Of a stretch of DNA of 64,000 nucleotides, positions 1 to 64,000 are shown piece by piece; the first letter of the stretch is position 1, and each line of letters starts with the position of its first letter. Below the pieces are notes generated by a model, which saw nothing but the letters and a program-made list of their open reading frames with translations, was not told where the DNA came from and made no database searches. The translations under genes were made by a program, and so were the position numbers. Location: assembly GCA_046483985.1 (NCBI GenBank), contig JAWOCD010000040.1, forward strand, positions 1 through 64,000, in the 5' to 3' direction. The DNA is from Promethearchaeia archaeon. Its GTDB lineage: Archaea > Asgardarchaeota > Lokiarchaeia > Sigyniarchaeales > SOKP01.

Positions 1-2
1 AA

Positions 3-530
3 TTTCGGGAGCAAAATGGGCTATATAAATTTTATACTAATCAGTACTCCTACAATGGTAAAATTTATCGGTATATTCTCTATTTTATCTCAGGAAATTT
101 TAAACAGCCGGGGCTATTGCCCAGTCAGAGAACAGCTTGTGATGCTTGTTTATTTTTAATTAATCCGCTCATTGAAAATGTATTTGATGATGTGGATACA
201 ATTATCCAGCAGATCGCCGCAAACCATCCCAAGACTTTAATTGTATTGATCATGCAAAATATTTTTGGAAATTTAGATGATCTCACCGAGGATCTCCAAG
301 ATTTAGCAATGAGAAATGGTAAAAGATTGATGGACCTAGAACAGAAATATAAACTGAAATTGTTCTCATTAAATTATAATTTGGAAGAAATTCAATCTTT
401 AGAATCGGGAGATCCTGAGTTGAGCCTCAAATTTTTCAAACTTTTTAATAATGCGTTTTATAGCGTAATCCATGAAGCAATTGAACGGTCAGAATCCCCA
501 GAAATACGGCAATTTATACATAAACCATAA
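3..530 (+). CDS. Degenerate Ras/Rab-fold (pseudo-GTPase) protein, 5'-truncated by the window edge
   Basis: The frame is open from position 3 (FREQNGLYKFYTNQYSYNGKIYRYILYFISGNFKQPGLLPSQRTACDACLFLINP...KTLIVLIMQN). The spacing matches small-GTPase beta2-beta3-G3-beta4-alpha3-beta5, but G3 reads FISG and G4 reads QNIF. Confidence 0.5.
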   Translation, partial: FREQNGLYKFYTNQYSYNGKIYRYILYFISGNFKQPGLLPSQRTACDACLFLINPLIENVFDDVDTIIQQIAANHPKTLIVLIMQNIFGNLDDLTEDLQDLAMRNGKRLMDLEQKYKLKLFSLNYNLEEIQSLESGDPELSLKFFKLFNNAFYSVIHEAIERSESPEIRQFIHKP

Positions 531-543
531 CTTAACATTTGAG

Positions 544-1431
544 TTATACTATCTTTTCCATCCGATTCGTTATCTTCCTAAGCTTTGTTTTTGGAAGATG
601 GGTGACTTCGGCGAATGTGTCTTGGTCAATTTCTTTCTCAAGTAAAAGAAATAAGGTAGCTGCTGCGAGCGTTTTCGGATACTTTTTCGCCAATTTAGGC
701 GATTTGTCAGCCATTTTCCTTAAAATCCTCATTGCATGCATCTGAATTTTTTGAGAGATTTTTGAGGGAAGGCGGGTGCTGATTAATCCTACATACTGTG
801 CAGGCGTTCTCGGTTGGAATTTGAGATTCACATCTAACGTGGGAAAGATTTGCTTTGCGATTACATTCTTACTAAAATTTTTTAAAATTTTATTGGGAAC
901 CCCCATAGGTTCTGCAAAATCATTAATGAAACGCACAATTTGTTTATCTGCTCGGACTGCAGCATAGAGCGATGAAGCAGTTAAGAGATATTTTGAAGGA
1001 GGTGATTTTTTTATAGTTTTGAGGTCATTCGTATTATTTAATAAATAGATAAAGGTTTGACATATACGCTTAGCCCGTTCTCGAATATACTCGGGAAGAG
1101 AAAGCTGGGAACTTAATTGATTGAACATCTGCGCCATGTCTTCGAATTTCTCATCGAAATCTTCTTGCAAAGCTTTTTGGGTGCTTCGTAACTTGCGCAA
1201 CCGATGGATATCCGACTTTTTTAGAGTTTCTCCTTGACCATCTCTTCTTGAAATCGAAATCTCTGTTCTCCATCCGCCCTTATTGAGTGCGGGGGAACGC
1301 TCTTCTCCCAAGTCTTTTCCGTGTACTATCCCGCAATTCCGGCATACCAACTCCCCACCAACTTTTTCTATATCTGGGTTTGAGCAGCACTCAAACTTTT
1401 CCTCGTTATTCTCCTCGAAATTGCGTGTCAC
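544..1431 (-). CDS. tfb: Divergent transcription factor B (TFIIB family) paralog
   Basis: N-terminal Zn ribbon CCSNPDIEKVGGELVCRNCGIV; two cyclin-like repeats (LSSQLSLPEYIRERAKRI; YPKTLAAATLFL); C-terminal HTH-like QDTFAEVTHL. Confidence 0.8.
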   Translation of the reverse strand: MTRNFEENNEEKFECCSNPDIEKVGGELVCRNCGIVHGKDLGEERSPALNKGGWRTEISISRRDGQGETLKKSDIHRLRKLRSTQKALQEDFDEKFEDMAQMFNQLSSQLSLPEYIRERAKRICQTFIYLLNNTNDLKTIKKSPPSKYLLTASSLYAAVRADKQIVRFINDFAEPMGVPNKILKNFSKNVIAKQIFPTLDVNLKFQPRTPAQYVGLISTRLPSKISQKIQMHAMRILRKMADKSPKLAKKYPKTLAAATLFLLLEKEIDQDTFAEVTHLPKTKLRKITNRMEKIV

Positions 1432-1658
1432 ATATTATCCTCTCTTCTTTTATTCATTTCTCCTATATTTAAATAAAAGCAAGACGCTTTTTGTAATTAA
1501 TTATCCAATGCATATTTGTTCACTAAGGATTTGTCAACATAAATATATAAAAATTAGCCATACTTTGAAATAATGAATTGAATTTTTAGAAATTTTTATG
1601 AATTCCTATTGATTTTTCTTATAAAGAAAATAAAACAAGAATATCCAAAGTTATTCAA

Positions 1659-4600
1659 ATGGGTAAGGGAAAATTAAATAAAAATGTTCTAGGAGATTTT
1701 TTAGAATCCGAATGCGAACGGCAACTATATTTGAATTTGGGAAAAAAACGGAATAAGTGGGGGCTCGAGGAATATAGTATCACAGAATTAGAACGGCCCC
1801 GAATGGGAAATTACATTGCCCAAATCGGAAAAGAATACGAACAGAAAGTGTATCGGAGGTTGAAACAATCAAATCCCCCGTGTCTCATTATAAATCCACG
1901 GACAGCCAAGGAAAGATCCTCTCCTCAATTAACAAAAAATTTTTTATTAAAGATTTCCAAGAGGATTCGTAAAAATCCAGATATCTCCGAATGTTGTTTA
2001 TTGGAGTACGATTTTCCAACCCCTAAAGTCTTTATTCTGGATCTGTTTCAAATGAATGAGGGAACAGTTAATTTCGAAGACCAAGAGCCTCCCACCGCCT
2101 ATTCACACGCTTTACGCCCGGATATCTTGCTTATTGGAAATAAAAAAGGACATAAAAGGAACGATATAGGAGATATATTAAATGAAAAAAACCCCATTCT
2201 GATGATGAATACGGAAGGAAAGATCGAAGAAGTGCCTGAGCATATCCGAAGGACAAAAATAGGAATAAATATAATCGATATAAAAGCAACGCGGAAGGAA
2301 AAGATTGGTAAACGGCATTTCTTTGAAATCATCTTTTACTGGAAAGCATTAGTGGCATATTTGGAGAAACTTGGACTTGATCATCAATTTTATGTGCGAG
2401 TGGATAATAATGGGATCCTTCCAGGATATAATGATGTTTCAACTTTGGAAGTTCCAGTTCTCAGAGATCACATCGTGGAACTGCCATTTGCAGACTCTTT
2501 AGTTCTATATGATCATATCTCCGAAACGTTAACATCTCTGTTTCATGTTCTCCCGCGTAATATCGAAGATATCCCTATTCGATTGCAACCCATCTGCGCA
2601 CGATGTGATTATCTAGAGGATTGTAAAAAACAGCTAAAATATGGAGAGAAATACCCGCGCGAGGAATGGGATCTATGTCTCTTGCCTTATATGTCTCAGA
2701 ATATTTCCGAAGAGTTGAAAGATTTAGAGAATCCCGGCTTCGATACCATAGAGGACGTTGCCCGGCATATTTCCGAATATTCATCCGAGTCCGTTCCAAC
2801 TCCTTTATATGCAGAAAAGCCATTCTTGAAATATCGAGCCCTTTCCCTATTGGAAAATGAGATGAAAACCCCGGAAGCCGGAGAAATAAGTTCTATTGCG
2901 ATTCCACGAAGGAGTCCGATATCTTTGGTTATGGATTTTGAGACCGACCCCTTACACGAAATTGTGAGCGCAACTTCCTTTAATTTAAACATCTTTCTCG
3001 CGAGGTGGAATTCTAGGTATACCAAATTTGGTCAATGGTGGACGGTGTGGACCAAATATTTAGAAGGGAATTTGCCCTATCAAGGCGTACTTAATAATTT
3101 GGATGAAATATTGGATAGTATCAACTTCAGTAATACCAAAATACAAAAACAAGTTTCAAAATTTAGAAATTCCTTAAAATATCTCATAAAGCACCGAGAA
3201 AATAAGAGATACCCTTGGCTTATTCTTGAGAAACGGTTCAAGAGCGGGGAGAGCAGTTATCACAAATTAAACCTACGATTTGCCCTCATCAATGAGAATT
3301 TTACCCGAAAGAGCGAAAATCAGTTTGCTAAGCGACTCATCACTCTTTTACATGCAATCATCATTTTTATACAGACCTTGGAATTTTTCCTTTCCACTGA
3401 AGAGGATTTTCTAAATTCGGCGGTATATTATTGGTCTTGGATCCAAATGGATCACTTACAAGAGTTTCTGGAGCGCAATCTGGATTACATAAACGATGAT
3501 CCCGCATTACGGGAAAAAATGCTTTATATCATTCGATGGTTTAATCCATCCGAATCGTCGGTAGAACATCCATATCATCATAAAAAGATATACGATCTCC
3601 GTGCGTTTGCAGAGAACACGTTAAGCGTCCCGTTAATTATTAATTATACCTGGCATGGTGTAGCGCATTATCTTTCTACTCGACCACGATTCGAAAAATA
3701 TTTCGGCGGAAGGGAACAAACGTTCTACCACGTTTTTTGGAACAAGCATTTTAACTATATTGATTTCCAGCAATGGTATAAGTATATTTCCCATAAAAAG
3801 AAAAATGAAGCAAGGGAAGCGAATAATCAAAAAAACGACCTTATCAAACAAATGATAATAAAGGTCCGGACCATTGATAAATTACGGGAGATTTTTCAAA
3901 ACCTCGGAAAACGTTTTATTGCGGGATATAATAAGCCAAAACCCATAGAAGACTTTTTTGATTTCGATCTGAGGGAAGGGACGCATCAAATTGCAAAAAT
4001 GTGGCATCTATTCGAACAATATACTGCTGCACGTGATAAATTGGACAAAGATAGGTTGAGGTCCCTTTTTCCAGAATTTGGGATCGGTCGGTTGGAGTCG
4101 GCTAAGACAGAAAAGCTTACAATGATACCCACTACAAGCGGTCGGTATAATAATTTTTACTATGAGTTCCAACTGAGAGGTGTATCCTCGAACGTGAAAA
4201 TCGGCGAGGGAAGTTGGGTCACCCTTATTCCAGAACTTATCCGTCACCAGCCACGTTTTAAATTATATCAATGGCGGGTCGTCATAGAGCGGATGGAGTG
4301 GAGAGATGACCATTGGCAGGTTAGAACCCGTCCGTGGAGTAATAATATCCTCGAATATTACCTCGATGACTTGAAGTCATCTATAGATTTTGTGGGACCT
4401 GATCTTCAACAATTGTATCGAGAACAATTAATACTCCTGGAACAAAAGGAACTCGAATCGGATGGATATTCTCAACCCGTAACGATCAAAGATACCTTTC
4501 ACATATATCCCAGGGCATCGAATCCTTGGAAGAAAAAATTGAAGAATCTGTTCAAGAATTATAATTTCGGAAAAAGCTGGCTGGGAAAAGCACTTGCATA

Positions 4601-6467
4601 TAGGTGGAAAATCAGCAATAGAAAGGATTTTAGCTATCCAAAGGAGTTCCCCTATGAAAGCTGGTTACCAGATGTATATATGTACGCCCCCTATCTATTG
4701 CCAGAATATAAGGAACATTCTGCCCCATTGTGGACATCAATCTCGCCGACGCCAGATCCTTCCCAACAAGAGAGTATTCTCGAAAGTCTTAACCATCCCA
4801 TTTACGGTATCCAAGGACCTCCTGGCACGGGAAAGTCCCAAACCATCGCAGCCTTAATAGACGAATTTATTCTTAGAAATTCAACGGAAGGAAATCTTAA
4901 GATATTAGTTACCACGTTTTCTTACGCTGCTTTACGAGTTGTACTTCGAAATATTGTAAATAGTAAAAATCTCGATGGAGGTCCTACCACGGCGGCCCGA
5001 TCCACTTGTGCATTTATGCGATCCAATAATAGGGAACGGCCTTCGGTTGACGAAACGTATTGGGATATCACATTTTCCTCAGGGAACAAGAGTCTCACGG
5101 CTGAAAGATCTCCCAGCTCGGTGGATCCAGATCAATCCACCATACAAGAGGAGATTAGCGAGGAAACGTCCGAGCAGTTGGCGGATATCCTTTGTAAGGA
5201 TAAAAATAATCTGATCTTGTTCGGGAACGCTCATAAGTTGGTACAGTTACACGAAAATACTTATGGAGATTTTAAATTCATAGATCAGGATAATTTTCAG
5301 TTTGATCTCATAATAGTGGACGAGGCATCCCAGCTTCCAGTAAATTATTTCCTTGCGTCTCTCCAATACGTTAAAAAGCATAAAATGCAAATTTTATCTC
5401 GCCACCCCAATGCAAAGTCGGGAAACGAAATAACTTCACTCGATGAGTTAGAAGAATTATATATGGAAAAAGTTCCAGATAAAGGGGGAAAAGAGAGCAC
5501 AATTCAATTAAACGATCTCACAAACGTTGTCATCGTGGGTGACCAGAAACAACTTCCTCCCGTGCAACCGGTGAAACCGCCTAAAAAATTAGAACCCATC
5601 CTTGACAACTTGTTCGGCTATTATTGCGACTATCATGATGTCGCTAATAAGCAATTGGAGTTCAATTATCGCAGTAATCAAAAGATTGTGGATTTCACCA
5701 ATTTTCTAAACATCTATGAGAATGAGATCATACCGAAGACGAACAGCGATGCAGAGATTAGGGGAGATTTAGCAAACATCAAAGCATGGAATAAAACGCA
5801 CTCACTTCAGATTGTTGACTGGATTCAAGAGGCATTAGATCCATCGATTATTATGGGGGCGTTTGTCCACGGAAAAAAGTATGAAACAGCAGTCAGTGAA
5901 CTAGAAGCGGAAATCGTTACCTTGTTTATTATGGGATATTACTTGATGATTATGCCGGACTTTGAAATCACCCCAGAAAAATTGGAAAACGCAGAGTTGG
6001 ATTTCTGGAAAGAAAAAATAGGCGTAGTAGCGCCCCATAATGCGCAAGGTCGGTTAATTATTAAGAAGGTTTACGACTATTTTGTTAGGTATCAGTTGAA
6101 CTTTCTTCCCGAGCGAAAACTAATGAATATATTAAAAACAACCGTGGTTTCGGTGGAAAAATTTCAAGGGTCGGCCAGGGATGTGATTATTGCTTCAATC
6201 GGTATATCCGCCAAGGATCAATTAATGGCTGAGACGGAATTTATTTACGATTTAAACCGTTTTAATGTGTTAACTTCACGCGCCCGGAAAAAGTTTATTT
6301 TAATATGTAGCGAAAATTTTCTTAAATACATTCCAGATGATCGGGCATTAATGGAAAATGCCGCAAAAATTCGACGATTTGCCTTGGATTTTTGTTCGGA
6401 AGAAAGGAATATCACCCTTGTAAAAGAAAATGGGAAGGAAAAAATTCAATTTCGGTATCATAATTAA
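1659..6467 (+). CDS. Large nuclease-helicase: PD-(D/E)XK RecB/Cas4-like nuclease, RNase H-like segment and SF1B (Dna2/Upf1-like) helicase; TM0106-like architecture
   Basis: Nuclease: ECERQLY, RPDILL, IDIKAT, HFFEIIFY, CARCDYLEDC. DFETD motif. Helicase: GPPGTGKS, IVDEASQ, VGDQKQLPP, NYRS, SVEKFQG, NRFNVLTSRARKK. Confidence 0.85.
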   Translation: MGKGKLNKNVLGDFLESECERQLYLNLGKKRNKWGLEEYSITELERPRMGNYIAQIGKEYEQKVYRRLKQSNPPCLIINPRTAKERSSPQLTKNFLLKISKRIRKNPDISECCLLEYDFPTPKVFILDLFQMNEGTVNFEDQEPPTAYSHALRPDILLIGNKKGHKRNDIGDILNEKNPILMMNTEGKIEEVPEHIRRTKIGINIIDIKATRKEKIGKRHFFEIIFYWKALVAYLEKLGLDHQFYVRVDNNGILPGYNDVSTLEVPVLRDHIVELPFADSLVLYDHISETLTSLFHVLPRNIEDIPIRLQPICARCDYLEDCKKQLKYGEKYPREEWDLCLLPYMSQNISEELKDLENPGFDTIEDVARHISEYSSESVPTPLYAEKPFLKYRALSLLENEMKTPEAGEISSIAIPRRSPISLVMDFETDPLHEIVSATSFNLNIFLARWNSRYTKFGQWWTVWTKYLEGNLPYQGVLNNLDEILDSINFSNTKIQKQVSKFRNSLKYLIKHRENKRYPWLILEKRFKSGESSYHKLNLRFALINENFTRKSENQFAKRLITLLHAIIIFIQTLEFFLSTEEDFLNSAVYYWSWIQMDHLQEFLERNLDYINDDPALREKMLYIIRWFNPSESSVEHPYHHKKIYDLRAFAENTLSVPLIINYTWHGVAHYLSTRPRFEKYFGGREQTFYHVFWNKHFNYIDFQQWYKYISHKKKNEAREANNQKNDLIKQMIIKVRTIDKLREIFQNLGKRFIAGYNKPKPIEDFFDFDLREGTHQIAKMWHLFEQYTAARDKLDKDRLRSLFPEFGIGRLESAKTEKLTMIPTTSGRYNNFYYEFQLRGVSSNVKIGEGSWVTLIPELIRHQPRFKLYQWRVVIERMEWRDDHWQVRTRPWSNNILEYYLDDLKSSIDFVGPDLQQLYREQLILLEQKELESDGYSQPVTIKDTFHIYPRASNPWKKKLKNLFKNYNFGKSWLGKALAYRWKISNRKDFSYPKEFPYESWLPDVYMYAPYLLPEYKEHSAPLWTSISPTPDPSQQESILESLNHPIYGIQGPPGTGKSQTIAALIDEFILRNSTEGNLKILVTTFSYAALRVVLRNIVNSKNLDGGPTTAARSTCAFMRSNNRERPSVDETYWDITFSSGNKSLTAERSPSSVDPDQSTIQEEISEETSEQLADILCKDKNNLILFGNAHKLVQLHENTYGDFKFIDQDNFQFDLIIVDEASQLPVNYFLASLQYVKKHKMQILSRHPNAKSGNEITSLDELEELYMEKVPDKGGKESTIQLNDLTNVVIVGDQKQLPPVQPVKPPKKLEPILDNLFGYYCDYHDVANKQLEFNYRSNQKIVDFTNFLNIYENEIIPKTNSDAEIRGDLANIKAWNKTHSLQIVDWIQEALDPSIIMGAFVHGKKYETAVSELEAEIVTLFIMGYYLMIMPDFEITPEKLENAELDFWKEKIGVVAPHNAQGRLIIKKVYDYFVRYQLNFLPERKLMNILKTTVVSVEKFQGSARDVIIASIGISAKDQLMAETEFIYDLNRFNVLTSRARKKFILICSENFLKYIPDDRALMENAAKIRRFALDFCSEERNITLVKENGKEKIQFRYHN

Positions 6468-6588
6468 ATACATTTGTTAAATTTGATAAGTTAATAATCC
6501 TAAAATAGACGGTTTCACAATAATTATATGTGAAAAACCGAAGATAAATTAAATAAAAGAAAAAGTTTTTAAGAATTACATAAAAAAA

Positions 6589-8154
6589 ATGACGTCTATA
6601 ACTGTCTATGATGGAGCCAGAACCATTGGGGGAACTAAGATTTATCTGGAGGAGGAAAAAGAGGGGATTCTACTTGATTTTGGGATGAATTTCGCAAAAG
6701 AGAGGGAATATTTTCAAGATTTTATGACCCCACGGAGATCACGTGGAATTTATGACTATTTAACTCTCAATCTCATCCCGAAGTTAAATATTTACCGGAG
6801 AGATTTAATCCCCGGAGATATCTTTGTTTCGCAGTACCCCACCCTTAATATTCAAGCGGTGTTACTCAGTCATGCTCATATGGATCATTTCGGAAATATT
6901 GGGTTATTGCGAAGGGATATTCCCGTTATCGCATCCTCCACAAGTATTGCCTTAATGAAAGCAATCCTCGATTCCTCGAATTCTAGCCTTAGTAATGAAG
7001 CGGCTTTCTTTGGTGAGAAGGAACAAAAAGAGAAAGATAACAGAGTAATCAAATCAACGTATGCAGACCACTATATAGGACGTCATTTTTTTAGTGTAGA
7101 TTCTCTTTCTCCTGATTTGAATACTTTTATGAAAACTTGTACAAAGGCTAAGACCAAATGCATTAACGGGATAGACGTCTCTCCGCTTGCAGATTTTAAT
7201 TCCCAATTTCACATCCAATCTTATCCTGTGGATCATTCCATTTTGGGGGCAACCGCCTATCTCATTGAGGGAGAAACGACGGTCGCCTATACGGGAGATT
7301 TCAGATTACATGGTCGGCAAGGGGAGCGGAGCAAAAAATTCATCAAAAATGCAAAAGATGCATCAATTTTAATTATTGAAGGAACCCGGGTGACCAGAGA
7401 AGACGATTACATTATTTCCGAGGAAACCGTCTATCAGAACTGTCTGAGCACAATTGAAGCTGCACAAGATTTAGTCGTAGTGAACTTTTCTAATCGAAAT
7501 GTTGAACGGTTGGAAACTTTTAAAAAAATTGCGGAGGATGTCGGGCGTCAACTGGTTATCCCCGGTAAAATCGGGTATCTGTTAAAGGCATTGGAATGCG
7601 CCGATGGTCAAGACCATTCAAACAAAATTCGTCTATTAAAGAAGTTAAAAGGTTCTCATAGGACGTGGGAAGGTTATATTCTACAACCAGAGGATGAGGA
7701 AATGGAAAATACAAGGTTATTCGGCGAGTACTTTACCCAAGTTGACCCTCAAAAGATAAAAGATGCCCCAGAACAATATATCCTCTGCTTATCATTTTAC
7801 GATCTAAAACAGTTATTAGACATCAGACCCAACACGGGAACCTACATTTATTCCTCAAGTGAAGCATTCAGCGAGGAATCGGAGTTTGATTTCGTGCGAT
7901 TTTACCACTGGCTTGAATTCTTCGGATTTAACGTCCATGGCATGTCATTAGAACAGATGAATGGCGTAGAATATCCTGTTTTCACGGAAGGATACCATTC
8001 TTCCGGTCATGTAAATAAAGAAGGTTTGCGATGGGCGGTAAATACAATTGACCCAGATTTGATTATTCCTGTACACACGGAGCATCCGGAATGGTTTGAG
8101 GGAGAATTTGATGGCGTCCTTTTACCAAAAGAGGGACAAGAATATACCGTATAA
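6589..8154 (+). CDS. Metallo-beta-lactamase/beta-CASP nuclease (RNase J-like)
   Basis: Motifs LDFG, SHAHMDH, DHS, YTGDFRLHG, IEGT, HSSGH, IPVHTEHP. Confidence 0.85.
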   Translation: MTSITVYDGARTIGGTKIYLEEEKEGILLDFGMNFAKEREYFQDFMTPRRSRGIYDYLTLNLIPKLNIYRRDLIPGDIFVSQYPTLNIQAVLLSHAHMDHFGNIGLLRRDIPVIASSTSIALMKAILDSSNSSLSNEAAFFGEKEQKEKDNRVIKSTYADHYIGRHFFSVDSLSPDLNTFMKTCTKAKTKCINGIDVSPLADFNSQFHIQSYPVDHSILGATAYLIEGETTVAYTGDFRLHGRQGERSKKFIKNAKDASILIIEGTRVTREDDYIISEETVYQNCLSTIEAAQDLVVVNFSNRNVERLETFKKIAEDVGRQLVIPGKIGYLLKALECADGQDHSNKIRLLKKLKGSHRTWEGYILQPEDEEMENTRLFGEYFTQVDPQKIKDAPEQYILCLSFYDLKQLLDIRPNTGTYIYSSSEAFSEESEFDFVRFYHWLEFFGFNVHGMSLEQMNGVEYPVFTEGYHSSGHVNKEGLRWAVNTIDPDLIIPVHTEHPEWFEGEFDGVLLPKEGQEYTV

Positions 8155-8300
8155 AGAATGAGTTTACCCGTTTACCTAAAAACATCTCATTCCCAATTTT
8201 TATCTTTTTGGGAATGATCGGGAGATTCGTTATTGGATACGAGCTCTTACTGCAAAAAATATATAGAAACTTTATCGAAAAATACAGAGATGAGATAAAA

Positions 8301-8909
8301 ATGCCCTTCTTTTTACCTACCAGAGAAGATTTCGACACCGCGGATTCGGAATGGTTCCAGAATAAGTTCTATAACCTCACCGAAAGGAACTTCTTTACCA
8401 GCGTTCAAAAGCTTTTGGAATTTCAAGAGATTTCCGAAAAGGAGAAATCGGACTTGCATAATCTCTATGAAAGGATTACCTATAGAAAACCGATTAAAAA
8501 CTGTTATCGGTTCGATAATCTGACAGAGGCGAAGGAAACGGAGTATTGCGATAAAGAGGAAAAATGTTATGAGGTTTTAAAGGAAAAAACGGAGATTATT
8601 AATCATTGGTCATTTTTACGGTATGATCCTGTTAACTCTGTCAATGTCAATGTTAATGTTGCAGATTCCATCACCAGAGAAGAAGAAGATATGCAAGACC
8701 CAAAATACATTCGGATAATAGATAATAATGCCGAGCCAAGTGAGAGAATTAACCTTTTACAAGCAAAAACTAATTCATATATCAAAAAATTGGCGCGGCA
8801 CCATAGAGTATTAATTTCTTATTATCACGAAAATGAAGAAGCTCAAACATATATCAAGGAGTGTGCTCGGAAGATCATCTCGGCTGATAATACTGGAAGC
8901 CATAACTAA
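8301..8909 (+). CDS. Hypothetical protein (about 202 aa from ATG 8301)
   Basis: Long open frame co-oriented with the nuclease genes; no recognisable motif. Confidence 0.55.
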   Translation: MPFFLPTREDFDTADSEWFQNKFYNLTERNFFTSVQKLLEFQEISEKEKSDLHNLYERITYRKPIKNCYRFDNLTEAKETEYCDKEEKCYEVLKEKTEIINHWSFLRYDPVNSVNVNVNVADSITREEEDMQDPKYIRIIDNNAEPSERINLLQAKTNSYIKKLARHHRVLISYYHENEEAQTYIKECARKIISADNTGSHN

Positions 8910-8919
8910 TAACTATCAT

Positions 8920-9181
8920 ATGTTTTCTTTTAAAAAATCCAAAAAAGATGTGGAAATATTAAGTTTAAAATTCATCTCCGGTATGGAATATTTTCTCGGG
9001 GGTTCAAAGAGGTAGAAAAGGCCTCTGAAATTTTTGATGATTTAGAACAAAAAGGAAAAATTATTGACGATAATGATGTACTTATGGTGGGATCATGCTT
9101 GCAAATGGAATTAAAAAGATAATTACCAGAAATATTAACCTCTTCACGCGAATTGAGGGAATTGAGATTGTTTCCTACTAA
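8920..9181 (+). pseudogene. vapC: Frameshifted/truncated PIN-domain (VapC) toxin remnant
   Basis: KASEIFDDLEQKGKIIDDNDVL, then after a frameshift IMLANGIKKIITRNINLFTRIEGIEIVSY*, a typical PIN C-terminal half. Confidence 0.75.
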
Positions 9182-9350
9182 AAATTCTTAGTCTTTCCCT
9201 TTAATCTTTCTGATTTCTAAAAGTTATCGTAATGCGTAAACTTTTTTTCAATCCATAATTAGTTTTTTATAATTAGAAATAAAACAAATTTAAATTACAT
9301 TAATCTATTAGATAAATAATTATTTCTGATCAAGAGTTTTACTGATCACG

Positions 9351-9875
9351 ATGTCAAAACCGATAATAATAAAAGTTATCACCGCTGGTGAAGGTGGTGT
9401 GGGGAAGACTACTCTATTACACCGTTACATAGATGATGTCTTTCTGGAAGACACCAAAATGACGATCGGCGTAGAATTTTTTACAAAAGATTTGGTAATA
9501 AACGGCAGAAATATATCGCTCCAATTATGGGACCTTGGAGGGCAAGATCGGTTCCGTTTCTTGCAAAAATCTTACGCCAAGGGAGCAAAGGGAGCTTTGT
9601 TAATGTTTGATCTAACCCGGTTTCAATCCTTGGAACGAATTGATCAATGGATTGAAATTTGCCGAACATCCGATCCAGATCTCCCCATTTTGTTTGTTGG
9701 TACTAAGTGGGATTTAAAGGATCAAATTCAAATCGATGATGAATATGCAAAGGAAATACAACAAGAACACGGGTTTTTTGATTATATAAAAGTTTCAAGC
9801 CTTACCGATGAAAATGTAGATGAGGCTGTAGAAAAACTCGTGAAAAAAATTCTGGAACGCATAAATAGCTACTGA
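9351..9875 (+). CDS. Rab-like small GTPase
   Basis: G1 GEGGVGKT, G2 TIGVEF, G3 WDLGGQDRF, G4 TKWD, G5 SSL; no C-terminal Cys prenylation motif. Confidence 0.92.
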   Translation: MSKPIIIKVITAGEGGVGKTTLLHRYIDDVFLEDTKMTIGVEFFTKDLVINGRNISLQLWDLGGQDRFRFLQKSYAKGAKGALLMFDLTRFQSLERIDQWIEICRTSDPDLPILFVGTKWDLKDQIQIDDEYAKEIQQEHGFFDYIKVSSLTDENVDEAVEKLVKKILERINSY

Positions 9876-10054
9876 GTTCTTTAAATCCTCTTATAAATTA
9901 TATACTTTTAGGAGTCCATTCTAATTCTTAACATATAGGGAATAAACCAAAAGTTTTTTAGAGAGCAATGCTAATATATTATTGAACTTATTTTTCTAAT
10001 TTAATTTTTAAAAAACCTTAAATCAATTTAGGAAAAAGAAAAAAGAAAGGTGGA

Positions 10055-10837
10055 ATGAGGACAGTGGATAAACAAGAACAAAAAATAAAGGATAGCGAAG
10101 GAAAAGAGATAGATGTGGAAGGGATCATAGAATCTGAAAAAAAGGATGAAGATGAAGATCTGACCACGCTCTTTGCTGTACGCACTACGATTAATCAAGA
10201 AAGTAATGTCTTAAAACAGATATTTTATCGTTTTAAAATTTTGGATACTATTCCTGATATTAAAGCAATGTTGGTAAGTCCGCTATTACCAGGGTATGTA
10301 TTTTTAGAAGCCTCCCAGAAACGCGATGTCCAAGTTGCTATTCAAGGCATTTCCCATATTAAAGGAAGAATTGTGGGACAAATTAAGTTAGATGAGATTA
10401 AACACGTGTTAATTCCACGGTCCGTAACTGAGTTTCTCGAAGTGGGTGACAAAGTGGAGATCATTAGCGGAGTATTTGAAGGGTCTAAAGCCAAAATCTT
10501 ACGAATGCCCCATGACAGCTCAACAAGCGAGGAAGTGGTTGTTCGGTTATTACAAGAAGAAACTCCAATTACGATTAAAATTCATGGAGATTATTTAAAA
10601 CTTATCGAAAAGAAAAAAGAAAAGAAGGAAGAAAAGAAAGAAGAAATTCCGGAAATTCAATCAAAAATGGCGGAAGAAGAAGTCTCCACAGATTTGGATC
10701 AATTCAGTTTTGAAGATGAGATAGAGACAGATTTTGAGGATGATTATGTGGAATATGAGGACGAAACATATGAATATACGGACGATGAGGATGAATTCGA
10801 TGAGGATGACGAATGGGCTAAGTTTGATGGATTCTAA
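10055..10837 (+). CDS. spt5: Transcription elongation factor Spt5 (NusG family) with long acidic C-tail
   Basis: NGN domain (FAVRTTINQE, PGYVFLEA) and KOW domain (GDKVEIISGVFEG), followed by a D/E-rich tail. Confidence 0.88.
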   Translation: MRTVDKQEQKIKDSEGKEIDVEGIIESEKKDEDEDLTTLFAVRTTINQESNVLKQIFYRFKILDTIPDIKAMLVSPLLPGYVFLEASQKRDVQVAIQGISHIKGRIVGQIKLDEIKHVLIPRSVTEFLEVGDKVEIISGVFEGSKAKILRMPHDSSTSEEVVVRLLQEETPITIKIHGDYLKLIEKKKEKKEEKKEEIPEIQSKMAEEEVSTDLDQFSFEDEIETDFEDDYVEYEDETYEYTDDEDEFDEDDEWAKFDGF

Positions 10838-10935
10838 TTTTATATCTTTTTGTTTTTGTCATTTTCTTTTGCTAGTATTTTAATAGTTTAATTGATTCTA
10901 TTAGAGTAATTAATTGATGTTAAGTTGATCCCATC

Positions 10936-11688
10936 ATGATTAAGAATATTTTTATCATGAAAGCTGATACTGGGGAATTAATTTTTTATAAGGCCTTTCA
11001 AGATATCTTTAACATCAAATTAACGAGCGGATTTCTCAGCGCGATTTATTCCTTTGTAAAACAAACTCTGAAAACGCATAAATTAAACGAGATCGAAGTA
11101 GGACCCTTTCGCTTTATTTTCGAGATTGAGAAAATAGATGACACAGAACTGTTATTTGCGTTATTTAGCGACCGTACGGACAACTTAGTTGAGTTGCGGA
11201 AACAACTCATTGAAATTAAAAATGAATTTTTAGAGAAATACGATATTTCCTATGTAAACCGTAATTATGGGGGTGAGATCTCTCAATTTAGCGAGTTTGA
11301 ACAAAATATCAACGAAATCCTGGATAATAGTAAAGATATGATCTCAGAAGAAATTAGAAATGATATCTTAAAGGTCTTTAATGAACTTCATACATTTTCA
11401 TCGTTTGTTATCTCCTCTGCACTGTTAACGCAAACGGGACGGGTCATCGTATCCAATTTAGATGAGAAGGTGTTGTCGGAAATAATCCGATTACTGGAGG
11501 GGAGATTTCTCATAGGAAACAATACCATCAATGAACTCGTCACGCTCGAGAAGTTTGGAATATTAAGCTTGGCGGGCATAGAAGAAAATTATATTTCCGT
11601 GATACAATTCAAAAAAAGTTGTCCCTTTGAAACGGGCTTAATTATCGCAAAAAAATTCAAGAGCAGGATCAAAAAACTGATTTATTAA
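10936..11688 (+). CDS. Longin-like plus roadblock/LC7-like domain protein
   Basis: N-terminal IKNIFIMKADTGELIF...SGFLSAIYSF pattern (longin-like); C-terminal SSALLTQTGRVIVSNL (roadblock-like). Confidence 0.65.
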   Translation: MIKNIFIMKADTGELIFYKAFQDIFNIKLTSGFLSAIYSFVKQTLKTHKLNEIEVGPFRFIFEIEKIDDTELLFALFSDRTDNLVELRKQLIEIKNEFLEKYDISYVNRNYGGEISQFSEFEQNINEILDNSKDMISEEIRNDILKVFNELHTFSSFVISSALLTQTGRVIVSNLDEKVLSEIIRLLEGRFLIGNNTINELVTLEKFGILSLAGIEENYISVIQFKKSCPFETGLIIAKKFKSRIKKLIY

Positions 11689-11900
11689 GAGCGTTTGAAA
11701 TAAAAGGTAGCAAAAAATTAAAAAAAAACCGCCGAATTGACAAAATCAAAAATTGAATTTTGTCTAATCCAAAACTGATTTTTCTTTTGAATTAACTGGG
11801 ATTTGAATTATTATATATTTTTTCCTTTTTTTAAAAAATTTTTTAAAAAATACAATATAAACTAAAATAGTTTATATTGAAAAAATCGAAAAAAAAGTAG

Positions 11901-13223
11901 ATGAAAAAAATGTCAGATGAAGAAAGAACTAAATTTCAAACGCAAGCCATCAACGATGAGATTTTAGATAAGTTGAGCTTAAAGAACCGATATAAGTTTT
12001 TGAATACAAACATGCTTCCGTTATTGGAACCCGATGAGTTCAATTTCTTAAAAGAGGTTCAAAAATTTTGCCGTCGGTATGAAAAAAACAACGATATAAC
12101 CCACGGACCCGATGAAGATATTTACGATTGGATCGAAGATTTTGGAGAAGAAGGATACATAGACAGAGCAGATCAATTTGCAATGCTTGATAACGTTGAT
12201 TATGGAGATAAATGGGGTATGGCAATGGAAATTATGCGTTATATCGCCGTAGATATGTTCGATCCGCAATTTTCAATGGGTGCAGGAGCCACAGTCCTTG
12301 CGATCAATCCATTGATCGAACACCATGAGGAAATTCCAGTACGATTAGAAGCTTTGGAAGATATGGTAACCGGAAAATCGGCGGGATGTATTTTAATTAC
12401 TGAACCAGAGCGCGGATCAGATGCAGTTCATCAGCTTACGGAATGTGAGGAGCAAGAGGATGGAAGTTTTATACTAAATGGTACGAAAATCTATAATACC
12501 AACGCCCCACGATCCGATTGGGCAGTGGTCTATGCGACTGCAGAGAAAAATGTCGGTAGTAAAATGGCTCAATTTTTGGTCAACACCGAATGGGACGGCT
12601 GGAATTGTGACAGAATCTATATACCATGGGTTCCTAAACTCCATCTCGGAAAAGAAGAATTAGTGGATTTGAGAGTCCCTGAAGAATATGTTTTAGGTGG
12701 AGTAGGAAAGGGCCGTGCCCATCTTTTCGAAGGATTAGTCCCAGAACGCATCGGTATTGCAATGATGAGTTTAGCAGAATGCTGGGGAGCTGTTACACAT
12801 GCAGCAATTTATGCAAATAACAGAGAACAGTTTGACCAGATTATACTTAAATTCCAAGGAGTCGGTTTCTTACTTACTGATCTCTGGGCTAGAACAACCA
12901 ATTTAACTCTCGCATTAATGCGATTCGCTGAATCTTATGACGAAAAAATGGAGAAGTTCGGCGGAGAGATTCCAAAGAACATCTCACAAGCTCTCGTAGC
13001 ATCGGCAAGTCAAATGAAGTATCATTGTACTAAACTGTCGAAAGAGGTTTGTTATGAAGCCGCAAATTCAATGGGCGGGGCAGGCCTTTGTGATAACACT
13101 ATGATGCATGATTATTTGAACATCTCCCGAATCCAAGAAATTGTTGGCGGCTCACGACAAATTCAACAGTATATCATGAGTATGTCGTTGAGACAGCTTT
13201 ATAAAATGTCTGGAATTAGATAA
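11901..13223 (+). CDS. Acyl-CoA dehydrogenase family protein
   Basis: Motifs ITEPERGSD, LNGTKIYNTN, REQF, MGGAG, EIVGGSRQIQ. Confidence 0.93.
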   Translation: MKKMSDEERTKFQTQAINDEILDKLSLKNRYKFLNTNMLPLLEPDEFNFLKEVQKFCRRYEKNNDITHGPDEDIYDWIEDFGEEGYIDRADQFAMLDNVDYGDKWGMAMEIMRYIAVDMFDPQFSMGAGATVLAINPLIEHHEEIPVRLEALEDMVTGKSAGCILITEPERGSDAVHQLTECEEQEDGSFILNGTKIYNTNAPRSDWAVVYATAEKNVGSKMAQFLVNTEWDGWNCDRIYIPWVPKLHLGKEELVDLRVPEEYVLGGVGKGRAHLFEGLVPERIGIAMMSLAECWGAVTHAAIYANNREQFDQIILKFQGVGFLLTDLWARTTNLTLALMRFAESYDEKMEKFGGEIPKNISQALVASASQMKYHCTKLSKEVCYEAANSMGGAGLCDNTMMHDYLNISRIQEIVGGSRQIQQYIMSMSLRQLYKMSGIR

Positions 13224-13268
13224 GCGTAAAGCAGATTAAGGATTATTATAAATCGGTCTGTTAAATTA

Positions 13269-13299
13269 ACTTTTTCTTTTTTTTTATACTCTTTTTTTC
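13269..13299 (+). terminator. Oligo-T tract, likely archaeal intrinsic terminator
   Basis: Runs of T about 45 nt after the acyl-CoA dehydrogenase stop. Confidence 0.4.
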
Positions 13300-13411
13300 T
13301 AATATAAAATTCAAGGTAGATCAATTTCTCGCAATTAAGAGGTCTTTAGTAAATAATTAAGTTAATTAGCCCCTTCTCATTTTTTAATAGAGATGGAGGA
13401 ATATCATAATA

Positions 13412-14392
13412 ATGCGAAAAAAATTTGAGACATTACTCAAGCAAGTTACGGATCCGCGAACCCTTAAAAGAGCACAGCGTATTAAAAAATCCTCGCTGAA
13501 CATTATAGAAATAAATAAATCCGAGTCAATCGTTAAAGCGACTATTCAAGGTAGTAAAGTAGTACCTTATAAGTTGAATCTCAATCTATCTAATGGAGTA
13601 TTTTCCAAAAGCATAGAGCATGATTGCTCCGATTATTTACATAGAAGAAAAAAGAGAGGACAATTTTGCAAACACCTCGCCGTGTTATTTCAGCATGTAT
13701 TTGACCAAGATAATCACTTTGCGTGCACTTGTCTCAAGCAATTAATAAAGCAACGGGAAAATGCACTGCTTAGCCTCGAAGATAATGGAGATCTCAATCA
13801 CTTTATTTCTCCAGAGATTGAAGAAAATCTCCATTTTGAGTGCCACGGGTTTCAAGAGTTTTTTGAAAAGGTAAATTTAGACAAAATAACTCGTAATAAA
13901 CTTGAACTTATCCTCACAGAAGCAAAACAATACCCCGCCGCTTTAGGGGGGCATCATGGGGCATATCAAGGAGGATTATTTGACCACATTCTCTTGGTGA
14001 CAAATTATGCATATTATTTGCACAAAACCATGCATAACCAGACTGATCTTAAGAGGGTTGTGTTAACCGCGATCTACCACGATTTTGGGAAAATATCATA
14101 TTATGGATATAAAAAGAGCATCCCAGGTCGCCGCGTTCGAATTTCGAGAACAGCCTTACGAGACATACAAAGATATATCCAGTTAAAATATCAATATTCG
14201 GGAAAAGACCCTCATGTAGAAAGCGCATTAGGCGTGGTACGGAAATTTAATCTCCCAGCTGATCGAGAGATTGAGCGTGGAATAATTTTTCATCACGGAT
14301 CATGGAGCAAATATAAACCAAACGCCATGAATAAGATTGCCACGGTAGTGCACGTGGCAGATATGATGGCATCTCAGGTCCTCTATATTTAA
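13412..14392 (+). CDS. SWIM-type Zn finger fused to an HD-domain phosphohydrolase
   Basis: HDC-x-CKH SWIM-like motif; HD-domain motifs HHGAYQGGLFDH, YHDFGK, FHHG, HVADM (YhaM-like). Confidence 0.75.
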   Translation: MRKKFETLLKQVTDPRTLKRAQRIKKSSLNIIEINKSESIVKATIQGSKVVPYKLNLNLSNGVFSKSIEHDCSDYLHRRKKRGQFCKHLAVLFQHVFDQDNHFACTCLKQLIKQRENALLSLEDNGDLNHFISPEIEENLHFECHGFQEFFEKVNLDKITRNKLELILTEAKQYPAALGGHHGAYQGGLFDHILLVTNYAYYLHKTMHNQTDLKRVVLTAIYHDFGKISYYGYKKSIPGRRVRISRTALRDIQRYIQLKYQYSGKDPHVESALGVVRKFNLPADREIERGIIFHHGSWSKYKPNAMNKIATVVHVADMMASQVLYI

Positions 14393-14424
14393 AACCCTTG
14401 TGACAAACAAAAAGGATATTGAAA

Positions 14425-15288
14425 TTAAAAGACAAAATGGGTTAGCAACGTGCCAAAAACAACTGCTAAGACTACAATCACCATAAAATAAATCCAATTA
14501 TTTGTTAATATTTTCTTCTTTTCCGGTTCTACTTCTATTTCGGGCTGTTTTTCAATCTTTGAGGCTTTTTGAGGAGTCTTCTCTTTTGGTTTTTCTTTTT
14601 CCTGGTCTTTTACTTTAGATCTTTCCGCAAGGGATGCTTTCTGAGAAGATGGGGGACGTTTTACAATTGGAGTTTTAAATTTTCCCCCGTAAGCTTCCAC
14701 AGCTTCGATTATAATGGTTCTAACTTCTTCTGGAAGCTCTTCCCTCATGATCTTAAAATCATGGGACTTAAAATCAACACCAATCGTGAGTTGATAATTT
14801 TCGGAAAAATCGTCATCAATAAACGTTTTAATCAAGGTGGATTTCCCAACAGCTGCAGGTCCTGCCAATAAAACTTTAAATGTAAAATGACCCTCCCCTC
14901 GAATTTCTCCTAAACGGGGTCGTAAATCAAACAAGCACATAACAGCCAACCGATTGAACAATACATCGACATTGTTATTTTCCAAAGCGGAAGTCTCAAT
15001 ATATTCAAAAAGGTTAAAATTATTAACTTTTTTTAAGATCTCTTCGCGAGAAACAGTTTCTCCTATGCTTTCTTTAAGATCTGACTTATTTCCCACTAGA
15101 ACTATGGGAATATTATCTGTAATTTTTCGAAGCTCTTTATGATAAGTATCCACTTTTTTAAAAGTTTCCGGGCGACTTAAATCAAATACAATTGCGGCAG
15201 CAGCAGTTCCCTTAAAAAAGTCCTTCTTGATCTCTTTAAAACGCTCTTGTCCGCCCGTATCAACTATAGTCATCGATATTTTAATCAT
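14425..15288 (-). CDS. Circularly permuted Rab-like GTPase with C-terminal transmembrane anchor
   Basis: Motif order: G3 DTGGQERF, G4 GNKSD, G5 ETSAL, then G1 GPAAVGKST, G2 TIGVDF. Then a K/E/P-rich linker and the hydrophobic tail WIYFMVIVVLAVVFGTLLTHFVF. Confidence 0.8.
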   Translation of the reverse strand: MIKISMTIVDTGGQERFKEIKKDFFKGTAAAAIVFDLSRPETFKKVDTYHKELRKITDNIPIVLVGNKSDLKESIGETVSREEILKKVNNFNLFEYIETSALENNNVDVLFNRLAVMCLFDLRPRLGEIRGEGHFTFKVLLAGPAAVGKSTLIKTFIDDDFSENYQLTIGVDFKSHDFKIMREELPEEVRTIIIEAVEAYGGKFKTPIVKRPPSSQKASLAERSKVKDQEKEKPKEKTPQKASKIEKQPEIEVEPEKKKILTNNWIYFMVIVVLAVVFGTLLTHFVF

Positions 15289-15398
15289 TGTAAGCCTTCT
15301 CAGAAAACTCTTTTTTTTTCATTATATTATAAGGTTTTAAAAGTTATAAACATTATAAAATTATGAAAATAATAGATAATATGGGGAATAGTAGAGAA

Positions 15399-15587
15399 TT
15401 GAACTACCACGGCATAGATGGCGTGGATTCGTAATATATTGAGGATTGCTGACATAACATCAGTTTGACATCCTCTCCAAACACATTCACCGTAGTCCCT
15501 ACGGTAGATTCATTATGAGTAAAGAGCTTGATAGTATTTTCTTCTAATTGCTTTATCCCCTCTTTTTTGATATTTTTGGACACATTT
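15399..15587 (-). mobile_element. tnpB: IS200/IS605 remnant: tnpB 3' end plus right end (omega-RNA region)
   Basis: The minus strand translates to NVSKNIKKEG...STVGTTVNVFGEDVK...ESTPSMPW*, a typical TnpB tail, and ends in hairpin CCACGCCATCTATGCCGTGG-TAGTTCAA. Confidence 0.75.
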
Positions 15588-15801
15588 ACTAAATTTGATT
15601 AGAATAAACAGCTCAGATCTCAGAAATGATTATTGATTTCTTTTTCCTATTCTTGGATGATCCCCTTCAAGCTAATAATTTAAATTTAAAGAGCCCTAAC
15701 AGCGTTTCTTTTTTAAAATTTATAAATTAAAAGACTAACTTTCTTGTATATCGTATTTCTAGTTTTCTTAATACAATCATAAAAATTTAGTAGATGAGAT
15801 C

Positions 15802-17346
15802 ATGAAAATGATAAGATCACTTAATCCCGCAACTTTAAAAATTAATGAATCGATAAAAGAAACGAAATCAGAAGAATTGATAAATATCATAAAAAAAACG
15901 CGGAAAGTACAGACAACATGGAAAAAAACTAGATTACAAATAAGAAAAGAGTTAATGAGAAAGTTATTAGAGTATATTTCTGAAAATATGGATGATATCG
16001 CTAAGATTATCCATAATGAAACGGGCAAACCCCGGATTGAGGCAATCAATTCCGATATTATCGCTGGTTTGGGAACTATAAGATATACCATTGATGTCTT
16101 AGAAGAGGTGCTTAAACCAGAAAAAATTGAATTCACCGGGATGAAAATTCCCATGTGGTATATGGGACGGTCCTCTTACATCCATCCGCAGCCTTTAGGT
16201 GTACTTGGAATAATTTCTCCGTGGAATTATCCGTTCGGAATTCCATTTAGTCAAATCGTAATGGCGATCGCTGTTGGAAACGGGGTAATTCTTAAGCCCT
16301 CATCGGAAACACCGCTTATCGGACTAAAAATGAAAGAGTTATTGGAAAAAGTAGGATTTCCTAAAAACTTAGTTCAAGTGGTCCCGGGACGAGGGAGCCG
16401 AATTGGATCTGCCTTAGTAAAATCTGATGTTGATAGAATTATCTTTACCGGAAGTGTTGGCGTGGGAAAAAGGATTATGGAAATGGCGTCTCAAAAGATA
16501 AAACCCGTTACGTTAGAATTGGGAGGAAAAAGTCCCATGATAATACTGAAAGATACGGCTCTTAAAAGGACTGTGAGCGGTGCAATCTGGGGAAGCTTTG
16601 TAAATGCGGGGCAAACATGTGCTGGGATTAAACGGATTTATGTTCAAGAAGAAATTTATGATGATTTTCTCGAGTTGTTTAAACAAAAGGCGGAAAAATT
16701 AAAACAAGGTTGGGATTGGGACGATCCCGAAATTTCTATAGGACCCGTCATCAATGAAAGCGCATTAAAAGATATGGAAGATCATGTAGCGAGGGCAAAA
16801 GAGCAAGGAGCTACGGTTCTTACTGGAGGAAAGAAAAGAAATGACTTAAAGGGCTACTTTTTTGAACCCACAATTCTTATTAATCTTTCTCAAGATATGG
16901 ACGCCGTTCAAGAGGAAATTTTTGGTCCAATTGTAACAGTTCTAAAGTTTTCTTCCAGTGATCAAGCAGTTAAAATGGCTAACGATACCAGTTTTGGTCT
17001 ATTTGGTTCGGTTTGGACCACCGATCTCGAGAATGGAGAAAAAATTGCAAAGCAAATGACTATGGGAACAGTTGCCATTAATAATCATGTCTATACGTAT
17101 GGATTACCGCATACACCATGGGGCGGCAATAAGAACAGTGGGATAGGACGAACTCACGGTAAGTTCGGGTTTGAAGAACTGTTGGAGCCCCATCACATCC
17201 ACATTGATAACGGGAAAATTAAAGAGGATCCATGGTGGCAGCCCTATAATAGAGAGAAACTTAAATTACAATCGGATATCAATGACGTCTTATTCCGAAA
17301 AAAATACCTGAAAATGTTCAAATTAATAAAAAAGTTAAAAAAATAG
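15802..17346 (+). CDS. Aldehyde dehydrogenase family protein
   Basis: Motifs PWNYP, KPSSETP, FTGS, LELGGKS, GQTCA, EEIFGP. Confidence 0.95.
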   Translation: MKMIRSLNPATLKINESIKETKSEELINIIKKTRKVQTTWKKTRLQIRKELMRKLLEYISENMDDIAKIIHNETGKPRIEAINSDIIAGLGTIRYTIDVLEEVLKPEKIEFTGMKIPMWYMGRSSYIHPQPLGVLGIISPWNYPFGIPFSQIVMAIAVGNGVILKPSSETPLIGLKMKELLEKVGFPKNLVQVVPGRGSRIGSALVKSDVDRIIFTGSVGVGKRIMEMASQKIKPVTLELGGKSPMIILKDTALKRTVSGAIWGSFVNAGQTCAGIKRIYVQEEIYDDFLELFKQKAEKLKQGWDWDDPEISIGPVINESALKDMEDHVARAKEQGATVLTGGKKRNDLKGYFFEPTILINLSQDMDAVQEEIFGPIVTVLKFSSSDQAVKMANDTSFGLFGSVWTTDLENGEKIAKQMTMGTVAINNHVYTYGLPHTPWGGNKNSGIGRTHGKFGFEELLEPHHIHIDNGKIKEDPWWQPYNREKLKLQSDINDVLFRKKYLKMFKLIKKLKK

Positions 17347-17404
17347 TTGCTTGGATTTTGACCAGAGGAGGAAAAAGTAGAAAGCCTTTATTTTGGAAAA
17401 AAAT

Positions 17405-17797
17405 TCAATAATCGATCTTAGATCCGCATTCTGGACAATATTTTCCACGCGCTCTTGCTCCACATAACGGACAAAATTGATGGCTCTCATTTGGTTTTGT
17501 CGAGCTTACTTCCTCTTCATAAGTTGTTTCTATCACATTTTCTCTTCTTATATTTTGGTTGCGTTGATATTGGGGTCTTATATTAGCTTGACGATTCTCT
17601 TGGCGTTCCGAATAATTCCATCTCCTTTTTTCCATCCTCTTTGCACGATTTTTACTGGAGATCCCGGTGCATAACAGACAAAGTCCAAGAAATGTCGTTG
17701 AGAACATAAAAGGAAACCACAATAGTAAGGTCCAATCTAAAATTATTAAGATCAAACCTAATGCAATCAAAATATTGCTTCTCTTGTCCGAGTCCAT
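17405..17797 (-). CDS. Small membrane protein with C-terminal double Zn ribbon
   Basis: Two N-terminal hydrophobic segments; CPLCG...CPECG. Confidence 0.75.
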   Translation of the reverse strand: MDSDKRSNILIALGLILIILDWTLLLWFPFMFSTTFLGLCLLCTGISSKNRAKRMEKRRWNYSERQENRQANIRPQYQRNQNIRRENVIETTYEEEVSSTKPNESHQFCPLCGARARGKYCPECGSKIDY

Positions 17798-17957
17798 TTT
17801 ATTTATCTTTTTTTTCCTTATTTATATTATTAGAAATAAAATTAGCATAATAATTTAGCTATATATTTTGCTGTGAACATGAGATTTTAACAAATCAAAA
17901 ATTCCATATTCTATTATGATTTATAATAAGTATAATACTATTCTATATGACCTTCTT

Positions 17958-20270
17958 ATGGTAGATTTTGAGCAATTTATCAAGTATCTCAAATCGCAGG
18001 ACTTCTATGACGATCAAATTTCCCATATTGAGCATATTAATCCGACGGAGGCGAATTACGGGAAAATAAATAGACCCTTATGGGAGAGATTACAATATTG
18101 GTTACATAAAAACCAAATTAAGTTATGGGCTCACCAGACCAAGGCCATAAATGCTATTAGAAGGGATAAAAATACAGTGATTGTGACCTCCACCGCATCG
18201 GGAAAATCGCTCTGTTATAATTTACCGGTATTAGATCATCTCTCAAAGGACCCCAACAGCACGGCGCTTTACCTCTTTCCTACGAAAGCACTAACCCGAG
18301 ATCAGTATACCACTTTGACCAGTCTAATGTCAGATATCAAAATTAATCTCGATCGGGTGGGCGTCTATGACGGAGATATAGACTCGTATCAGAAACGGAA
18401 AATTTTAAGGGACGCAAATATCATTATGACAAATCCCTATGGCTTGCATTATTACCTTCCTTGGTTTAAAAAAAAATGGCATCGGGTCTGTCAAAATCTA
18501 AAATACATTGTGTTAGACGAGATTCATATCTATCGCGGAATTTTTGGCAGTAATTTTGCATTTCTTCTTCGCAGGCTGAAGCGCATTCTGGGCTCTTACG
18601 GGGTAAACCCCATATGGATATTATGTAGTGCAACTATAAAAAATCCCGGGAAGTTTGCCTCTAAACTTGTTGGGGAAGATTTTGTAGTGATTGATGAAGA
18701 CGGATCCCCCTCTGGCCCAAAGAAAGTTATCCTCTGGGACCTTCCTTACGATGAGACCTCAAATAAATATCGCTCTGCCCATCAAGAGACCCAAAATTTA
18801 TACAAAAGTCACCTAAGAAAGAACATTCAGACTTTGGCTTTTACACTTTCTCGAAAAATGGCAGAGTTGCATGCAATTTGGACTCGTAATTCTCTAAAAG
18901 GAATAAAGAATAAGATTGTGAGTTACCGAGCGGGTATTTCAAAATCCAAGCGAAGAGAAATCGAGAACGCCCTAAAGCAAAGGGAAGTCCTAGGGGTTAG
19001 CTCTACGAATGCTTTAGAATTAGGTATTGATATCGGGTCCCTTGACGCCACGATCAGTTCTGGATTTCCGGGGACTATCTCAAGCTTTAAACAGCAGATC
19101 GGGCGTTCCGGGCGGGGGGCAAACCTCTCTATTTCTACCTACGTACCTATGCAAAATCCCTTAGATCTTTTTTATATCCATAACCCTGAGAAATTATTCG
19201 GACCTATCGAAGAAGAGGTCTTAATATCTACTTCTAATCAATACATCGTAAAGAATCATCTATGTTGTGCTGCAAAAGAAAGTCCCTTAACTATAGATGA
19301 ATATACAAAATTTGAATTTGACGATAAAGATGAATTCGAAGAGATTCTCATTGCTTTATGCGAAGAAGATCTTTTAATGCAGCGCGGAAAGAAATATTTC
19401 TGGAAAGGCGGTTTTTATCCCAATAAAGAATACAATTTAACTAATCTTTCCGATAATGCTTATAAAGTTATGCTGCAGACACCTGGTGGAGATGTATTAC
19501 TTACCACAGAGGATGAAAGCTATGTATTTCGTGACCTCCATCCAGGAGCAGTCTACTTATATGAAGCAGAGTCCTATGTCGTGAGTGAATTAGACTTAGA
19601 TCAAAGAGTTGTGTATATTTCCAAAGCTGATGTGAATTACTATACTCAATCGTTAAAACATACTGAAATTACGTCCTTGGAAGTATTGGATGAGAAACAA
19701 ACGGGCCCGAACGAAAATATTACCGCGTTTTTTGGGAATGTCAAGGTCGAATATGATTATTATTCCTATAAAGTGATAGACACGGTTTCTCAAGAAATTA
19801 TTTCCCGAAAGCCATTGGAGAACATCCCTTTAATTGAATTTGAAACCCAAGCGTTCTGGTTCTTAATTCCCTTTGAATATCAAAAAGATTTAGAGATGAA
19901 GGGATTGGATTTAGGAGGGGGAATCCATGCCATCGAACACGCTATGATTGCCATCAGTCCCGCCCTTGCTCAAATATCCCGCTGGGATTTGGGTGGGGTA
20001 TCCATCGATTTTGACCCCATTGAACAACAACCCGTGATTTACATTTATGACGCCTTTAAAGGAGGTATCGGAATTGCAGAATCACTATATTACAATTTTA
20101 ACCAATTGGCAGCTCTCAGCAATGATTTAATGGAAACTTGCGGCTGCGAAGGAGATAATGGATGTCCAGGCTGTATCATGTCAAGTCGTTGCGGAAACAA
20201 TAATTCCCCTCTCTCTAAGGAGGCAGCTCTCTTCCTAATGGGTAAAATGTTGGATAATTTTAGTGAATAA
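17958..20270 (+). CDS. DEAH helicase with C-terminal DUF1998 Cys cluster (Hrq1/MrfA/SftH family)
   Basis: Motifs TSTASGKS, DEIH, SAT, ALELGIDIG, QQIGRSGR, and CGC...GCPGC...C. ATG at 17958 preferred over 17916. Confidence 0.92.
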   Translation: MVDFEQFIKYLKSQDFYDDQISHIEHINPTEANYGKINRPLWERLQYWLHKNQIKLWAHQTKAINAIRRDKNTVIVTSTASGKSLCYNLPVLDHLSKDPNSTALYLFPTKALTRDQYTTLTSLMSDIKINLDRVGVYDGDIDSYQKRKILRDANIIMTNPYGLHYYLPWFKKKWHRVCQNLKYIVLDEIHIYRGIFGSNFAFLLRRLKRILGSYGVNPIWILCSATIKNPGKFASKLVGEDFVVIDEDGSPSGPKKVILWDLPYDETSNKYRSAHQETQNLYKSHLRKNIQTLAFTLSRKMAELHAIWTRNSLKGIKNKIVSYRAGISKSKRREIENALKQREVLGVSSTNALELGIDIGSLDATISSGFPGTISSFKQQIGRSGRGANLSISTYVPMQNPLDLFYIHNPEKLFGPIEEEVLISTSNQYIVKNHLCCAAKESPLTIDEYTKFEFDDKDEFEEILIALCEEDLLMQRGKKYFWKGGFYPNKEYNLTNLSDNAYKVMLQTPGGDVLLTTEDESYVFRDLHPGAVYLYEAESYVVSELDLDQRVVYISKADVNYYTQSLKHTEITSLEVLDEKQTGPNENITAFFGNVKVEYDYYSYKVIDTVSQEIISRKPLENIPLIEFETQAFWFLIPFEYQKDLEMKGLDLGGGIHAIEHAMIAISPALAQISRWDLGGVSIDFDPIEQQPVIYIYDAFKGGIGIAESLYYNFNQLAALSNDLMETCGCEGDNGCPGCIMSSRCGNNNSPLSKEAALFLMGKMLDNFSE

Positions 20271-20353
20271 ATAATAATATATTTATTTGCTTCTAAGGAT
20301 TGCTGTATTCCTTGAACCTCATCAATTTTTTCATACACATTGAATTTAATTAA

Positions 20354-20615
20354 ATGTATACAATATTCATAGGAAAACTTATATGCTTCTTATTTGGAGG
20401 CATTTACAGTAAAAAGCGAGCAAAAGCAAAAGGACAGACTGGTTGGGGCACCTCACAACAACCGAGATATCGGCAAAAGAATGTTCAATCCCAATATCGA
20501 GAGAGCAGGAATAGAGAAAAAAAAATGTAATTGAAACTACCTATGAAGAAGAAGTAACGCCCTCTCAGACAGGAGAAATGCATAAATTTTGCCCTATGGT
20601 TCGAAAATCAATTAG
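20354..20615 (+). pseudogene. Frameshifted paralog of the 17405-17797 Zn-ribbon membrane protein
   Basis: GIYSKKRAK.../NVIETTYEEEV...HKFCP/GSKIN* aligns with GISSKNRAK...NVIETTYEEEV...HQFCP...GSKIDY; the Zn-ribbon core is deleted. Confidence 0.8.
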
Positions 20616-21325
20616 CAAAGTCTTTTTCCGAAATAAAGACTTTGAATTTCTTTATCTTCTGGCCAAAAGCCAAGACCTTGAGATTTTCCCAATAATCTAT
20701 AATTATGCTTCTTATAGAATGGAATTGATTTATAATTCTTTTCGCTCGTTCCCAAGCATACTCCTTTAACCCCTTTTGAGATTAAATGATCTTCAAGTGA
20801 CTTTATAAGACGAGTCCCGATTCCTTTCCTTTGATATTGGTTAAGAACATCAATATGTAGATGTGCGGGATATTCTTCCCAATATGCTATTTCATTAATC
20901 GTTTCTCCCGTTTCTGGTTTACTATTTTTGAGAAATCTCCTCACAATATGAAAATCGCTATGGTATCGCCAAGAGGTGTAGATATATAAGCGAAGAATTA
21001 ACTTCCATTTGATTTTCTGTTTATATATCTTTTCATATTTCTTGGTATCTAAACTGCTCAATGCATATCCGATAATTTTCCTTTTATTGTTTTCTTGAGT
21101 GACAGCCACAAAACCATTTTCCGGTTCATATTTAGGATAATAACTGCAAAATAGGAGACCGAATAAGTTCTTATCCGAAAAGTAAGGAGATGCATCCCCC
21201 CCATAATATCCGCAGTGAAAACATACATTAATAATCTCATCCTTATCAGATTTCCGACATTTTCGTATTTGTATGGAATTCATTATTTTAAAAGGTAGAT
21301 TTATAGAGAAGTATTTAAATTTCAA
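20612..21325 (-). CDS. GNAT family N-acetyltransferase
   Basis: YPAHLHIDV, QRKGIG acetyl-CoA motif, FYKK. Confidence 0.88.
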   Translation of the reverse strand: MKFKYFSINLPFKIMNSIQIRKCRKSDKDEIINVCFHCGYYGGDASPYFSDKNLFGLLFCSYYPKYEPENGFVAVTQENNKRKIIGYALSSLDTKKYEKIYKQKIKWKLILRLYIYTSWRYHSDFHIVRRFLKNSKPETGETINEIAYWEEYPAHLHIDVLNQYQRKGIGTRLIKSLEDHLISKGVKGVCLGTSEKNYKSIPFYKKHNYRLLGKSQGLGFWPEDKEIQSLYFGKRLC

Positions 21326-21390
21326 TATAGGAAGTTTTTAATTTATTAAGATAATTAAATAATTAGCATATTAAATAAATAGGTTTCAAA

Positions 21391-22398
21391 ATGTCTGAAC
21401 TAGAGTGGAAGAAAATAGGATTTAAAGATTTTATCAGTCAGTTTGGTATCGGTCTTGTCTTAAATCATGCACCTTCCATTCTTTTTTCAAAAGAAGATAC
21501 CGAGCATGAAGCTTTTCGATCGTTAATTGGTTTTTTTCTCGTTTCCGGAGGGTTGCTCATTTATGTAGCTGTATCTTTAATGTTAAGTCCTATTTTCTTT
21601 GGCCTAATCCCTTTTATAGTGGTCATAGTTGTGGGAGGAGTAGCAGACGGAATCTTATTTTTCAATTATTTACGTTCAAATGTAAATATTAAACCTATTG
21701 AATGCTGGATTGAAATCCACAGAGGGAAAAAGTCCAAGAAAAGTAACCAATTTTACTGTTTTACATATTATCCAATATTTTCAGGAAAATGCCATCCCAA
21801 TAGAGCAAAAAATGTTATTCTCAAATTATATCAAGATGAAATTTTAAAATCTAAAATAGATATCACTCAAATCGAAGTGTATGTGGAGATAGACCAAAAG
21901 CAAAAAACACTTGAAAAGGAAATAGGATATTTTTTTCAAAATGGAGAAGGGAAACCATTTACAACCGAGAATATAATGGAAAACAGATGGAAATTTTTTC
22001 CCGAGGTCAGAGCGCAAAATGAGAATTATATTGCAATTGCGAACTGGTACCATCAGTACGAATGGCGGCGTGATTTAGAATTAGATTTTGATAAGCTACA
22101 CGTATATGCTCCGTGGGTTATTCAATCTTGGAATGAAGAAAACTTAAAACCATTAACTGAAGCCTTTAAAAAACAGATATTTTGGAAAGAACGGGGTATC
22201 GATTCAATTCCCAAACTGAAGCCATGGATTGACGATTTAAATAAGCAAGAATATGAAAATATGGATTATTTTCGAGATTTACAAATGGTTGAGAGAGCCA
22301 TTGACGAGGTTATGGGGGAAAATGTAAAACTGGAAGAATTAAGCGACATAAAAGAAAAGATATTAGAATTTAAAAAATTTTTTAATGAATTAGAGTAA
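21391..22398 (+). CDS. Hypothetical protein with two N-terminal TM helices
   Basis: 335-aa ORF; hydrophobic hairpin at about residues 45-92, then a soluble domain. Confidence 0.7.
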   Translation: MSELEWKKIGFKDFISQFGIGLVLNHAPSILFSKEDTEHEAFRSLIGFFLVSGGLLIYVAVSLMLSPIFFGLIPFIVVIVVGGVADGILFFNYLRSNVNIKPIECWIEIHRGKKSKKSNQFYCFTYYPIFSGKCHPNRAKNVILKLYQDEILKSKIDITQIEVYVEIDQKQKTLEKEIGYFFQNGEGKPFTTENIMENRWKFFPEVRAQNENYIAIANWYHQYEWRRDLELDFDKLHVYAPWVIQSWNEENLKPLTEAFKKQIFWKERGIDSIPKLKPWIDDLNKQEYENMDYFRDLQMVERAIDEVMGENVKLEELSDIKEKILEFKKFFNELE

Positions 22399-22719
22399 AT
22401 CTTTTTTCGCCAATTTTTCTGCATATATATCTTCATTGTTTTTATATTCCTTTAATTGTCTTTCAAGGTCATTAATTTTAGCTCGAAAGTCCAAAAGAAA
22501 GCATCCTTCAATCTTCTGGGTCTTTTTCATTCTTTTCGGTTTTTTTCCAATCTATCAAGTTCAAATCCACTTTGGATGTCTCTAATTTCATATTGTTATC
22601 TTTAATTAATATATCTTTCGGTTTTTCGGAAAAGATTTAGATATCAAATAATGCCGCCCTTAAACTAGCCGTTCCGAGATCAAAAGCTAAAATAAACTTA
22701 TCTCTCATATCTTCTAATA

Positions 22720-22771
22720 TTGAACTAGCATGCCCTAAAGGACGGTGTTTTCTTTTGCCGTCTATGATAAA
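22720..22771 (-). mobile_element. Miniature IS200/IS605-derived palindromic element (PATE-like)
   Basis: Minus strand reads TTTAT-...-ACCGTCCTTTAGGGCATGC-TAGTTCAA; same terminus as the tnpB remnant. Confidence 0.55.
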
Positions 22772-22918
22772 TTTTGTAGTCTTAAATTATTAATACAGAG
22801 AAATTATATAAAGATTATAAATTAAACATAAAAATATTGGAATTGTTGTATTAGATTATATTAGATAGGTTAAGAAGATTAAAAAAAAAATATAGAATAA
22901 AAAAGTATTCTTAATACT

Positions 22919-24094
22919 TTAACGCTTTATTTGACCAGAAACCCAATCATAATAGCCTTCTTCTTCAAGATGCTCGGGAATTTCTGCGAAGAATTCTTTA
23001 GTGATATCCTTCATGTGTTTTGCAGAGACAGGGTGAAACATCATAGCAAGATCAAGTCCTACAAGCGCCAAACACAGAGCATTTAGAATCTCCCATAAGG
23101 GTCCTCTGTATTCTCGGGCTCCCCATCTACTCCCCGTTTCCATGGCCATTTCCTCTGACATCCAAGCCTCACGCGCTCCCCAAGCATTGGTAGTTCCTCC
23201 GCTGATTGGGAAGGCAAGTGTATCTTCGCCTAATAGTCCAGCCATTCTCATTCTCTGATAAATACTGAAGGAGTATTCAAATCCATACCCCAGAGTAGCA
23301 CAAGTTGGATCCATGACAATTCTTTTACGTTCAAGCCCTAATTCCATAGCATCCTTATTCATTTTAATTTGATTGTTGAGATCTAAACTTGTCCAGAGAA
23401 GGCAATTATGGTCGTATTCCACTGCAACAGGCACTACATCTTCCCATGTCCCTTTATCTGCCGCAGATAGCAATAATACATCATCTTCACAGACAGCTGC
23501 TAGCTCTTTGAACATTTTCACGTCTTTTTTCTTGTTTCCCGAACAGCCAATAAGGACCGGAACATCAACGGCTTGCAAGATTTCCTCAAAAATCTTTCTG
23601 GATTTCTTTACGGGCCAATCCAATGTACCCGGATCAATCCCTAAACTATGGAAAGTTATACACTCCGCTCCATATTCATCAATTGCAAATTTTGCCCATT
23701 CTGCCGGATCAGCCAAGACCTCTTCATATTCCAACTTGATTGGTTTGGGAAGATGCATTTTATCTCCCATGTCAAATACATCGTAAGTGACCAATGGAGG
23801 ATTAGGATTTTTCTTCTCTAAGCCAAGAAAGTTATAAAAGGGAGGAACAGTTTCACCGCCAATGGTACATGTTTTCCCGTTTTCTCTGATGAATTGAATG
23901 GTCTCAATTTCACCAGGATATTCAAGGTCTAATTCAAATTCGGTCTCAGTCCATTCTGCTTTTCCGAGCTGCTTAGCTCCTGGCATTCCTGTAGCTCTTG
24001 CAGCTGTTTGGACTACTGTGGGAAGCACTTGTAATTGGAGATATTCCGCAAATAAATCTACGTCTTTTAATTCAATTTCCTCGGTATTATTCAT
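22919..24094 (-). CDS. cdhD: Acetyl-CoA decarbonylase/synthase delta subunit (corrinoid Fe-S protein small subunit)
   Basis: Motifs IGGETVPPFY, DPAEWAK, VMDPT, LGYGFEYS, NAWGAREAW, MFHP. Confidence 0.92.
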   Translation of the reverse strand: MNNTEEIELKDVDLFAEYLQLQVLPTVVQTAARATGMPGAKQLGKAEWTETEFELDLEYPGEIETIQFIRENGKTCTIGGETVPPFYNFLGLEKKNPNPPLVTYDVFDMGDKMHLPKPIKLEYEEVLADPAEWAKFAIDEYGAECITFHSLGIDPGTLDWPVKKSRKIFEEILQAVDVPVLIGCSGNKKKDVKMFKELAAVCEDDVLLLSAADKGTWEDVVPVAVEYDHNCLLWTSLDLNNQIKMNKDAMELGLERKRIVMDPTCATLGYGFEYSFSIYQRMRMAGLLGEDTLAFPISGGTTNAWGAREAWMSEEMAMETGSRWGAREYRGPLWEILNALCLALVGLDLAMMFHPVSAKHMKDITKEFFAEIPEHLEEEGYYDWVSGQIKR

Positions 24095-24532
24095 TAATTT
24101 GCTAAGTTTTTTACTAAGATCTTCAAACGAAATATGACATCACTCTAAATTTTCAATTCACATTTAGTAATTTGAAAAACATTATAAGAAATATAAATTT
24201 GATGTTTGAAAAACATAATCATTTAAATATGTTACGCGTCGAAATTCGTCACATTTTTTAAAAAGGCGTAAAAATTTCGCATTCTTAAATGCGTTTTAAG
24301 GATCGCAATCAGACAAAAAGGGGAAAAACCATGTAAAATTTCATAAATTGTTATATGGGAATATTCACCAAGACAAAGAGGAGAAATTCAAACTTTAAAA
24401 CTTTTCTTAAAGCCTCATATCTCAAAACAATCAAACTCACGATGATAAGTTAAGAGCAACATTTGTTAATTTCAAGTATTCCTAAAGTTCAAACCCTATT
24501 CCCAAGTGCTTCTATTCTTATTATAGAAAATC

Positions 24533-25054
24533 TCAATTTGTGGAGTTCTTATACCTTTCTAATGAGTCACGGATACAATCTTTGGCTTCTTTCTTTCCAA
24601 ACCAACCTTGGACTTTTGATTCCTTTCCTTCCTCTAATTCCTTATAACGTCGAAAAAATTGTTTAATTTCGCTTAGCAACCCTTTTTGTATATCTTCATA
24701 TCCCTCAGTCTGACTAAAGAAGTTATCATTAATCGGTACTGTTAAAATCTTGTTATCCTCTCCAGCCTCATCTATCATTTTTAACATTGCGAGGGGGCGT
24801 ACCTGCACGATTGAGGGGGAAGTAAGGGGAAATCGGGTCCATATAAGGGCATCTAAAGCGTCTCCATCCTTCGCAAGAGTCTGGGGGATAAAACCATAAT
24901 TTAATGGATAAATAAGCGAAGAATGTAACACTCGATCCAACATTAGAAAACCGTCCTCCATTTCATATTTATTACGACTCTGAGAGGGGATTTCTACAAC
25001 CACATAAAAATTCTTTGGAATATCAGTTGTTTGTTGTTTATCGTGATATTTCAT
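24533..25054 (-). CDS. ppa: Family I inorganic pyrophosphatase
   Basis: Motifs EIP...KYE, YPLNYGFIPQTL, DGDALD. Confidence 0.95.
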   Translation of the reverse strand: MKYHDKQQTTDIPKNFYVVVEIPSQSRNKYEMEDGFLMLDRVLHSSLIYPLNYGFIPQTLAKDGDALDALIWTRFPLTSPSIVQVRPLAMLKMIDEAGEDNKILTVPINDNFFSQTEGYEDIQKGLLSEIKQFFRRYKELEEGKESKVQGWFGKKEAKDCIRDSLERYKNSTN

Positions 25055-25372
25055 TTTTATTCTTTTAATATTGAGTAGGTGTAATAATAATAACTATAAA
25101 AAAAAATGAACAATGCTAAATAATTCTATCGTCATTGAAATATAATTGGAACAACTGGTAAAGCTGATAAGGAAGCCATAAAACCCTGCTTGAGGGATTA
25201 TGCCTTAGAGTTCTCCCCCTTTATATTTTTTTCGCCCGAAAATCAATGTAACTCCGAACCAGTCGCTCTTTCGCAATTCTTCGTATAATAGAATTCCCCA
25301 TCCTATGCCCAGAAGGAAAGGGGTTTTTTGTGCTGAATTCTCCATTACAAATTAAGGTATTTTTATCTGTTA

Positions 25373-25423
25373 TTGAAGTCTCCCCGCCTAAAGGGATGGG
25401 GACTTCTTTCGCAGATCGTTAAA
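25373..25423 (-). mobile_element. Miniature IS200/IS605-derived palindromic element (PATE-like)
   Basis: Minus strand reads TTTAA-cgatctgcgaaa-GAAGTCCCCATCCCTTTAGGCGGGGAGACTTC-AA. Confidence 0.6.
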
Positions 25424-25524
25424 AATTAGAAACAAAAAAAAGGAAGTAACATTTAATAAAATTGAAGAGGAGTTCAAACCTCTCTAAAATTAATAAGCAA
25501 CAAAAAAAAGAAGAAAACAGAATT

Positions 25525-26502
25525 ATGAGAAAAAGAAAGAGTCAAGGTCGAGATTTAGCGGTAAAAAACGCATTGATCGCTGAGGATTTAAAGAAAAATT
25601 ATGGTTCCATTTTAGCCCTTGATAATATTTCTTTCAATGTCTTAAATGGAGAGATTTTTGGGTTTTTAGGTCCTAATGGAGCGGGTAAAACAACTACAAC
25701 AAATATCTTTACAGGGATAATCCGACCTACTTCTGGAGTTGCAAAAATATTTACATTCGACATTTCAAAAGAACCCGTAAGCGCTAAGAGATTAATAGGG
25801 ATTGTACCGCAAGAACCATTTGTTTACGGTGAGCTGAGTGCGTGGGATAACCTAATGTTTAAAGCAAAAATGCATAATTTAGGAAAAGAGGAAAGAAGGC
25901 GGAAAGCTTCCAAATTACTAAAAGAATTTACTTTATATGAAAGGCGTGATAATAAAGTAAGTACATATTCGGGGGGGATGAAGAAATTATTAACTATGGC
26001 TATAGCATTAGTTCATAAACCAAAAATTTTATTTTTAGACGAACCAACAACGGGTTTAGATGTTCGGAGTTCAAGAAAAATTCGAGAGAAAATTAAGAAA
26101 TTAAACCGTACAGGAGTAACTATATTTCTCACTACACATAATATGGAGGAAGCTAGCCAGCTTTGTGATAGAGTTGCTATAATTGACAATGGTCACATAA
26201 TTAGTATTGGAACACCAGATAAATTAAAAAAAACACTGCAAAAGGAATTATTAATTGAATTAGAATTAAAAGTTGAACCCAAAATTCAAGAAAGAATAAA
26301 AAAAAGTGTCCAAAGCTTTAAGAGAATAAGAGAGATAAAAACCATTAAAAAAGGATTGAAGATATTAATTGAAGATCAATCGATCTTATCTGATTTATTT
26401 CATTTTATCCATGAGAATGAGATAATAATTTCATCAATTTATACAATAAAACCAACACTAGAAGAAGCTTTTGTGAGAATCATAGACCAAATGACTGAGT
26501 AA
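25525..26502 (+). CDS. ABC exporter ATP-binding subunit (DrrA-like)
   Basis: Motifs GPNGAGKT, YSGGM, LFLDEPT, TTH; start codon uncertain (25462 or 25525). Confidence 0.92.
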   Translation: MRKRKSQGRDLAVKNALIAEDLKKNYGSILALDNISFNVLNGEIFGFLGPNGAGKTTTTNIFTGIIRPTSGVAKIFTFDISKEPVSAKRLIGIVPQEPFVYGELSAWDNLMFKAKMHNLGKEERRRKASKLLKEFTLYERRDNKVSTYSGGMKKLLTMAIALVHKPKILFLDEPTTGLDVRSSRKIREKIKKLNRTGVTIFLTTHNMEEASQLCDRVAIIDNGHIISIGTPDKLKKTLQKELLIELELKVEPKIQERIKKSVQSFKRIREIKTIKKGLKILIEDQSILSDLFHFIHENEIIISSIYTIKPTLEEAFVRIIDQMTE

Positions 26503-26515
26503 TCATTAATAATAA

Positions 26516-27289
26516 ATGAAAACGAAGAGGAGAAAAGAATTGAAAAAATTAATTGAAGAATTTAAGAAATGTCTTTATATTTCATTAAAAGATCTAAAAC
26601 TTTACTTTTTAAAAGGTCCAAATTTAACTTTTGGGATTCTGTTACCTGTAGTATTATATTTAGCATTCTCCGCTGGGAATGAAGGAAGTCTCGTAAATAC
26701 AATTCCCGGTTTAATTTCGATGGGTATTTTTTTTGGGGCTGGTGCTATCCATGCAGTATCTATCCCTCTTGAAAAACAGTTAGGAACCATAAAAATGGTT
26801 CTTACAACCCCCACAAGATTTCTAACGGTAATTTGTGGGAAGATTTTAGCGGGATGTTTTTTTGGACTAATTTTATCCTCATTCTATTCTCTTACCATTT
26901 TTATTTTTTCATTCTCTTTTTCTTTATCGATTAATTTTTTACTATATTTTACAGCTATATTATTATCTTCACTTATGGCTTCCACTTTTGGAGTTTTCCT
27001 AGCAACCCCTTTTCGAGAGATTCCTCAAGCAATGCCTCCCGCAACAGTAATTCGTATTTTTATGGTTTTTATTTGTGGAGTTTTCCAGCCTATAAGCGAT
27101 CTGCCGATAATCTTTCAAATGGTGGCATATTTTTTACCTCTTACCTATTCTGTTCAGTTATTTGAACAAGCATTTGGAGGACCTACTTTACAACTTTTTA
27201 ACTTTTTAGTCAATATTGGAGCATTATTATTATTTATGATTTTATTCCTAATTTTAGGTTATAATATATTTAAAAGAAAAATTGAATGA
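26516..27289 (+). CDS. ABC-2 type permease
   Basis: About six TM segments; EKQLGT, GVFQP, LPLTY. Confidence 0.9.
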   Translation: MKTKRRKELKKLIEEFKKCLYISLKDLKLYFLKGPNLTFGILLPVVLYLAFSAGNEGSLVNTIPGLISMGIFFGAGAIHAVSIPLEKQLGTIKMVLTTPTRFLTVICGKILAGCFFGLILSSFYSLTIFIFSFSFSLSINFLLYFTAILLSSLMASTFGVFLATPFREIPQAMPPATVIRIFMVFICGVFQPISDLPIIFQMVAYFLPLTYSVQLFEQAFGGPTLQLFNFLVNIGALLLFMILFLILGYNIFKRKIE

Positions 27290-27362
27290 CAAACAAAATA
27301 AAAAGCCACTATAATCATTCCATTAATCGGAGTAATGCAAAATCAATCGAAAATCCAATTTT

Positions 27363-27508
27363 TATAGTCTTTTGTATAAGTTTTTTTACATTTTATAATT
27401 CCGCTTTTTTTAATTTATAACAACTTTAATCATATCTACCCTTAATTCTGAAAAGAAGCGTGATATCTGGATATATATGAATAAAAATTATTATAGCAAA
27501 AGACTATA
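27363..27508. mobile_element. MITE copy 1 (about 146 bp, TA-flanked terminal inverted repeats)
   Basis: TATAGTCTTTTG...CAAAAGACTATA; nearly identical to 27732-27878. Confidence 0.8.
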
Positions 27509-27572
27509 TATGGATATTAAACCCTTATATTATCCTTGTATTACATCTCTTTAAATAAAGAGATTAAAAGGA

Positions 27573-27731
27573 ATGAATATCAAGATGAGTATGGCAAGAA
27601 CATCAGATTATTTGGAGTTTTACGGGATTCCTCTCAAAATGGACAAGATTTTTACGGTCCAAGATGAGTAGGGATCCAGTAAGAAGGGATCTCCCCCGTA
27701 TCCTCTTGAGGCAATATTTAAGGCGATCATA
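27573..27731 (+). pseudogene. Transposase N-terminal fragment (IS5/IS1182 DUF772-like)
   Basis: ...KIFTVQDE*GSSKKGSPPYPLEAIFKAII; internal stop; cut off by MITE copy 2. Confidence 0.5.
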
Positions 27732-27878
27732 TATAGTCTTTTGCATAAGTTTTTTTACATTTTATAATTCCGCTTTTTTTAATTTATAACAACTTTAATC
27801 ATATCTACCCTTAATTCTGAAAAGAAGCGTGATATCTGGATATAATATGATTAAAAATTATTATAGCAAAAGACTATA
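27732..27878. mobile_element. MITE copy 2 (about 147 bp)
   Basis: Direct repeat of 27363-27508 with the same TIRs and a few substitutions/indels. Confidence 0.8.
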
Positions 27879-28093
27879 ATTTAGTCATTCAATTCTAAAA
27901 GTTATCGTTTTAGTTAGCTCTGCCAGTTGTTTATTTTAAAAAATGCAACTTTTTATGACAAAGAGAGCAAGATTCACTTAAGAATCAAAAATTCGGACAT
28001 GTTCCAAACTCATCGAAAAAAGGGATTAAAAAATATAAAAGATAACTTTAAATGTTTATCGATAAAATTTATTGAATAGAAAGGTGAACTAAA

Positions 28094-29755
28094 ATAGTAA
28101 AAGATGTATTTACATTCATTGTTGGTGGAAAAGCAGGTGAAGGTGTAAAGAAATCTGGATTATTAGCTGCGAAATTGTTTTCAAATGTTGGAAGATATGT
28201 CTTTCAAAGAGATGACTATATGAGCTTAATTCAAGGAGGGCATAATTATTCCGTAGTAACGACAGCAAATAGACAGGTGAACAGCCAATATGGAAAGGCA
28301 GAGATAATCGTAAATTCAGACGAAAGGAGCTATAAAAAGCACAAGGACAAGTTAACGGAGGATGGGATACTTGTTTATAACTCGGATGTCCAAGAAGATG
28401 TAGAAGGATTTGGAGTTCCCTTTTCCTCCAAAGCAAAGGATTATGAGGCTGTAAAGTTAATGTATGGGGTTGGTGCATTTGCTGTACTGACTGCAGCCTT
28501 AGGTCAATCTAAAGAAACTTTAAAAGAAATAATTAAAGAAGATCTTCCAGAAAAAACATGGGAAAACAATATTGAATATACGGCTGAGATATATGATATC
28601 GTAAATTCAGAGATAGGGGGAAAGTTTGAACTCGAAGAAGGAACGCAAAAAGAACCGATCCTAACAGGAAATGAATCATTATCCTTAGGCGCAATTGCAG
28701 GAGGATTAGATTGCTATTATGCATATCCAATGACTCCAGCCTCTTCCATACTTCACTTCTTAGCAGATCATAAAAAAAAATTCAATATTTCAGTCGTTCA
28801 ACCAGAAAACGAAATCTCAGTCATTAACATGGCAATTGGCTCTTCTTTTTCTGGAGCGAAAACTATGGTTGCTTCAAGCGGGGGAGGCTTTGCACTCATG
28901 AATGAAGGATATTCTTTAGCTGGTATGAGCGAGGCTCCCTTGGTTATAGTGCTTACGAGCCGCCCAGCTCCGGCAAGTGGTGTCCCAACCTATACAGAGC
29001 AAGGCGATTTACAATATGCACTTAATGCTGGACATGGAGATTTCCTCAGAATAGTAGCTTCTCCCGGTTCTATTTCTGAGGCTTTTTATCTTACCGCTGA
29101 GTTGCTCGACCTGACGTGTCAGTTCCAATCCCCTGCAATTCTTTTAACCTCAAAACATCTCTCAGAAAGTCATATGACTGTTGATTTAGATTTAGAAAAA
29201 GCCAAATGGGCAAAATCTAAGTTATATACCGGAAATAGCGAATATAAACGCTATTTAGATACAGATGATGGTATTTCTCCGCTGAAATTTCCCCCTTCAG
29301 AACAATTGATTAAGTGGAATAGCTATGAACATAACGAATTGGGGATAACCACCGAAGATCCCGAGATGACCACTAAAATGCACGATAAACGGTACCGTAA
29401 AAGGGAAACTTTAATAGATCATATGAAAGATATGAAAACGGTGAATATATACGGAGACAGTGGTCCAGTGATTTTTACTTGGGGCTCAACTACGATGAGT
29501 GTCCTAGAAGCACTTCAATATGGAGATATCAAGGCTACTGTTGTTCAGCCCATTTATTTGCGACCCTTCCCCGTATGGGACGTAAAAAGATATGAAGGTG
29601 AACCCGTTGTTACTGTGGAATTAAATAAATGGGGTCAATTTACAGAATTTCTTAAAGGAAAGACTCAAATTCAAGTTAAAAAGCTAGTCAATCAATATAA
29701 TGCCCGCCCTTTTGATCCAATTAATTTATCAGAAAAACTAAAGGAGGTTATCTAA
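28094..29755 (+). CDS. korA: 2-oxoacid:ferredoxin oxidoreductase alpha subunit (fused gamma-alpha)
   Basis: GGKAGEGV lies upstream of the first canonical start; YPMTP, ENEI, SSGGG, GVPT. Apparent start is ATA at 28094. Confidence 0.9.
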   Translation: MVKDVFTFIVGGKAGEGVKKSGLLAAKLFSNVGRYVFQRDDYMSLIQGGHNYSVVTTANRQVNSQYGKAEIIVNSDERSYKKHKDKLTEDGILVYNSDVQEDVEGFGVPFSSKAKDYEAVKLMYGVGAFAVLTAALGQSKETLKEIIKEDLPEKTWENNIEYTAEIYDIVNSEIGGKFELEEGTQKEPILTGNESLSLGAIAGGLDCYYAYPMTPASSILHFLADHKKKFNISVVQPENEISVINMAIGSSFSGAKTMVASSGGGFALMNEGYSLAGMSEAPLVIVLTSRPAPASGVPTYTEQGDLQYALNAGHGDFLRIVASPGSISEAFYLTAELLDLTCQFQSPAILLTSKHLSESHMTVDLDLEKAKWAKSKLYTGNSEYKRYLDTDDGISPLKFPPSEQLIKWNSYEHNELGITTEDPEMTTKMHDKRYRKRETLIDHMKDMKTVNIYGDSGPVIFTWGSTTMSVLEALQYGDIKATVVQPIYLRPFPVWDVKRYEGEPVVTVELNKWGQFTEFLKGKTQIQVKKLVNQYNARPFDPINLSEKLKEVI

Positions 29756-29757
29756 AA

Positions 29758-30612
29758 ATGAAACTTGAGGAAGGTTTGGAAACATATGCAGAGAATACGT
29801 GGTGTCCCGGTTGTGGAAATTTTGGCATTTTAAAATCCGTTGAAAAGGCGATCCAAAAACTTGAAGAGAAAGGATATTCCCGAGAAAAGTTTGCAATCTC
29901 AGCCGGAATTGGATGCCACGGAAAAATATGGGATTATCTCCGGTTACATGGTTTATATTCTTTACATGGAAGACCTGCGGCAACCGTCCAAGGGATTAAA
30001 CTCGCAAATCCCGAGCTTAAGGTGATTGCATTCTCGGGCGATGGAGATGCTTTAGCAGAGGGTATATCTCATACGATATTTGCAGCAAAACGAAATTCAG
30101 ACATGAGTTTAGTCTTACACAATAACCAGGTGTATGCGCTAACAACAGGACAATTTACTCCCACAAGTGAAAAAGGATTCATAGGACCTTCTACCCCAGA
30201 GGGGAGCCCAGAGGATCCGCTAAACCCGCTATCCTTAATGCTGGAATGTAATGCTACCTTTATTGCCCGTGTTTTTCCGGGAAAATTAGATCATATGGTA
30301 GAAACACTGGTAAAAGCCATAGAACATAAGGGGTTTTCCTTTGTGGAAGTGTTACAGCCCGCTGTTGCTTATAGAAATACATGGGCTTTCTTTACTAAGA
30401 ATACGGAAATAGTTGAAGATAACGAAGATGATTATGAGAGAGCAATGGAATTAGCAAAAAGAAAGGATAAATTACCAATAGGTATTATTTATCAGAATAA
30501 AGAAAAACCTGCATTTTATGAAACTCTCCATGGGGAGCATAATCCTATCGATAATCGGATGTCAAGAGAAAAGCGGTTAAAAACAATGCAAAATTTCTTA
30601 GATTCATTATAA
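29758..30612 (+). CDS. korB: 2-oxoacid:ferredoxin oxidoreductase beta subunit
   Basis: WCPGCGNF, GIGCH, LHGR, GDGD...NN ThDP motif. Confidence 0.93.
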   Translation: MKLEEGLETYAENTWCPGCGNFGILKSVEKAIQKLEEKGYSREKFAISAGIGCHGKIWDYLRLHGLYSLHGRPAATVQGIKLANPELKVIAFSGDGDALAEGISHTIFAAKRNSDMSLVLHNNQVYALTTGQFTPTSEKGFIGPSTPEGSPEDPLNPLSLMLECNATFIARVFPGKLDHMVETLVKAIEHKGFSFVEVLQPAVAYRNTWAFFTKNTEIVEDNEDDYERAMELAKRKDKLPIGIIYQNKEKPAFYETLHGEHNPIDNRMSREKRLKTMQNFLDSL

Positions 30613-30699
30613 TCTCTAATATTTTACTTTTTTTATTATTTCAATGCAGAAGAACTTGGTATTTCTCAAAAGATTCTTGGTTTTCCAAACGTTGAAAAG

Positions 30700-30914
30700 T
30701 TCAAGAGAGTCCCCTCGTTTAATTTGTTTATCCACCTCTTGGGTTATCCTTCGTGGTAAATTATAGGTAGAAGTTAATAGAAATCGATAAGAGAATTGAT
30801 CTCCTTTATTCTATCAATAATACCTTCGGTAAGTTCTAAAGAACTTAGGTCTTGACTTCTGATTTTCTCTACCATCTGAAAAGCAGGCAACGGTACAAGT
30901 TCTTTTTCATTCGT
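30700..30914 (-). pseudogene. Amidase-signature family (GatA-like) N-terminal remnant
   Basis: NEKELVPLPAFQMVEKIRSQDLSSLELTEGIIDRIKEINSLIDFY*; start codon appears as ACG; stop followed by frameshift. Confidence 0.6.
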
Positions 30915-31073
30915 GAAATTACTTTAAAATCGGTTTATCCATTTGATAATGTATAATAAAAGAGTTTAGATTCAAAATGGGAAAGATTATTTTGAATTTT
31001 AAATTATTTGAGATATTATATGTGTCATTAAAACTCATCAAATGAATTATAAATTAAATAGTTGAGAAAATGT

Positions 31074-32564
31074 ATGACAAAAAATGATGATAAACAAAAA
31101 GCACTTCCCAATTTTACCGATAATTTTAGCGAATGGTTTAACGACGTCCTTTTTAAGGCTGAAATCATCGACTATCGATATAATTTAAAAGGTTGTGGAG
31201 TGTGGCTTGCCTACGGATATAAAGTCCGTCGCAACGTGCTTCGAATTATGCGGAATTTACTCGAAAGCACACCCATTCCTCACGGTGAATATTTATTTCC
31301 ATTACTTATTCCCGAAAAGCAATTTATGAAGGAAGCGGAACATATTAAGGGTTTCGAGGATGAGGTCTATTGGGTTACTCATGGAGGAGTTACACCTCTT
31401 GATGTGAAATTAGCGCTTCGGCCCACCTCGGAGACGGCAATTTACCCGATGATGGAAAAATGGATACGTTCACACCAAGATTTGCCACTCAAAACATACC
31501 AAATCGTCAATACTTTTCGCTATGAAGGAAAAAATACCCGGTCCCTCATCCGAGTTAGAGAGATAACCACCTTTAAAGAAGCACATACTTGTCATGCTGA
31601 TGCTGAGAGCTGTGAAGGTCAGATTCAGGAAGCAATCGGCGTCTATAAACAATTTTTTGATCAATTAGGCGTTCCCTATATCATCTCATTAAGGCCAAAA
31701 TGGGACACATTTCCAGGGGCTCAATATTCAATCGCATTTGACTGTATTTTCCCCCAAACGCATAAAGCCTTGCAAATTGGAACGGTCCATAATTTAGGGC
31801 AGAATTTTGCAAAAACTTTTGATATAACCTACGAAACAATTGACGGAGAACAAGAGTATGTCTATCAAACATGTTACGGAATAAGCGAGCGGGTAATTGC
31901 CGCACTGGTTGCCTCACATGGCGATAATTATGGAATTAAATTACCGTCACACATTGCGCCAATCCAAGTTGTTATCGTTCCCATCATCTTCAAAGAGAAG
32001 AAAGAGACTGTTTTGAAGGAATGCGTTAAAATAAGGGATGAAATAGAAGATGCAGGTATTCGAGTGAAACTAGATAAACAAGATATTCGGACCGGTAAGA
32101 AGTTTTATCATTGGGAGTTACGGGGAGTTCCCCTCCGCATTGAAATCGGACCAAGAGAATTAGATGATGAAAAAGTATGTCTGGTACGCCGTGATTCAAA
32201 AGATAAAGAATTTATTGCTCGGAGTGATGCAATTAAAAAGATAAAGAGCATGCTGGAAAAGATTCAAGAAGAAATGCGAATAGCAGCAAATACCCGCCAT
32301 AAAGAGTGGATATTAAGAACAAATGATTTACGGGAAGCATTAGCGTTTATAGATGAAGACAAAGGAATTGCCGAAATTCCCTTCTGTGGAACCGAGGAAT
32401 GCGCAAGTGTAATCGAGAAAAAGATAGAAGGGTTAACCTTTTTGGGAATCCCAGAAGAATATTTAGAGCAGTTAAATGAGGAGCCTAAAGAAGAAAAAGA
32501 ATTATATTGCGTTAATTGTTCCAAACCAGTAAAGGCATATTGGAGAATCGGAAAAACATTTTAA
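31074..32564 (+). CDS. proS: Prolyl-tRNA synthetase, archaeal/eukaryote type
   Basis: Motifs [40 protein letters not shown]-terminal Zn site. Confidence 0.97.
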
Positions 32565-32659
32565 TATTCTTATTTAATTTTTTAAGTGGCACTTTTTTCT
32601 CTATATCATACCCACCCCTCCAATCAATAAAATGTCCATCTATGGGAAATAATAGCGCG

Positions 32660-32996
32660 TCAGTTGCTTGTTAGACTCAATCTGAAAATAATTACTCTCC
32701 ATCCAGAGCACTTGAATATAAAAAATTTGTTCCGCCCCCTTTTCGCCTTATAAATAATCTCTGTATCCAGTTTTACATAGGTCTCGGATGGTCTTTTATC
32801 GAATAAAAGCAGATAAAATTCTCCATTCTCATAAGGTTTAAGAGATAACTCTAAGATCTCCTCTTTTTCCAAGGTAGCCCCAAAACACATGGAAGATCTA
32901 TCACATAACTTGGGGAATTCCATAAACAAAAAATAATAAAAGGATCAATAAGAGAGCAAATATCAGAGTTCTAACCGATAGTTTTTTAGATTTCAT
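32660..32996 (-). pseudogene. Possible decayed gene for a secreted/membrane protein
   Basis: MKSKKLSVRTLIFALLLILLL signal-like start, out of frame with the 89-aa ORF at 32660-32929. Confidence 0.3.
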
Positions 32997-33044
32997 GGAA
33001 ACAATTGAGATATAAAAAATGTATAAGATTAAGGAAATAACAAA

Positions 33045-33542
33045 CTATTGGTTTAAAATTTTTTCTCTCGCAAAACGAGCCAAGCCATCTTTTGCTATAA
33101 TTTCTTGGAGAAATTGAGGCATTTTCCGTATCGAGAAGGTCTTATCCGTTGTGAAATTGGCCAACTTTCCTTGATGAAAATCCACCTTAATTCGATCTCC
33201 ATTATTCAACTCTTCCACCTGGTCAAATTCAATAATTGGAAGACCGATATTTATGGCATTTCGGAAAAAAATCCTTGCAAACGATGGGGCAATCACACAG
33301 TTAATTCCGGCTGCTTTAATTGCAATAGGAGCATGCTCTCTGCTGGAACCGCTTCCAAAGTTTGAGCCGCCCACCAATATAGTGGCATCCAGTTTATCCT
33401 TTTTTTCTTCAAAGTCTTTATCTAAGTCTTGAAATACATGAGCAGCCAGATGTTCGGGATCGCTTTTATTTAAATATCGCGCAGGAATAATCAAGTCGGT
33501 ATCGATATTCTTTCTTCCATATTTGATGACTTTTCCTTCCAT
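33045..33542 (-). CDS. leuD: 3-isopropylmalate dehydratase small subunit
   Basis: Motifs IDTDLIIPARYL, NFGSGSSREHA, FARIFFRNAINIG. Confidence 0.9.
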   Translation of the reverse strand: MEGKVIKYGRKNIDTDLIIPARYLNKSDPEHLAAHVFQDLDKDFEEKKDKLDATILVGGSNFGSGSSREHAPIAIKAAGINCVIAPSFARIFFRNAINIGLPIIEFDQVEELNNGDRIKVDFHQGKLANFTTDKTFSIRKMPQFLQEIIAKDGLARFAREKILNQ

Positions 33543-33571
33543 AATTTCTTCACATTTCCTTTTAATTCAAA

Positions 33572-34846
33572 TTATAAATATGCTGGTGAGGTAATATATC
33601 CTTTTATTGCTGATGCTGCGGCAATAGCTGGACTCGCTAAATAAACTTCACTTTCCTTGTGACCCATTCTTCCTATGAAATTGCGATTAGTCGTGGAAAC
33701 TGCTTTTTCTCCCGCCGCTAAGATTCCCATATGTCCGCCTAAACAAGGACCACAAGTAGGGGTTGAAAGCACAGCCCCAGCTTCCAAGAAAATTTCCACG
33801 AGGGCTTCTTTTATGGCTTGGAGATAGATATCTTGAGTTCCCGGAATGACTATACATCTTATTCCCTCATGGACTTTATTCGATCTTAAGATTTTTGCCG
33901 CAATCCGTAAATCTTCTAATCTTCCATTCGTACAAGAGCCAATAACCACTTGATCTATGGCAATTTCCATTCCATTGACCTCGGAAATTGGTTTAGCATT
34001 CTCAGGTAGATGAGGAAAAGAAACTTGAGGTTCTATCTTATCACATTCGAATTCATATTCATCCACATAGTCTGCATCTGCATCGCTCTCATATAACTTA
34101 TAATCAGTATTCTGGGTCTTTTCCAAATAACTCTTAGTTATTTTATCGGGAACGATGATTCCATTTTTTCCCCCCGCTTCAATCGCCATGTTACACATGG
34201 TGAAACGATTGGCCATAGAGAGATTTTTAATAACTTCTCCTGTAAATTCCATTGCTTTATAAGTAGCGCCATCCACTCCAATTTGCCCAATTGTATACAA
34301 AATGAGATCTTTACCAGATACATATTTAGAACGCTCACCGGAATAACTGAATTTAATAGTTTCGGGAATTCTAAACCAAACTTGACCCAATGCCATAGCA
34401 ACTCCAAGATCAGTGGAGCCAACACCGGTAGAAAATGCGCCAAGAGCACCGTACGTACAAGTATGGGAATCGGCACCAATGAAGACATCTCCCGGAGATA
34501 CCAGTGCTTGTTCGGGAATCAAGCAATGCTCAATCCCGACTCGTCCCACTTCAAAATAGTTTACAATGTTATGCTCATGGGCAAAATCTCGAAGTATTTT
34601 ACATTGTTCAGCAGAAGCGATATCCTTATTCGGGGTAAAATGATCAGGGATTAACATAATACGATTGGGATCAAACACATCTTTATCGGTTCCTTCGACT
34701 ATTTTCTCAAATTTTTGAATGGCAATAGGTGCCGTGATATCGTTAGCAAGACACTTATCCAAATCTGCTAATATGAAATCTCCCGCCACAGCATGTTCAT
34801 TATCGCAATGCTCTCTTAATATTTTTTCAGTAATAGTAAGTCCCAT
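33572..34846 (-). CDS. leuC: 3-isopropylmalate dehydratase large subunit
   Basis: Motifs [29 protein letters not shown]. Confidence 0.9.
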
Positions 34847-35128
34847 GACTAAAACCTAAAAGACAAACCAAATTGCTTAAATAATTAGATTAAAAAAGGT
34901 TTCATTCTCTATAAATTTTTTCCGAAATATCCCCAAAATCATTCTAATTTAAGAATGTTATATATCTCTGGAAAAAGTAATGATATTGGCACTTGAGTAA
35001 AGATTTATTGTCTAAATTCATTGTCTAAAATCCCAAATCTTATAATTTCTTACAGAAATTTTTTAACTTTTTATTATTTTTTTATCTTACTTTTATGGTA
35101 ATCAAATAAATAGGATGTCACGGATAAT

Positions 35129-36004
35129 TTGATACTAAAAAATTTAGAATTCGGGAAATATCATGGCTTGGGAAATGACTACATTATTATAGACTGTGAG
35201 GATTATGATATCCCTGACGAGAAAAAGGGGGCCCTTGCGAAAAAATTATGTGAGTTTCATTTTTCAATTGGCGCCAACGGGCTGATATATGTTTGTGATT
35301 CAAAACAAGCGGATATACGAATGCGAATTTTTAATGACGACGGTACCGAGGCAGAAATGTGCGGAAATGGTCTACGGTGTTTTTCTAAATATGTATTCGA
35401 AAACGGGATCATCAAAAAAAATAAAATCAAGGTAAAAACGGGTAAAGGAATTTTAGAAGCCAAGCTTTCCATTCAAGATGGTACAGTCCAGAGTGTGGAA
35501 ATCGATATGGGAACGCCAATCCTAAAATGTGAGGAAGTTCCGGTCATATCCGAATCAAGGGAGGAAAGATGTATTAACGAGCCTTTAAAAATTCTGGATA
35601 AAACGTTTCAATTCACGGCAGTTTCAATGGGCAATCCACACGCCGTAATCTTTGTGGATGAGATGTTAAATGATGAGGATTTAGAGAAATACGGATCAAA
35701 GATTGAAGTGCATGAGCGATTTCCCGATAAAGTGAATGTGGAATTTGTCAAGGTCATTTCGGAAAATGAGAGCAAATTACGTGTTTTTGAACGCGGTGTA
35801 GGAATTACGTATTCTTGTGGAACGGGAACATGCGCTTCTGTTGTTGCCGGGACCCTACTAAATAAATTTAAAAAAAATAGCCCCGTAATAGTTCATAATG
35901 ATGGAGGAGACCTTAAAATTACTTATACTGGTAAAACTGTATTTTTGAAAGGACCCATTAAAAAAGTATTTATGGGTCATATTGAACAGCTAGAAATTAA
36001 ATAG
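35129..36004 (+). CDS. dapF: Diaminopimelate epimerase
   Basis: Motifs KYHGLGNDY, EMCGNG, MGNPH, ERGVG...CGTG. Confidence 0.95.
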   Translation: MILKNLEFGKYHGLGNDYIIIDCEDYDIPDEKKGALAKKLCEFHFSIGANGLIYVCDSKQADIRMRIFNDDGTEAEMCGNGLRCFSKYVFENGIIKKNKIKVKTGKGILEAKLSIQDGTVQSVEIDMGTPILKCEEVPVISESREERCINEPLKILDKTFQFTAVSMGNPHAVIFVDEMLNDEDLEKYGSKIEVHERFPDKVNVEFVKVISENESKLRVFERGVGITYSCGTGTCASVVAGTLLNKFKKNSPVIVHNDGGDLKITYTGKTVFLKGPIKKVFMGHIEQLEIK

Positions 36005-36052
36005 AATCAATCTATAATTACAATAGATCTTTACGAATAAAGGTAGATAAGT

Positions 36053-37372
36053 GTGGAATATCAAGAGTGGTTAGAAAGAAAAGATTTACAATATGCCGAT
36101 GGAGTACTTCATATCGCCGGGATGAGCACTATTGACTTGGCAAAAAAATATGGTACTCCCTTATATGTAGTGAACGAAAAACTTATCAGAGAACGATATC
36201 GTCAGTTAAAAGAAGCCCTAGATTCCGAATATGAAAAAAATGATGTACATTTTGCCGTAAAGTCCAATTCAAATCTCTCAATATTGCAGATCTTGGACTC
36301 AGAGGGAGCAAAGTTCGATTGTACCTCTCAAGGCGAGATTTATACTTGTTTTCAAGCGGATATTGCACCGGAGAAAATCATTTACACCGGGAATATGTTT
36401 ACCAATGACAATTTAAGATATGCTTTAGACAATGATGTGATGATTAATTTGGATAGTATAAGTCAATTAAAGCGATTAGCAAAAATCTACGAAGAAAAAG
36501 GAAAAGATATAGAGAACGGAATAATCTCCTTCCGCATAAATCCAGAATTTGGTGCGGGGCATCATACGCATACAATAACGGCGGGTAAAGAAATCAAATT
36601 CGGCATTTTAGATGAACAAGTATTGGAAGCATATACATTGGCGAAAGAACTGGGATTTAAAAGATTTGGCATACATACACATCTAGGCTCGGGTATTATT
36701 GACGCCAACGATTATAAAGAGGGGATGAAGCACTATTTATCTATCGTGAAACAACTTGCTGAAGGATTAGATCTTGAATTTGAATTTGTAGATTTTGGTG
36801 GAGGGATGGGTATTCCATATAAGCCAAACGATGAGCCGTTTGAGATGGATTTATATGATGAAATAGTTATTGAACCATTTAAGAATTTGGTAAAAACTGG
36901 ACTACTTGGTGAGCCGACTCTCAAAATTGAGCCGGGGAGATTTATTTCGTGTGAATCTACCATTATTTTAACACAGATCAACACGATTAAAAACAATGGA
37001 TACAAATGGTTTGCGGGCGTAGATGCTGGTTTTAATGTATTGATACGACCGGCAATGTATGGCTCTTATCACCATATTATGGCTTGCAATAATAGAGGGG
37101 AAAATGATACCATCACTTACGATATTGTGGGGCCAATTTGTGAATCTGGAGATATTTTAGGAAGAGAGAGAGAATTTCAAAAATTAGAAGAAGAAGAATA
37201 CCTTGCGATTCTTGATGCAGGAGCCTACGGATTTACCATGAGTTCACCTTATAATTCACGGCCACGTCCGGCGGAGGTACTACTTCATGAGGGTACATCT
37301 TATCTTATCCGAGAAGCAGAATCATACGAAGATCTCTTAGAACACCAAAAAATCCCAGACTATCTTAAGTAA
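36053..37372 (+). CDS. lysA: Diaminopimelate decarboxylase
   Basis: Motifs [32 protein letters not shown]. Confidence 0.95.
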
Positions 37373-37773
37373 GTGTTAACAATTTGGTTTTTCTCGCCTC
37401 CGCTAATCTTTCCACAAGTTGATACGAAAGTTTGGCGGGAAGTGGGATCATCTCTGGAGTTTCATTGATTGCATATCCGACCATAAGTTCCATTTTCTTA
37501 GTTTTATTGAACAAAAATTTAAAATAATAGAATGTTTTTATTGTCTTGAGATAAAATTATAAATGAGAAATATTTGGGGCTTGGATACCCTCCAGTGTTT
37601 CTCGATGATGAGTCGACACAATGAAATCCAGAAATGGATTGATGAAAATGACTGACCTGCTCTGATATTTTATAATTTTATCTTTCCTTTTTTCTCAAGT
37701 TTGAGGGTGCTCCAAAATTTTATCAGCTTCCATAATTCGGAAAAAGTGAGTTAAAAAAAAAATAAAATAGGAA

Positions 37774-38604
37774 TTAAAGACCTAACACTTCTTTGGTTGT
37801 ATATATTTTATTTTCATCCGCATGAGCGATGAATTTAATTGCTTTTATCGCCCCAGAAGCGAAACATTCCCTGCTATGGGCTTGATGTTTTAGTTCAATT
37901 CGTTCGCCTGGTCCAGCGTAGAGGATCGTGTGGTCTCCCACGATATCCCCGGCTCGAATGGAATGGATACCAATCTCGCTTTTGGCTCCCACCTTTCGCT
38001 TATTGGGACCCTTTGAGCGTCCAAACTTCACAACTTCGTTTAAGTCACAACCTAGCGTATCGGCAATAATCTGTGCAAGTGTTAAAGAAGTTCCCGAAGG
38101 GACATCACGTTTTCGGTGGTGATGCGCTTCAATAATTTCAATATCCCAATCGCTTACATACGCTGAGAGGATAGAAGCCATTTTAAACAAAATATTGACA
38201 CCTGTTGCCATATTTGAGGAAATTACTGCTGGCGCATCGTTTTCTTTTACATAAGTTTGAAAGTTATCGAAAAATTCATCGGATAATCCAGTAGTCCCAA
38301 TAACGCATCGAATCCCTTTTTGTACACAAATAGAACAGTTTTTTTCCGTGGCTTTTGCAACCGTAAAATCAACCACAACATCGGGCGTTGTTTGTTCACA
38401 TATCTCTTCTAGGTTCTTTACATTGTTAATTGTAATCTCTTTGGGGTCTTCAACACCAACTACACTTGACAATGTTTTTCCTACTTCTATAACATCACAT
38501 GCAGCGACTACTTCTATTTCTTCATCTTGGAGTGCTAATTTGCTAACTAATTTTCCCATTGAACCACTGGGGCCCAAAATTAATAATTTTATCATATAAA
38601 TCAC
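37774..38604 (-). CDS. dapB: 4-hydroxy-tetrahydrodipicolinate reductase
   Basis: Motifs GPSGSMG, DFT, GTTG, EAHHHRKRDVPSGT. Confidence 0.95.
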   Translation of the reverse strand: MIYMIKLLILGPSGSMGKLVSKLALQDEEIEVVAACDVIEVGKTLSSVVGVEDPKEITINNVKNLEEICEQTTPDVVVDFTVAKATEKNCSICVQKGIRCVIGTTGLSDEFFDNFQTYVKENDAPAVISSNMATGVNILFKMASILSAYVSDWDIEIIEAHHHRKRDVPSGTSLTLAQIIADTLGCDLNEVVKFGRSKGPNKRKVGAKSEIGIHSIRAGDIVGDHTILYAGPGERIELKHQAHSRECFASGAIKAIKFIAHADENKIYTTKEVLGL

Positions 38605-38632
38605 TTCATTATTCTTATAAAAAATAAAAAAA

Positions 38633-39532
38633 TTAGAGAATGTTTAAACTTTTCAAAACTTTTTTGATCATTTCACGACTGTCCTCCACTGGAAGGGTAA
38701 GCGGTAATCGCAACCTGTCATTCATTAGACCCTTTAACCCCGCTGCATATTTTACCGGTCCGGGATTTGTTTCAATAAATAATACCTTGAAGAGATCATA
38801 TAGGTCTAACTGCATCTCTCTTGCTTTATCCCAGTTACCTTGCAACATTAATTCCGTAAATTCATGAATCCTACCAGGGATGATATTGGATGCAACGCTG
38901 ATAACCGCGCGCCCGCCCAATGCCATAATGTGGTAAGTTAATGCATCATCTCCGCTCATGACAATAAAATCATCGGGTGTGGATTTAATAACTTTAGTAA
39001 TCTGATCGATGTTCCCGCTGGCACATTTGATTCCTACAATATTATCCTTCGAATAGGCAAGTTCCGAAACAGTTTCGGGATCAAGATTACGAACCGTTCG
39101 TCCTGGGACATTATAAAGAATTATAGGGGTATTTACAGCCTCGGCAATGGCTTCGTAATGATCAATCAATGAATGTTGGACGGGTTTATTATAATAAGGA
39201 ACAACAATCAAAAGACCGTCAGCACCCGCCTCTTCTGCATATTGGCTGAGCTCAATAGCTTCTCTTGTGGAATTACTCCCCGTGCCCGCTAAAACAAAGG
39301 GATCTTTTCCGCTTTTTTTTGCTTCATCTATTGTAATATCGATTGCTTGGCGATGTTCTTTATGAGAGAGGGTTGCACTTTCTCCAGTAGTCCCCATGGT
39401 AAGTAGTTGCGCGTTGTTGTCTATTTGAAAACGAATAAACTCCCGATATTTCTCCTCATCAATTGACATATCCTCTTTAAAGGGAGTAATCATTGCGGTA
39501 CATACTCCCTTCAATTTATCTAATTTTGACAT
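38633..39532 (-). CDS. dapA: 4-hydroxy-tetrahydrodipicolinate synthase
   Basis: Motifs GTTGES, PYYNKP, LYNVPGRT, GIK, ETNP. Confidence 0.95.
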   Translation of the reverse strand: MSKLDKLKGVCTAMITPFKEDMSIDEEKYREFIRFQIDNNAQLLTMGTTGESATLSHKEHRQAIDITIDEAKKSGKDPFVLAGTGSNSTREAIELSQYAEEAGADGLLIVVPYYNKPVQHSLIDHYEAIAEAVNTPIILYNVPGRTVRNLDPETVSELAYSKDNIVGIKCASGNIDQITKVIKSTPDDFIVMSGDDALTYHIMALGGRAVISVASNIIPGRIHEFTELMLQGNWDKAREMQLDLYDLFKVLFIETNPGPVKYAAGLKGLMNDRLRLPLTLPVEDSREMIKKVLKSLNIL

Positions 39533-39644
39533 AATATATTCACTTTGTATTCAGATTCAAAATAACTAAATTAAATATTGTTAAAAATGATTTATAAGAC
39601 TTATTGCTTTATCTTTAAAAAAAATAAAAATAGAGGGTATCTTT

Positions 39645-40889
39645 TTATTTATTTTTCTTGAGTTTTTCCTTCGAAATGTACCCCATCCGGCTCTGGAGGC
39701 CAAAAAGCGGAATAAATCCGTAACTAAGTCTCTGATCGAAGGAACTTTTGGTCTCATACGTTGCAAGGTTTAAATCATAGATGCCTTGCTCTGATTCTCG
39801 TGCCACCACATTGGCACTTCCCTTATACAGCTTAAGTTTTACGGTGCCATTCACCTTTAGATTCACTTCATCAATAAATGCTTCTAATGCATCCCGTAAG
39901 GGATCAACCCATAAGCCTTCATAAGCTAATTCAGTCCAGCGCTGATCAACTATCTGCTTAAAAGAGTTTTCATGTTTGGTACATACATATTTCTCCAAGT
40001 CTTTGTGTGCTTTAATTAAAATCAACGCCGCTGGTACCTCATAGGTTTCACGTGATTTAAGTCCAATTGCTCTATCTTCCATATGCTCTATTCTTCCAAC
40101 TCCATGCTTGCACCCTAATTTATGCAATTGTCCAATTATTTCAACGCTTTCTATTTCTTTTCCATTAAGAGCTACTGGAACTCCTTTTTGAAATCGAATT
40201 GAAACGTATTCTGGAGAATCGGGGGCATCTTCGGGGGAGGTTGTCCATACCTTTGAATCCTCGGGAGGTTCAATTTCGGGCTTTTCTAAAATATCGCATT
40301 CCGCACTTCTTCCGAAGAGGTTCTCATCTGTACTATATTTCTTATTTTGGTTGGAGATTTGAATGTCATGTTCCTTCGCATATTTCATCTCCTCATCTCT
40401 TCCCATATTCCATTCAATCATGGGTTGAAGCACCTCCATTTCAGGGGCATATGCCTTTGCAGTGACATTAATTCGTATTTGGTCGTTGCCTTTTCCAGTA
40501 CATCCATGAGCGAGACATTGAATACCTTCTTTTCTGGCAATCTTGACCGCTTCTATAGCAATTAATGGTCTGCCCACAGCAGTGCTTAATGGATAAACTC
40601 CTTGATATAACCCATTTGCTTTTATTGTCGGAAAGATATACTCTTTAACAAATTTCTTTTTCAAATCCACGGTAAAATGTTTGACCGCTCCTAATTTATA
40701 TGATTTTTCTTCTATTTCTTTAAATCGAGAAGCGTCTGCGAATTCTTGACCCAAATCAGCAGTGAACGTATAAACTTCTGCATCATAGGTTTCTTGTAAC
40801 CACTTGACCATACAGGAGGTGTCCAATCCGCCTGAAAACATTAGCAATACTTTATCAATATCTTCTTTTTTTGGTCCTAAGCCACTCAT
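39645..40889 (-). CDS. argG: Argininosuccinate synthase
   Basis: Motifs FSGGLDTS, HGCTGKGNDQ, KSRETYE. Confidence 0.97.
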   Translation of the reverse strand: MSGLGPKKEDIDKVLLMFSGGLDTSCMVKWLQETYDAEVYTFTADLGQEFADASRFKEIEEKSYKLGAVKHFTVDLKKKFVKEYIFPTIKANGLYQGVYPLSTAVGRPLIAIEAVKIARKEGIQCLAHGCTGKGNDQIRINVTAKAYAPEMEVLQPMIEWNMGRDEEMKYAKEHDIQISNQNKKYSTDENLFGRSAECDILEKPEIEPPEDSKVWTTSPEDAPDSPEYVSIRFQKGVPVALNGKEIESVEIIGQLHKLGCKHGVGRIEHMEDRAIGLKSRETYEVPAALILIKAHKDLEKYVCTKHENSFKQIVDQRWTELAYEGLWVDPLRDALEAFIDEVNLKVNGTVKLKLYKGSANVVARESEQGIYDLNLATYETKSSFDQRLSYGFIPLFGLQSRMGYISKEKLKKNK

Positions 40890-41296
40890 ATTTTAACAAC
40901 TCGATAATATAATTAATAATGATATTAAATATAATGTATTAATAATAAGAGAAGATTTGTTTTGAAATTTTTGAATTTATCAAAACAGCATTTATTGATT
41001 ATGATTATAAGATAACAATATTAGAATGTTAACCAAATAATTACCAATAATTGTAATTACCTTCTAATTTAGAGGCGGTAAAGTCAACTAGAGAATGGAG
41101 AGAGAAATTGGACAAGTATTTTGAGCCCTTTTATAAAAAGCTTCAATAATGTTATTTTAGAGAAAGAGAGAGTTTGAATATAGGCAACATTCAACTATAT
41201 TGCACTATTTAGGTTACATTGTCAAAAAATAGCATGCGGATATAAAAATAAATACCCGTGAAGCCATTTTCTGCCAAACTCCTTGGCATACACTCT

Positions 41297-41890
41297 TCAA
41301 ATGTGGGTATATTCTAGGTCTTGGAAAAATAAATCCAATTGCTTAGTACATTTATCGCAAAATTTAGGAGACTTTTTATCAGTGTCCTTTAATTTTTCAG
41401 AAAACAACATTACACATTCAGAACTATCACAATGACGGAGTCCGAAAGTATGACCTAACTCATGGAGGGCTTCTTTTAAAATTCTGAGCTCTTCTAAAGA
41501 TCTGTTTTCTTCTCTCCTATAAAAACTTTCTTTAAGCCGAGTCAGCGAGATGAGGGACACACCAGAGTATGGTAAAAATTGCTTTTCTGGAACGCGTGCC
41601 AGTCCGAAAATAAAGGTTTGAAATTTAGAATAGATATCTTTGTCTATTATTGCCAATGTTCGAAAATATCCTTTTTTCCGAATAAATAGAATGACATCTT
41701 TCAAAACACTTGGGGCATGGTATTGTTTCCTCAAACTATTGTAATTAGCTTCATTTAACAATAAAGATTCAGAAATTATCCTTACATTTAAGGAATATGT
41801 TCGGAAAAACCACTGGAGGTCCTTTCTGAGAGTAATTATATAGGAGGATTCTGCCTCCCCAACTTTGAGAAGATGTATTTTTCTATCCAT
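41297..41890 (-). CDS. amzA: Archaemetzincin (peptidase M54)
   Basis: HELGHTFGLRHC...CVM...FCDKC. Confidence 0.9.
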   Translation of the reverse strand: MDRKIHLLKVGEAESSYIITLRKDLQWFFRTYSLNVRIISESLLLNEANYNSLRKQYHAPSVLKDVILFIRKKGYFRTLAIIDKDIYSKFQTFIFGLARVPEKQFLPYSGVSLISLTRLKESFYRREENRSLEELRILKEALHELGHTFGLRHCDSSECVMLFSEKLKDTDKKSPKFCDKCTKQLDLFFQDLEYTHI

Positions 41891-41991
41891 TCCAAAATAA
41901 TAAGTAGTGATTTGGTTAAATTTTTAACTATAAGTTAAAAAGGGGTTTGTCAAAAGCGAAAGAAAATATTTGGGTTAGTGATTTAAAAAAA

Positions 41992-42960
41992 TCATGGATA
42001 TTGAAATGTTTTCAAAACATTTCTTAATTTTTTAGCCAGTTTGGGCAGATATTCGTAAGATTTCTTTTTAATTCGCTTGTTAAGGCAAAGGGTTACCAAA
42101 TATAATCGTTTACCGTTAATATCTAGTTTTCTTAGGAAAATAAGCCCTTCTCTGCTGGATTCTTCTTTTTCAATCGGAAATTTAAGATTAGTTACAATAT
42201 CAGTTGTATTAATGTCCCATTCTTCCAGTTTTTCAATTGCTCTTGTCAAGCGAGGGGCCACGGACTCACATGTTTTTTGATAATAGTCTTTTGTCGCACG
42301 ACTTGCCAAAATAAAACTATGAATATCCAATAACACGGCAGCACTGTTAAAAGTTGTGGCCATATATTCTTTAAGGAGGGTTTGGAGTGATTCAGATTTC
42401 GGTGAAAGGGAAATGACTCCATCTGAAAATGCTCTAATAATAGTCTCCTCATTATAAATCGATGTTTCATAATAATTGAGGTTAAATTTTTTTAATATTT
42501 CAATCTGCGCTAATTGGCTTTTCAGATTATCGACATTCTCCTCAAATTCATTCTCATCTCTCAAATCGGGGTCATATTTATGTAATAGAATAAAAAAATG
42601 TAAATTTCCATCATTTAAATCAAATACAATATTAGCTATTTTTCTTAGATAACTTAAGGCCTCGGGATATCGCTCGATGTCTTGGACATCAATTATAAAA
42701 TAGACAGTCTTAAGATTAGTAAAGTATTTTTCTTTACTTTTTAAATAAATTTGACGATAACTTCTTTGACCACCCAGATCCCAGGTAGACACATCTAATC
42801 CTAGCAAAGAGATTGATGTAGTAGAGATATCAGCTTTTTTAGTGGGAGATAATTTATTCAATAAACTGAATTTTCCATTTAAGAGTAATAATATTGAAGT
42901 TTTTCCTCCGTTATCAAGCCCGCAAAATAAGATTCTTTCTTTCCTTCCTATGTTTTCCAT
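41992..42960 (-). CDS. Arf/Rag-like small GTPase with C-terminal roadblock/longin-like domain
   Basis: GLDNGGKTS, WDLGGQ, HKYD, ETSI; about 130-aa C-terminal domain with AAVLLDIHSFILAS. Confidence 0.82.
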   Translation of the reverse strand: MENIGRKERILFCGLDNGGKTSILLLLNGKFSLLNKLSPTKKADISTTSISLLGLDVSTWDLGGQRSYRQIYLKSKEKYFTNLKTVYFIIDVQDIERYPEALSYLRKIANIVFDLNDGNLHFFILLHKYDPDLRDENEFEENVDNLKSQLAQIEILKKFNLNYYETSIYNEETIIRAFSDGVISLSPKSESLQTLLKEYMATTFNSAAVLLDIHSFILASRATKDYYQKTCESVAPRLTRAIEKLEEWDINTTDIVTNLKFPIEKEESSREGLIFLRKLDINGKRLYLVTLCLNKRIKKKSYEYLPKLAKKLRNVLKTFQYP

Positions 42961-43256
42961 TTGGATTGCACTCTTTTTAACCTCTTATTTAATTTACTCG
43001 TTTTCGGCAAGTATTCCGATTAATACACAACAAGCTCTAAAAATAGAAAAAAATTCTGTTGCCGCTTTTCTTACATTAATATTATTTCAGATCTGTTATT
43101 TAAAGTTTACAATTTTAAATATTAAATTAAATGATCAGACCAATTCTTATAGAATGAAAAGATTAAAATTTAAGAGATAATTCTATAATTTATCCCTTAA
43201 AGGATTTTTAAAGGGGAAAATAACTTCTTTCTTTGAAAAAATTATTGGAAAACCTT

Positions 43257-43333
43257 GGGAGGGTAGTCTAGTATGGTATGATTCCTGGTTTGGGTCCAGG
43301 AGGCCAGGGGTTCGAATCCCCTCTCTCCCACCA
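43257..43333 (+). tRNA. tRNA-Pro(TGG), intronless, encoded CCA
   Basis: Acceptor stem GGGAGGG/CTCTCCC; anticodon arm CCTGG-TTTGGGT-CCAGG; T arm AGGGG-TTCGAAT-CCCCT; ends ACCA. Confidence 0.95.
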
Positions 43334-43368
43334 TTAATTTCTTTGCCTAAAAAATGATATCTCTCAAG

Positions 43369-44238
43369 TTAATCTTCTTTTAAGAAACCCTCAAGAAATT
43401 TCCGAACCGCTCTATTATCTTTTCCCTTAAATTGAGGTTCTCGTTTTTCTTTTAACGCTCTTGTGGATTCCCGAAAATCGGCTGTTTTAAACGCAGCTTG
43501 ATTCCCTTCGTTTTCTAAATCTAATGTAGTAGATAAAAATTTTCGAAAAGGATTATGAATTATTCTTTTCATCATTCGAATAGAAAGCGTGGGAGAGTGG
43601 GGAGGTATCAATTGTTTTGCTCTATTCCGACAGTGTTCGAGTAATTCATCCCCCGGCAAAACATCATTTACCAACCCCAGATCCAGTGCTTCATCAGCAG
43701 TAATTTTATCACCAAAATAAAGGATTTCTTTCGCTTTTTGAAAGCCTACATAAAATGGTAATAAAAATGAGATACTAAACTCAGGTATTACTGCCCGTTT
43801 GACAAAATAAAACCCTAACCATGCATTTTTTGCCATATATATCAAATCTGCTCCAATCAAGGGTAAAGTAATTCCTGCACCAATGGCTAAGCCGTTTATT
43901 GCGGCAATTACGGGCTTAGAAAAATCCCACAATTTCATGGAAAGTTTTTTTTGGGCAATATCTGTCAAATCAAGTTCTTTTCTTATTTCGGGAGAGATGG
44001 AGGATAACGCCTTTATATCAAAAAAACCGCCTGATGAAAAAGCATTTCCTTCTTTCGAGCCTTTTATGATTAATACCTGTGCATCCTCATCTTCTTCCAT
44101 ATCTTCAAGAGCGGTTTCAATTTCTAAAAAAGTAACATGGGTAAATGCATTCCTTCTCTCGGGTCGATTAATGGTAATGGTACAAATTCCATCTTCTCCT
44201 TTTTCATACGTAATATCATTAAGTTCTTCAATATTCAT
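43369..44238 (-). CDS. Enoyl-CoA hydratase/isomerase (crotonase) family
   Basis: Motifs ITINRPERRNA, AFSSG, KPVIAAINGLAIGAG, EKREPQF. Confidence 0.92.
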   Translation of the reverse strand: MNIEELNDITYEKGEDGICTITINRPERRNAFTHVTFLEIETALEDMEEDEDAQVLIIKGSKEGNAFSSGGFFDIKALSSISPEIRKELDLTDIAQKKLSMKLWDFSKPVIAAINGLAIGAGITLPLIGADLIYMAKNAWLGFYFVKRAVIPEFSISFLLPFYVGFQKAKEILYFGDKITADEALDLGLVNDVLPGDELLEHCRNRAKQLIPPHSPTLSIRMMKRIIHNPFRKFLSTTLDLENEGNQAAFKTADFRESTRALKEKREPQFKGKDNRAVRKFLEGFLKED

Positions 44239-44312
44239 TTGATTTTAATTAATAAAGCTTACTTTAAATAATATTATCATAAATAGAAGAAAAAAGAAAA
44301 CCAAGATAGAAC

Positions 44313-44897
44313 TTATTTTTTAATTAGACTTATCAGTGCTGCGATCAGTTCCCAAATTATTAGTATGCCTAACATAAATCTTTTTACAAGTGCAAAGGGG
44401 GAATGAGCAATAGCATACAAACTCGGAAATTTGGTCGGATTAAAACTCATCAATAAGATAAAGATGTTTTCTAGTGCATTACATCTCGCTGCAACTATTG
44501 CCAAAACTGCCATAATCATACATGAATTACGCCAGATGGTCCCTTTTTCAAGTCTTCGGCTGATTAGGAACACAAGGCTAAAAAAAGTAATCCATAACTC
44601 ATCATAAACCCGTAATCAAGAGTCTCAGCAATATGATAAACGTTCAAATCAGCCATAAAGGTATAATACTGTCTCATATACGCAGCACTGAATGATAATT
44701 GACTTTCCATAAGATTAGCGGGGTTGCCCGAAAGCATAAAAAAAATAACTCATTCTCAAGTAAATAATAACTAAAAGTATAATGCTTAGAATCAGGAATC
44801 TTTTGATATTCTGCGCCGAGATCCACGTATCTCTTTTCTCTAAAAACCTAGTCTTCCATTTAGAAAAGATTTTATGGCTATTTATATTATCGATCAC
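44313..44897 (-). pseudogene. Interrupted membrane protein gene
   Basis: Two hydrophobic ORF pieces (44715-44897 and 44313-44573) separated by stops/frameshifts; the start overlaps the polyferredoxin stop. Confidence 0.5.
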
Positions 44898-45964
44898 GGA
44901 GGCTGATTAAGAACCTTGTTTAATTCTTTTGAAATTTTATCTGTTTTTTTGTCTTTCATCCAATAACGAATCTTTTTCGAGTGTAAAAATTCTTGAATCT
45001 TCTCATTTAGTTCATGTAATTTCTGCTTTTCCTCTTCAGAAAGTTGTGGAACTTCCTCTTCTACTTCTTCGGTAACCTCTTGGATTTCCTCTTCTATTTG
45101 CGGGATTTTAATTGGCTCTTTGCCTTGAATAATACCTTTTCTCAAGATATTTTTTATATTTCTAGCCCATCCTTCAATCCATGCATATGCTCCCTCTTTT
45201 TTGGGATCATTTATTTCTATGTTCTCGCGATCCACAATTATTAGTTCATCAGGACAAGAATTTTCACAAGCGCCGCAATAAAAACAAGACTCTTCGTCGC
45301 ACGCAATTTTGCCGTATTTTTGGATATCTTCGGCACTTTCAGGTATGAAGAAGGACTCCACGGGACAGATATTTACACATGCTTTGCAGCCTTGTGGGTC
45401 ACACTTCCATAGCATTCGTTTTTTAATCCTAACTTTGCCTTCAATTGGAGAATCAATATGAAAACACTTTTCTGGACACTGCTCTTCAATTTTATGGTAT
45501 TCCTTAACGTGATGGCGTTCCCGAACTTCTTTACATAATTGACAAATCTCATTATCAAGATCAAACTCACATTTATCCGTATCAATTTTAAAGAACTTAC
45601 CAATGGATGGATACTCGTTCAAATCGAATTTCCCTTCTGGTTTTACATGCTCGTGAAACGCATCATTGGGGCACACCACAGCACATAACATACAGTAGCA
45701 ACACTTTTCATGGTCGATCATCATTTTGGGGTTGCTTTCATCTAAAATCTCCTGCGCAATCTCGGGGATGGGACCTAATTCAATTGCGTCAACTGGGCAT
45801 ACAAGCTTGCATAAAGAGCAGCCAATGCATTTAGTTATATCATAGGTAAGTTTCTTATCGACATCCTTGTACCTCCAGTTCATAATTAGCTGTTCTGGTT
45901 GAATTTGCAGTTCCTTCTCGATTTCCTCTTCTTGTTCTTCTTGTTTTTTAGAAGTTTCTGTAAT
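44894..45964 (-). CDS. Polyferredoxin (multiple [4Fe-4S], FwdF-like N-terminus)
   Basis: CIGCSLCKLVCP, CCYCMLCAVVCP, CKACVNICP, CFYCGACENSCP. First ATG at 45883; the frame extends 27 codons up to ATT at 45964. Confidence 0.85.
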   Translation of the reverse strand: MTETSKKQEEQEEEIEKELQIQPEQLIMNWRYKDVDKKLTYDITKCIGCSLCKLVCPVDAIELGPIPEIAQEILDESNPKMMIDHEKCCYCMLCAVVCPNDAFHEHVKPEGKFDLNEYPSIGKFFKIDTDKCEFDLDNEICQLCKEVRERHHVKEYHKIEEQCPEKCFHIDSPIEGKVRIKKRMLWKCDPQGCKACVNICPVESFFIPESAEDIQKYGKIACDEESCFYCGACENSCPDELIIVDRENIEINDPKKEGAYAWIEGWARNIKNILRKGIIQGKEPIKIPQIEEEIQEVTEEVEEEVPQLSEEEKQKLHELNEKIQEFLHSKKIRYWMKDKKTDKISKELNKVLNQPP

Positions 45965-46164
45965 GTTTACTCAACCTTCTTTTTAAATGTCTATTTTTTG
46001 TTAATTTTTTACAATAATTAAATTCTATTATTATTATCTATATTGAAATAAATAATAGAATGGAGGATTGCTGGTCTTAAGAAGAAATCTTGATAAAAAG
46101 AATCAGGATCTCCCAAGATTTTAAATCTAACTTGGCGAATGAGAGGAAAGAAAAGAGGAATTAA

Positions 46165-46983
46165 TTAGAGATCAATAAACCAGAAGTCTTCGTCTTCACG
46201 CAAGATATCCAAGATGCCCGATAAATCGGAAAGCAAAATTTCTGTTGAGACGCGTTTTTGCTCCCTCTTTACAATATCCATGTTGTTGAATAATTCATCT
46301 AAGAGATGATCAATCTTGAACCGATGATATCGCTCGGTGTTTGAGAAAATCGAAATAAATATTTCTTGTCCTAAATTTAAACTCTCTGTAATAAACTTCT
46401 TTTTTGACTGTCGTTGTTCGATATTTTTCATTAATTGTTGCTTATATCGCTCGTTCAGAAGGGTTTTTAGTTCCTTTATGAAACATTCTTTTTGGAGCAG
46501 TAATTCTTTCCTTTTTTTTTCTAAATTCTGGACGGTATCTTCGATTTTTTTAATCTGTTCCCCTAAAAATTTCATTTTCTGGTTTGGAGTTTTAGATTTT
46601 TCATATTCCTCTTTACATGTAATATCTTTAAGTTTTGTAAATTTTTCGATATCCTCTTCTCCTGCAGCTTTATAATCAATGCTAAAATAATCTGGGGTGA
46701 TATCAATAGTGACGGATATGTTACTTTTTATTTTATATCTGCCGCCTCGTTTCTTTTTTGGTTTTACTTTTTCAATGAGATCACTTTCTTTTAATATCTC
46801 TAATTGACTGTGTACTGCTTGTCGACTTATATCTAATTCGTGCGCTAATTCTGAGGTTGAATGGGGAACTTTTGCAATCTTGGATAAAATGATTCTTCTG
46901 GTCGGATTTCCCAGTAACTCTAAAAGGTTATCTAAATCGATAATCCCTCTAACTCCTTCCTCTTTTCCCGAATCTGTTTGCAT
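46165..46983 (-). CDS. ArsR-type wHTH plus coiled-coil regulator (heat-shock repressor, Phr/HSR1-like)
   Basis: LGNPTRRIIL, ISRQAVHSQL; located directly downstream of cdc48 and hsp20. Confidence 0.8.
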   Translation of the reverse strand: MQTDSGKEEGVRGIIDLDNLLELLGNPTRRIILSKIAKVPHSTSELAHELDISRQAVHSQLEILKESDLIEKVKPKKKRGGRYKIKSNISVTIDITPDYFSIDYKAAGEEDIEKFTKLKDITCKEEYEKSKTPNQKMKFLGEQIKKIEDTVQNLEKKRKELLLQKECFIKELKTLLNERYKQQLMKNIEQRQSKKKFITESLNLGQEIFISIFSNTERYHRFKIDHLLDELFNNMDIVKREQKRVSTEILLSDLSGILDILREDEDFWFIDL

Positions 46984-47040
46984 TTTCCATCCCTCATTGA
47001 TATTTATTTTTTGAATAGATTATAAAAAAATAAATTAGAA

Positions 47041-49260
47041 TTACATATATGTTCCTTCTGGAGGTTTTCTCGAACGTTTATGGGCTTTAGTAGCCATATC
47101 GGCTGATTTTAGAACCTTTGTAATCGCCTCATCAAAATCCTTTTTCGAAACATTAACCGCTTTCACCGATTCTGGATCGTCTGTATCTATTTCCGGATTA
47201 TCAACAGCTCTCCGGATAGCAAGTAAAGTTGCCTCTTCACAGATAGCTTCGACGTCTGCCCCTGTATATCCTTCTAATTGACTGGCCAAACTCTTGATAT
47301 CTATATCATCACCTAAAGGTCTATCTTTAAGGTGAATGCGAAAAATTTCTTGTAATTCTTCCTCATTAGGCTTCTCGATTTCAATATGTCGTCCGAATCT
47401 TCCAGCTCGTAAAAGAGCGGGATCTAACATGTCTTGCCGATTAGTTGCTGCCAATAGAATTACTTCTTTCAATCCTTCTAGTCCGTCCATTTCGGTCAGT
47501 AATTGTGATACCACTTGTTCGGTGACTTGTGAGCCCGCGCTTCTCCCTCGCAGTCCAGCAATCGCATCAATCTCATCAAAAAATACTATACATGGTGCTG
47601 CAGAGCGTGCTTTTCTAAATGTCTCGCGTACCGCTTTTTCGCTCTCTCCAACCCATTTCGAAAGAAATTCAGGTCCTTTCACGGAAATGAAATTGACTTC
47701 GGTTTCATGGGCCAAAGCCTTAGCAATCAAGGTTTTTCCAGTACCCGGCGGGCCAAATAGTAAAATTCCGCTGGGTGGTTTGGATTTCATGTGAGAATAA
47801 AGTACCGGATATTTAAGCGGCCATTCTATGATTTCTTGTAATTGTAATTTTGCATCCTCTAATCCACCTACATCGTCCCAAGTCTCCGTGGGTTGAGTTA
47901 CTAAAACCTCTCGTAACGCCGAAGGCTCAATGCTGGCTCTTGCTTCTCTGAAATGGCTCATTTTTATCTGTAAGTTATTCAAAACTTCTGGAGGAATTGA
48001 TTTATTTAAATTTAGCTTCGGAATAATTTCCCGAATTGCTAACATTGCCGCTTCTTTTGCCAATGATTCCACATCTGCTCCAACAAATCCATGTGTTTTT
48101 TCTGCAATTTCCATTAAATCCACATCTTCATGAAGTGGCATTCCGCGGGTATGGACTAGTAAAATTTCGTACCGTCCGTCCGTATCTGGGACTCCAATCT
48201 CTATCTCTCTATCAAAACGACCAGGACGACGCAATGCAGGGTCAACATCGTTTACTCTGTTAGTTGCTCCAATAACAATAACCTCTCCTCTTGCTTCCAA
48301 TCCATCCATAAGAGAAAGTAATTGAGCAACCACTCGACGCTCGACTTCTCCAGTTACTTCACCACGCTTTGGAGCAATAGAGTCGATTTCGTCAATAAAA
48401 ATTATGGCCGGGGAATTCTTCTGGGCATCATCAAAAACTTTTCGCAAATTCTGTTCGCTTTGGCCATAAAACTTGCTCATAATCTCAGGACCACTAATCG
48501 ATTGGAAATGAGCGTCCGTTTCATATGCGACTGCACGTGCTAATAAGGTCTTTCCGGTTCCCGGAGCTCCATGAAGTAATACGCCCTTAGGAGGCTCAAT
48601 TCCAATCCTCTTAAATAATTCGGGATGTCGTATCGGTAATTCGATCATTTCTCGAATCTTTTGGATTTCTTCCTCTAATCCTCCAATATCTTCGTAAGTA
48701 ACTCGTGAGCGTTGGATTTCCTGAATTTCCTTGTGAGTTTTTTCGCTTAATACGATTTTCGTATCTAAATCCATTCTCACAGCGGGCGATTTTGGTCGAT
48801 AATCGACCACAACAAGGTCCACTCGGTGCCCGTAGGAGTAAAAGGACAAAATATCTTCTTTTGTGATCACACGGTTTTCAAGGATCTCTGCAAGCTGTTG
48901 GGAATTGCGTAAAATAATGGATTCCTCTAAACCCGCAAAGGTTACCTCATCTGCAACTTCTGCTTGAATTTTTTTTATCTTCACGAGGTCATCAACTGAT
49001 GCTCCTATGTTCCTCCTTTGTGATTGATCTAATCGAATCACATTTTTTCCAGCATCTTGTGGTTTACCAGGATAAATATGAGCAGCTGTCTTCTTATTTA
49101 ATGGAGGATATAAAATTTCAATGACATCGCCTGTCTTTAAATCGAGTTCCGTCATCACATCTGGATCCATACGGATAAAACCTTTTCCCGCATCGTCTTT
49201 AAAAGCATCTTTAATTCGTACCTTTTTTCCCCCTCTATCTTCGCTTGTTAATCCACTCAT
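47041..49260 (-). CDS. cdc48: Cdc48/VAT AAA+ ATPase
   Basis: N-domain; D1 [13 protein letters not shown]2 [12 protein letters not shown]; penultimate Tyr (GTYM). Confidence 0.97.
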
Positions 49261-49364
49261 TTTTATTTCTCACGTTTTTCTTATTTTAGTTTCATTCATT
49301 CGTTTTTTAATTAGAAAATATTAATACACAATTATAAACTCGTCAATAATAATTATAAAAAAAA

Positions 49365-50063
49365 TTATTTACGTGCAACTTCTATGACTGCCAGACCATT
49401 GTTATATGCTACTGAGGTCCTCTCTGCAGAAGACTCAAACGGTAAACGGATGCTTTTCACATATTTTTTTGATTCTCCCTCAGCTGAAAAACTTAACGTT
49501 CTACTGGTGGGAAATTTGAGTATAATATTATCCTCTTCCACTCCAGGCACTTGGATAATAATCTCCACTTTGTCGTCCTTTTTGCACATTTCCACATCGG
49601 GATCCATTAATTCACATTCTTTCTCTTCTAACCCAGCCTTTTTCTTTGTTCCTTGGGGTGGTTGTAAGGACAACTTTTCGGCGTCTATAATCTTCTTCTT
49701 CTCTTTTCTGGCGTTGCTCATGACTTTCCGGAGTCTCTTCATTTTTGGCGAGCCCGAAAAGAACCGCTTAAATAACTCGTTCAATTTTTCACGGTCCATG
49801 TCTCCTTCAATCTTTATTTCCGGTTTGTCCATGCCTGGTTCATAATGATATGAAATCTTGGTTCCCTTAAATTTGTTATCGGGGTCTAAACCGAGTTTCT
49901 TTTTTAATTCCTCGTCCATGTTCTTGATCTTTCTCGGATTCAACCCTTTTTCTTCGTCTGAAAGGACAAAGAAGTCCACATCAAATCCGTCAATGTTTTT
50001 ATCTAAGAATTTCTTTAGCTTCTCTATGAAGTCATCACGATCAAACTCATCATCTTTTGACAT
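49365..50063 (-). CDS. hsp20: Small heat-shock protein (Hsp20, archaeal type)
   Basis: Alpha-crystallin motifs VPGVEEDNI, IRLP, YNNGL; first gene before cdc48. Confidence 0.8.
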   Translation of the reverse strand: MSKDDEFDRDDFIEKLKKFLDKNIDGFDVDFFVLSDEEKGLNPRKIKNMDEELKKKLGLDPDNKFKGTKISYHYEPGMDKPEIKIEGDMDREKLNELFKRFFSGSPKMKRLRKVMSNARKEKKKIIDAEKLSLQPPQGTKKKAGLEEKECELMDPDVEMCKKDDKVEIIIQVPGVEEDNIILKFPTSRTLSFSAEGESKKYVKSIRLPFESSAERTSVAYNNGLAVIEVARK

Positions 50064-50133
50064 TTTATATTACACCTTTTTTAGTTTTTTTTTCTCGGTT
50101 TATTTAAAAAAAAACTTTTTTGTTAATTAGTGA

Positions 50134-50182
50134 TTTACAAATCTATTTTTACAATTAAAAAAAGATGTTTTCCCTATATAAA
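50134..50182 (-). promoter_or_regulatory. Putative hsp20 promoter: TATA box plus repeated TTGTAAA motif
   Basis: TTTATATA at 50175-50182 on the minus strand; TTGTAAA at 50148-50154 and 50134-50140 near the expected start site. Confidence 0.35.
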
Positions 50183-50374
50183 TGTTCTGTTTTGAGTTTA
50201 TAACTCAATCTCACCCTATACTTATGTCCCCGAATCCAAAAAAATACGAGTTAAGAAACCCAATCATTCATTGAAACTTCAGCAGACATTCTCAGAATGT
50301 TCCAGACTTTTTTTGGATAAACAAAAAGTGATATTGTAGAAAAAAAATAGATAGGATTTACGTTTTATGACTTT

Positions 50375-51418
50375 TTAGTTCTTAAAAGATGAAATTACAT
50401 CGGAAGTCCTTGTTAAGAGTTCAAATGCCATGGTGGGACGTTCCCAGCTTGAAAGACCACAATCAGGCCCTACATATTGTAATCTATCCCCATAATGTGA
50501 AAGGGCAAATTCTAAATTTTTTTTAATTTGTTCCCGTGAATCAATTAAAGATCTTAAGCCCTTTGTCGTTTTTAATGTATCCCAATCTTCGCCTTGATCA
50601 ATTTTTTCCGCGATAATTCCATCGATATTTGTTCTGGTGATCCCGACTCGTATGAATTTATCAGCCTCGACGAGTTCTTGTTTTGGTATGACATTTGATG
50701 AATCCGATGCAAATTCGCATGTTAAAATATCGATATTTTTTGTCTGATAGATCAGATCTGCTCGATTAAGAGTATGAAGATGAATTTGGACATCCGCATC
50801 CACCCCTTCCACGCTTTTATCCAAGATTTGGACAATCTCGGCATTGTCTACATTAAAGAGATCCGTGTATCCAAAAGAAGGCTCATCTATAGAAATGGTG
50901 GTTGTTTTTAGATATTCTTTATCAATTAACGAGTTCTGAATAAAATGGTTTACAGACGTGGCGAGGTTCATTGCTAGGTCAGAGTACACGGTAAATTGGT
51001 GTTTTTTTACATAAAGTTCGATAGGACCCGTTACACACACTTTTAGATGAATAGAGTCTCCATGCTTCTCATAATACTCTTGAGCGTATCTATCAATCAC
51101 ATAAACTTCAGGAAGAAGTGCTTTCCTCTCCTCTATAAGATCCGGTTCCACCTCATAATCGGAAAGCGGCTTTAGAAATTGGGTGTGCATATCCAAATGC
51201 TGCGGATAATTTATTACTTCAAGACCCGCATCAAGTTTATACTGAAAACTTTCAAGAACGGGTTCGATAAAATAAGTCTTTATTCCTCGGTGTTTGAAGA
51301 TATCAGCATCATTCACCAAAGATTTGTAAGCCAACCAATAATGCTCGACATATTGGTCTTTATCAATATACTCAGGAAGGGGAAAACTCCCCACATCATC
51401 ATATTTTGGAAACTCCAT
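50375..51418 (-). CDS. Core (folate-independent) methionine synthase, MesC-like
   Basis: Single MetE catalytic-type barrel: DDVGSFPLP, TGP, IDEPS, IHLH, CE, VGPDCGL. Confidence 0.72.
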   Translation of the reverse strand: MEFPKYDDVGSFPLPEYIDKDQYVEHYWLAYKSLVNDADIFKHRGIKTYFIEPVLESFQYKLDAGLEVINYPQHLDMHTQFLKPLSDYEVEPDLIEERKALLPEVYVIDRYAQEYYEKHGDSIHLKVCVTGPIELYVKKHQFTVYSDLAMNLATSVNHFIQNSLIDKEYLKTTTISIDEPSFGYTDLFNVDNAEIVQILDKSVEGVDADVQIHLHTLNRADLIYQTKNIDILTCEFASDSSNVIPKQELVEADKFIRVGITRTNIDGIIAEKIDQGEDWDTLKTTKGLRSLIDSREQIKKNLEFALSHYGDRLQYVGPDCGLSSWERPTMAFELLTRTSDVISSFKN

Positions 51419-51654
51419 ATACTATCAAAAAAAGGTTTCAATCTCAATTAATCTTTTTCTTTAGAGAGGCAGAACGAAATTTATTGTACCCAACAAACTA
51501 ATTTATTTGAATGAATTAGAGAATTACCGTAACTTGGACGAGGCAATAAAGGACTTAAAACCCCAGATAAAAATGATAGATTTAACTAATTTACTCAATC
51601 AAGCAATAGATTAAAAAATTAAGTCAAAATAACTAAAAAAATAAAATATTAAAA

Positions 51655-52436
51655 GTGTGAAAAAAAAATTAAGCAGAAACAAAAAAAGTTGGAGCGAACT
51701 GAATTTAAAGATGCGCGAATGATCACCGTACTATGGGAGACAAAGCCCGAAATTGTCGAACGGGTCTTGTCCCCCTTTGCCGGTCGTCTCTTTACCGGTT
51801 GCATTGGCATTTATCGTGGATTACCCCAGTACCAATCAAGGGCTCCCCTATCATGAAGGAACCTTAATGATCCGCTGTCAATATGACGGAGTGCCCGGAA
51901 ATTATTATTGCTATGCCCGTAACTGACGATAGATCCATGATAGGCGGACGGGAGATCTTCGGCTTTCCGAAAAAAATCGCGAATGTCCACTTGGAAAAGA
52001 ATGAAAAGCAAGTCTATGCATATTCCGAGCGACTTGGGACGAAAAACATTGAAATTAAGGCGGATTTATCGAAGAAGTTTAACGACCCAGAAACGCCACA
52101 AATTATTAAGGAACTCGGCTTGCTCCCCAGCCGTGGGAAGAACACTATAAATTATAATTTCAAATATTTTCCAGCACCCAACAAGGACGGATTTGATTAT
52201 GACCCATGGTTAGTGAGGCAAGAAACGTCCGTCGATCCAAAATCCTTGGACATGGGGGAAGTAGAAATTAGGCTTAATTCTACGAAGCATGATCCCTGGG
52301 CGAAATTGAAGTGGTAAAACCGCTCGGGGCATTATATATGAATACCGATAACACAATGCTCCCCGGCCAAAAAATGGCTGAAGTCGATTCCGAAGAATTT
52401 TTACCCTATTCCTATATCGCATGGGATTGGTATTAA
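51655..52436 (+). pseudogene. Acetoacetate decarboxylase family, about three frameshifts
   Basis: EFKDARMITVLWETKPEIV / AFIVDYP...YHEG / AMPVTDD...GREIFGFPKK / EVVKPLGA...WDWY*. Confidence 0.8.
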
Positions 52437-52446
52437 CCTTCTTAAG

Positions 52447-52517
52447 GCTTTTTCTTTTTATTTTTTTATTTATATTTATTTTTTTCTTTTCCTTTTCTTT
52501 CCTTCCTATTTCTTTTC
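52447..52517 (+). terminator. Long pyrimidine/oligo-T tract between convergent genes
   Basis: About 70 nt almost entirely T/C after the pseudogene stop. Confidence 0.4.
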
Positions 52518-52546
52518 AAATGACCTATAATAAGTTTTCATTAGTT

Positions 52547-54517
52547 TTAATAATATTTTCTCATTAACTTATCAAGTTGTCGTTCGTCAATTTGGAATAG
52601 TTTAAAAAATAGTTGATCTATGGCCCTTTTCAATTCGTCACAACTGAGAGACCCTCCAGTTTTTTCGATTCTTAGACCTTCTTTTAAAATTCCCCTCTTT
52701 TTGAGACTTCTTGCAATCGACTTTAGTTCTTTTTGGAAATCAAGGTTTGCGGAGGATTTTTGATTACTTTGACGAATTAACGTAGGGATTAGTTCAGAAA
52801 ATTTGCGTATTGCATTCATAATTATTAATTGGGTGGAATCTTTTGGTTTTTTCATGAACCTTTTTAATATAAAAGAAGGAATCGGGATGGAAGATTCTAG
52901 TTTGGTCTTGCTCCGTTTAATCTTTACATTTTTGGCCTTGAATAGGAAGCGCAAAATCTTCGAGTTGAGATAGGCAATCAATAGGAAATAGTCAATTTCC
53001 AACTCGGGAAACTTTTTCCAGATAAAATAGGTATCTGACGTAGCATAATATTGTTGGGATGAAAATCCAAATTCATTTGTATCTAAAATATATTTAAAGA
53101 ATATTTTCTTGTGGGAGTCATAATAAGACTCAAGATCAAGTAATTGAGAGGTGTCTTTACTATTTTTAACCCGAACAAATGCACCTCTTCGGGGAAAAAA
53201 AAGGTCTTCGGGATTTTCTTTCGCATTAAGCAGGGTTTTTTTAAGAGTATCCTCATATTGCGTGAGATATTTATGGAGTGTGGGATATTTTTTTTGGATT
53301 TCCCTAGAAAGTTTCTCCCCCGAAATGCCTTTAAATTCATTTTTATTGAAATAGATGGCAAATTTAGGACATTTTGAAGATTGATGCCCATATGAGACAA
53401 TTTCCTTGCTTTTATACAATTTTTTTATCCGCTGTCTTTCCTTTTTATTCAATTTTTCAAAGGAATCTCGGATTTTAATAAAGAATTGTCCATCTTCGAT
53501 TCGAATCTTTTTTCCTTCCTTTAATACAAAAATCTCATCACTAATGAAAATTAATCCATTACGTATCAAGAAAAAGTCTTTAAGATATTTAATTTCTCCA
53601 TCATGTCTACAATAGTTATAGATCTTTTGCACAATATCTTTAACTTTCGATGGATATAACAGGCTCCAACTTTCCGCAGGTTGCAAATCCTTATTTTTTG
53701 TAGCGGAAATATATTGATTGATTGAGGGAAGGTTCTTGTCATTCAAAAGAGAATGAAAAACGGTTTTGGTTGACCTATTGGTTTTGTTAATCGAAATTAT
53801 ATTAATTTTTTTACTCTTCCGAGGAGATTTTTTAACAGATTGCTTTTGAAGAACAAAAATACAGTTATGTTGACCTTGAGCATCTGGAAATATCTGCAAA
53901 TTCGAAAGATCAATATATTGAAGTAATAAACATTTATCAAGAATATGGGGTTTGAGATATTTGATGCCTGTTTTCTTAGATTTAGTAATCCAGTAATTTG
54001 TGGTAATAAAAGAAAGCAAGCCTCCCGGTTTTAGTTTCTCAATAGCCAAATGAATAAAATAATAAAAAATATCCATATTTCCCACAAAATATTTCTCACA
54101 AATCGAAAATTTCTTTTTGTATTCTTGAAATAAGTCAGCATTATAATTTTGGCCAAGATAGGGGGGATTTCCGATGATCATATCATATTTCTCATTAAGA
54201 GGTGCCCCTAAAAAATTCTTGAATTTGAAATGGACTTGGGGAAACTTCTGTCTGAGTTCTTCTTGTAACCGGGAATCCAACTCATAGGCAGTGATATGCT
54301 GAAAATTATTACCAAGTAAATATTTTAGAAATATTCCTCCCCCCGCAGCGGGTTCCAAAATGTGTGCCTCAGATATTTTTCTGGATAAGGGAAAACTTTC
54401 TTTCTCACTTTCATAAAATCCAATGAGGTTTTTTACCATAAATTCAGCAATATAAGCTGGAGTAAAAATTTGACCGATAGATACTTGACTGCGTTTATGT
54501 TGCTCATTAGCACACAT
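52547..54517 (-). CDS. N6-adenine DNA methyltransferase, gamma class (TaqI/Eco57I-like), apparently orphan
   Basis: GQIFTP, LEPAAGGG, IIGNPPY, C-terminal TRD with YLNS; no adjacent nuclease. Confidence 0.88.
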   Translation of the reverse strand: MCANEQHKRSQVSIGQIFTPAYIAEFMVKNLIGFYESEKESFPLSRKISEAHILEPAAGGGIFLKYLLGNNFQHITAYELDSRLQEELRQKFPQVHFKFKNFLGAPLNEKYDMIIGNPPYLGQNYNADLFQEYKKKFSICEKYFVGNMDIFYYFIHLAIEKLKPGGLLSFITTNYWITKSKKTGIKYLKPHILDKCLLLQYIDLSNLQIFPDAQGQHNCIFVLQKQSVKKSPRKSKKINIISINKTNRSTKTVFHSLLNDKNLPSINQYISATKNKDLQPAESWSLLYPSKVKDIVQKIYNYCRHDGEIKYLKDFFLIRNGLIFISDEIFVLKEGKKIRIEDGQFFIKIRDSFEKLNKKERQRIKKLYKSKEIVSYGHQSSKCPKFAIYFNKNEFKGISGEKLSREIQKKYPTLHKYLTQYEDTLKKTLLNAKENPEDLFFPRRGAFVRVKNSKDTSQLLDLESYYDSHKKIFFKYILDTNEFGFSSQQYYATSDTYFIWKKFPELEIDYFLLIAYLNSKILRFLFKAKNVKIKRSKTKLESSIPIPSFILKRFMKKPKDSTQLIIMNAIRKFSELIPTLIRQSNQKSSANLDFQKELKSIARSLKKRGILKEGLRIEKTGGSLSCDELKRAIDQLFFKLFQIDERQLDKLMRKYY

Positions 54518-54562
54518 TAAAAAAGATAATATTTTTGAGGTTAAATAATTTTATAATTAGCC

Positions 54563-57031
54563 TTAGCCGTTATTAATATATTCGGGAATTAACAAGATAA
54601 AGTTACTCCCTTTTGAATAGTCGTTTTTTACTCTATTTTCTACCCGAATATGGCCATTTAATTGATTGACAATCCTCTTCACTAAAGATAGGCCTAAACC
54701 CATTCCCTTTCCCGATTTTTGCTCAAATTTTCTCCTCTGAAATATTTTATCCTTGATCTCATCTTTAATGCCAATTCCATTATCAATAATCTCAATCTGG
54801 ATAAACTGAGTGCTCTCACGAGTTATTTTATGGACTTTTATGTTAATTTCAATTAATTTATTATCATTATGCCTTACAGCATTTATCAGAATATTTTCAA
54901 ACACATCTTGCAACATATTATTGGCCTTAACATATAAATCTTCATGAGAAAAAGAAGTGGTAATCTCTAGATTTTTTGATTTAAAACTTTTTTCGATATA
55001 ATTAATTGCATCAAACAATATATTTCTTAAATCAAATTTTCTTAACTTGATCTTTTCTTCTCTATTAAATTCCGTTAATTTGCGGACATTCGATACTAAT
55101 TTTGTACCCCTAACGATTTGCTCTTTGATTATATCCAAAAATATCGGAATCTTTTTTCTCTTTTCAGGACTTTTCATATAATTTTTACTTAAATCAACTG
55201 AAGTATTAATATTTTGTAAAATATTGCTTATATCGTGGGCAAATAGATCTTTGTATAACTGGGTATGATAATAGGATTCTTGATAACTTTTTTGAATTTT
55301 TCTTAGCTCGGTAATGTTTTTTCCGACTTCAACCGCACCGATCAATTCTCCTACTTCATTTTCAACGGGATAAGCTTTTAATTCCCAATATCGACCGTCA
55401 TAGGTTGTAGTTTCATCCATACACGGTTTTCCGGTATCCACAGCTCTTTCAACGGGACAATTTTCACATGGAGTCGGACGATTATTCCATATTTCATAAC
55501 ATTTTTTACCTTGTAATTCGGCTTTGGTATAATCTACAGAATCAGCTGCCGCAACATTTGTCCAAATAATGTTATGATCCAAGTCTTGGAATGCAATCAG
55601 TTCTGAAATACTCCTTAAGATAATCGACTTATCTCTTTCCGATTCTTTTAACTTCTGTCGAGCTCTCTTTTCAGCCGTTATGTCTAAAACGGAAATAAAG
55701 GTCGCAGGCTCATCTTCATATTGAATCGATTTAGAATAGACTTCCAACCATATTTCTTCCTTATCTTTGCTATAACTCTGAATGGTACAATGGTTTATAA
55801 CATTTGTATTAGAGTTTTGTTCTTTTAGTGTTTTTCCTTCAACAGAATCTCTATATCCTGGAGATGTATTTTCAATTATATCATCTAACGTCCATTTATG
55901 GAGCTTTTCTATATCATAACCCAGAATATCTCCCATTGTTTTATTAACGTATTTTACGTGGTTATCTTGCAAGATAAAGATCCCCATTAAAGAATGTTCG
56001 GTTAGATTTCGAAATTTTATTTCGGACTTTCTCAGCTGTTCGGTTCTCTGTTTAATTTTTTGCTCTAACTCGAGATTAAGGTTCTTAAGTTTTTGTTTAG
56101 ATTTTCTTAATTCCAATTCAATGTCATGTTGCTTTAAGGCATTTCCCACAATATCCGCGGTAATTTTTAGTAAATTTAATGCTGTTTTTTTCCATTTACG
56201 GGAGGAGATGTTATAATCAAATCCAATAAATCCAACCACGTTTTCGCCCTTATATACAGGAAGATACAAGATGGAATCGATATTTTGATGGGAAAATAAC
56301 TCCCTTTCGGCTGATGCTTCAGGCGGTAGATTATTGATGTTGGGATAATTAATAACCTCTCCCTTAGAGATCTTAGTAAAAGTCCATGAATAATCATCCA
56401 TAGGGATTTCTTGGAGGAAAGAGATTTGGGATGATATTCCCTCAGCACACCATTCATGAGTATTACTGAAAGTATTTTTCTCCTCATCCAACTGAAATAA
56501 GTAAGCACGACTCGCGTCTACAAATTTTCCAATCTTTCTCAAGGCAAAATTAATCTTTTCATCGAAATTTTTTAATTCTACAAATTTAGAAGAAATCTCG
56601 GACAAAATACTTTCAAGTTTTAATTTCTGATCCAATTTATGTGTCTTTTTTTTTAGTTCAGAAATGTTATGTAGATACATAATCACATACTTCGGTGGAA
56701 AATAGGTATATATTGCCCTAAAATATAGCCGCTCTTTAGAATCTTTTAGTTTATATTTGATTTTTTTTGAAATTTTTTTCTTTTTCTTATAAGCATTTCC
56801 CAAATCATCCACTATCTCTGGTTGATCTTCATAAAAAGAAGAAGCTGAAACGTCTGAAATGTCTGTGGAATCATATATCATGCCTGCCGAAAATTTATAT
56901 CCCGCTCGATTATATCCTGCCAAAATCAGATTTTGATCTTCTTTTTCCCAGATAAAAAAAGGATCAGGAAGATAATTAATCAATTGGGTGAATTTTTCCG
57001 GAATTTCCTGTTTTTCGTGTGAATGCTCCAA
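54563..57031 (-). CDS. Cytoplasmic PAS/GAF sensor histidine kinase
   Basis: GAF domain, two to three PAS domains, H-box FAHDISN, N-box ENILINA, DNGIGI, GMGLGL. Confidence 0.92.
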   Translation of the reverse strand: MEHSHEKQEIPEKFTQLINYLPDPFFIWEKEDQNLILAGYNRAGYKFSAGMIYDSTDISDVSASSFYEDQPEIVDDLGNAYKKKKKISKKIKYKLKDSKERLYFRAIYTYFPPKYVIMYLHNISELKKKTHKLDQKLKLESILSEISSKFVELKNFDEKINFALRKIGKFVDASRAYLFQLDEEKNTFSNTHEWCAEGISSQISFLQEIPMDDYSWTFTKISKGEVINYPNINNLPPEASAERELFSHQNIDSILYLPVYKGENVVGFIGFDYNISSRKWKKTALNLLKITADIVGNALKQHDIELELRKSKQKLKNLNLELEQKIKQRTEQLRKSEIKFRNLTEHSLMGIFILQDNHVKYVNKTMGDILGYDIEKLHKWTLDDIIENTSPGYRDSVEGKTLKEQNSNTNVINHCTIQSYSKDKEEIWLEVYSKSIQYEDEPATFISVLDITAEKRARQKLKESERDKSIILRSISELIAFQDLDHNIIWTNVAAADSVDYTKAELQGKKCYEIWNNRPTPCENCPVERAVDTGKPCMDETTTYDGRYWELKAYPVENEVGELIGAVEVGKNITELRKIQKSYQESYYHTQLYKDLFAHDISNILQNINTSVDLSKNYMKSPEKRKKIPIFLDIIKEQIVRGTKLVSNVRKLTEFNREEKIKLRKFDLRNILFDAINYIEKSFKSKNLEITTSFSHEDLYVKANNMLQDVFENILINAVRHNDNKLIEINIKVHKITRESTQFIQIEIIDNGIGIKDEIKDKIFQRRKFEQKSGKGMGLGLSLVKRIVNQLNGHIRVENRVKNDYSKGSNFILLIPEYINNG

Positions 57032-57149
57032 GAAACCACAAAATTTTGGTTAAATGAATAGGGATTAGAAAAATATATCAAATATATATTATATATGTTA
57101 AAGAATTTCTTTTTATATTTTTGTTTAATTTGTTTACAAAAAATTAAAT

Positions 57150-57363
57150 CCATCCCCAAAACGTTAGGGCTAAGTTGGATCCTTCTTTCTCCCTCAATAT
57201 TCGTTCTTGCTGGTTAAAAATGGCTTCTTTACGGTTATCATCAATTCCTTTTATATTGTCTCGAATTTCAATTCTTGCATACCCTTCCTCATCTTTCGTT
57301 ACTTCTGTGATTTTTATGAAAGTTTTGGCTTTTTAATGTTTGTTAAGCAATTTTTTTGCCCAT
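57150..57363 (-). pseudogene. Histidine kinase HATPase_c fragment
   Basis: IKITEVTKDEEGYARIEIRDNIKGIDDNRKEAIF...EGSNLAL, with degenerate G1/G2 boxes. Confidence 0.6.
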
Positions 57364-57551
57364 TTTAATTGATCTTGGATGGTGCTCAAATTAGATCTTA
57401 CATTTTTATCTTTTTATGACTCAGAAAGCAGCATAAAGATTATATCGAGAGGAAATTGAATGATTTGGGAAATATTTCTAATGTCATGATTAAAAAAAGA
57501 AAAGAAAAAAACGTTGGATGCTTTCACCCGTTTAGATCATTTAGTTAAAAT

Positions 57552-58484
57552 TTATTCGCCTTTGATAATTTTCTCTAGATAAGGGAAAAATCTGGTGTAA
57601 TGGACTGCCATGCAATGGATACCGTCAATTAAATCCTTGCTTTTGAGCTCTGTAATAAATGGTTTAAAGTGCTTATAGTTCAGTTCGTCGTACATCTCCC
57701 TCTTCTTCTCTTTATTGGGGGCATTTTTCTTTACGTCTTTCCAACTCGCAAGGACCTCTTTTGGAACATCTACTCCAGGCACAAACATATCAAAACCTTT
57801 TGCAATACCATAAGATTTCATCGGAAAAATTCCAAGCATTATCGGCACATCATATTTTTTAATTTCTTTTAAAAATTCGATGGTTTTGTCGATATCATAG
57901 ACAACTTGTGTTTGAAAGAATTCTGCTCCTGCTTTTGCCTTTCTCTTGATTTTAAGCACTTCAGACATCATCGGATCTGCATTTGGATTCGCAGCCGCAC
58001 CAACATGAAGAGTGGGTGGATGTTCGATTTCTTCTCCATTTATCTTCCCAGTATCAACCATTTCTCTTACCATCTGAACAAGAGTAGCGGAATCTAAATC
58101 AAATACGGGTTTACATTCCGGCATATCTCCCATTGCAGGATGATCTCCGGTAAGTGACAGTACATTCCGAATTCCTAATGCATGTGCTCCCATAATCATT
58201 CCAGCAATGCCTAATCTATTACAATCTCGTACAGTTAATTGCCATACACATTCCAAACCCGTCTCATCTTGGATAATTTTTGTAGCTGCCATCGAATTAA
58301 TGGTGACAATGCCCAGCGGACTGTCGGTGACGTTCGCGGCAGTCACATATGGAGCCATTTCCTTTGCCTCTTCTACTGTATGGGAAAGATCGCATGTTTT
58401 CTCAGGTTCAAGTTCTCCAGTTAACACAAAATCTCCACTAGCTAATTTTTCTCCTAATTTTGAATATATTTTCTTATCTGACAT
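57552..58484 (-). CDS. metF: Methylenetetrahydrofolate reductase
   Basis: Motifs ELEP, ANVTD, RDCNR, LTGDHP, GAEFFQTQ. Confidence 0.92.
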   Translation of the reverse strand: MSDKKIYSKLGEKLASGDFVLTGELEPEKTCDLSHTVEEAKEMAPYVTAANVTDSPLGIVTINSMAATKIIQDETGLECVWQLTVRDCNRLGIAGMIMGAHALGIRNVLSLTGDHPAMGDMPECKPVFDLDSATLVQMVREMVDTGKINGEEIEHPPTLHVGAAANPNADPMMSEVLKIKRKAKAGAEFFQTQVVYDIDKTIEFLKEIKKYDVPIMLGIFPMKSYGIAKGFDMFVPGVDVPKEVLASWKDVKKNAPNKEKKREMYDELNYKHFKPFITELKSKDLIDGIHCMAVHYTRFFPYLEKIIKGE

Positions 58485-58499
58485 TTGTCTAATTCACCT

Positions 58500-59180
58500 C
58501 TATCTAAATACAACCTCTTGCTGGTGCCCAGTATCTGACCAGTCTCGAGGTTCTCGTAGTTTTTCGAATAAATCTAACCTTCCTAAGGCTTTTAACCGCT
58601 CGAAAATTAGGACCCAGCCGCAATCTCGTTCGTAATCGTCCACTTCACACTTTCCTTCCACCATACCGCCGCATGGACCATTCATAAGTCCTTTTGCGCA
58701 CGTAGTAATAGGGCAGATGCCTCCCGTATAATTTAACAAACAGTCTCCGCAAGCTCCACACCGTTTATAAAAACGTCCGATTCGCTTAGTTTCCCCAATA
58801 AATTCTGTGTTATTGGTAATCAATACGGGAACATCAGCATAATCGGAATGTCTCTTCTGAAGCACATGGGTAATACTGGCAACCCCCAATCCGCAACTTA
58901 ACGTAAGAACCGCATCCATCTCAGGTAATATATCTCTGACCTTTCGAAGGTCTTTCATCATCACCCGATTGTCACAAACATCTTCGGCAACGATGGTGGT
59001 TAATACTTCATAGCCTTTTTCAGTGAGTTTTTCCTCCCACTCTTCAGCACCTTCGGTACCGCCAGTCTGGCAGAGTGCGGCACAAGTCCCGCAACTGACC
59101 AACAAAATCTTTTCTACGCCAAAATCTTCTAGCGCTTCAAAAACCTCTTCTTTAGGTTTTTTCGTGGTAATAACTACCAT
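58500..59180 (-). CDS. metV: MTHFR accessory Fe-S subunit MetV
   Basis: Motifs CGTCAALCQTGG, CGLG, CGACGDC, CPITTCAKGLMNGPCGG, CGW. Confidence 0.9.
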   Translation of the reverse strand: MVVITTKKPKEEVFEALEDFGVEKILLVSCGTCAALCQTGGTEGAEEWEEKLTEKGYEVLTTIVAEDVCDNRVMMKDLRKVRDILPEMDAVLTLSCGLGVASITHVLQKRHSDYADVPVLITNNTEFIGETKRIGRFYKRCGACGDCLLNYTGGICPITTCAKGLMNGPCGGMVEGKCEVDDYERDCGWVLIFERLKALGRLDLFEKLREPRDWSDTGHQQEVVFR

Positions 59181-59671
59181 TTTTATTATACCTCTTTAAG
59201 TTATTTAATTATTTATGATAACATTTATTTTGTAGTTAGGAAAATTAATGAGAGAAATTAAGGTTAATCCTTACATATCATAAGTGAAATTATAGTAGAG
59301 CGATCTTGTCATCGTGAACATTTTCGCTTTTCAGATATACTTTCTCTTGATTATTGACGAAAATGATAGTTTGAGAGGCTTTTTTATGTCATTTTCAACA
59401 AAAGCATAAATCGAATATGAAAAGTTATAATATTTTTTGAATTGAAGAAAAATTTGGGTATTGTTCAATCAGATCAAAATAAAGACGAATAGGAATTAAT
59501 GATTGATGAATAATTAATAAAAAATTCAATACTCCTAAAAAGCTAGATTGAGATTTATAGATTCAAATCGATAATTTTAAATCCTAATGTCTATTATTTC
59601 TATGTGAGTCTTAATAATAAAACGATAAAGGAATACACAAAGAATTGGTGATTTAAATAGCTGTAACTTAC

Positions 59672-61354
59672 ATGAAGAAGCTGGAAGAAGAACCAAGATC
59701 ATATAAATCCCAGTTTACGCAATTAACAAAAGGTATAAACTTAAAAGCTCAAGAATGGATTTTATCGAAGGTCGATACCAACCAATCGATTCTGGAAGCG
59801 GGTTGTGGAACGGGTTTATTAGCACATAAACTAGCCCTTAAAGGAAATACGGTGAGGGCAATAGACAAGAACCCCAAAATGATAGAATTTGCTTCGGACA
59901 AATATCAGCAAGATAAGGAGAACAATCTTACATATCAAGTTGCTTCTATTGAAGATTTACCAGTTGATCAAAGATCACAAGATATCATCATCAGTACCTT
60001 TATGCTTTCGGAATTAAGGCCATTTGAACAGCAAACTTTTCTTCGGAACGCTTGGAAGGCTCTAAAAGAGGGGGGGAAACTAATCCTTGCTTCAGAATTT
60101 ATAGCCTCAGGTATATGGAAATTGGGCTTCAAGTTAAAAAGATGGAGATATAAAAAAAAATTAGAACGCCTTAAACTCCCCGCCACTCATCCCTTGGAAA
60201 ATTTTTACCAGTATTTAGAACCAATAGGGTTTAAAATTCTTAACGAAACCAAATGGAATCACGGCACTATCCATGTACTTGAATTACAGAAGACAATTAG
60301 AGGAGATCTGGATCAGAACGATGAGGAAGGATTATCTAAAAATAAACCAGGGTACTATCGTCCAGAATCCCTTAAATTTAAGGGATTAAGTTCACAGTTA
60401 AAAATCTACCGGTGTCTTTTTACGGGACAAATAGATAATGTGCCGATAGAACCTGGAATTTATCAATCTGGCAATCCTGATAAGGAATCACCAATCATAG
60501 TTACGGCAAACTATTACTACACCTATGCAAAGGTTATGCGCAACTTAGAAGGGATTGATGCTTGGGTTTTATGTGTTGATACAAATGGAATTAATGTGTG
60601 GTGTGCCGCTCGAGGGGGAGACTTCGGTAATCAGCAATTATTAGAAGCGATAAACGCCACCAATATTCAAGACCTAACAGACTCTCGTACCCTGATACTC
60701 CCTCAATTAGCCGCGGGAGGGGTTGCGTTACCCAAACTTCCTGAAGATCCAAAAGATTTTCCATTTTCCGTAGAATATGGTCCGATATGGTCCAAATATC
60801 TAAAAGAGTATCTCAAACAAGAAGGGGGGCAGAGAAAGACTCCCGAAATGAAACGAGCAAAATTTACGCTTTCCCATAGAATCAGGGCGGGAGTGACCCA
60901 TACCACCTTTCTATTCCGAAAAATCTTTGCAAAACCTCTGATAGTGATTTTTTTGGCTCTTTTCCTCCTTAACTACTTTAATTTTATAAATAGATTATGG
61001 TGGATGGGGGACCTCATTTTATGGCTTTTAATCCCCAATTTACTCATTCCAATCATATATCCCCTTTCCCAATTTACAAGAAAATTTATCTTTAAGGGAA
61101 CCTTATTTGGTACTATAAATATCTTCCTCTCGGGTTTTATCTCATGGGTAATGTATGGATCCTTACTGTATTCTGCACTTAATTCCATACTTTTTTTCTG
61201 GATAACTTTCTTCAGTACAATGTCCTTTAGCGGTTATACGATGTCAACAAACCCCCGAAAAATTCAAGAGGAATACTCAACATTCCGTAAAATCAACGTT
61301 ATTTTACTGTTATCAGCGATAATATTAACATTTTTAAGTTTAGTATTTATTTAA
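59672..61354 (+). CDS. hgcA: Class I SAM methyltransferase fused to an HgcA-like corrinoid membrane protein
   Basis: N-terminal LEAGCGTG/AID SAM motifs; then PGIY-GNP, VTANY, DTNGINVWCAARGG, ILPQL, YGP; 4-5 C-terminal TM helices with FSGYT. Possible ATA start at 59657. Confidence 0.85.
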   Translation: MKKLEEEPRSYKSQFTQLTKGINLKAQEWILSKVDTNQSILEAGCGTGLLAHKLALKGNTVRAIDKNPKMIEFASDKYQQDKENNLTYQVASIEDLPVDQRSQDIIISTFMLSELRPFEQQTFLRNAWKALKEGGKLILASEFIASGIWKLGFKLKRWRYKKKLERLKLPATHPLENFYQYLEPIGFKILNETKWNHGTIHVLELQKTIRGDLDQNDEEGLSKNKPGYYRPESLKFKGLSSQLKIYRCLFTGQIDNVPIEPGIYQSGNPDKESPIIVTANYYYTYAKVMRNLEGIDAWVLCVDTNGINVWCAARGGDFGNQQLLEAINATNIQDLTDSRTLILPQLAAGGVALPKLPEDPKDFPFSVEYGPIWSKYLKEYLKQEGGQRKTPEMKRAKFTLSHRIRAGVTHTTFLFRKIFAKPLIVIFLALFLLNYFNFINRLWWMGDLILWLLIPNLLIPIIYPLSQFTRKFIFKGTLFGTINIFLSGFISWVMYGSLLYSALNSILFFWITFFSTMSFSGYTMSTNPRKIQEEYSTFRKINVILLLSAIILTFLSLVFI

Positions 61355-61414
61355 TTAATGGAAATATCTAAAAGAAAGAAATAGAATATAATAATTAAAG
61401 AAAAATGGAAGTGT

Positions 61415-61762
61415 TTGAATGATATGATTCGAAATACAATAAATGACAAAGAGAATTCTAGTTGTTGTTCGTCTCCTAATATGGGAAATATTATGGGGGC
61501 ACTTGATATTCCGGTTTTTATTGATCCGTCAAAATGTGTAGGATGCGGTTTTTGTGAAGAATTATGCCCCTTTGGGCTTCCCAAAAATGACGGAAAGGGA
61601 AAATATTATGTGGAGGCCCCCGAAGAATGTGTTGAGTGCAGTGCATGTCAGCGAAACTGTCCTGCAGATGCAATCATCTTGGAGGAACAAAAAGGATGTG
61701 GGTGTTTATGGGATGCAAAAAACCGAATAAAGGAAAAGAATAATACATCTAAATGCTGTTAA
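61415..61762 (+). CDS. hgcB: HgcB-like 2[4Fe-4S] ferredoxin
   Basis: CVGCGFCEELCP, CVECSACQRNCP, GCGC, terminal CC; immediately after the hgcA-like gene. Confidence 0.85.
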   Translation: MNDMIRNTINDKENSSCCSSPNMGNIMGALDIPVFIDPSKCVGCGFCEELCPFGLPKNDGKGKYYVEAPEECVECSACQRNCPADAIILEEQKGCGCLWDAKNRIKEKNNTSKCC

Positions 61763-61975
61763 CATAATGAGATTTCTCATAAAAATTCTCATTTGGATTC
61801 TTGTATAGCAAACTTGCAAAACGCAATTTGATCTTCCAAGAACTCAATAAACCTTTTCTTTTCGTCAGATTTCTCAACAGATTCTAACTTACTCAGTATT
61901 TCCTCTAGTTTTTGGACTACTCGTTTATTTTTAACAGGATTTTTCTTATCTCTTTATTTTTATCATTTGTCATTT

Positions 61976-62707
61976 TTACTCACCATATGATGATTCTGCC
62001 ATTCGCTCTGCCAATTCTTCTTTCAATTCTCGAATAAATCGGTTTAGTTCTTCACTTTGAGAAAGAAATTCTTCATTATGCAGCCCATTTATTAAAGAGA
62101 GAATATGAATTATGCCAGAAACCTCCTTATCACATGTGTGCCCGAACCGAGGTGCTCTGCATTCATGGCAGACACGGAGAGCAAAATCTTGGAGAGTTTC
62201 AACATCCAACTTCTTATTTTGTATAAACTTAGCACCTGCCTCTGAAGAGCCACAAGGAGAAACTCGTCTAATTTTTATAAACTTTACATCTCCATTATTA
62301 TCTACTTTAAGATCAAAATTAGGTTTTCCGAATTTCTCAGCAAAAGCGTCAATCTCTTGAATCCGCATATTGGGTTCTAATGAACACATTGTGCGCGGAC
62401 CGATTGATTTTGAATTTATATCTTTTACTTGCCTTAATAGACCTCTCCCAGGAGTTATCCCTAATATTAATGGTTTTTGAAGTTCTGCGATTTCTAATAT
62501 GATATCTGGGTGCCTAACATACACAACATATAAGTCACATTCTGGGATTTTTAAATCTAATCCATCATCAAGCATAATATTCGGTGAAATATCGGGAACT
62601 TCAATCCAGTTAGTGGAAAAAAATCTCTTAAAGTTTTCATAAGCTCTTTCCCCATATTTTCCATCTGTAATTAACCCAATAGTTATGACTCTATCTTCTT
62701 CATTCAT
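61976..62707 (-). CDS. DUF166-like protein
   Basis: GKYGER, HPD, MCSL, FGKP, SPCGS, CRA pattern, recognised from memory of the family. Confidence 0.6.
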   Translation of the reverse strand: MNEEDRVITIGLITDGKYGERAYENFKRFFSTNWIEVPDISPNIMLDDGLDLKIPECDLYVVYVRHPDIILEIAELQKPLILGITPGRGLLRQVKDINSKSIGPRTMCSLEPNMRIQEIDAFAEKFGKPNFDLKVDNNGDVKFIKIRRVSPCGSSEAGAKFIQNKKLDVETLQDFALRVCHECRAPRFGHTCDKEVSGIIHILSLINGLHNEEFLSQSEELNRFIRELKEELAERMAESSYGE

Positions 62708-62750
62708 TGTTTAAGCTCTGAGAAAAGGATTTAGATCAAAAATAAATTAG

Positions 62751-63170
62751 TTATTTTGTCCCATAGAGCTCGTCAACTTTTTGAGAGATCTCTTCCGCTA
62801 TAATTTTTGCTAATTTCAAACCTTTATCTCCTAAGCGTCTTGAACTATCTGGAATTAATTCTGGGTGGGCATCCATAAATTCTTTAACATTAACCATCGC
62901 CGCGGGTTTTCCACTATATTTATCTACGGCAACCCTTGCACATTCCTCTTCACAGCCTTCTACAGTAATGGTTGGATGATTCTTAGCAAAATCTCTCTCT
63001 TCTTGGCCTCCATGTCTTTCCAAACCCCCAGCCATAAAGAGTGGTTGGCATAAAATGATTGTTCGATTGGGACGTAATTCTTCAACGACCATTCTTGCAG
63101 CCGCTCTTGTTAAGGTACCCCCAACTAAATCTTCTCCACTACAAGCGATAATCCCTACTTTTTTTTTCAA
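62751..63170 (-). CDS. DGC-family putative Zn-binding protein
   Basis: IACSG, ILCQP, VEGCEEEC; TTG start at 63170 after GGAGG. Confidence 0.75.
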   Translation of the reverse strand: MKKKVGIIACSGEDLVGGTLTRAAARMVVEELRPNRTIILCQPLFMAGGLERHGGQEERDFAKNHPTITVEGCEEECARVAVDKYSGKPAAMVNVKEFMDAHPELIPDSSRRLGDKGLKLAKIIAEEISQKVDELYGTK

Positions 63171-63171
63171 C

Positions 63172-63594
63172 TTAATCCTCCTCCTTCTCATTATTATGAA
63201 GTAATTCATCTACTTTAGTAGCTATTTTTTCGGCAAGTTTTTTTGATAATTTTTTTGTATTTTCGCCAATGGGTATAATTTTTTGTTCTGGTTTAAGATC
63301 TCGATTCTCTTTTACCACATCTGTGGTCATAAATTGAGCGTCCACCTTACCAGTAGCTTTTTTGAGGTCGTTAAATGAGCATTTTAGAGGGCATCCATCA
63401 ACCGAAATTACATAATTTTCTTTCATTTTTTTGATTGTTTCGTCTTTCCCCTTAACAATCAATGGTAAACATTCGATTTCTGCTTTTTTTTTAGCCAATT
63501 CATCCACAACAATATAAGCCGCTTCTCTGCCAATGCTACCAAAAACTTTCCCTATTCCACTACAAGGTATAATATATACTTTTTTCTTATTCAT
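63172..63594 (-). CDS. DGC-family putative Zn-binding protein
   Basis: IPCSG, ECL, VDGCPLKC. Confidence 0.8.
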   Translation of the reverse strand: MNKKKVYIIPCSGIGKVFGSIGREAAYIVVDELAKKKAEIECLPLIVKGKDETIKKMKENYVISVDGCPLKCSFNDLKKATGKVDAQFMTTDVVKENRDLKPEQKIIPIGENTKKLSKKLAEKIATKVDELLHNNEKEED

Positions 63595-63605
63595 TTCACA
63601 TACAT

Positions 63606-63998
63606 CTATTCTTTTTTATGATGATTTTTTTCCTTTTCCGCTTTATCTTTCATATATTTAAAATAATCTGGACCATCCATCAAAAATTCCTTATCTTCTT
63701 CAAAATTTTCTAATTTTATTTCGGCAAACCACCCTTTTTGATAAGCATCTTTATTCAATAATTCGGGTTGGTCATTTAAGTTGTGATTAATATTTATAAT
63801 CTCTCCAGAGGCAGGAGAAATAAGCTGCAGAACCGTTTTTGTAGATTCAAAATTCCCTACGTCATCAAATTGTTCAATCTTTTTACCTTTTTCTGGAAGA
63901 TCAACAAATAAGATATCACCAGCACTATTTTGTAAATAGTCCGAAATTCCAAGAAGTGCAGTATCTCCTACTGGTTTTACCCAACAATCGTTCTCATT
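63606..63998 (-). CDS. gcvH: GcvH-like lipoyl-carrier protein, 5'-truncated by the window edge
   Basis: Translated by hand: CWVK...GISDY...GDILFVDLP...FESTKTV (lipoyl Lys)...SPASG...PELLN.DAY.KGW. Confidence 0.85.
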   Translation of the reverse strand, partial: NENDCWVKPVGDTALLGISDYLQNSAGDILFVDLPEKGKKIEQFDDVGNFESTKTVLQLISPASGEIININHNLNDQPELLNKDAYQKGWFAEIKLENFEEDKEFLMDGPDYFKYMKDKAEKEKNHHKKE

Positions 63999-64000
63999 AA

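Follow-up and report, generated by a model that had tools for sequence, protein, structure and literature searches.

Is a Ras-like protein whose chain begins at strand beta3, in the middle of the canonical G domain, a working switch or the remnant of a larger GTPase, and how did it come by its motif order? The question is raised by a gene on the minus strand, at 14425..15288, of the window (the whole stretch of DNA that was analysed, 64,000 nucleotides of a contig from a Promethearchaeia archaeon). Its product (ATG start, 287 aa followed by a stop codon) carries the five G motifs in the order G3-G4-G5-G1-G2, each occurring once. From the evidence set out below we consider it likely that the gene encodes a functional permuted, membrane-anchored RasL switch, which would have originated from a duplicate of a canonical RasL gene.

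Reading frame, G motifs and predicted fold

All five G motifs are present in the protein, which does not follow the canonical G1-G2-G3-G4-G5 order. The first half of the chain (residues 1-121, 14926..15288; this and all the following features are on the minus strand) corresponds to positions 47-157 of the Ras profile and runs through beta3, G3, alpha2, beta4, alpha3, beta5, G4, alpha4, beta6, G5 and alpha5. It contains G3 as DTGGQ (residues 10-14, 15247..15261), G4 as NKSD (residues 67-70, 15079..15090) and G5 as ETSAL (residues 98-102, 14983..14997). A new junction from alpha5 to beta1 (residues 122-133, 14890..14925), marked by the family signature PRLGE, leads into the second half (residues 134-180, 14749..14889; Ras profile positions 1-46), which comprises beta1, G1, alpha1, switch I with G2, and beta2. 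The G1 P-loop reads GPAAVGKS (residues 143-150, 14839..14862), with Ala-Ala at the positions of Ras G12 and G13, and the G2 threonine is T168 (14785..14787), within TIGVDF. The Pfam Ras family (PF00071) matches the protein with an E value of 1.1e-37 in two stretches in swapped order: residues 3-115 align to positions 47-157, and the P-loop lies downstream, with G1 at 143. Among the RabF motifs, which Pereira-Leal and Seabra are said to have set out in 2000 as IGVDF, KLQIW, RFRSIT, YYRGA and LVYDIT, the first is found exactly, and the others have merely similar counterparts (KISMTIV, RFKEIK, FFKGTA and IVFDLS).

The start of the gene is delimited by an in-frame TGA at 15319..15321, the nearest upstream stop, 11 codons before the ATG, and by a Shine-Dalgarno-like run, GAGAAGG (15295..15301), 6 nt before the ATG; further upstream lies an AT-rich, TATA-like stretch (about 15321-15360). 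The TGA and the Shine-Dalgarno-like run together exclude a hidden N-terminal G1, as had been claimed for the stop codon in an earlier reading of this DNA from its letters, referred to here as the sequence-only reading.

We built a structural model with AlphaFold2, using the family alignment (mean pLDDT 75.8, pTM 0.63). In the G domain, pLDDT lies at 80-96 for most 10-residue blocks and is lower for blocks 11-20 and 121-130; the low-confidence parts are switch I (residues 160-169) and the linker described below. The modelled secondary structure follows the order beta3, alpha2, beta4, alpha3, beta5, alpha4, beta6, alpha5, beta1, alpha1, beta2. The best Foldseek matches were Rab43, Ypt51, Sec4, Rab6, Rab5 and Rab11, and these spanned only about 105 residues, as is expected from a sequential aligner. 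In a VIA-align structural scan of 48,161 chains, canonical Rho and Rab chains superposed on residues 1-120 of the model (Z 12-13.6, rmsd 1.4-2.0 Å), and YlqF/YqeH/RsgA-type chains, whose own permuted order runs from alpha2 by way of alpha5-beta1-alpha1-beta2 to beta3, superposed on residues 14-179, across the new junction, with Z 11-12.4 (8pv1_Cd, Z 12.4 with 143 residues aligned; YqeH 3h2y, Z 11.6; YlqF 1puj, Z 11.0; RsgA 6h4d, Z 11.0). Since both sets of chains share residues 14-120, the model corresponds to one complete G domain, and we are confident in its prediction that the two halves fold together in this way, which is the outcome that the sequence-only reading had anticipated from structure prediction. 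The same reading held that the permutation uncouples switch I from switch II; the covalent link between them is indeed lost, but beta2 and beta3 are both part of the superposable fold in the model.

After beta2 the chain continues into an extra helix (residues 183-199, 14692..14742), which occupies the place of the beta2-beta3 hairpin turn and in which P186 is at least 90% conserved and E188 is invariant. The model and the sequence then indicate a disordered linker rich in K, E and P (residues 200-262, 14503..14691, net charge +8), followed by a predicted C-terminal transmembrane tail anchor (residues 263-287, 14428..14502), for which the model, the hydropathy and homologues that end alike all argue. 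The modelled anchor helix spans residues 263-286, ending one residue before the C-terminus, with pLDDT 94-97 over residues 270-287, and the best 19-residue window (268-286) has a Kyte-Doolittle mean of 2.54. This is the only transmembrane helix predicted, at the extreme C-terminus, and the predicted layout is therefore that of a tail-anchored protein. A prenylation motif is absent, since the sole cysteine is C118 and the C-terminus reads ...LLTHFVF. The charged linker and terminal transmembrane helix noticed in the sequence-only reading fit these residues, and its proposal of a tail anchor in the place of lipidation agrees with the prediction.

Conservation, distribution and known permuted GTPases

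A homologue search in 5.8 billion proteins returned 786 matches, of which the best 120 were inspected. The same start strand and the same order (G3 at about residue 10, G4 at about 67, G1 at about 143) were seen in 118 of these 120, the exceptions being one fragment and one protein with a G4 outside the search pattern; the permuted order is thus not a matter of chance. Relatives have 207-755 residues, with the G domain N-terminal. In an alignment of 46 sequences with 42-76% identity to the query, D10, G13, Q14, N67, K68, T99, S100, A101, G143, G148, K149 and T168 are invariant, these being almost all of the nucleotide-contacting residues, and D70 is at least 90% conserved; E98 of G5, A145 and V147 of the P-loop, and G127 and E128 of the junction are likewise invariant in the family. 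The start of the window copy aligns with the starts of its orthologues in the same alignment.

Codon alignments of 32 species representatives gave a median dN/dS of 0.089 over 134 pairs with dS below 1.5, similar for anchored and soluble types, the pairs that include the window gene being synonymously saturated. Scans of genomes and metagenomes found no DNA close to the nearest relatives (P0002, 76% identity; P0004, 60%), and the branch that leads to the window copy is long (0.89; median 0.065). The distribution was surveyed with the first 200 residues as query (E ≤1e-30) in 400 sampled genomes of the phylum, with eight candidates scored per genome. The permuted gene is present in at least 67 of the 400, including at least 63 of the 134 genomes of the window's own family and at least 3 of the 14 of a second family of the same order, and none was found among the sampled genomes outside those two families at that depth of scoring. 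The window's own genome has about 45 Ras-like genes and a single permuted copy, and exactly one copy was also found in each of the five other genomes in which all candidates were scored. The gene is a real, conserved, single-copy permuted RasL GTPase under purifying selection. The permuted order with each motif once, read initially from the letters, is confirmed by the sequence, the PF00071 match and the homologues, and the cut in the beta2-beta3 hairpin is a genuine permutation; the proposed searches for homologues of the same start and motif order and for purifying selection both gave a positive result.

Relatives differ in how the chain ends. In a tree rooted with the second family (f3), the anchor state requires at least three changes. 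Soluble forms are confined to genus g11, whereas this outgroup and the other genera of the tree (g1, g3, g7 and g10) are anchored, so that the anchored form is probably ancestral and the soluble forms probably derived, through loss of the anchor within g11. Members of the second family are longer membrane proteins (442 and 708 aa) that begin with the permuted domain and also contain an extended linker rich in P, E and K, a conserved domain (about 100 aa) of unknown kind and transmembrane helices at the C-terminus; divergent 50%-identity clusters (316-755 aa) also have transmembrane helices at the C-terminal end. The soluble tails contain a basic amphipathic helix (for example LIKKSVKGYKKILKKYRK, hydrophobic moment 0.70), which would suit peripheral membrane binding.

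The sequence-only reading had assumed that known permuted GTPases all have the order G4-G5-G1-G2-G3, which proved incorrect. For cpRAS, the order G3-G4-G5-G1-G2 and a break that separates strands 2 and 3 were published earlier (Elias and Novotny 2008, Biol Direct 3:21, PMC2430557), in a paper written in rebuttal of the claim that such a cut prevents folding, which Anand et al., as cited there, had argued for the interswitch hairpin. The window protein has the identical motif order, the same break between strands 2 and 3 and, like cpRAS, helix 5 joined to strand 1. However, cpRAS is a member of the RAS family proper whose G2 motif is TIE, lies within large eukaryotic proteins (840-3933 aa) with VWA or COG2373 regions, and was described as eukaryote-specific (PMC2430557), whereas the window protein is a small stand-alone archaeal protein with TIGVDF as G2, an archaeal canonical RasL subfamily as sister group, and Rab and Rho chains as best structural matches.

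The archaeal family itself was flagged in 2024. Table S3 of Vargova et al. 2024 (bioRxiv 10.1101/2024.02.28.582541) lists two proteins of Lokiarchaeum GC14_75, KKK41097.1 and KKK43026.1, as RasL with the remark 'Circularly permuted sequence'. The two were de-permuted merely for alignment, the main text contains neither 'permut' nor 'transmembrane', and no Asgard sequence was reported there as specifically sister to Rabs. The junction segment of KKK41097.1 (alpha5-linker-beta1-G1-G2) aligns without gaps to residues 110-180 of the window protein (51% identity, E 7e-25), which places the window gene in the same family as the Table S3 proteins. Both of these start at beta3 and have the signatures KITLS.WD.AGQERF, YIETSALE and PR.GEI in common with it, but they are of the soluble type, with a basic amphipathic tail, in contrast to the predicted transmembrane anchor of the window protein. 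In the literature found, a permuted Asgard small GTPase is described in no main text. The family is uncharacterised rather than new, and its type of permutation has been known since 2008.

The YRG GTPases (YlqF-RbgA, YqeH and RsgA) are TRAFAC-class ribosome-assembly factors, universal in life and not Ras-like. They resemble the window protein in that a permuted G domain still folds normally, as reflected in the superposition across the junction; their order is G4-G5-G1-G2-G3, with the cut between strand 3 and helix 2 (PMC2430557), whereas the window protein has G3 first. The window protein would share with Miro/Gem1, Toc34 and the Rabs a cytosolic G domain that a flexible linker and a C-terminal anchor tie to the membrane, and N-terminal GTPase chains of Miro1 are among the structural matches (6d71_B, Z 11.0; 9e2p_C, Z 9.6). 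Miro combines two canonical G domains with EF hands, Toc34 belongs to a different GTPase class, and Rabs are lipid-anchored and alternate between membrane and cytosol; to our knowledge, none of them is permuted. Unlike Miro, the window protein has one G domain and no EF-hand match in Pfam, and unlike the Rabs it has no C-terminal Cys motif for prenylation.

Origin of the permutation and surroundings of the gene

To place the permuted family we used trees of 28 de-permuted members, 34 canonical RasL domains of the window's own genome and two gene pairs from related genomes, calculated in careful and quick IQ-TREE runs without eukaryotic sequences (and so without cpRAS) and without sequences of GC14_75. 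In the careful run the 28 permuted proteins form one clade (support 100/99), the sister of which is a canonical RasL subfamily (support 100/99). The members of this subfamily are found as head-to-tail gene pairs, and the joint clade of permuted and tandem RasL proteins has support 96/92 and is recovered in 95% of the bootstrap trees. Permuted and sister groups have several signatures in common, namely an AAAVGK P-loop, YKLTVG.D, VFDL[ST]R..TF, and NK.DL followed by G..[IV].R.

The pair in the window's own genome (C116:12241-12765 and C116:11632-12207) lies on the same strand and in the same frame. Of the two pairs from related genomes, one (G208) consists of two genes in frame with one stop codon between them, and in the other (G203) five codons separate the two genes. 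A profile made from permuted sequences only ranks the C116 pair first in its genome for both halves, with 108 and 107 bits for the first half against 89 for the next gene, and 59 and 56 bits for the second half against 56 and 45. The upstream gene of this pair has orthologues in all 134 sampled genomes of the family (82-86% identity in most) and also across the order, which indicates that the tandem-RasL subfamily is older and wider than the permuted family.

These results suggest that the permuted family probably had a single origin, in a common ancestor of two families within one Asgard order, and that its source was a duplicate of a conserved canonical RasL subfamily. A separate origin from eukaryotic cpRAS is likely, judging from the archaeal sister group in a tree without cpRAS. 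The classical route to a permutation is duplication and fusion followed by loss of both outer ends. Here, a fused head-to-tail gene pair would have lost both its outer ends, a course of events that we find plausible, with the arguments for and against it in near balance. The sequence-only reading had derived the protein from a tandem GTPase, and the head-to-tail pairs of the sister subfamily are circumstantial support for this; on the other hand, when the halves were compared separately, the G3-G5 half did not favour the upstream copy, nor did the G1-G2 half favour the downstream one, and no fused archaeal tandem intermediate was found in a library of 1.84 billion proteins or among the longer homologues.

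The fused double and triple GTPases that this library does contain have Rab sequences of eukaryotic type and are not relatives of the family; an organism is named for three of them, in each case a eukaryote (Solemya, Rotaria and Centaurea), and the rest come from metagenomes and are of unknown origin. Longer homologues (504-2000 aa) were considered as tandem orthologues and were ruled out, as they match about 39% of the query at about 40% identity; a family of 519 aa, for instance, has one canonical G domain (G1 at 171) after an N-terminal region of 160 aa. Orthologues that are full tandem GTPases, which would have pointed to a truncated copy in the window, were thus not seen among the longer homologues.

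Downstream of the permuted gene, and convergent with it, is the gene of a 326-aa HD-domain protein (13412-14392), which adjoins the permuted gene in 5 of 10 related loci examined; the acyl-CoA dehydrogenase genes beyond it are also syntenic. In relatives the permuted gene is the last of a co-oriented run formed by an MrfA/Hrq1-like helicase, a 177-aa canonical small GTPase, a thioredoxin-like protein, a 683-aa unknown protein, a methyltransferase and the permuted GTPase, the last two being separated by 16-25 nt or overlapping. The upstream side is rearranged in the window, where a 513-bp spacer comes first, followed by genes for an aldehyde dehydrogenase and for a small membrane protein with a zinc ribbon, and the helicase stands beyond these. 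With the queries used, neither the methyltransferase nor the 683-aa protein was found in the window's own genome (97% complete), so that they are not obligatory partners. The gene context points to no pathway and includes no conserved partner gene. Two Get3/ArsA genes were also considered as a sign of tail-anchor insertion; their presence is uninformative, since the family has matches in all 14 control genomes as well.

The spacer contains, about 110 bp upstream of the gene, the element that the sequence-only reading had taken for a tnpB remnant. It is an interspersed repeat (15399-15590) with 37 copies in the genome, which has no Pfam match in the upstream frames and no Rfam match. All 37 copies are more than 600 nt away from each of the 26 TnpB zinc-ribbon (TNB) matches, and the placement of the repeat before genes is inconsistent (11 of 22 copies). 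The assignment to TnpB is therefore not upheld.

Proposed function and alternative explanations

In the mechanism that we propose, the chain would start at beta3, pass through G3, G4, G5 and alpha5, and continue by way of the PRLGE junction into beta1, the P-loop, alpha1, switch I and beta2. Together, both halves would make up an ordinary G domain with an intact nucleotide pocket. Beta2 leads on to a helix, a charged linker of about 60 residues and the predicted transmembrane helix at the C-terminus, so that the G domain would be cytoplasmic and on a long leash from the membrane, comparable to a Rab on its hypervariable tail and prenyl groups, with the tether leaving from the interswitch end of beta2 rather than from alpha5. 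The protein would insert into the membrane, bind and hydrolyse GTP, and cycle between GTP and GDP, recruiting partners at the membrane in one of the two states. The Ala-Ala of the P-loop could slow hydrolysis.

It is possible, but in our view unlikely, that the permutation is itself functional. By moving the chain exit and the membrane tether to the beta2 end in the interswitch, it might allow a register shift of beta2, of the kind known from the Arf interswitch toggle, to pull directly on the conserved post-beta2 helix and the anchor, and so couple the GTP state to movement close to the membrane. The strongly amphipathic basic helix that the soluble descendants have at the same place would fit a membrane-binding helix gated by nucleotide. 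If true, this would link GTP to the membrane in a way that no canonical small GTPase can.

A quite unlikely alternative to the switch is a nucleotide-locked scaffold, that is, a pseudo-switch that would bind guanine nucleotide without cycling and act as a permanent docking site at the membrane. In Ras, changes of G12 impair GAP-assisted hydrolysis, and the window protein has Ala-Ala at the G12/G13 positions, a feature conserved in its family; its permanent transmembrane anchor would moreover remove the Rab-type cycle on and off the membrane. However, invariance extends to the catalytic Gln of DTGGQ, to the Thr of switch I and to every Mg and phosphate ligand, as expected if hydrolysis matters, and since an AAAVGK or AGAVGK loop is likewise present in the canonical sister RasL genes, the Ala variant is a trait of the subfamily and not a signature of decay.

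Nucleotide-dependent pairing of G domains, as in atlastin or Toc34, which would serve membrane tethering or remodelling rather than effector recruitment, seems to us improbable. Membrane-tethering GTPases have the same layout, a G domain joined by a long flexible linker to a transmembrane anchor, and the extra conserved domain and several transmembrane helices of the forms in the second family would suit such a role, but the fold and the best matches of the window protein are of the Rab/Rho type and not of the dynamin, septin or Toc classes. That the gene is a non-working remnant of a tandem GTPase, truncated or decaying after being cut by an upstream mobile element, is hardly credible: the repeat 110 bp upstream, the loss of the ancestral upstream gene cluster from this genome and the head-to-tail RasL pairs of this and related genomes could be read in this way, but the repeat has no TnpB association, orthologues in at least 67 of 400 genomes have the same start strand and order, the window copy aligns with their starts, the motif residues are invariant or at least 90% conserved at a dN/dS of 0.09, and longer homologues match merely as ordinary single Ras domains or eukaryote-type Rab arrays.

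The permuted, membrane-anchored RasL switch is thus the reading that we favour. As the family was flagged in a preprint table and the type of permutation has been published, the value of this analysis lies in characterisation and not in discovery. What appears to be new is that the anchor is apparently ancestral, that the closest canonical relatives are a RasL subfamily arranged in head-to-tail pairs, and that the upstream repeat has no link to TnpB. Expression of so small a protein should be straightforward, which makes its GTP binding, structure and location directly testable. Asgard small GTPases are studied as forerunners of the eukaryotic membrane-traffic switches, and the family described here indicates that a cut in the interswitch hairpin is compatible with a Ras-like G domain, a state apparently reached independently of eukaryotic cpRAS and kept under strong purifying selection in a single-copy gene. 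Its predicted tail anchor on a long flexible linker would be an archaeal means of holding a Rab-like switch at the membrane without a lipid, and within one genus this anchor was probably replaced by a basic amphipathic tail.

Canonical relatives and orthologue start codons

The canonical RasL GTPases that are closest to the circularly permuted family occur as head-to-tail gene pairs. One such pair lies in the source genome (contig C116, 11632-12765, minus strand), and others were found in related genomes (loci L064, 1797-2891, and L065, 1745-2851). In all three pairs the two members share one strand and one frame, and in the related genome G208 a single TAA stop lies between the two genes. The upstream gene of the source-genome pair has orthologues in 134 of the 134 sampled genomes of the family, most of them 82-86% identical.

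The window copy of the permuted GTPase has a normal ATG start. Several of its orthologues (at loci L016, L018, L020, L023 and L034, among others), which begin ...LEFISNLKITL..., have no ATG ahead of strand beta3 in the open frame, and may use other start codons.

In a second family of the same taxonomic order, longer membrane proteins carry the permuted G domain at their head, one of 442 aa (L053, 6403-7728, plus strand) and one of 708 aa (L062, 61-2184, plus strand). Both have a long P/E/K-rich linker and C-terminal TM helices, as well as a conserved domain, roughly 100 aa long, with motifs like P.FPGCI ... ITP ... GD.E.A.

Gene order around the permuted GTPase

The permuted GTPase gene is convergent with a plus-strand gene (13412-14392) whose 326-aa product carries an HD domain at its C-terminus (PF01966, E 4e-8). 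Of the ten related loci that were examined, five keep this gene in the same position. On the upstream side (15802-20270), the gene order has been rearranged compared with that in other genomes. Between the permuted GTPase and the MrfA/Hrq1-like helicase (17916-20270) lie an ORF (15802-17346) called aldehyde dehydrogenase-like on the basis of its sequence alone and, on the minus strand, a gene for a zinc-ribbon membrane protein of 130 aa (17405-17797). This locus lacks the methyltransferase, the 683-aa protein and the thioredoxin-like gene that belong to the ancestral cluster, and a genome-wide search of the source genome found neither of the first two.

An interspersed repeat at the synteny break

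Synteny with the relatives breaks at an interspersed repeat (15399-15590), where the sequence-only reading had placed a tnpB remnant. The repeat, of about 110-190 bp, has 37 copies in the source genome at 70-89% identity, most sharing one sharp end (at 15399 in the window copy). Short hairpins, such as CCGTAGGGACTACGG, occur within it. Neither Rfam nor Pfam has a match to the repeat, no TnpB zinc-ribbon match lies near any of the 37 copies, and a gene starts within 400 nt of only 11 of 22 copies. The repeat may be a MITE-like element.

In the source genome the TnpB zinc-ribbon (PF07282) is matched at 26 places (for instance C74, 120035-120226, and C33, 12069-12272), most of them within open frames that are short (55-174 aa), which suggests that this genome holds numerous decayed IS200/IS605-type elements.

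Follow-up and report, generated by a model that had tools for sequence, protein, structure and literature searches.

An asgardarchaeal genome encodes, in a single polypeptide, a CpaM-like SAM-dependent methyltransferase (MT) joined to an HgcA-like corrinoid-binding domain with its membrane domain (A), followed by an HgcB-like ferredoxin (B) as a separate gene. The fusion is no singular invention: it is a large family, one fusion state of the CpaM plus HgcAB-like system already curated by NCBIfam. Throughout the HgcAB-like sister clade of canonical HgcA, a dedicated SAM methyltransferase was found to accompany the corrinoid protein, be it as a neighbouring gene, an MT-A fusion or a triple fusion, and this bears on why microbes carry hgcAB and on its native substrate. 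Judging from sequence, we give about even chances to the cassette being a three-module membrane-bound methyl-transfer machine, in which a SAM-charged corrinoid would pass its methyl group to a soft metal(loid).

Architecture of the fusion and its ferredoxin

The DNA analysed (hereafter, the window) is a stretch of 64,000 nucleotides from a Promethearchaeia archaeon. The sequence-only reading had placed the system at 59657-61762, which ends at the ferredoxin stop codon and begins 15 nt upstream of the ATG of the fusion. In the ORF listing and by direct translation, the fusion is a single unbroken ORF, and the 115-aa ferredoxin ORF lies 60 nt downstream (Table 1).

Table 1. Features of the cassette and its surroundings, in window positions
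Feature	Position	Strand	Evidence
MT-A fusion: CpaM-like methyltransferase, linker, HgcA-like corrinoid domain, TM domain; 560 aa	59672..61354	+	ORF, Pfam, NCBIfam, AF2
MT domain (CpaM-like, class I, SAM-dependent), aa 1-207; SAM-binding motif I LEAGCGTG 59792-59815	59672..60292	+	NF043040, conservation, fold
Flexible linker, aa 208-238	60293..60385	+	AF2, low conservation
HgcA-like corrinoid-binding domain, aa 239-399	60386..60868	+	PF03599, 2h9a_A, 9a0b_A
Cap helix NVWCAARGG; Cys311 codon 60602-60604	60593..60619	+	translation, conservation
Membrane domain, five long helices	60869..61348	+	AF2 secondary structure, hydropathy
HgcB-like 2x[4Fe-4S] ferredoxin, GCGC, C-terminal Cys-Cys, N-terminal CC	61415..61762	+	Pfam, NCBIfam, alignment
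DUF166 protein	61976..62707	-	PF02593
MetF	57552-58484	-	Pfam; divergent from fusion
MetV-like DUF5981	58500-59180	-	Pfam; divergent from fusion

The three-part layout proposed earlier (SAM methyltransferase, HgcA-type corrinoid domain and TM tail) was confirmed by Pfam, NCBIfam and translation, with aa 40-139 matching Methyltransf_25/11 (E 4e-18) and aa 242-348 matching CdhD PF03599 (E 5e-16). The motif LEAGCGTG is present, read as part of ILEAGCGTGL at 59789-59818, and the cap helix lies exactly where it had been placed: GINVWCAARGGDFG is translated at 60587-60628, and within it NVWCAARGG keeps the cysteine and carries RG in place of GK. The AF2 model of the fusion had a mean pLDDT of 86.2 and a pTM of 0.82. 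A stop or frameshift between the domains, which had been considered possible, is absent from the ORF, and orthologous ORFs are uninterrupted in many independent assemblies. The fusion has more than 1,000 matching proteins in the database. Since the best 120 of these are all 530-578 aa long, with identical domain layout and from many independent assemblies, and since dozens of other genomes contain stop-free full-length frames, an assembly artefact is ruled out.

For the MT domain, the likeness to CpaM that had been pointed out was borne out: CpaM (NF043040) was by far the top NCBIfam family, scoring 127.6 bits on aa 1-205 with model positions 5-214 of 216 covered (135.1 bits in a six-frame genome search), and UbiG came next with 59.5 bits. 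The score is below the cutoff of 180, which related fusions exceed (222.1 in locus L030 and 260.6 in L035). Residues M1, L4, E5 and P8 of the N-terminal signature are invariant across 40 fusions, as are G44, G46, G48, D65, D104, E114 and G135, down to 29% identity. By structure comparison, the fold matches small-molecule methyltransferases of the Coq5/UbiE type and also resembles phosphatidylethanolamine N-methyltransferase and natural-product methyltransferases. ArsM too is a class I SAM methyltransferase, and it shares with orthologues of the window domain an occurrence in ars operons. ArsM, which works without a corrinoid, binds As(III) via conserved cysteines. The window domain, by contrast, has no cysteine other than the one within motif I, so that it cannot hold As(III) in the manner of ArsM, and the ArsM model (cutoff 263) gave it 39.5 bits. 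No description of CpaM, of a corrinoid protein-associated methyltransferase or of an MTase-HgcA fusion was found in the literature searched.

The linker is poorly conserved across the family and has no secondary structure in the AF2 model, where block 211-220 has a mean pLDDT of 48 and residues 214-216 fall below 50. Docking weakly supported contact between the MT and corrinoid domains, with an ipSAE of 0.42 against 0.00 for the best of three controls; of 80 solved complexes, 58 reached the same mark, as did 2 of 110 mismatched pairs, and passes with a score of at most 0.60 comprised 7 of the 80 solved complexes and both of those mismatches. The docking runs shared at least 69% of their contacts, with a partner pLDDT of at least 73.

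The A domain has the HgcA-type layout, a CFeSP-homologous corrinoid domain followed by a five-TM C-terminal domain, as seen with Pfam, AF2 and 9a0b_A. HgcA_corrinoid (NF040863) scored 182.9 bits on aa 258-556 (184.5 in the genome search; cutoff 275) and HgcAB_like (NF043039) 179.3 bits over model positions 13-272 of 350 (cutoff 285). All three NCBIfam scores of the fusion are thus below their curated cutoffs, yet far above those of any other family. The large subunit of CFeSP (2h9a_A) matched the corrinoid domain with an E-value of 2.7e-9, and the top structural match was the deposited HgcAB model 9a0b_A. Membrane helices were placed at aa 400-432, 438-468, 472-495, 498-520 and 528-559; this count was taken from AF2 secondary structure, a simple hydropathy count having under-called the helices. 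No Fer4 motif was found in the 560-aa fusion, whose ferredoxin is encoded separately, unlike that of HgcAB_like proteins.

In the cap helix, N308, V309, W310 and C311 are invariant across the 40 fusions, and 118 of 120 family members read NVWCAARG. Cys311 is presumably the lower cobalt ligand. The window protein departs from the HgcA motif N(V/I)WCA(A/G)GK, and 90 of 99 unfused representatives of at least 300 aa carry a GK cap, mostly as NVWCAAGKG. A profile search of the window's genome found no HgcA-type gene other than the fusion, and one CdhE. This CdhE, a large subunit of CFeSP (AcsC/CdhE), the corrinoid protein of the Wood-Ljungdahl pathway, with a homologous corrinoid domain (PF03599; 2h9a_A), aligns through the cap region and reads AGG there, as in the MT-associated clade. 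CFeSP itself has neither a cap-helix cysteine nor a TM domain, and receives its methyl group from a TIM-barrel methyl-H4folate methyltransferase rather than from a SAM enzyme.

The separate Cys-rich ferredoxin was likewise confirmed as HgcB-like. HgcB (NF040864) was its best family, with 52.3 bits, below the cutoff of 99, and alignment with two canonical HgcB proteins revealed the HgcB traits: two CX2CX2CX3CP motifs, a Cys73-type cysteine after the second cluster (the GCGC motif aligns with the Cys73 site) and a C-terminal cysteine pair. The Cys73 equivalent and the terminal CC matter in HgcB (PMC11588087; PMC7305189). At all 11 orthologous loci compared, the ferredoxin gene is the next one after the fusion. 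The DUF166 gene adjoins the cassette or opens an ars-type operon in L020, L025, L026, L128, L130 and L132. MetF/MetV was rejected as a conserved partner, since the window shares it only with L128, the 79%-identical relative, and it was not found at 15 or more other loci. For orf92/orf129 and orf117, and likewise for a 131-aa protein and a membrane protein of 216 aa, neither Pfam nor NCBIfam gave a match.

Fusion states and phylogenetic position

Of the 301 genomes sampled from the phylum, about 80 carry the fusion at full length. The names attached to database matches include Promethearchaeota, Hodarchaeota, Heimdallarchaeota and Lokiarchaeota, which agrees with an Asgard origin; some 548-aa Hodarchaeales fusions are already named 'CpaM' by NCBI's pipeline. 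Within this one phylum, the modules occur as MT beside a fused A-B, as MT-A beside B (the window), as a triple MT-A-B fusion and as three separate genes, always in the order MT-A-B. Separate MT genes exceed the CpaM cutoff of 180 (237.5 and 282.3 bits), and the A-B proteins beside them exceed the HgcAB_like cutoff of 285 (367.1 and 397.6). One triple fusion exceeds both cutoffs, and a diverged MT-A fusion exceeds that of CpaM at 222.1.

The CpaM (NF043040) and HgcAB-like (NF043039) system has the same three modules in the same order as the window. Genomes of the family to which the window belongs contain bona fide pairs of the two, the A domain of the fusion groups with HgcAB-like proteins, and the cap helices are of the xGG type in both, as opposed to GKG. 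The differences are that the window fuses MT with A while the curated system fuses A with B, and that the window ferredoxin is a separate gene with GCGC and a C-terminal CC, both of which are missing from the fused A-B tails.

The association of the methyltransferase with the cap helix was followed in a census that drew 79 loci from GTDB species genomes across many phyla; 70 of them have a non-GK cap and nine a canonical GK cap. At the non-GK loci, the MT gene was directly upstream in 59, fused in 8, nearby in 2 and missing from 1, so that a CpaM-like gene is adjacent or fused in 67 of 70 and accounted for in 69 if nearby genes are counted. An MT gene was found at 0 of the 9 canonical loci. 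Further examples of the association were also seen, and further canonical hgcA loci were likewise without an MT gene. MT and A are genetically coupled, and obligately so. Essentially, the association between MT and the cap helix is one clade-level event rather than many independent ones.

A careful CdhE-rooted ML tree recovered a canonical HgcA clade of 35 rows (support 89/90), from which the window protein is excluded. The sister clade contained 19 of 19 MT-A, 3 of 3 MT-A-B and 9 of 10 A-B forms. A 35-row clade unites the window protein with HgcAB-like proteins (82/75), and the protein belongs to an NVWCAARG subclade (98/91). The deep split has moderate support and was rooted with a single long outgroup. 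Canonical HgcA and HgcB (NF040863/NF040864) share with the window the CFeSP-homologous corrinoid domain, the cap-helix cysteine and the five TM helices (for HgcA, PMC7305189) and, in the ferredoxin, 2x[4Fe-4S], the Cys73-type cysteine and the terminal CC. Canonical HgcA, however, reads NVWCAAGKG, has no methyltransferase domain or neighbour and stands on the opposite side of the basal split. Some members of the canonical clade carry GEG or GRG in the cap helix. That the lysine of the canonical cap helix replaces CpaM in SAM binding is kept as speculation, because of the single clade-level event and of these GEG and GRG variants.

Proposed methyl transfer

In the cycle that we propose, the HgcB-like ferredoxin would supply the electrons that take the Cys-ligated corrinoid in the A domain to Co(I), and the tethered CpaM-like domain would bind SAM and methylate Co(I) to CH3-Co(III). 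From there, by analogy with HgcAB, the methyl group would pass to a soft, electrophilic metal(loid) bound by the GCGC and C-terminal CC thiols of the ferredoxin, and the product would exit at or through the five-helix membrane domain. To our knowledge, no class I Rossmann methyltransferase methylates protein-bound corrinoid cobalt. The wiring from SAM to cobalamin to substrate can reasonably be inferred, and the pattern of fusion and fission strengthens it. This coupling to CpaM fits the 2024 finding of SAM as the methyl donor of HgcAB and would give it a concrete wiring diagram. SAM is the demonstrated donor of canonical HgcAB, and the purified protein needs no helper (PMC11588087); the MT domain may accordingly serve a different purpose.

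Such a purpose might be repair. In the reactivation of methionine synthase (MetH), a SAM-binding module and a low-potential electron donor restore methyl-Co(III) on protein-bound cobalamin, a combination of SAM module, electron donor and corrinoid that the cassette parallels. The MT domain, like the AdoMet domain of MetH working with flavodoxin, would then re-methylate oxidised Co(II) with SAM and ferredoxin electrons, the catalytic methyl group coming from methyl-tetrahydrofolate or a similar donor, and MetF and MetV, which make methyl-H4folate, are divergent neighbours in the window and in the 79%-identical relative. This adjacency, however, was not found at other orthologous loci, none of the cassettes showed a pterin-binding methyltransferase (MeTr or MtrH type), and the stoichiometric donor of canonical HgcAB is SAM (PMC11588087). 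We consider the repair role improbable. The AdoMet domain of MetH has an unrelated fold, is no class I Rossmann methyltransferase and uses SAM for repair only.

Arsenic genes and the candidate substrate

The sequence-only reading had left the substrate open among Hg, As/Se/Sb and a thiol. The gene context of the orthologues now points to arsenic. The gene immediately before the fusion is acr3 in 11 of 15 distinct orthologous Asgard genomes, and two others have arsR next to it. The window's own locus lies outside an ars operon, and its genome carries acr3 on contig C101. Neighbouring ACR3 proteins scored 281.9 and 275.6 bits (NCBIfam cutoff 282.8) and ArsR proteins 69.7 and 74.6 bits (cutoff 55); an ArsM with 347.3 bits (cutoff 263) is encoded directly upstream of the fusion in L130, and an ArsC-type protein was the top NCBIfam match for a further neighbour. 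The window contig has an ArsR with ELCGCEL and an orf92 homologue about 4 kb downstream of the cassette. Embedding among ars genes distinguishes the window orthologues from the A-B forms, where it is rare (2 to 3 of 90 loci). Canonical hgcAB also has ars neighbours (4 of 9 loci here; see also PMC7438021), so that this context is not specific to the clade; arsR, acr3 and arsC recur at both (PMC7438021; bioRxiv 10.1101/2022.10.17.512643).

Taken together, the likeliest substrate of the clade is arsenite or a methylarsenite, with Hg(II) less likely. The Asgard MT-A clade offers two handles on this question, the HgcB-type thiols kept in the ferredoxin and the arsR-acr3-(arsM)-arsC operons in which most orthologues lie. 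A more specific version, which we put forward tentatively and regard as doubtful, is that the MT-A/B cassette may be a corrinoid-dependent, ArsM-independent arsenite methyltransferase: the class I SAM methyltransferase domain would charge the Cys-ligated cobalamin, As(III) would be methylated on the thiol tail of the ferredoxin with its oxidation state unchanged and the product handed to a co-transcribed Acr3, SAM-dependent metalloid methylation, as opposed to that of mercury, would be ancestral in the HgcA superfamily, and canonical HgcAB would be a derived branch that arose after loss of CpaM. If this version is true, anaerobic arsenic methylation would gain a new class of enzyme.

Alternatively, the acceptor could be a thiol, a lipid or some further small organic compound located at the membrane, the ars linkage being a lineage-specific operon arrangement. 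The Coq5/UbiE-like and phosphatidylethanolamine N-methyltransferase-like fold of the MT domain, together with its resemblance to natural-product enzymes, would suit such an acceptor, as would A-B forms without ars neighbours in most phyla and the want of acr3 at the window's own locus. The chemistry of a Cys-ligated corrinoid, however, suits soft electrophiles (PMC7305189), the extra vicinal thiols on the ferredoxin are typical of metal(loid) handling, and adjacency to acr3 in 11 of 15 genomes, plus ArsR, ArsM and ArsC, is unlikely to arise by chance. An organic acceptor is an unlikely reading.

The cassette might also be a self-charging HgcAB that makes methylmercury, but membership in the sister clade of canonical HgcA makes Hg methylation the less likely function. 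The cap-helix cysteine and NVWC core are kept, the corrinoid domain and five TM helices are the same, and the ferredoxin retains the Cys73 equivalent and C-terminal CC that HgcB requires (PMC11588087). Against this, the fusion, at 182.9 bits, stays short of the 275 required for HgcA, and its cap helix is without the diagnostic GK; the orthologues lie in ars operons, with no mer or Hg contexts; and no MeHg was formed by the proteins of P. furiosus and M. methylutens, the only tested members of the sister clade (PMC5893877; PMC10083202). The sampled A-B forms lack the CC tail, and if the two tested fused homologues are alike in this, their negative results may not transfer to the window. On balance, we doubt strongly that mercury is the natural acceptor.

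The reverse direction, anaerobic demethylation of methylarsenicals or other methyl compounds onto the corrinoid, would be compatible with the ars context, and methylarsenical demethylation for which no enzyme is known has been discussed with corrinoid methyltransferases (bioRxiv 10.64898/2026.08.27.747368), but it is very improbable, as it would leave the intact, conserved SAM-binding MT domain without an obvious role and the cassette has no downstream methyl acceptor of the MtaA type.

HgcA scored above its curated cutoff in only 1 of the 301 sampled genomes of the phylum, and paralogues are common; listings of Asgardarchaeota as Hg methylators may therefore count paralogues.

The fusion protein, its ferredoxin partner and their conservation

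The sequence-only reading described a SAM methyltransferase joined to an HgcA-type corrinoid domain in one ORF, a cap helix (the corrinoid-domain motif around Cys311) with its Cys retained, a separate HgcB-like ferredoxin and a resemblance to the methyltransferase CpaM. This description is correct and the finding is real. Pfam places class I methyltransferase domains at residues 40–139 and PF03599 (CdhD/CFeSP corrinoid domain) at residues 242–348, and direct translation gives the SAM motif LEAGCGTG and the cap helix exactly. The three best NCBIfam families, all below cutoff, are CpaM (NF043040; residues 1–205, model positions 5–214 of 216, 127.6 bits, cutoff 180), HgcA (NF040863; residues 258–556, 182.9 bits, cutoff 275) and HgcAB-like (NF043039; 179.3 bits, cutoff 285). 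The top family for the ferredoxin is HgcB (NF040864; 52.3 bits, below the cutoff of 99). An AF2 model of the fusion protein, built on the family alignment, has high confidence (mean pLDDT 86.2, pTM 0.82) and shows a disordered linker at about residues 208–238 and five long C-terminal helices. The structure that it matches best is a deposited HgcAB model, 9a0b_A; its N-terminal domain matches Coq5/UbiE-type small-molecule methyltransferases.

Coordinates of the features discussed (G000, the window's own genome; C74, one of its contigs; L135, a stretch of C74; L128, L130 and L133, compared loci; MT-A, methyltransferase fused to HgcA-like module)
Feature	Coordinates	Strand	Basis or position
MT-A fusion ORF, uninterrupted, 560 aa	59672-61354	+	ORF listing
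Cap helix NVWCAARGG	60593-60619	+	Direct translation
HgcB-like ferredoxin ORF, 115 aa	61415-61762	+	ORF listing; 60 nt 3' of fusion ORF
Sensor histidine kinase, 822 aa, GAF and two or more PAS domains	54563-57031	-	Upstream of MetF
DUF166/DGC cluster	61976-64000 and beyond (G000:C74:62000-65186 = L135:1-3186)	-	Adjoins the cassette
ArsR, orf92 homologue and DGC protein	C74:65374-66455		
Four-gene run	G000:C74:65374-67194 (L135:3374-5194)	+	Just beyond the window
Small ORFs after HgcB-like gene	L130:8023-8803		
Small ORFs after HgcB-like gene	L133:8046-9195		

A word-indexed database search with the fusion protein returned 1,016 relatives. The best 120 of these are all 530–578 residues long, 54–79% identical and of the same methyltransferase plus PF03599 architecture; the named sources among them are Promethearchaeota, Hod-, Hermod-, Heimdall- and Lokiarchaeota MAGs, where the protein bears no annotation beyond 'methyltransferase domain-containing protein' or UbiE. 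NVWCAARG is kept in 118 of the 120; conservation also extends to the N-terminal signature and the SAM motif. Across 40 fusions, down to 29% identity, G44, G46, G48, D65, D104, E114 and G135 (SAM-binding positions included) and N308, V309, W310 and C311 of the cap helix are invariant. The search for the same fusion in other genomes, proposed from the sequence alone, recovered it at full length in the 301 genomes sampled from the phylum: an orthologue is present in about 50 of the 68 genomes that belong to the window's own family (55–63% identity), and about 30 genomes of two other families have full-length fusions (30–35%). All these are open frames with no stops, which rules out a frameshift or an artefact of assembly. 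In bacteria, MT-A fusions lacking a ferredoxin tail are found in Chloroflexota MAGs (loci L089, L103 and L106) and in a Ca. Abyssubacteria MAG (P0177), and the fusion state is therefore not restricted to Asgard archaea. Triple fusions also occur in Desulfobacterales and Calditrichaceae.

A three-module system sister to canonical HgcA

Three domain probes (methyltransferase, MT; HgcA-like corrinoid and membrane module, A; HgcB-like ferredoxin, B) were mapped onto related loci of the one phylum. Every fusion state was present, always in the order MT, A, B. Fused MT-A followed by a B gene, the window's arrangement, occurs at L023–L032; an MT gene precedes a fused A-B at L033, L034, L041 and L042; all three modules are fused at L035, L036 and in P0267; and MT and A are separate genes at L038, L039 and L040, with B separate too in the first two and no B-like ORF detected by this mapping in L040. 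In NCBIfam, separate MT genes exceed the CpaM cutoff (237.5 and 282.3 bits), their A-B partners exceed the HgcAB-like cutoff (367.1 and 397.6 bits) and the triple fusion exceeds both; the diverged MT-A fusion of L030 also passes for CpaM (222.1 bits). The NCBI pipeline names some 548-residue Hodarchaeales fusions 'corrinoid protein-associated methyltransferase CpaM'. The three-module system is widespread, sister to HgcAB and already recognised by curators, who had paired its parts; the window's fusion is a diverged member of it, and the clade of this fusion is a more diverged branch. Our literature search found no publication on the CpaM/HgcAB-like system. Three points are new with respect to the searchable literature: an MT-A fusion accompanied by a split ferredoxin bearing HgcB-type thiols, a sister clade that is coupled almost universally to a SAM methyltransferase and, in the Asgard clade, strong embedding in ars operons.

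The A part, used as the query of an exhaustive search, gave about 1,000 representatives at 50% identity, of which the top 150 were sorted by architecture. In these, unfused proteins of 320–400 residues have the cap NVWCAAGKG(T/S), and all MT-fused and ferredoxin-fused proteins except one have xGG-type caps, with R, G, C, S, T or E replacing G and G replacing K. The exception is the A-B form P0205, which has a GKG cap and falls within the canonical clade. The corrinoid-domain tree that the earlier reading called for was built by careful maximum likelihood (72 rows, 305 columns, rooted on the genome's own CdhE) and puts the fusion in a clade sister to canonical HgcA. Its basal split separates the canonical clade (35 rows, support 89/90) from all 19 MT-A, all 3 MT-A-B, 9 of 10 A-B and 5 separate A proteins (82/75 for 35 rows of this side). 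An 11-row clade (100/99) contains the window and is joined to a second NVWCAARG clade (98/91). Since this CdhE reads AGG at the equivalent cap position, GG is probably the ancestral state and GKG a derived one.

The A gene was identifiable in 79 of 80 loci scanned in GTDB species genomes from many bacterial and archaeal phyla. With a non-GK cap (70 loci), MT was directly upstream in 59, fused in 8, within about 2 kb in 2 and absent in 1; with the canonical GK cap (9 loci), the corresponding counts were 0, 0, 0 and 9, and further single look-ups were consistent with MT going with non-GK caps. Coupling to a SAM methyltransferase is near-universal across the whole sister clade, and MT-A coupling is obligate. 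Because the split is basal, this association essentially counts as a single event in evolution rather than as many independent events.

Our tree agrees with Lin et al. 2023 (PMC10083202), who put Asgard sequences in the fused-HgcAB clade; they removed alignment columns 1–327 for poor alignment, which may explain why the N-terminal domain drew no remark. The window's genome (97% complete) has no further HgcA-type gene. HgcA above the NCBIfam cutoff was found in only 1 of the 301 sampled genomes (G025, 436 bits, locus L137), which is 9% contaminated and carries the gene on a short contig, whereas HgcA paralogues are common. Metagenomic surveys listing Asgardarchaeota as putative Hg methylators may count paralogues instead.

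Gene neighbourhoods

On three long contigs, orthologues lie in the order arsR, (DUF166), acr3, (arsM), MT-A, hgcB-like, orf92, orf117, (two arsC), ydjM. The upstream arsR is divergent in L130 and L132, where DUF166 is the first gene of the ars-type operons. NCBIfam scores are 281.9 and 275.6 for the full-length ACR3 transporters (cutoff 282.8), 347.3 for ArsM (263), 69.7 and 74.6 for ArsR (55), and 138.3 and 115.1 for thioredoxin-type ArsC, the best-scoring family of the two arsC products (174.3). By tblastn, 11 of 15 distinct family genomes have acr3 directly upstream of the fusion, 2 more have an adjacent arsR, and two small ORFs follow the ferredoxin in most orthologous loci (equivalents in about 15). 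These ORFs match nothing in Pfam or NCBIfam; orf92/orf129 has a conserved CxCxW motif and orf117 ends in Cys. Beside A-B forms ars genes are rare (2 to 3 of 90 loci); canonical hgcAB loci have ArsR in 4 of 9 and Acr3 in 2 of 9. Such neighbours of canonical hgcAB were already reported (McDaniel et al. 2020, PMC7438021), as was an ArsR-like hgcAB regulator responsive to arsenic and SAH (Gionfriddo et al., bioRxiv 10.1101/2022.10.17.512643).

The window's locus is an exception to this embedding. MetF/MetV lie upstream, an arrangement common only to a 79%-identical relative (L128), which also has the DUF166/DGC block and a similar histidine kinase at the equivalent position. Downstream, the minus-strand cluster encodes DUF166, two DGC-domain proteins and a third, of 291 residues, fused to GcvH, a 101-residue 2x[4Fe-4S] ferredoxin and a Cys-rich 131-residue protein with no family assigned. 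The four-gene run beyond it comprises ArsR with an ELCGCEL motif, a 93-residue CxC protein, which is a homologue of the orf92 located 3' of hgcB in the ars-embedded orthologues, a further DGC protein and a 216-residue membrane protein that looks CcdA/DsbD-like and has no family match. The genome has an ACR3 on contig C101 (294.1 bits, above cutoff) and no ArsM at E ≤ 1e-20 (97% complete); if the cassette methylates arsenic, it would be the only such system found there.

A proposed SAM–cobalt–metal(loid) cycle and its rivals

In the best-supported reading, the ferredoxin would reduce the corrinoid to Co(I), the tethered CpaM-like domain would move the SAM methyl onto cobalt, and the Cys-ligated CH3-Co(III) would give it to a soft metal(loid) on the extra ferredoxin thiols; handling of the product would fall to the membrane domain, joined in most relatives by Acr3. 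The wiring of SAM to cobalt is supported by the fusion and fission pattern of the modules and by SAM being the methyl donor of HgcAB (PMC11588087). It is weakly supported by docking of the MT domain to the corrinoid domain (ipSAE 0.42; best of three controls 0.00; contact agreement at least 69%, partner pLDDT at least 73). Of 80 solved complexes, 58 reach this mark, as do 2 of 110 mismatches, but with values of 0.60 or below only 7 of the 80 do so, along with both passing mismatches. Against the wiring, we know of no class I methyltransferase that methylates protein-bound cobalt. The absence of acr3 from the window's own locus speaks against the arsenic/Acr3 part. Purified HgcAB, moreover, works without a helper (PMC11588087), which also counts against the wiring.

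The first rival is that fusion and ferredoxin form a true Hg methylase. The ferredoxin gene directly follows the fusion at 11 of 11 orthologous loci. An alignment to two canonical HgcB proteins shows that the ferredoxin of the window and its orthologues keep both cluster motifs, a GCGC motif at the canonical GVGC position (the Cys73 site) and the C-terminal Cys-Cys pair; Cys73-type and C-terminal thiols of HgcB are important in Hg methylation (PMC11588087; PMC7305189). In P. furiosus and M. methylutens, the fused homologues gave negative results for Hg methylation (PMC5893877), but these results may not be fully transferable to the split form, because its ferredoxin keeps thiols missing from the sampled A-B tails, which stop soon after the second cluster with no CC pair. 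The separate 72-residue B proteins of L038 and L039 also lack GCGC and the CC pair. Alternatively, the MT domain may be a MetH-like SAM module for repair only, the catalytic methyl coming from another donor, or the acceptor may be a non-metal. That the cassette is a demethylase is, like these, less well supported than the SAM–cobalt–metal(loid) cycle.

Through the cassette, the native chemistry of the HgcA superfamily becomes experimentally approachable. For the A-B form, possible entry points are the organisms of L139 ([Eubacterium] cellulosolvens record) and L141 (Ca. Harpocratesius sp.), which carry a CpaM and HgcAB-like pair with the 219–220-residue methyltransferase directly upstream.
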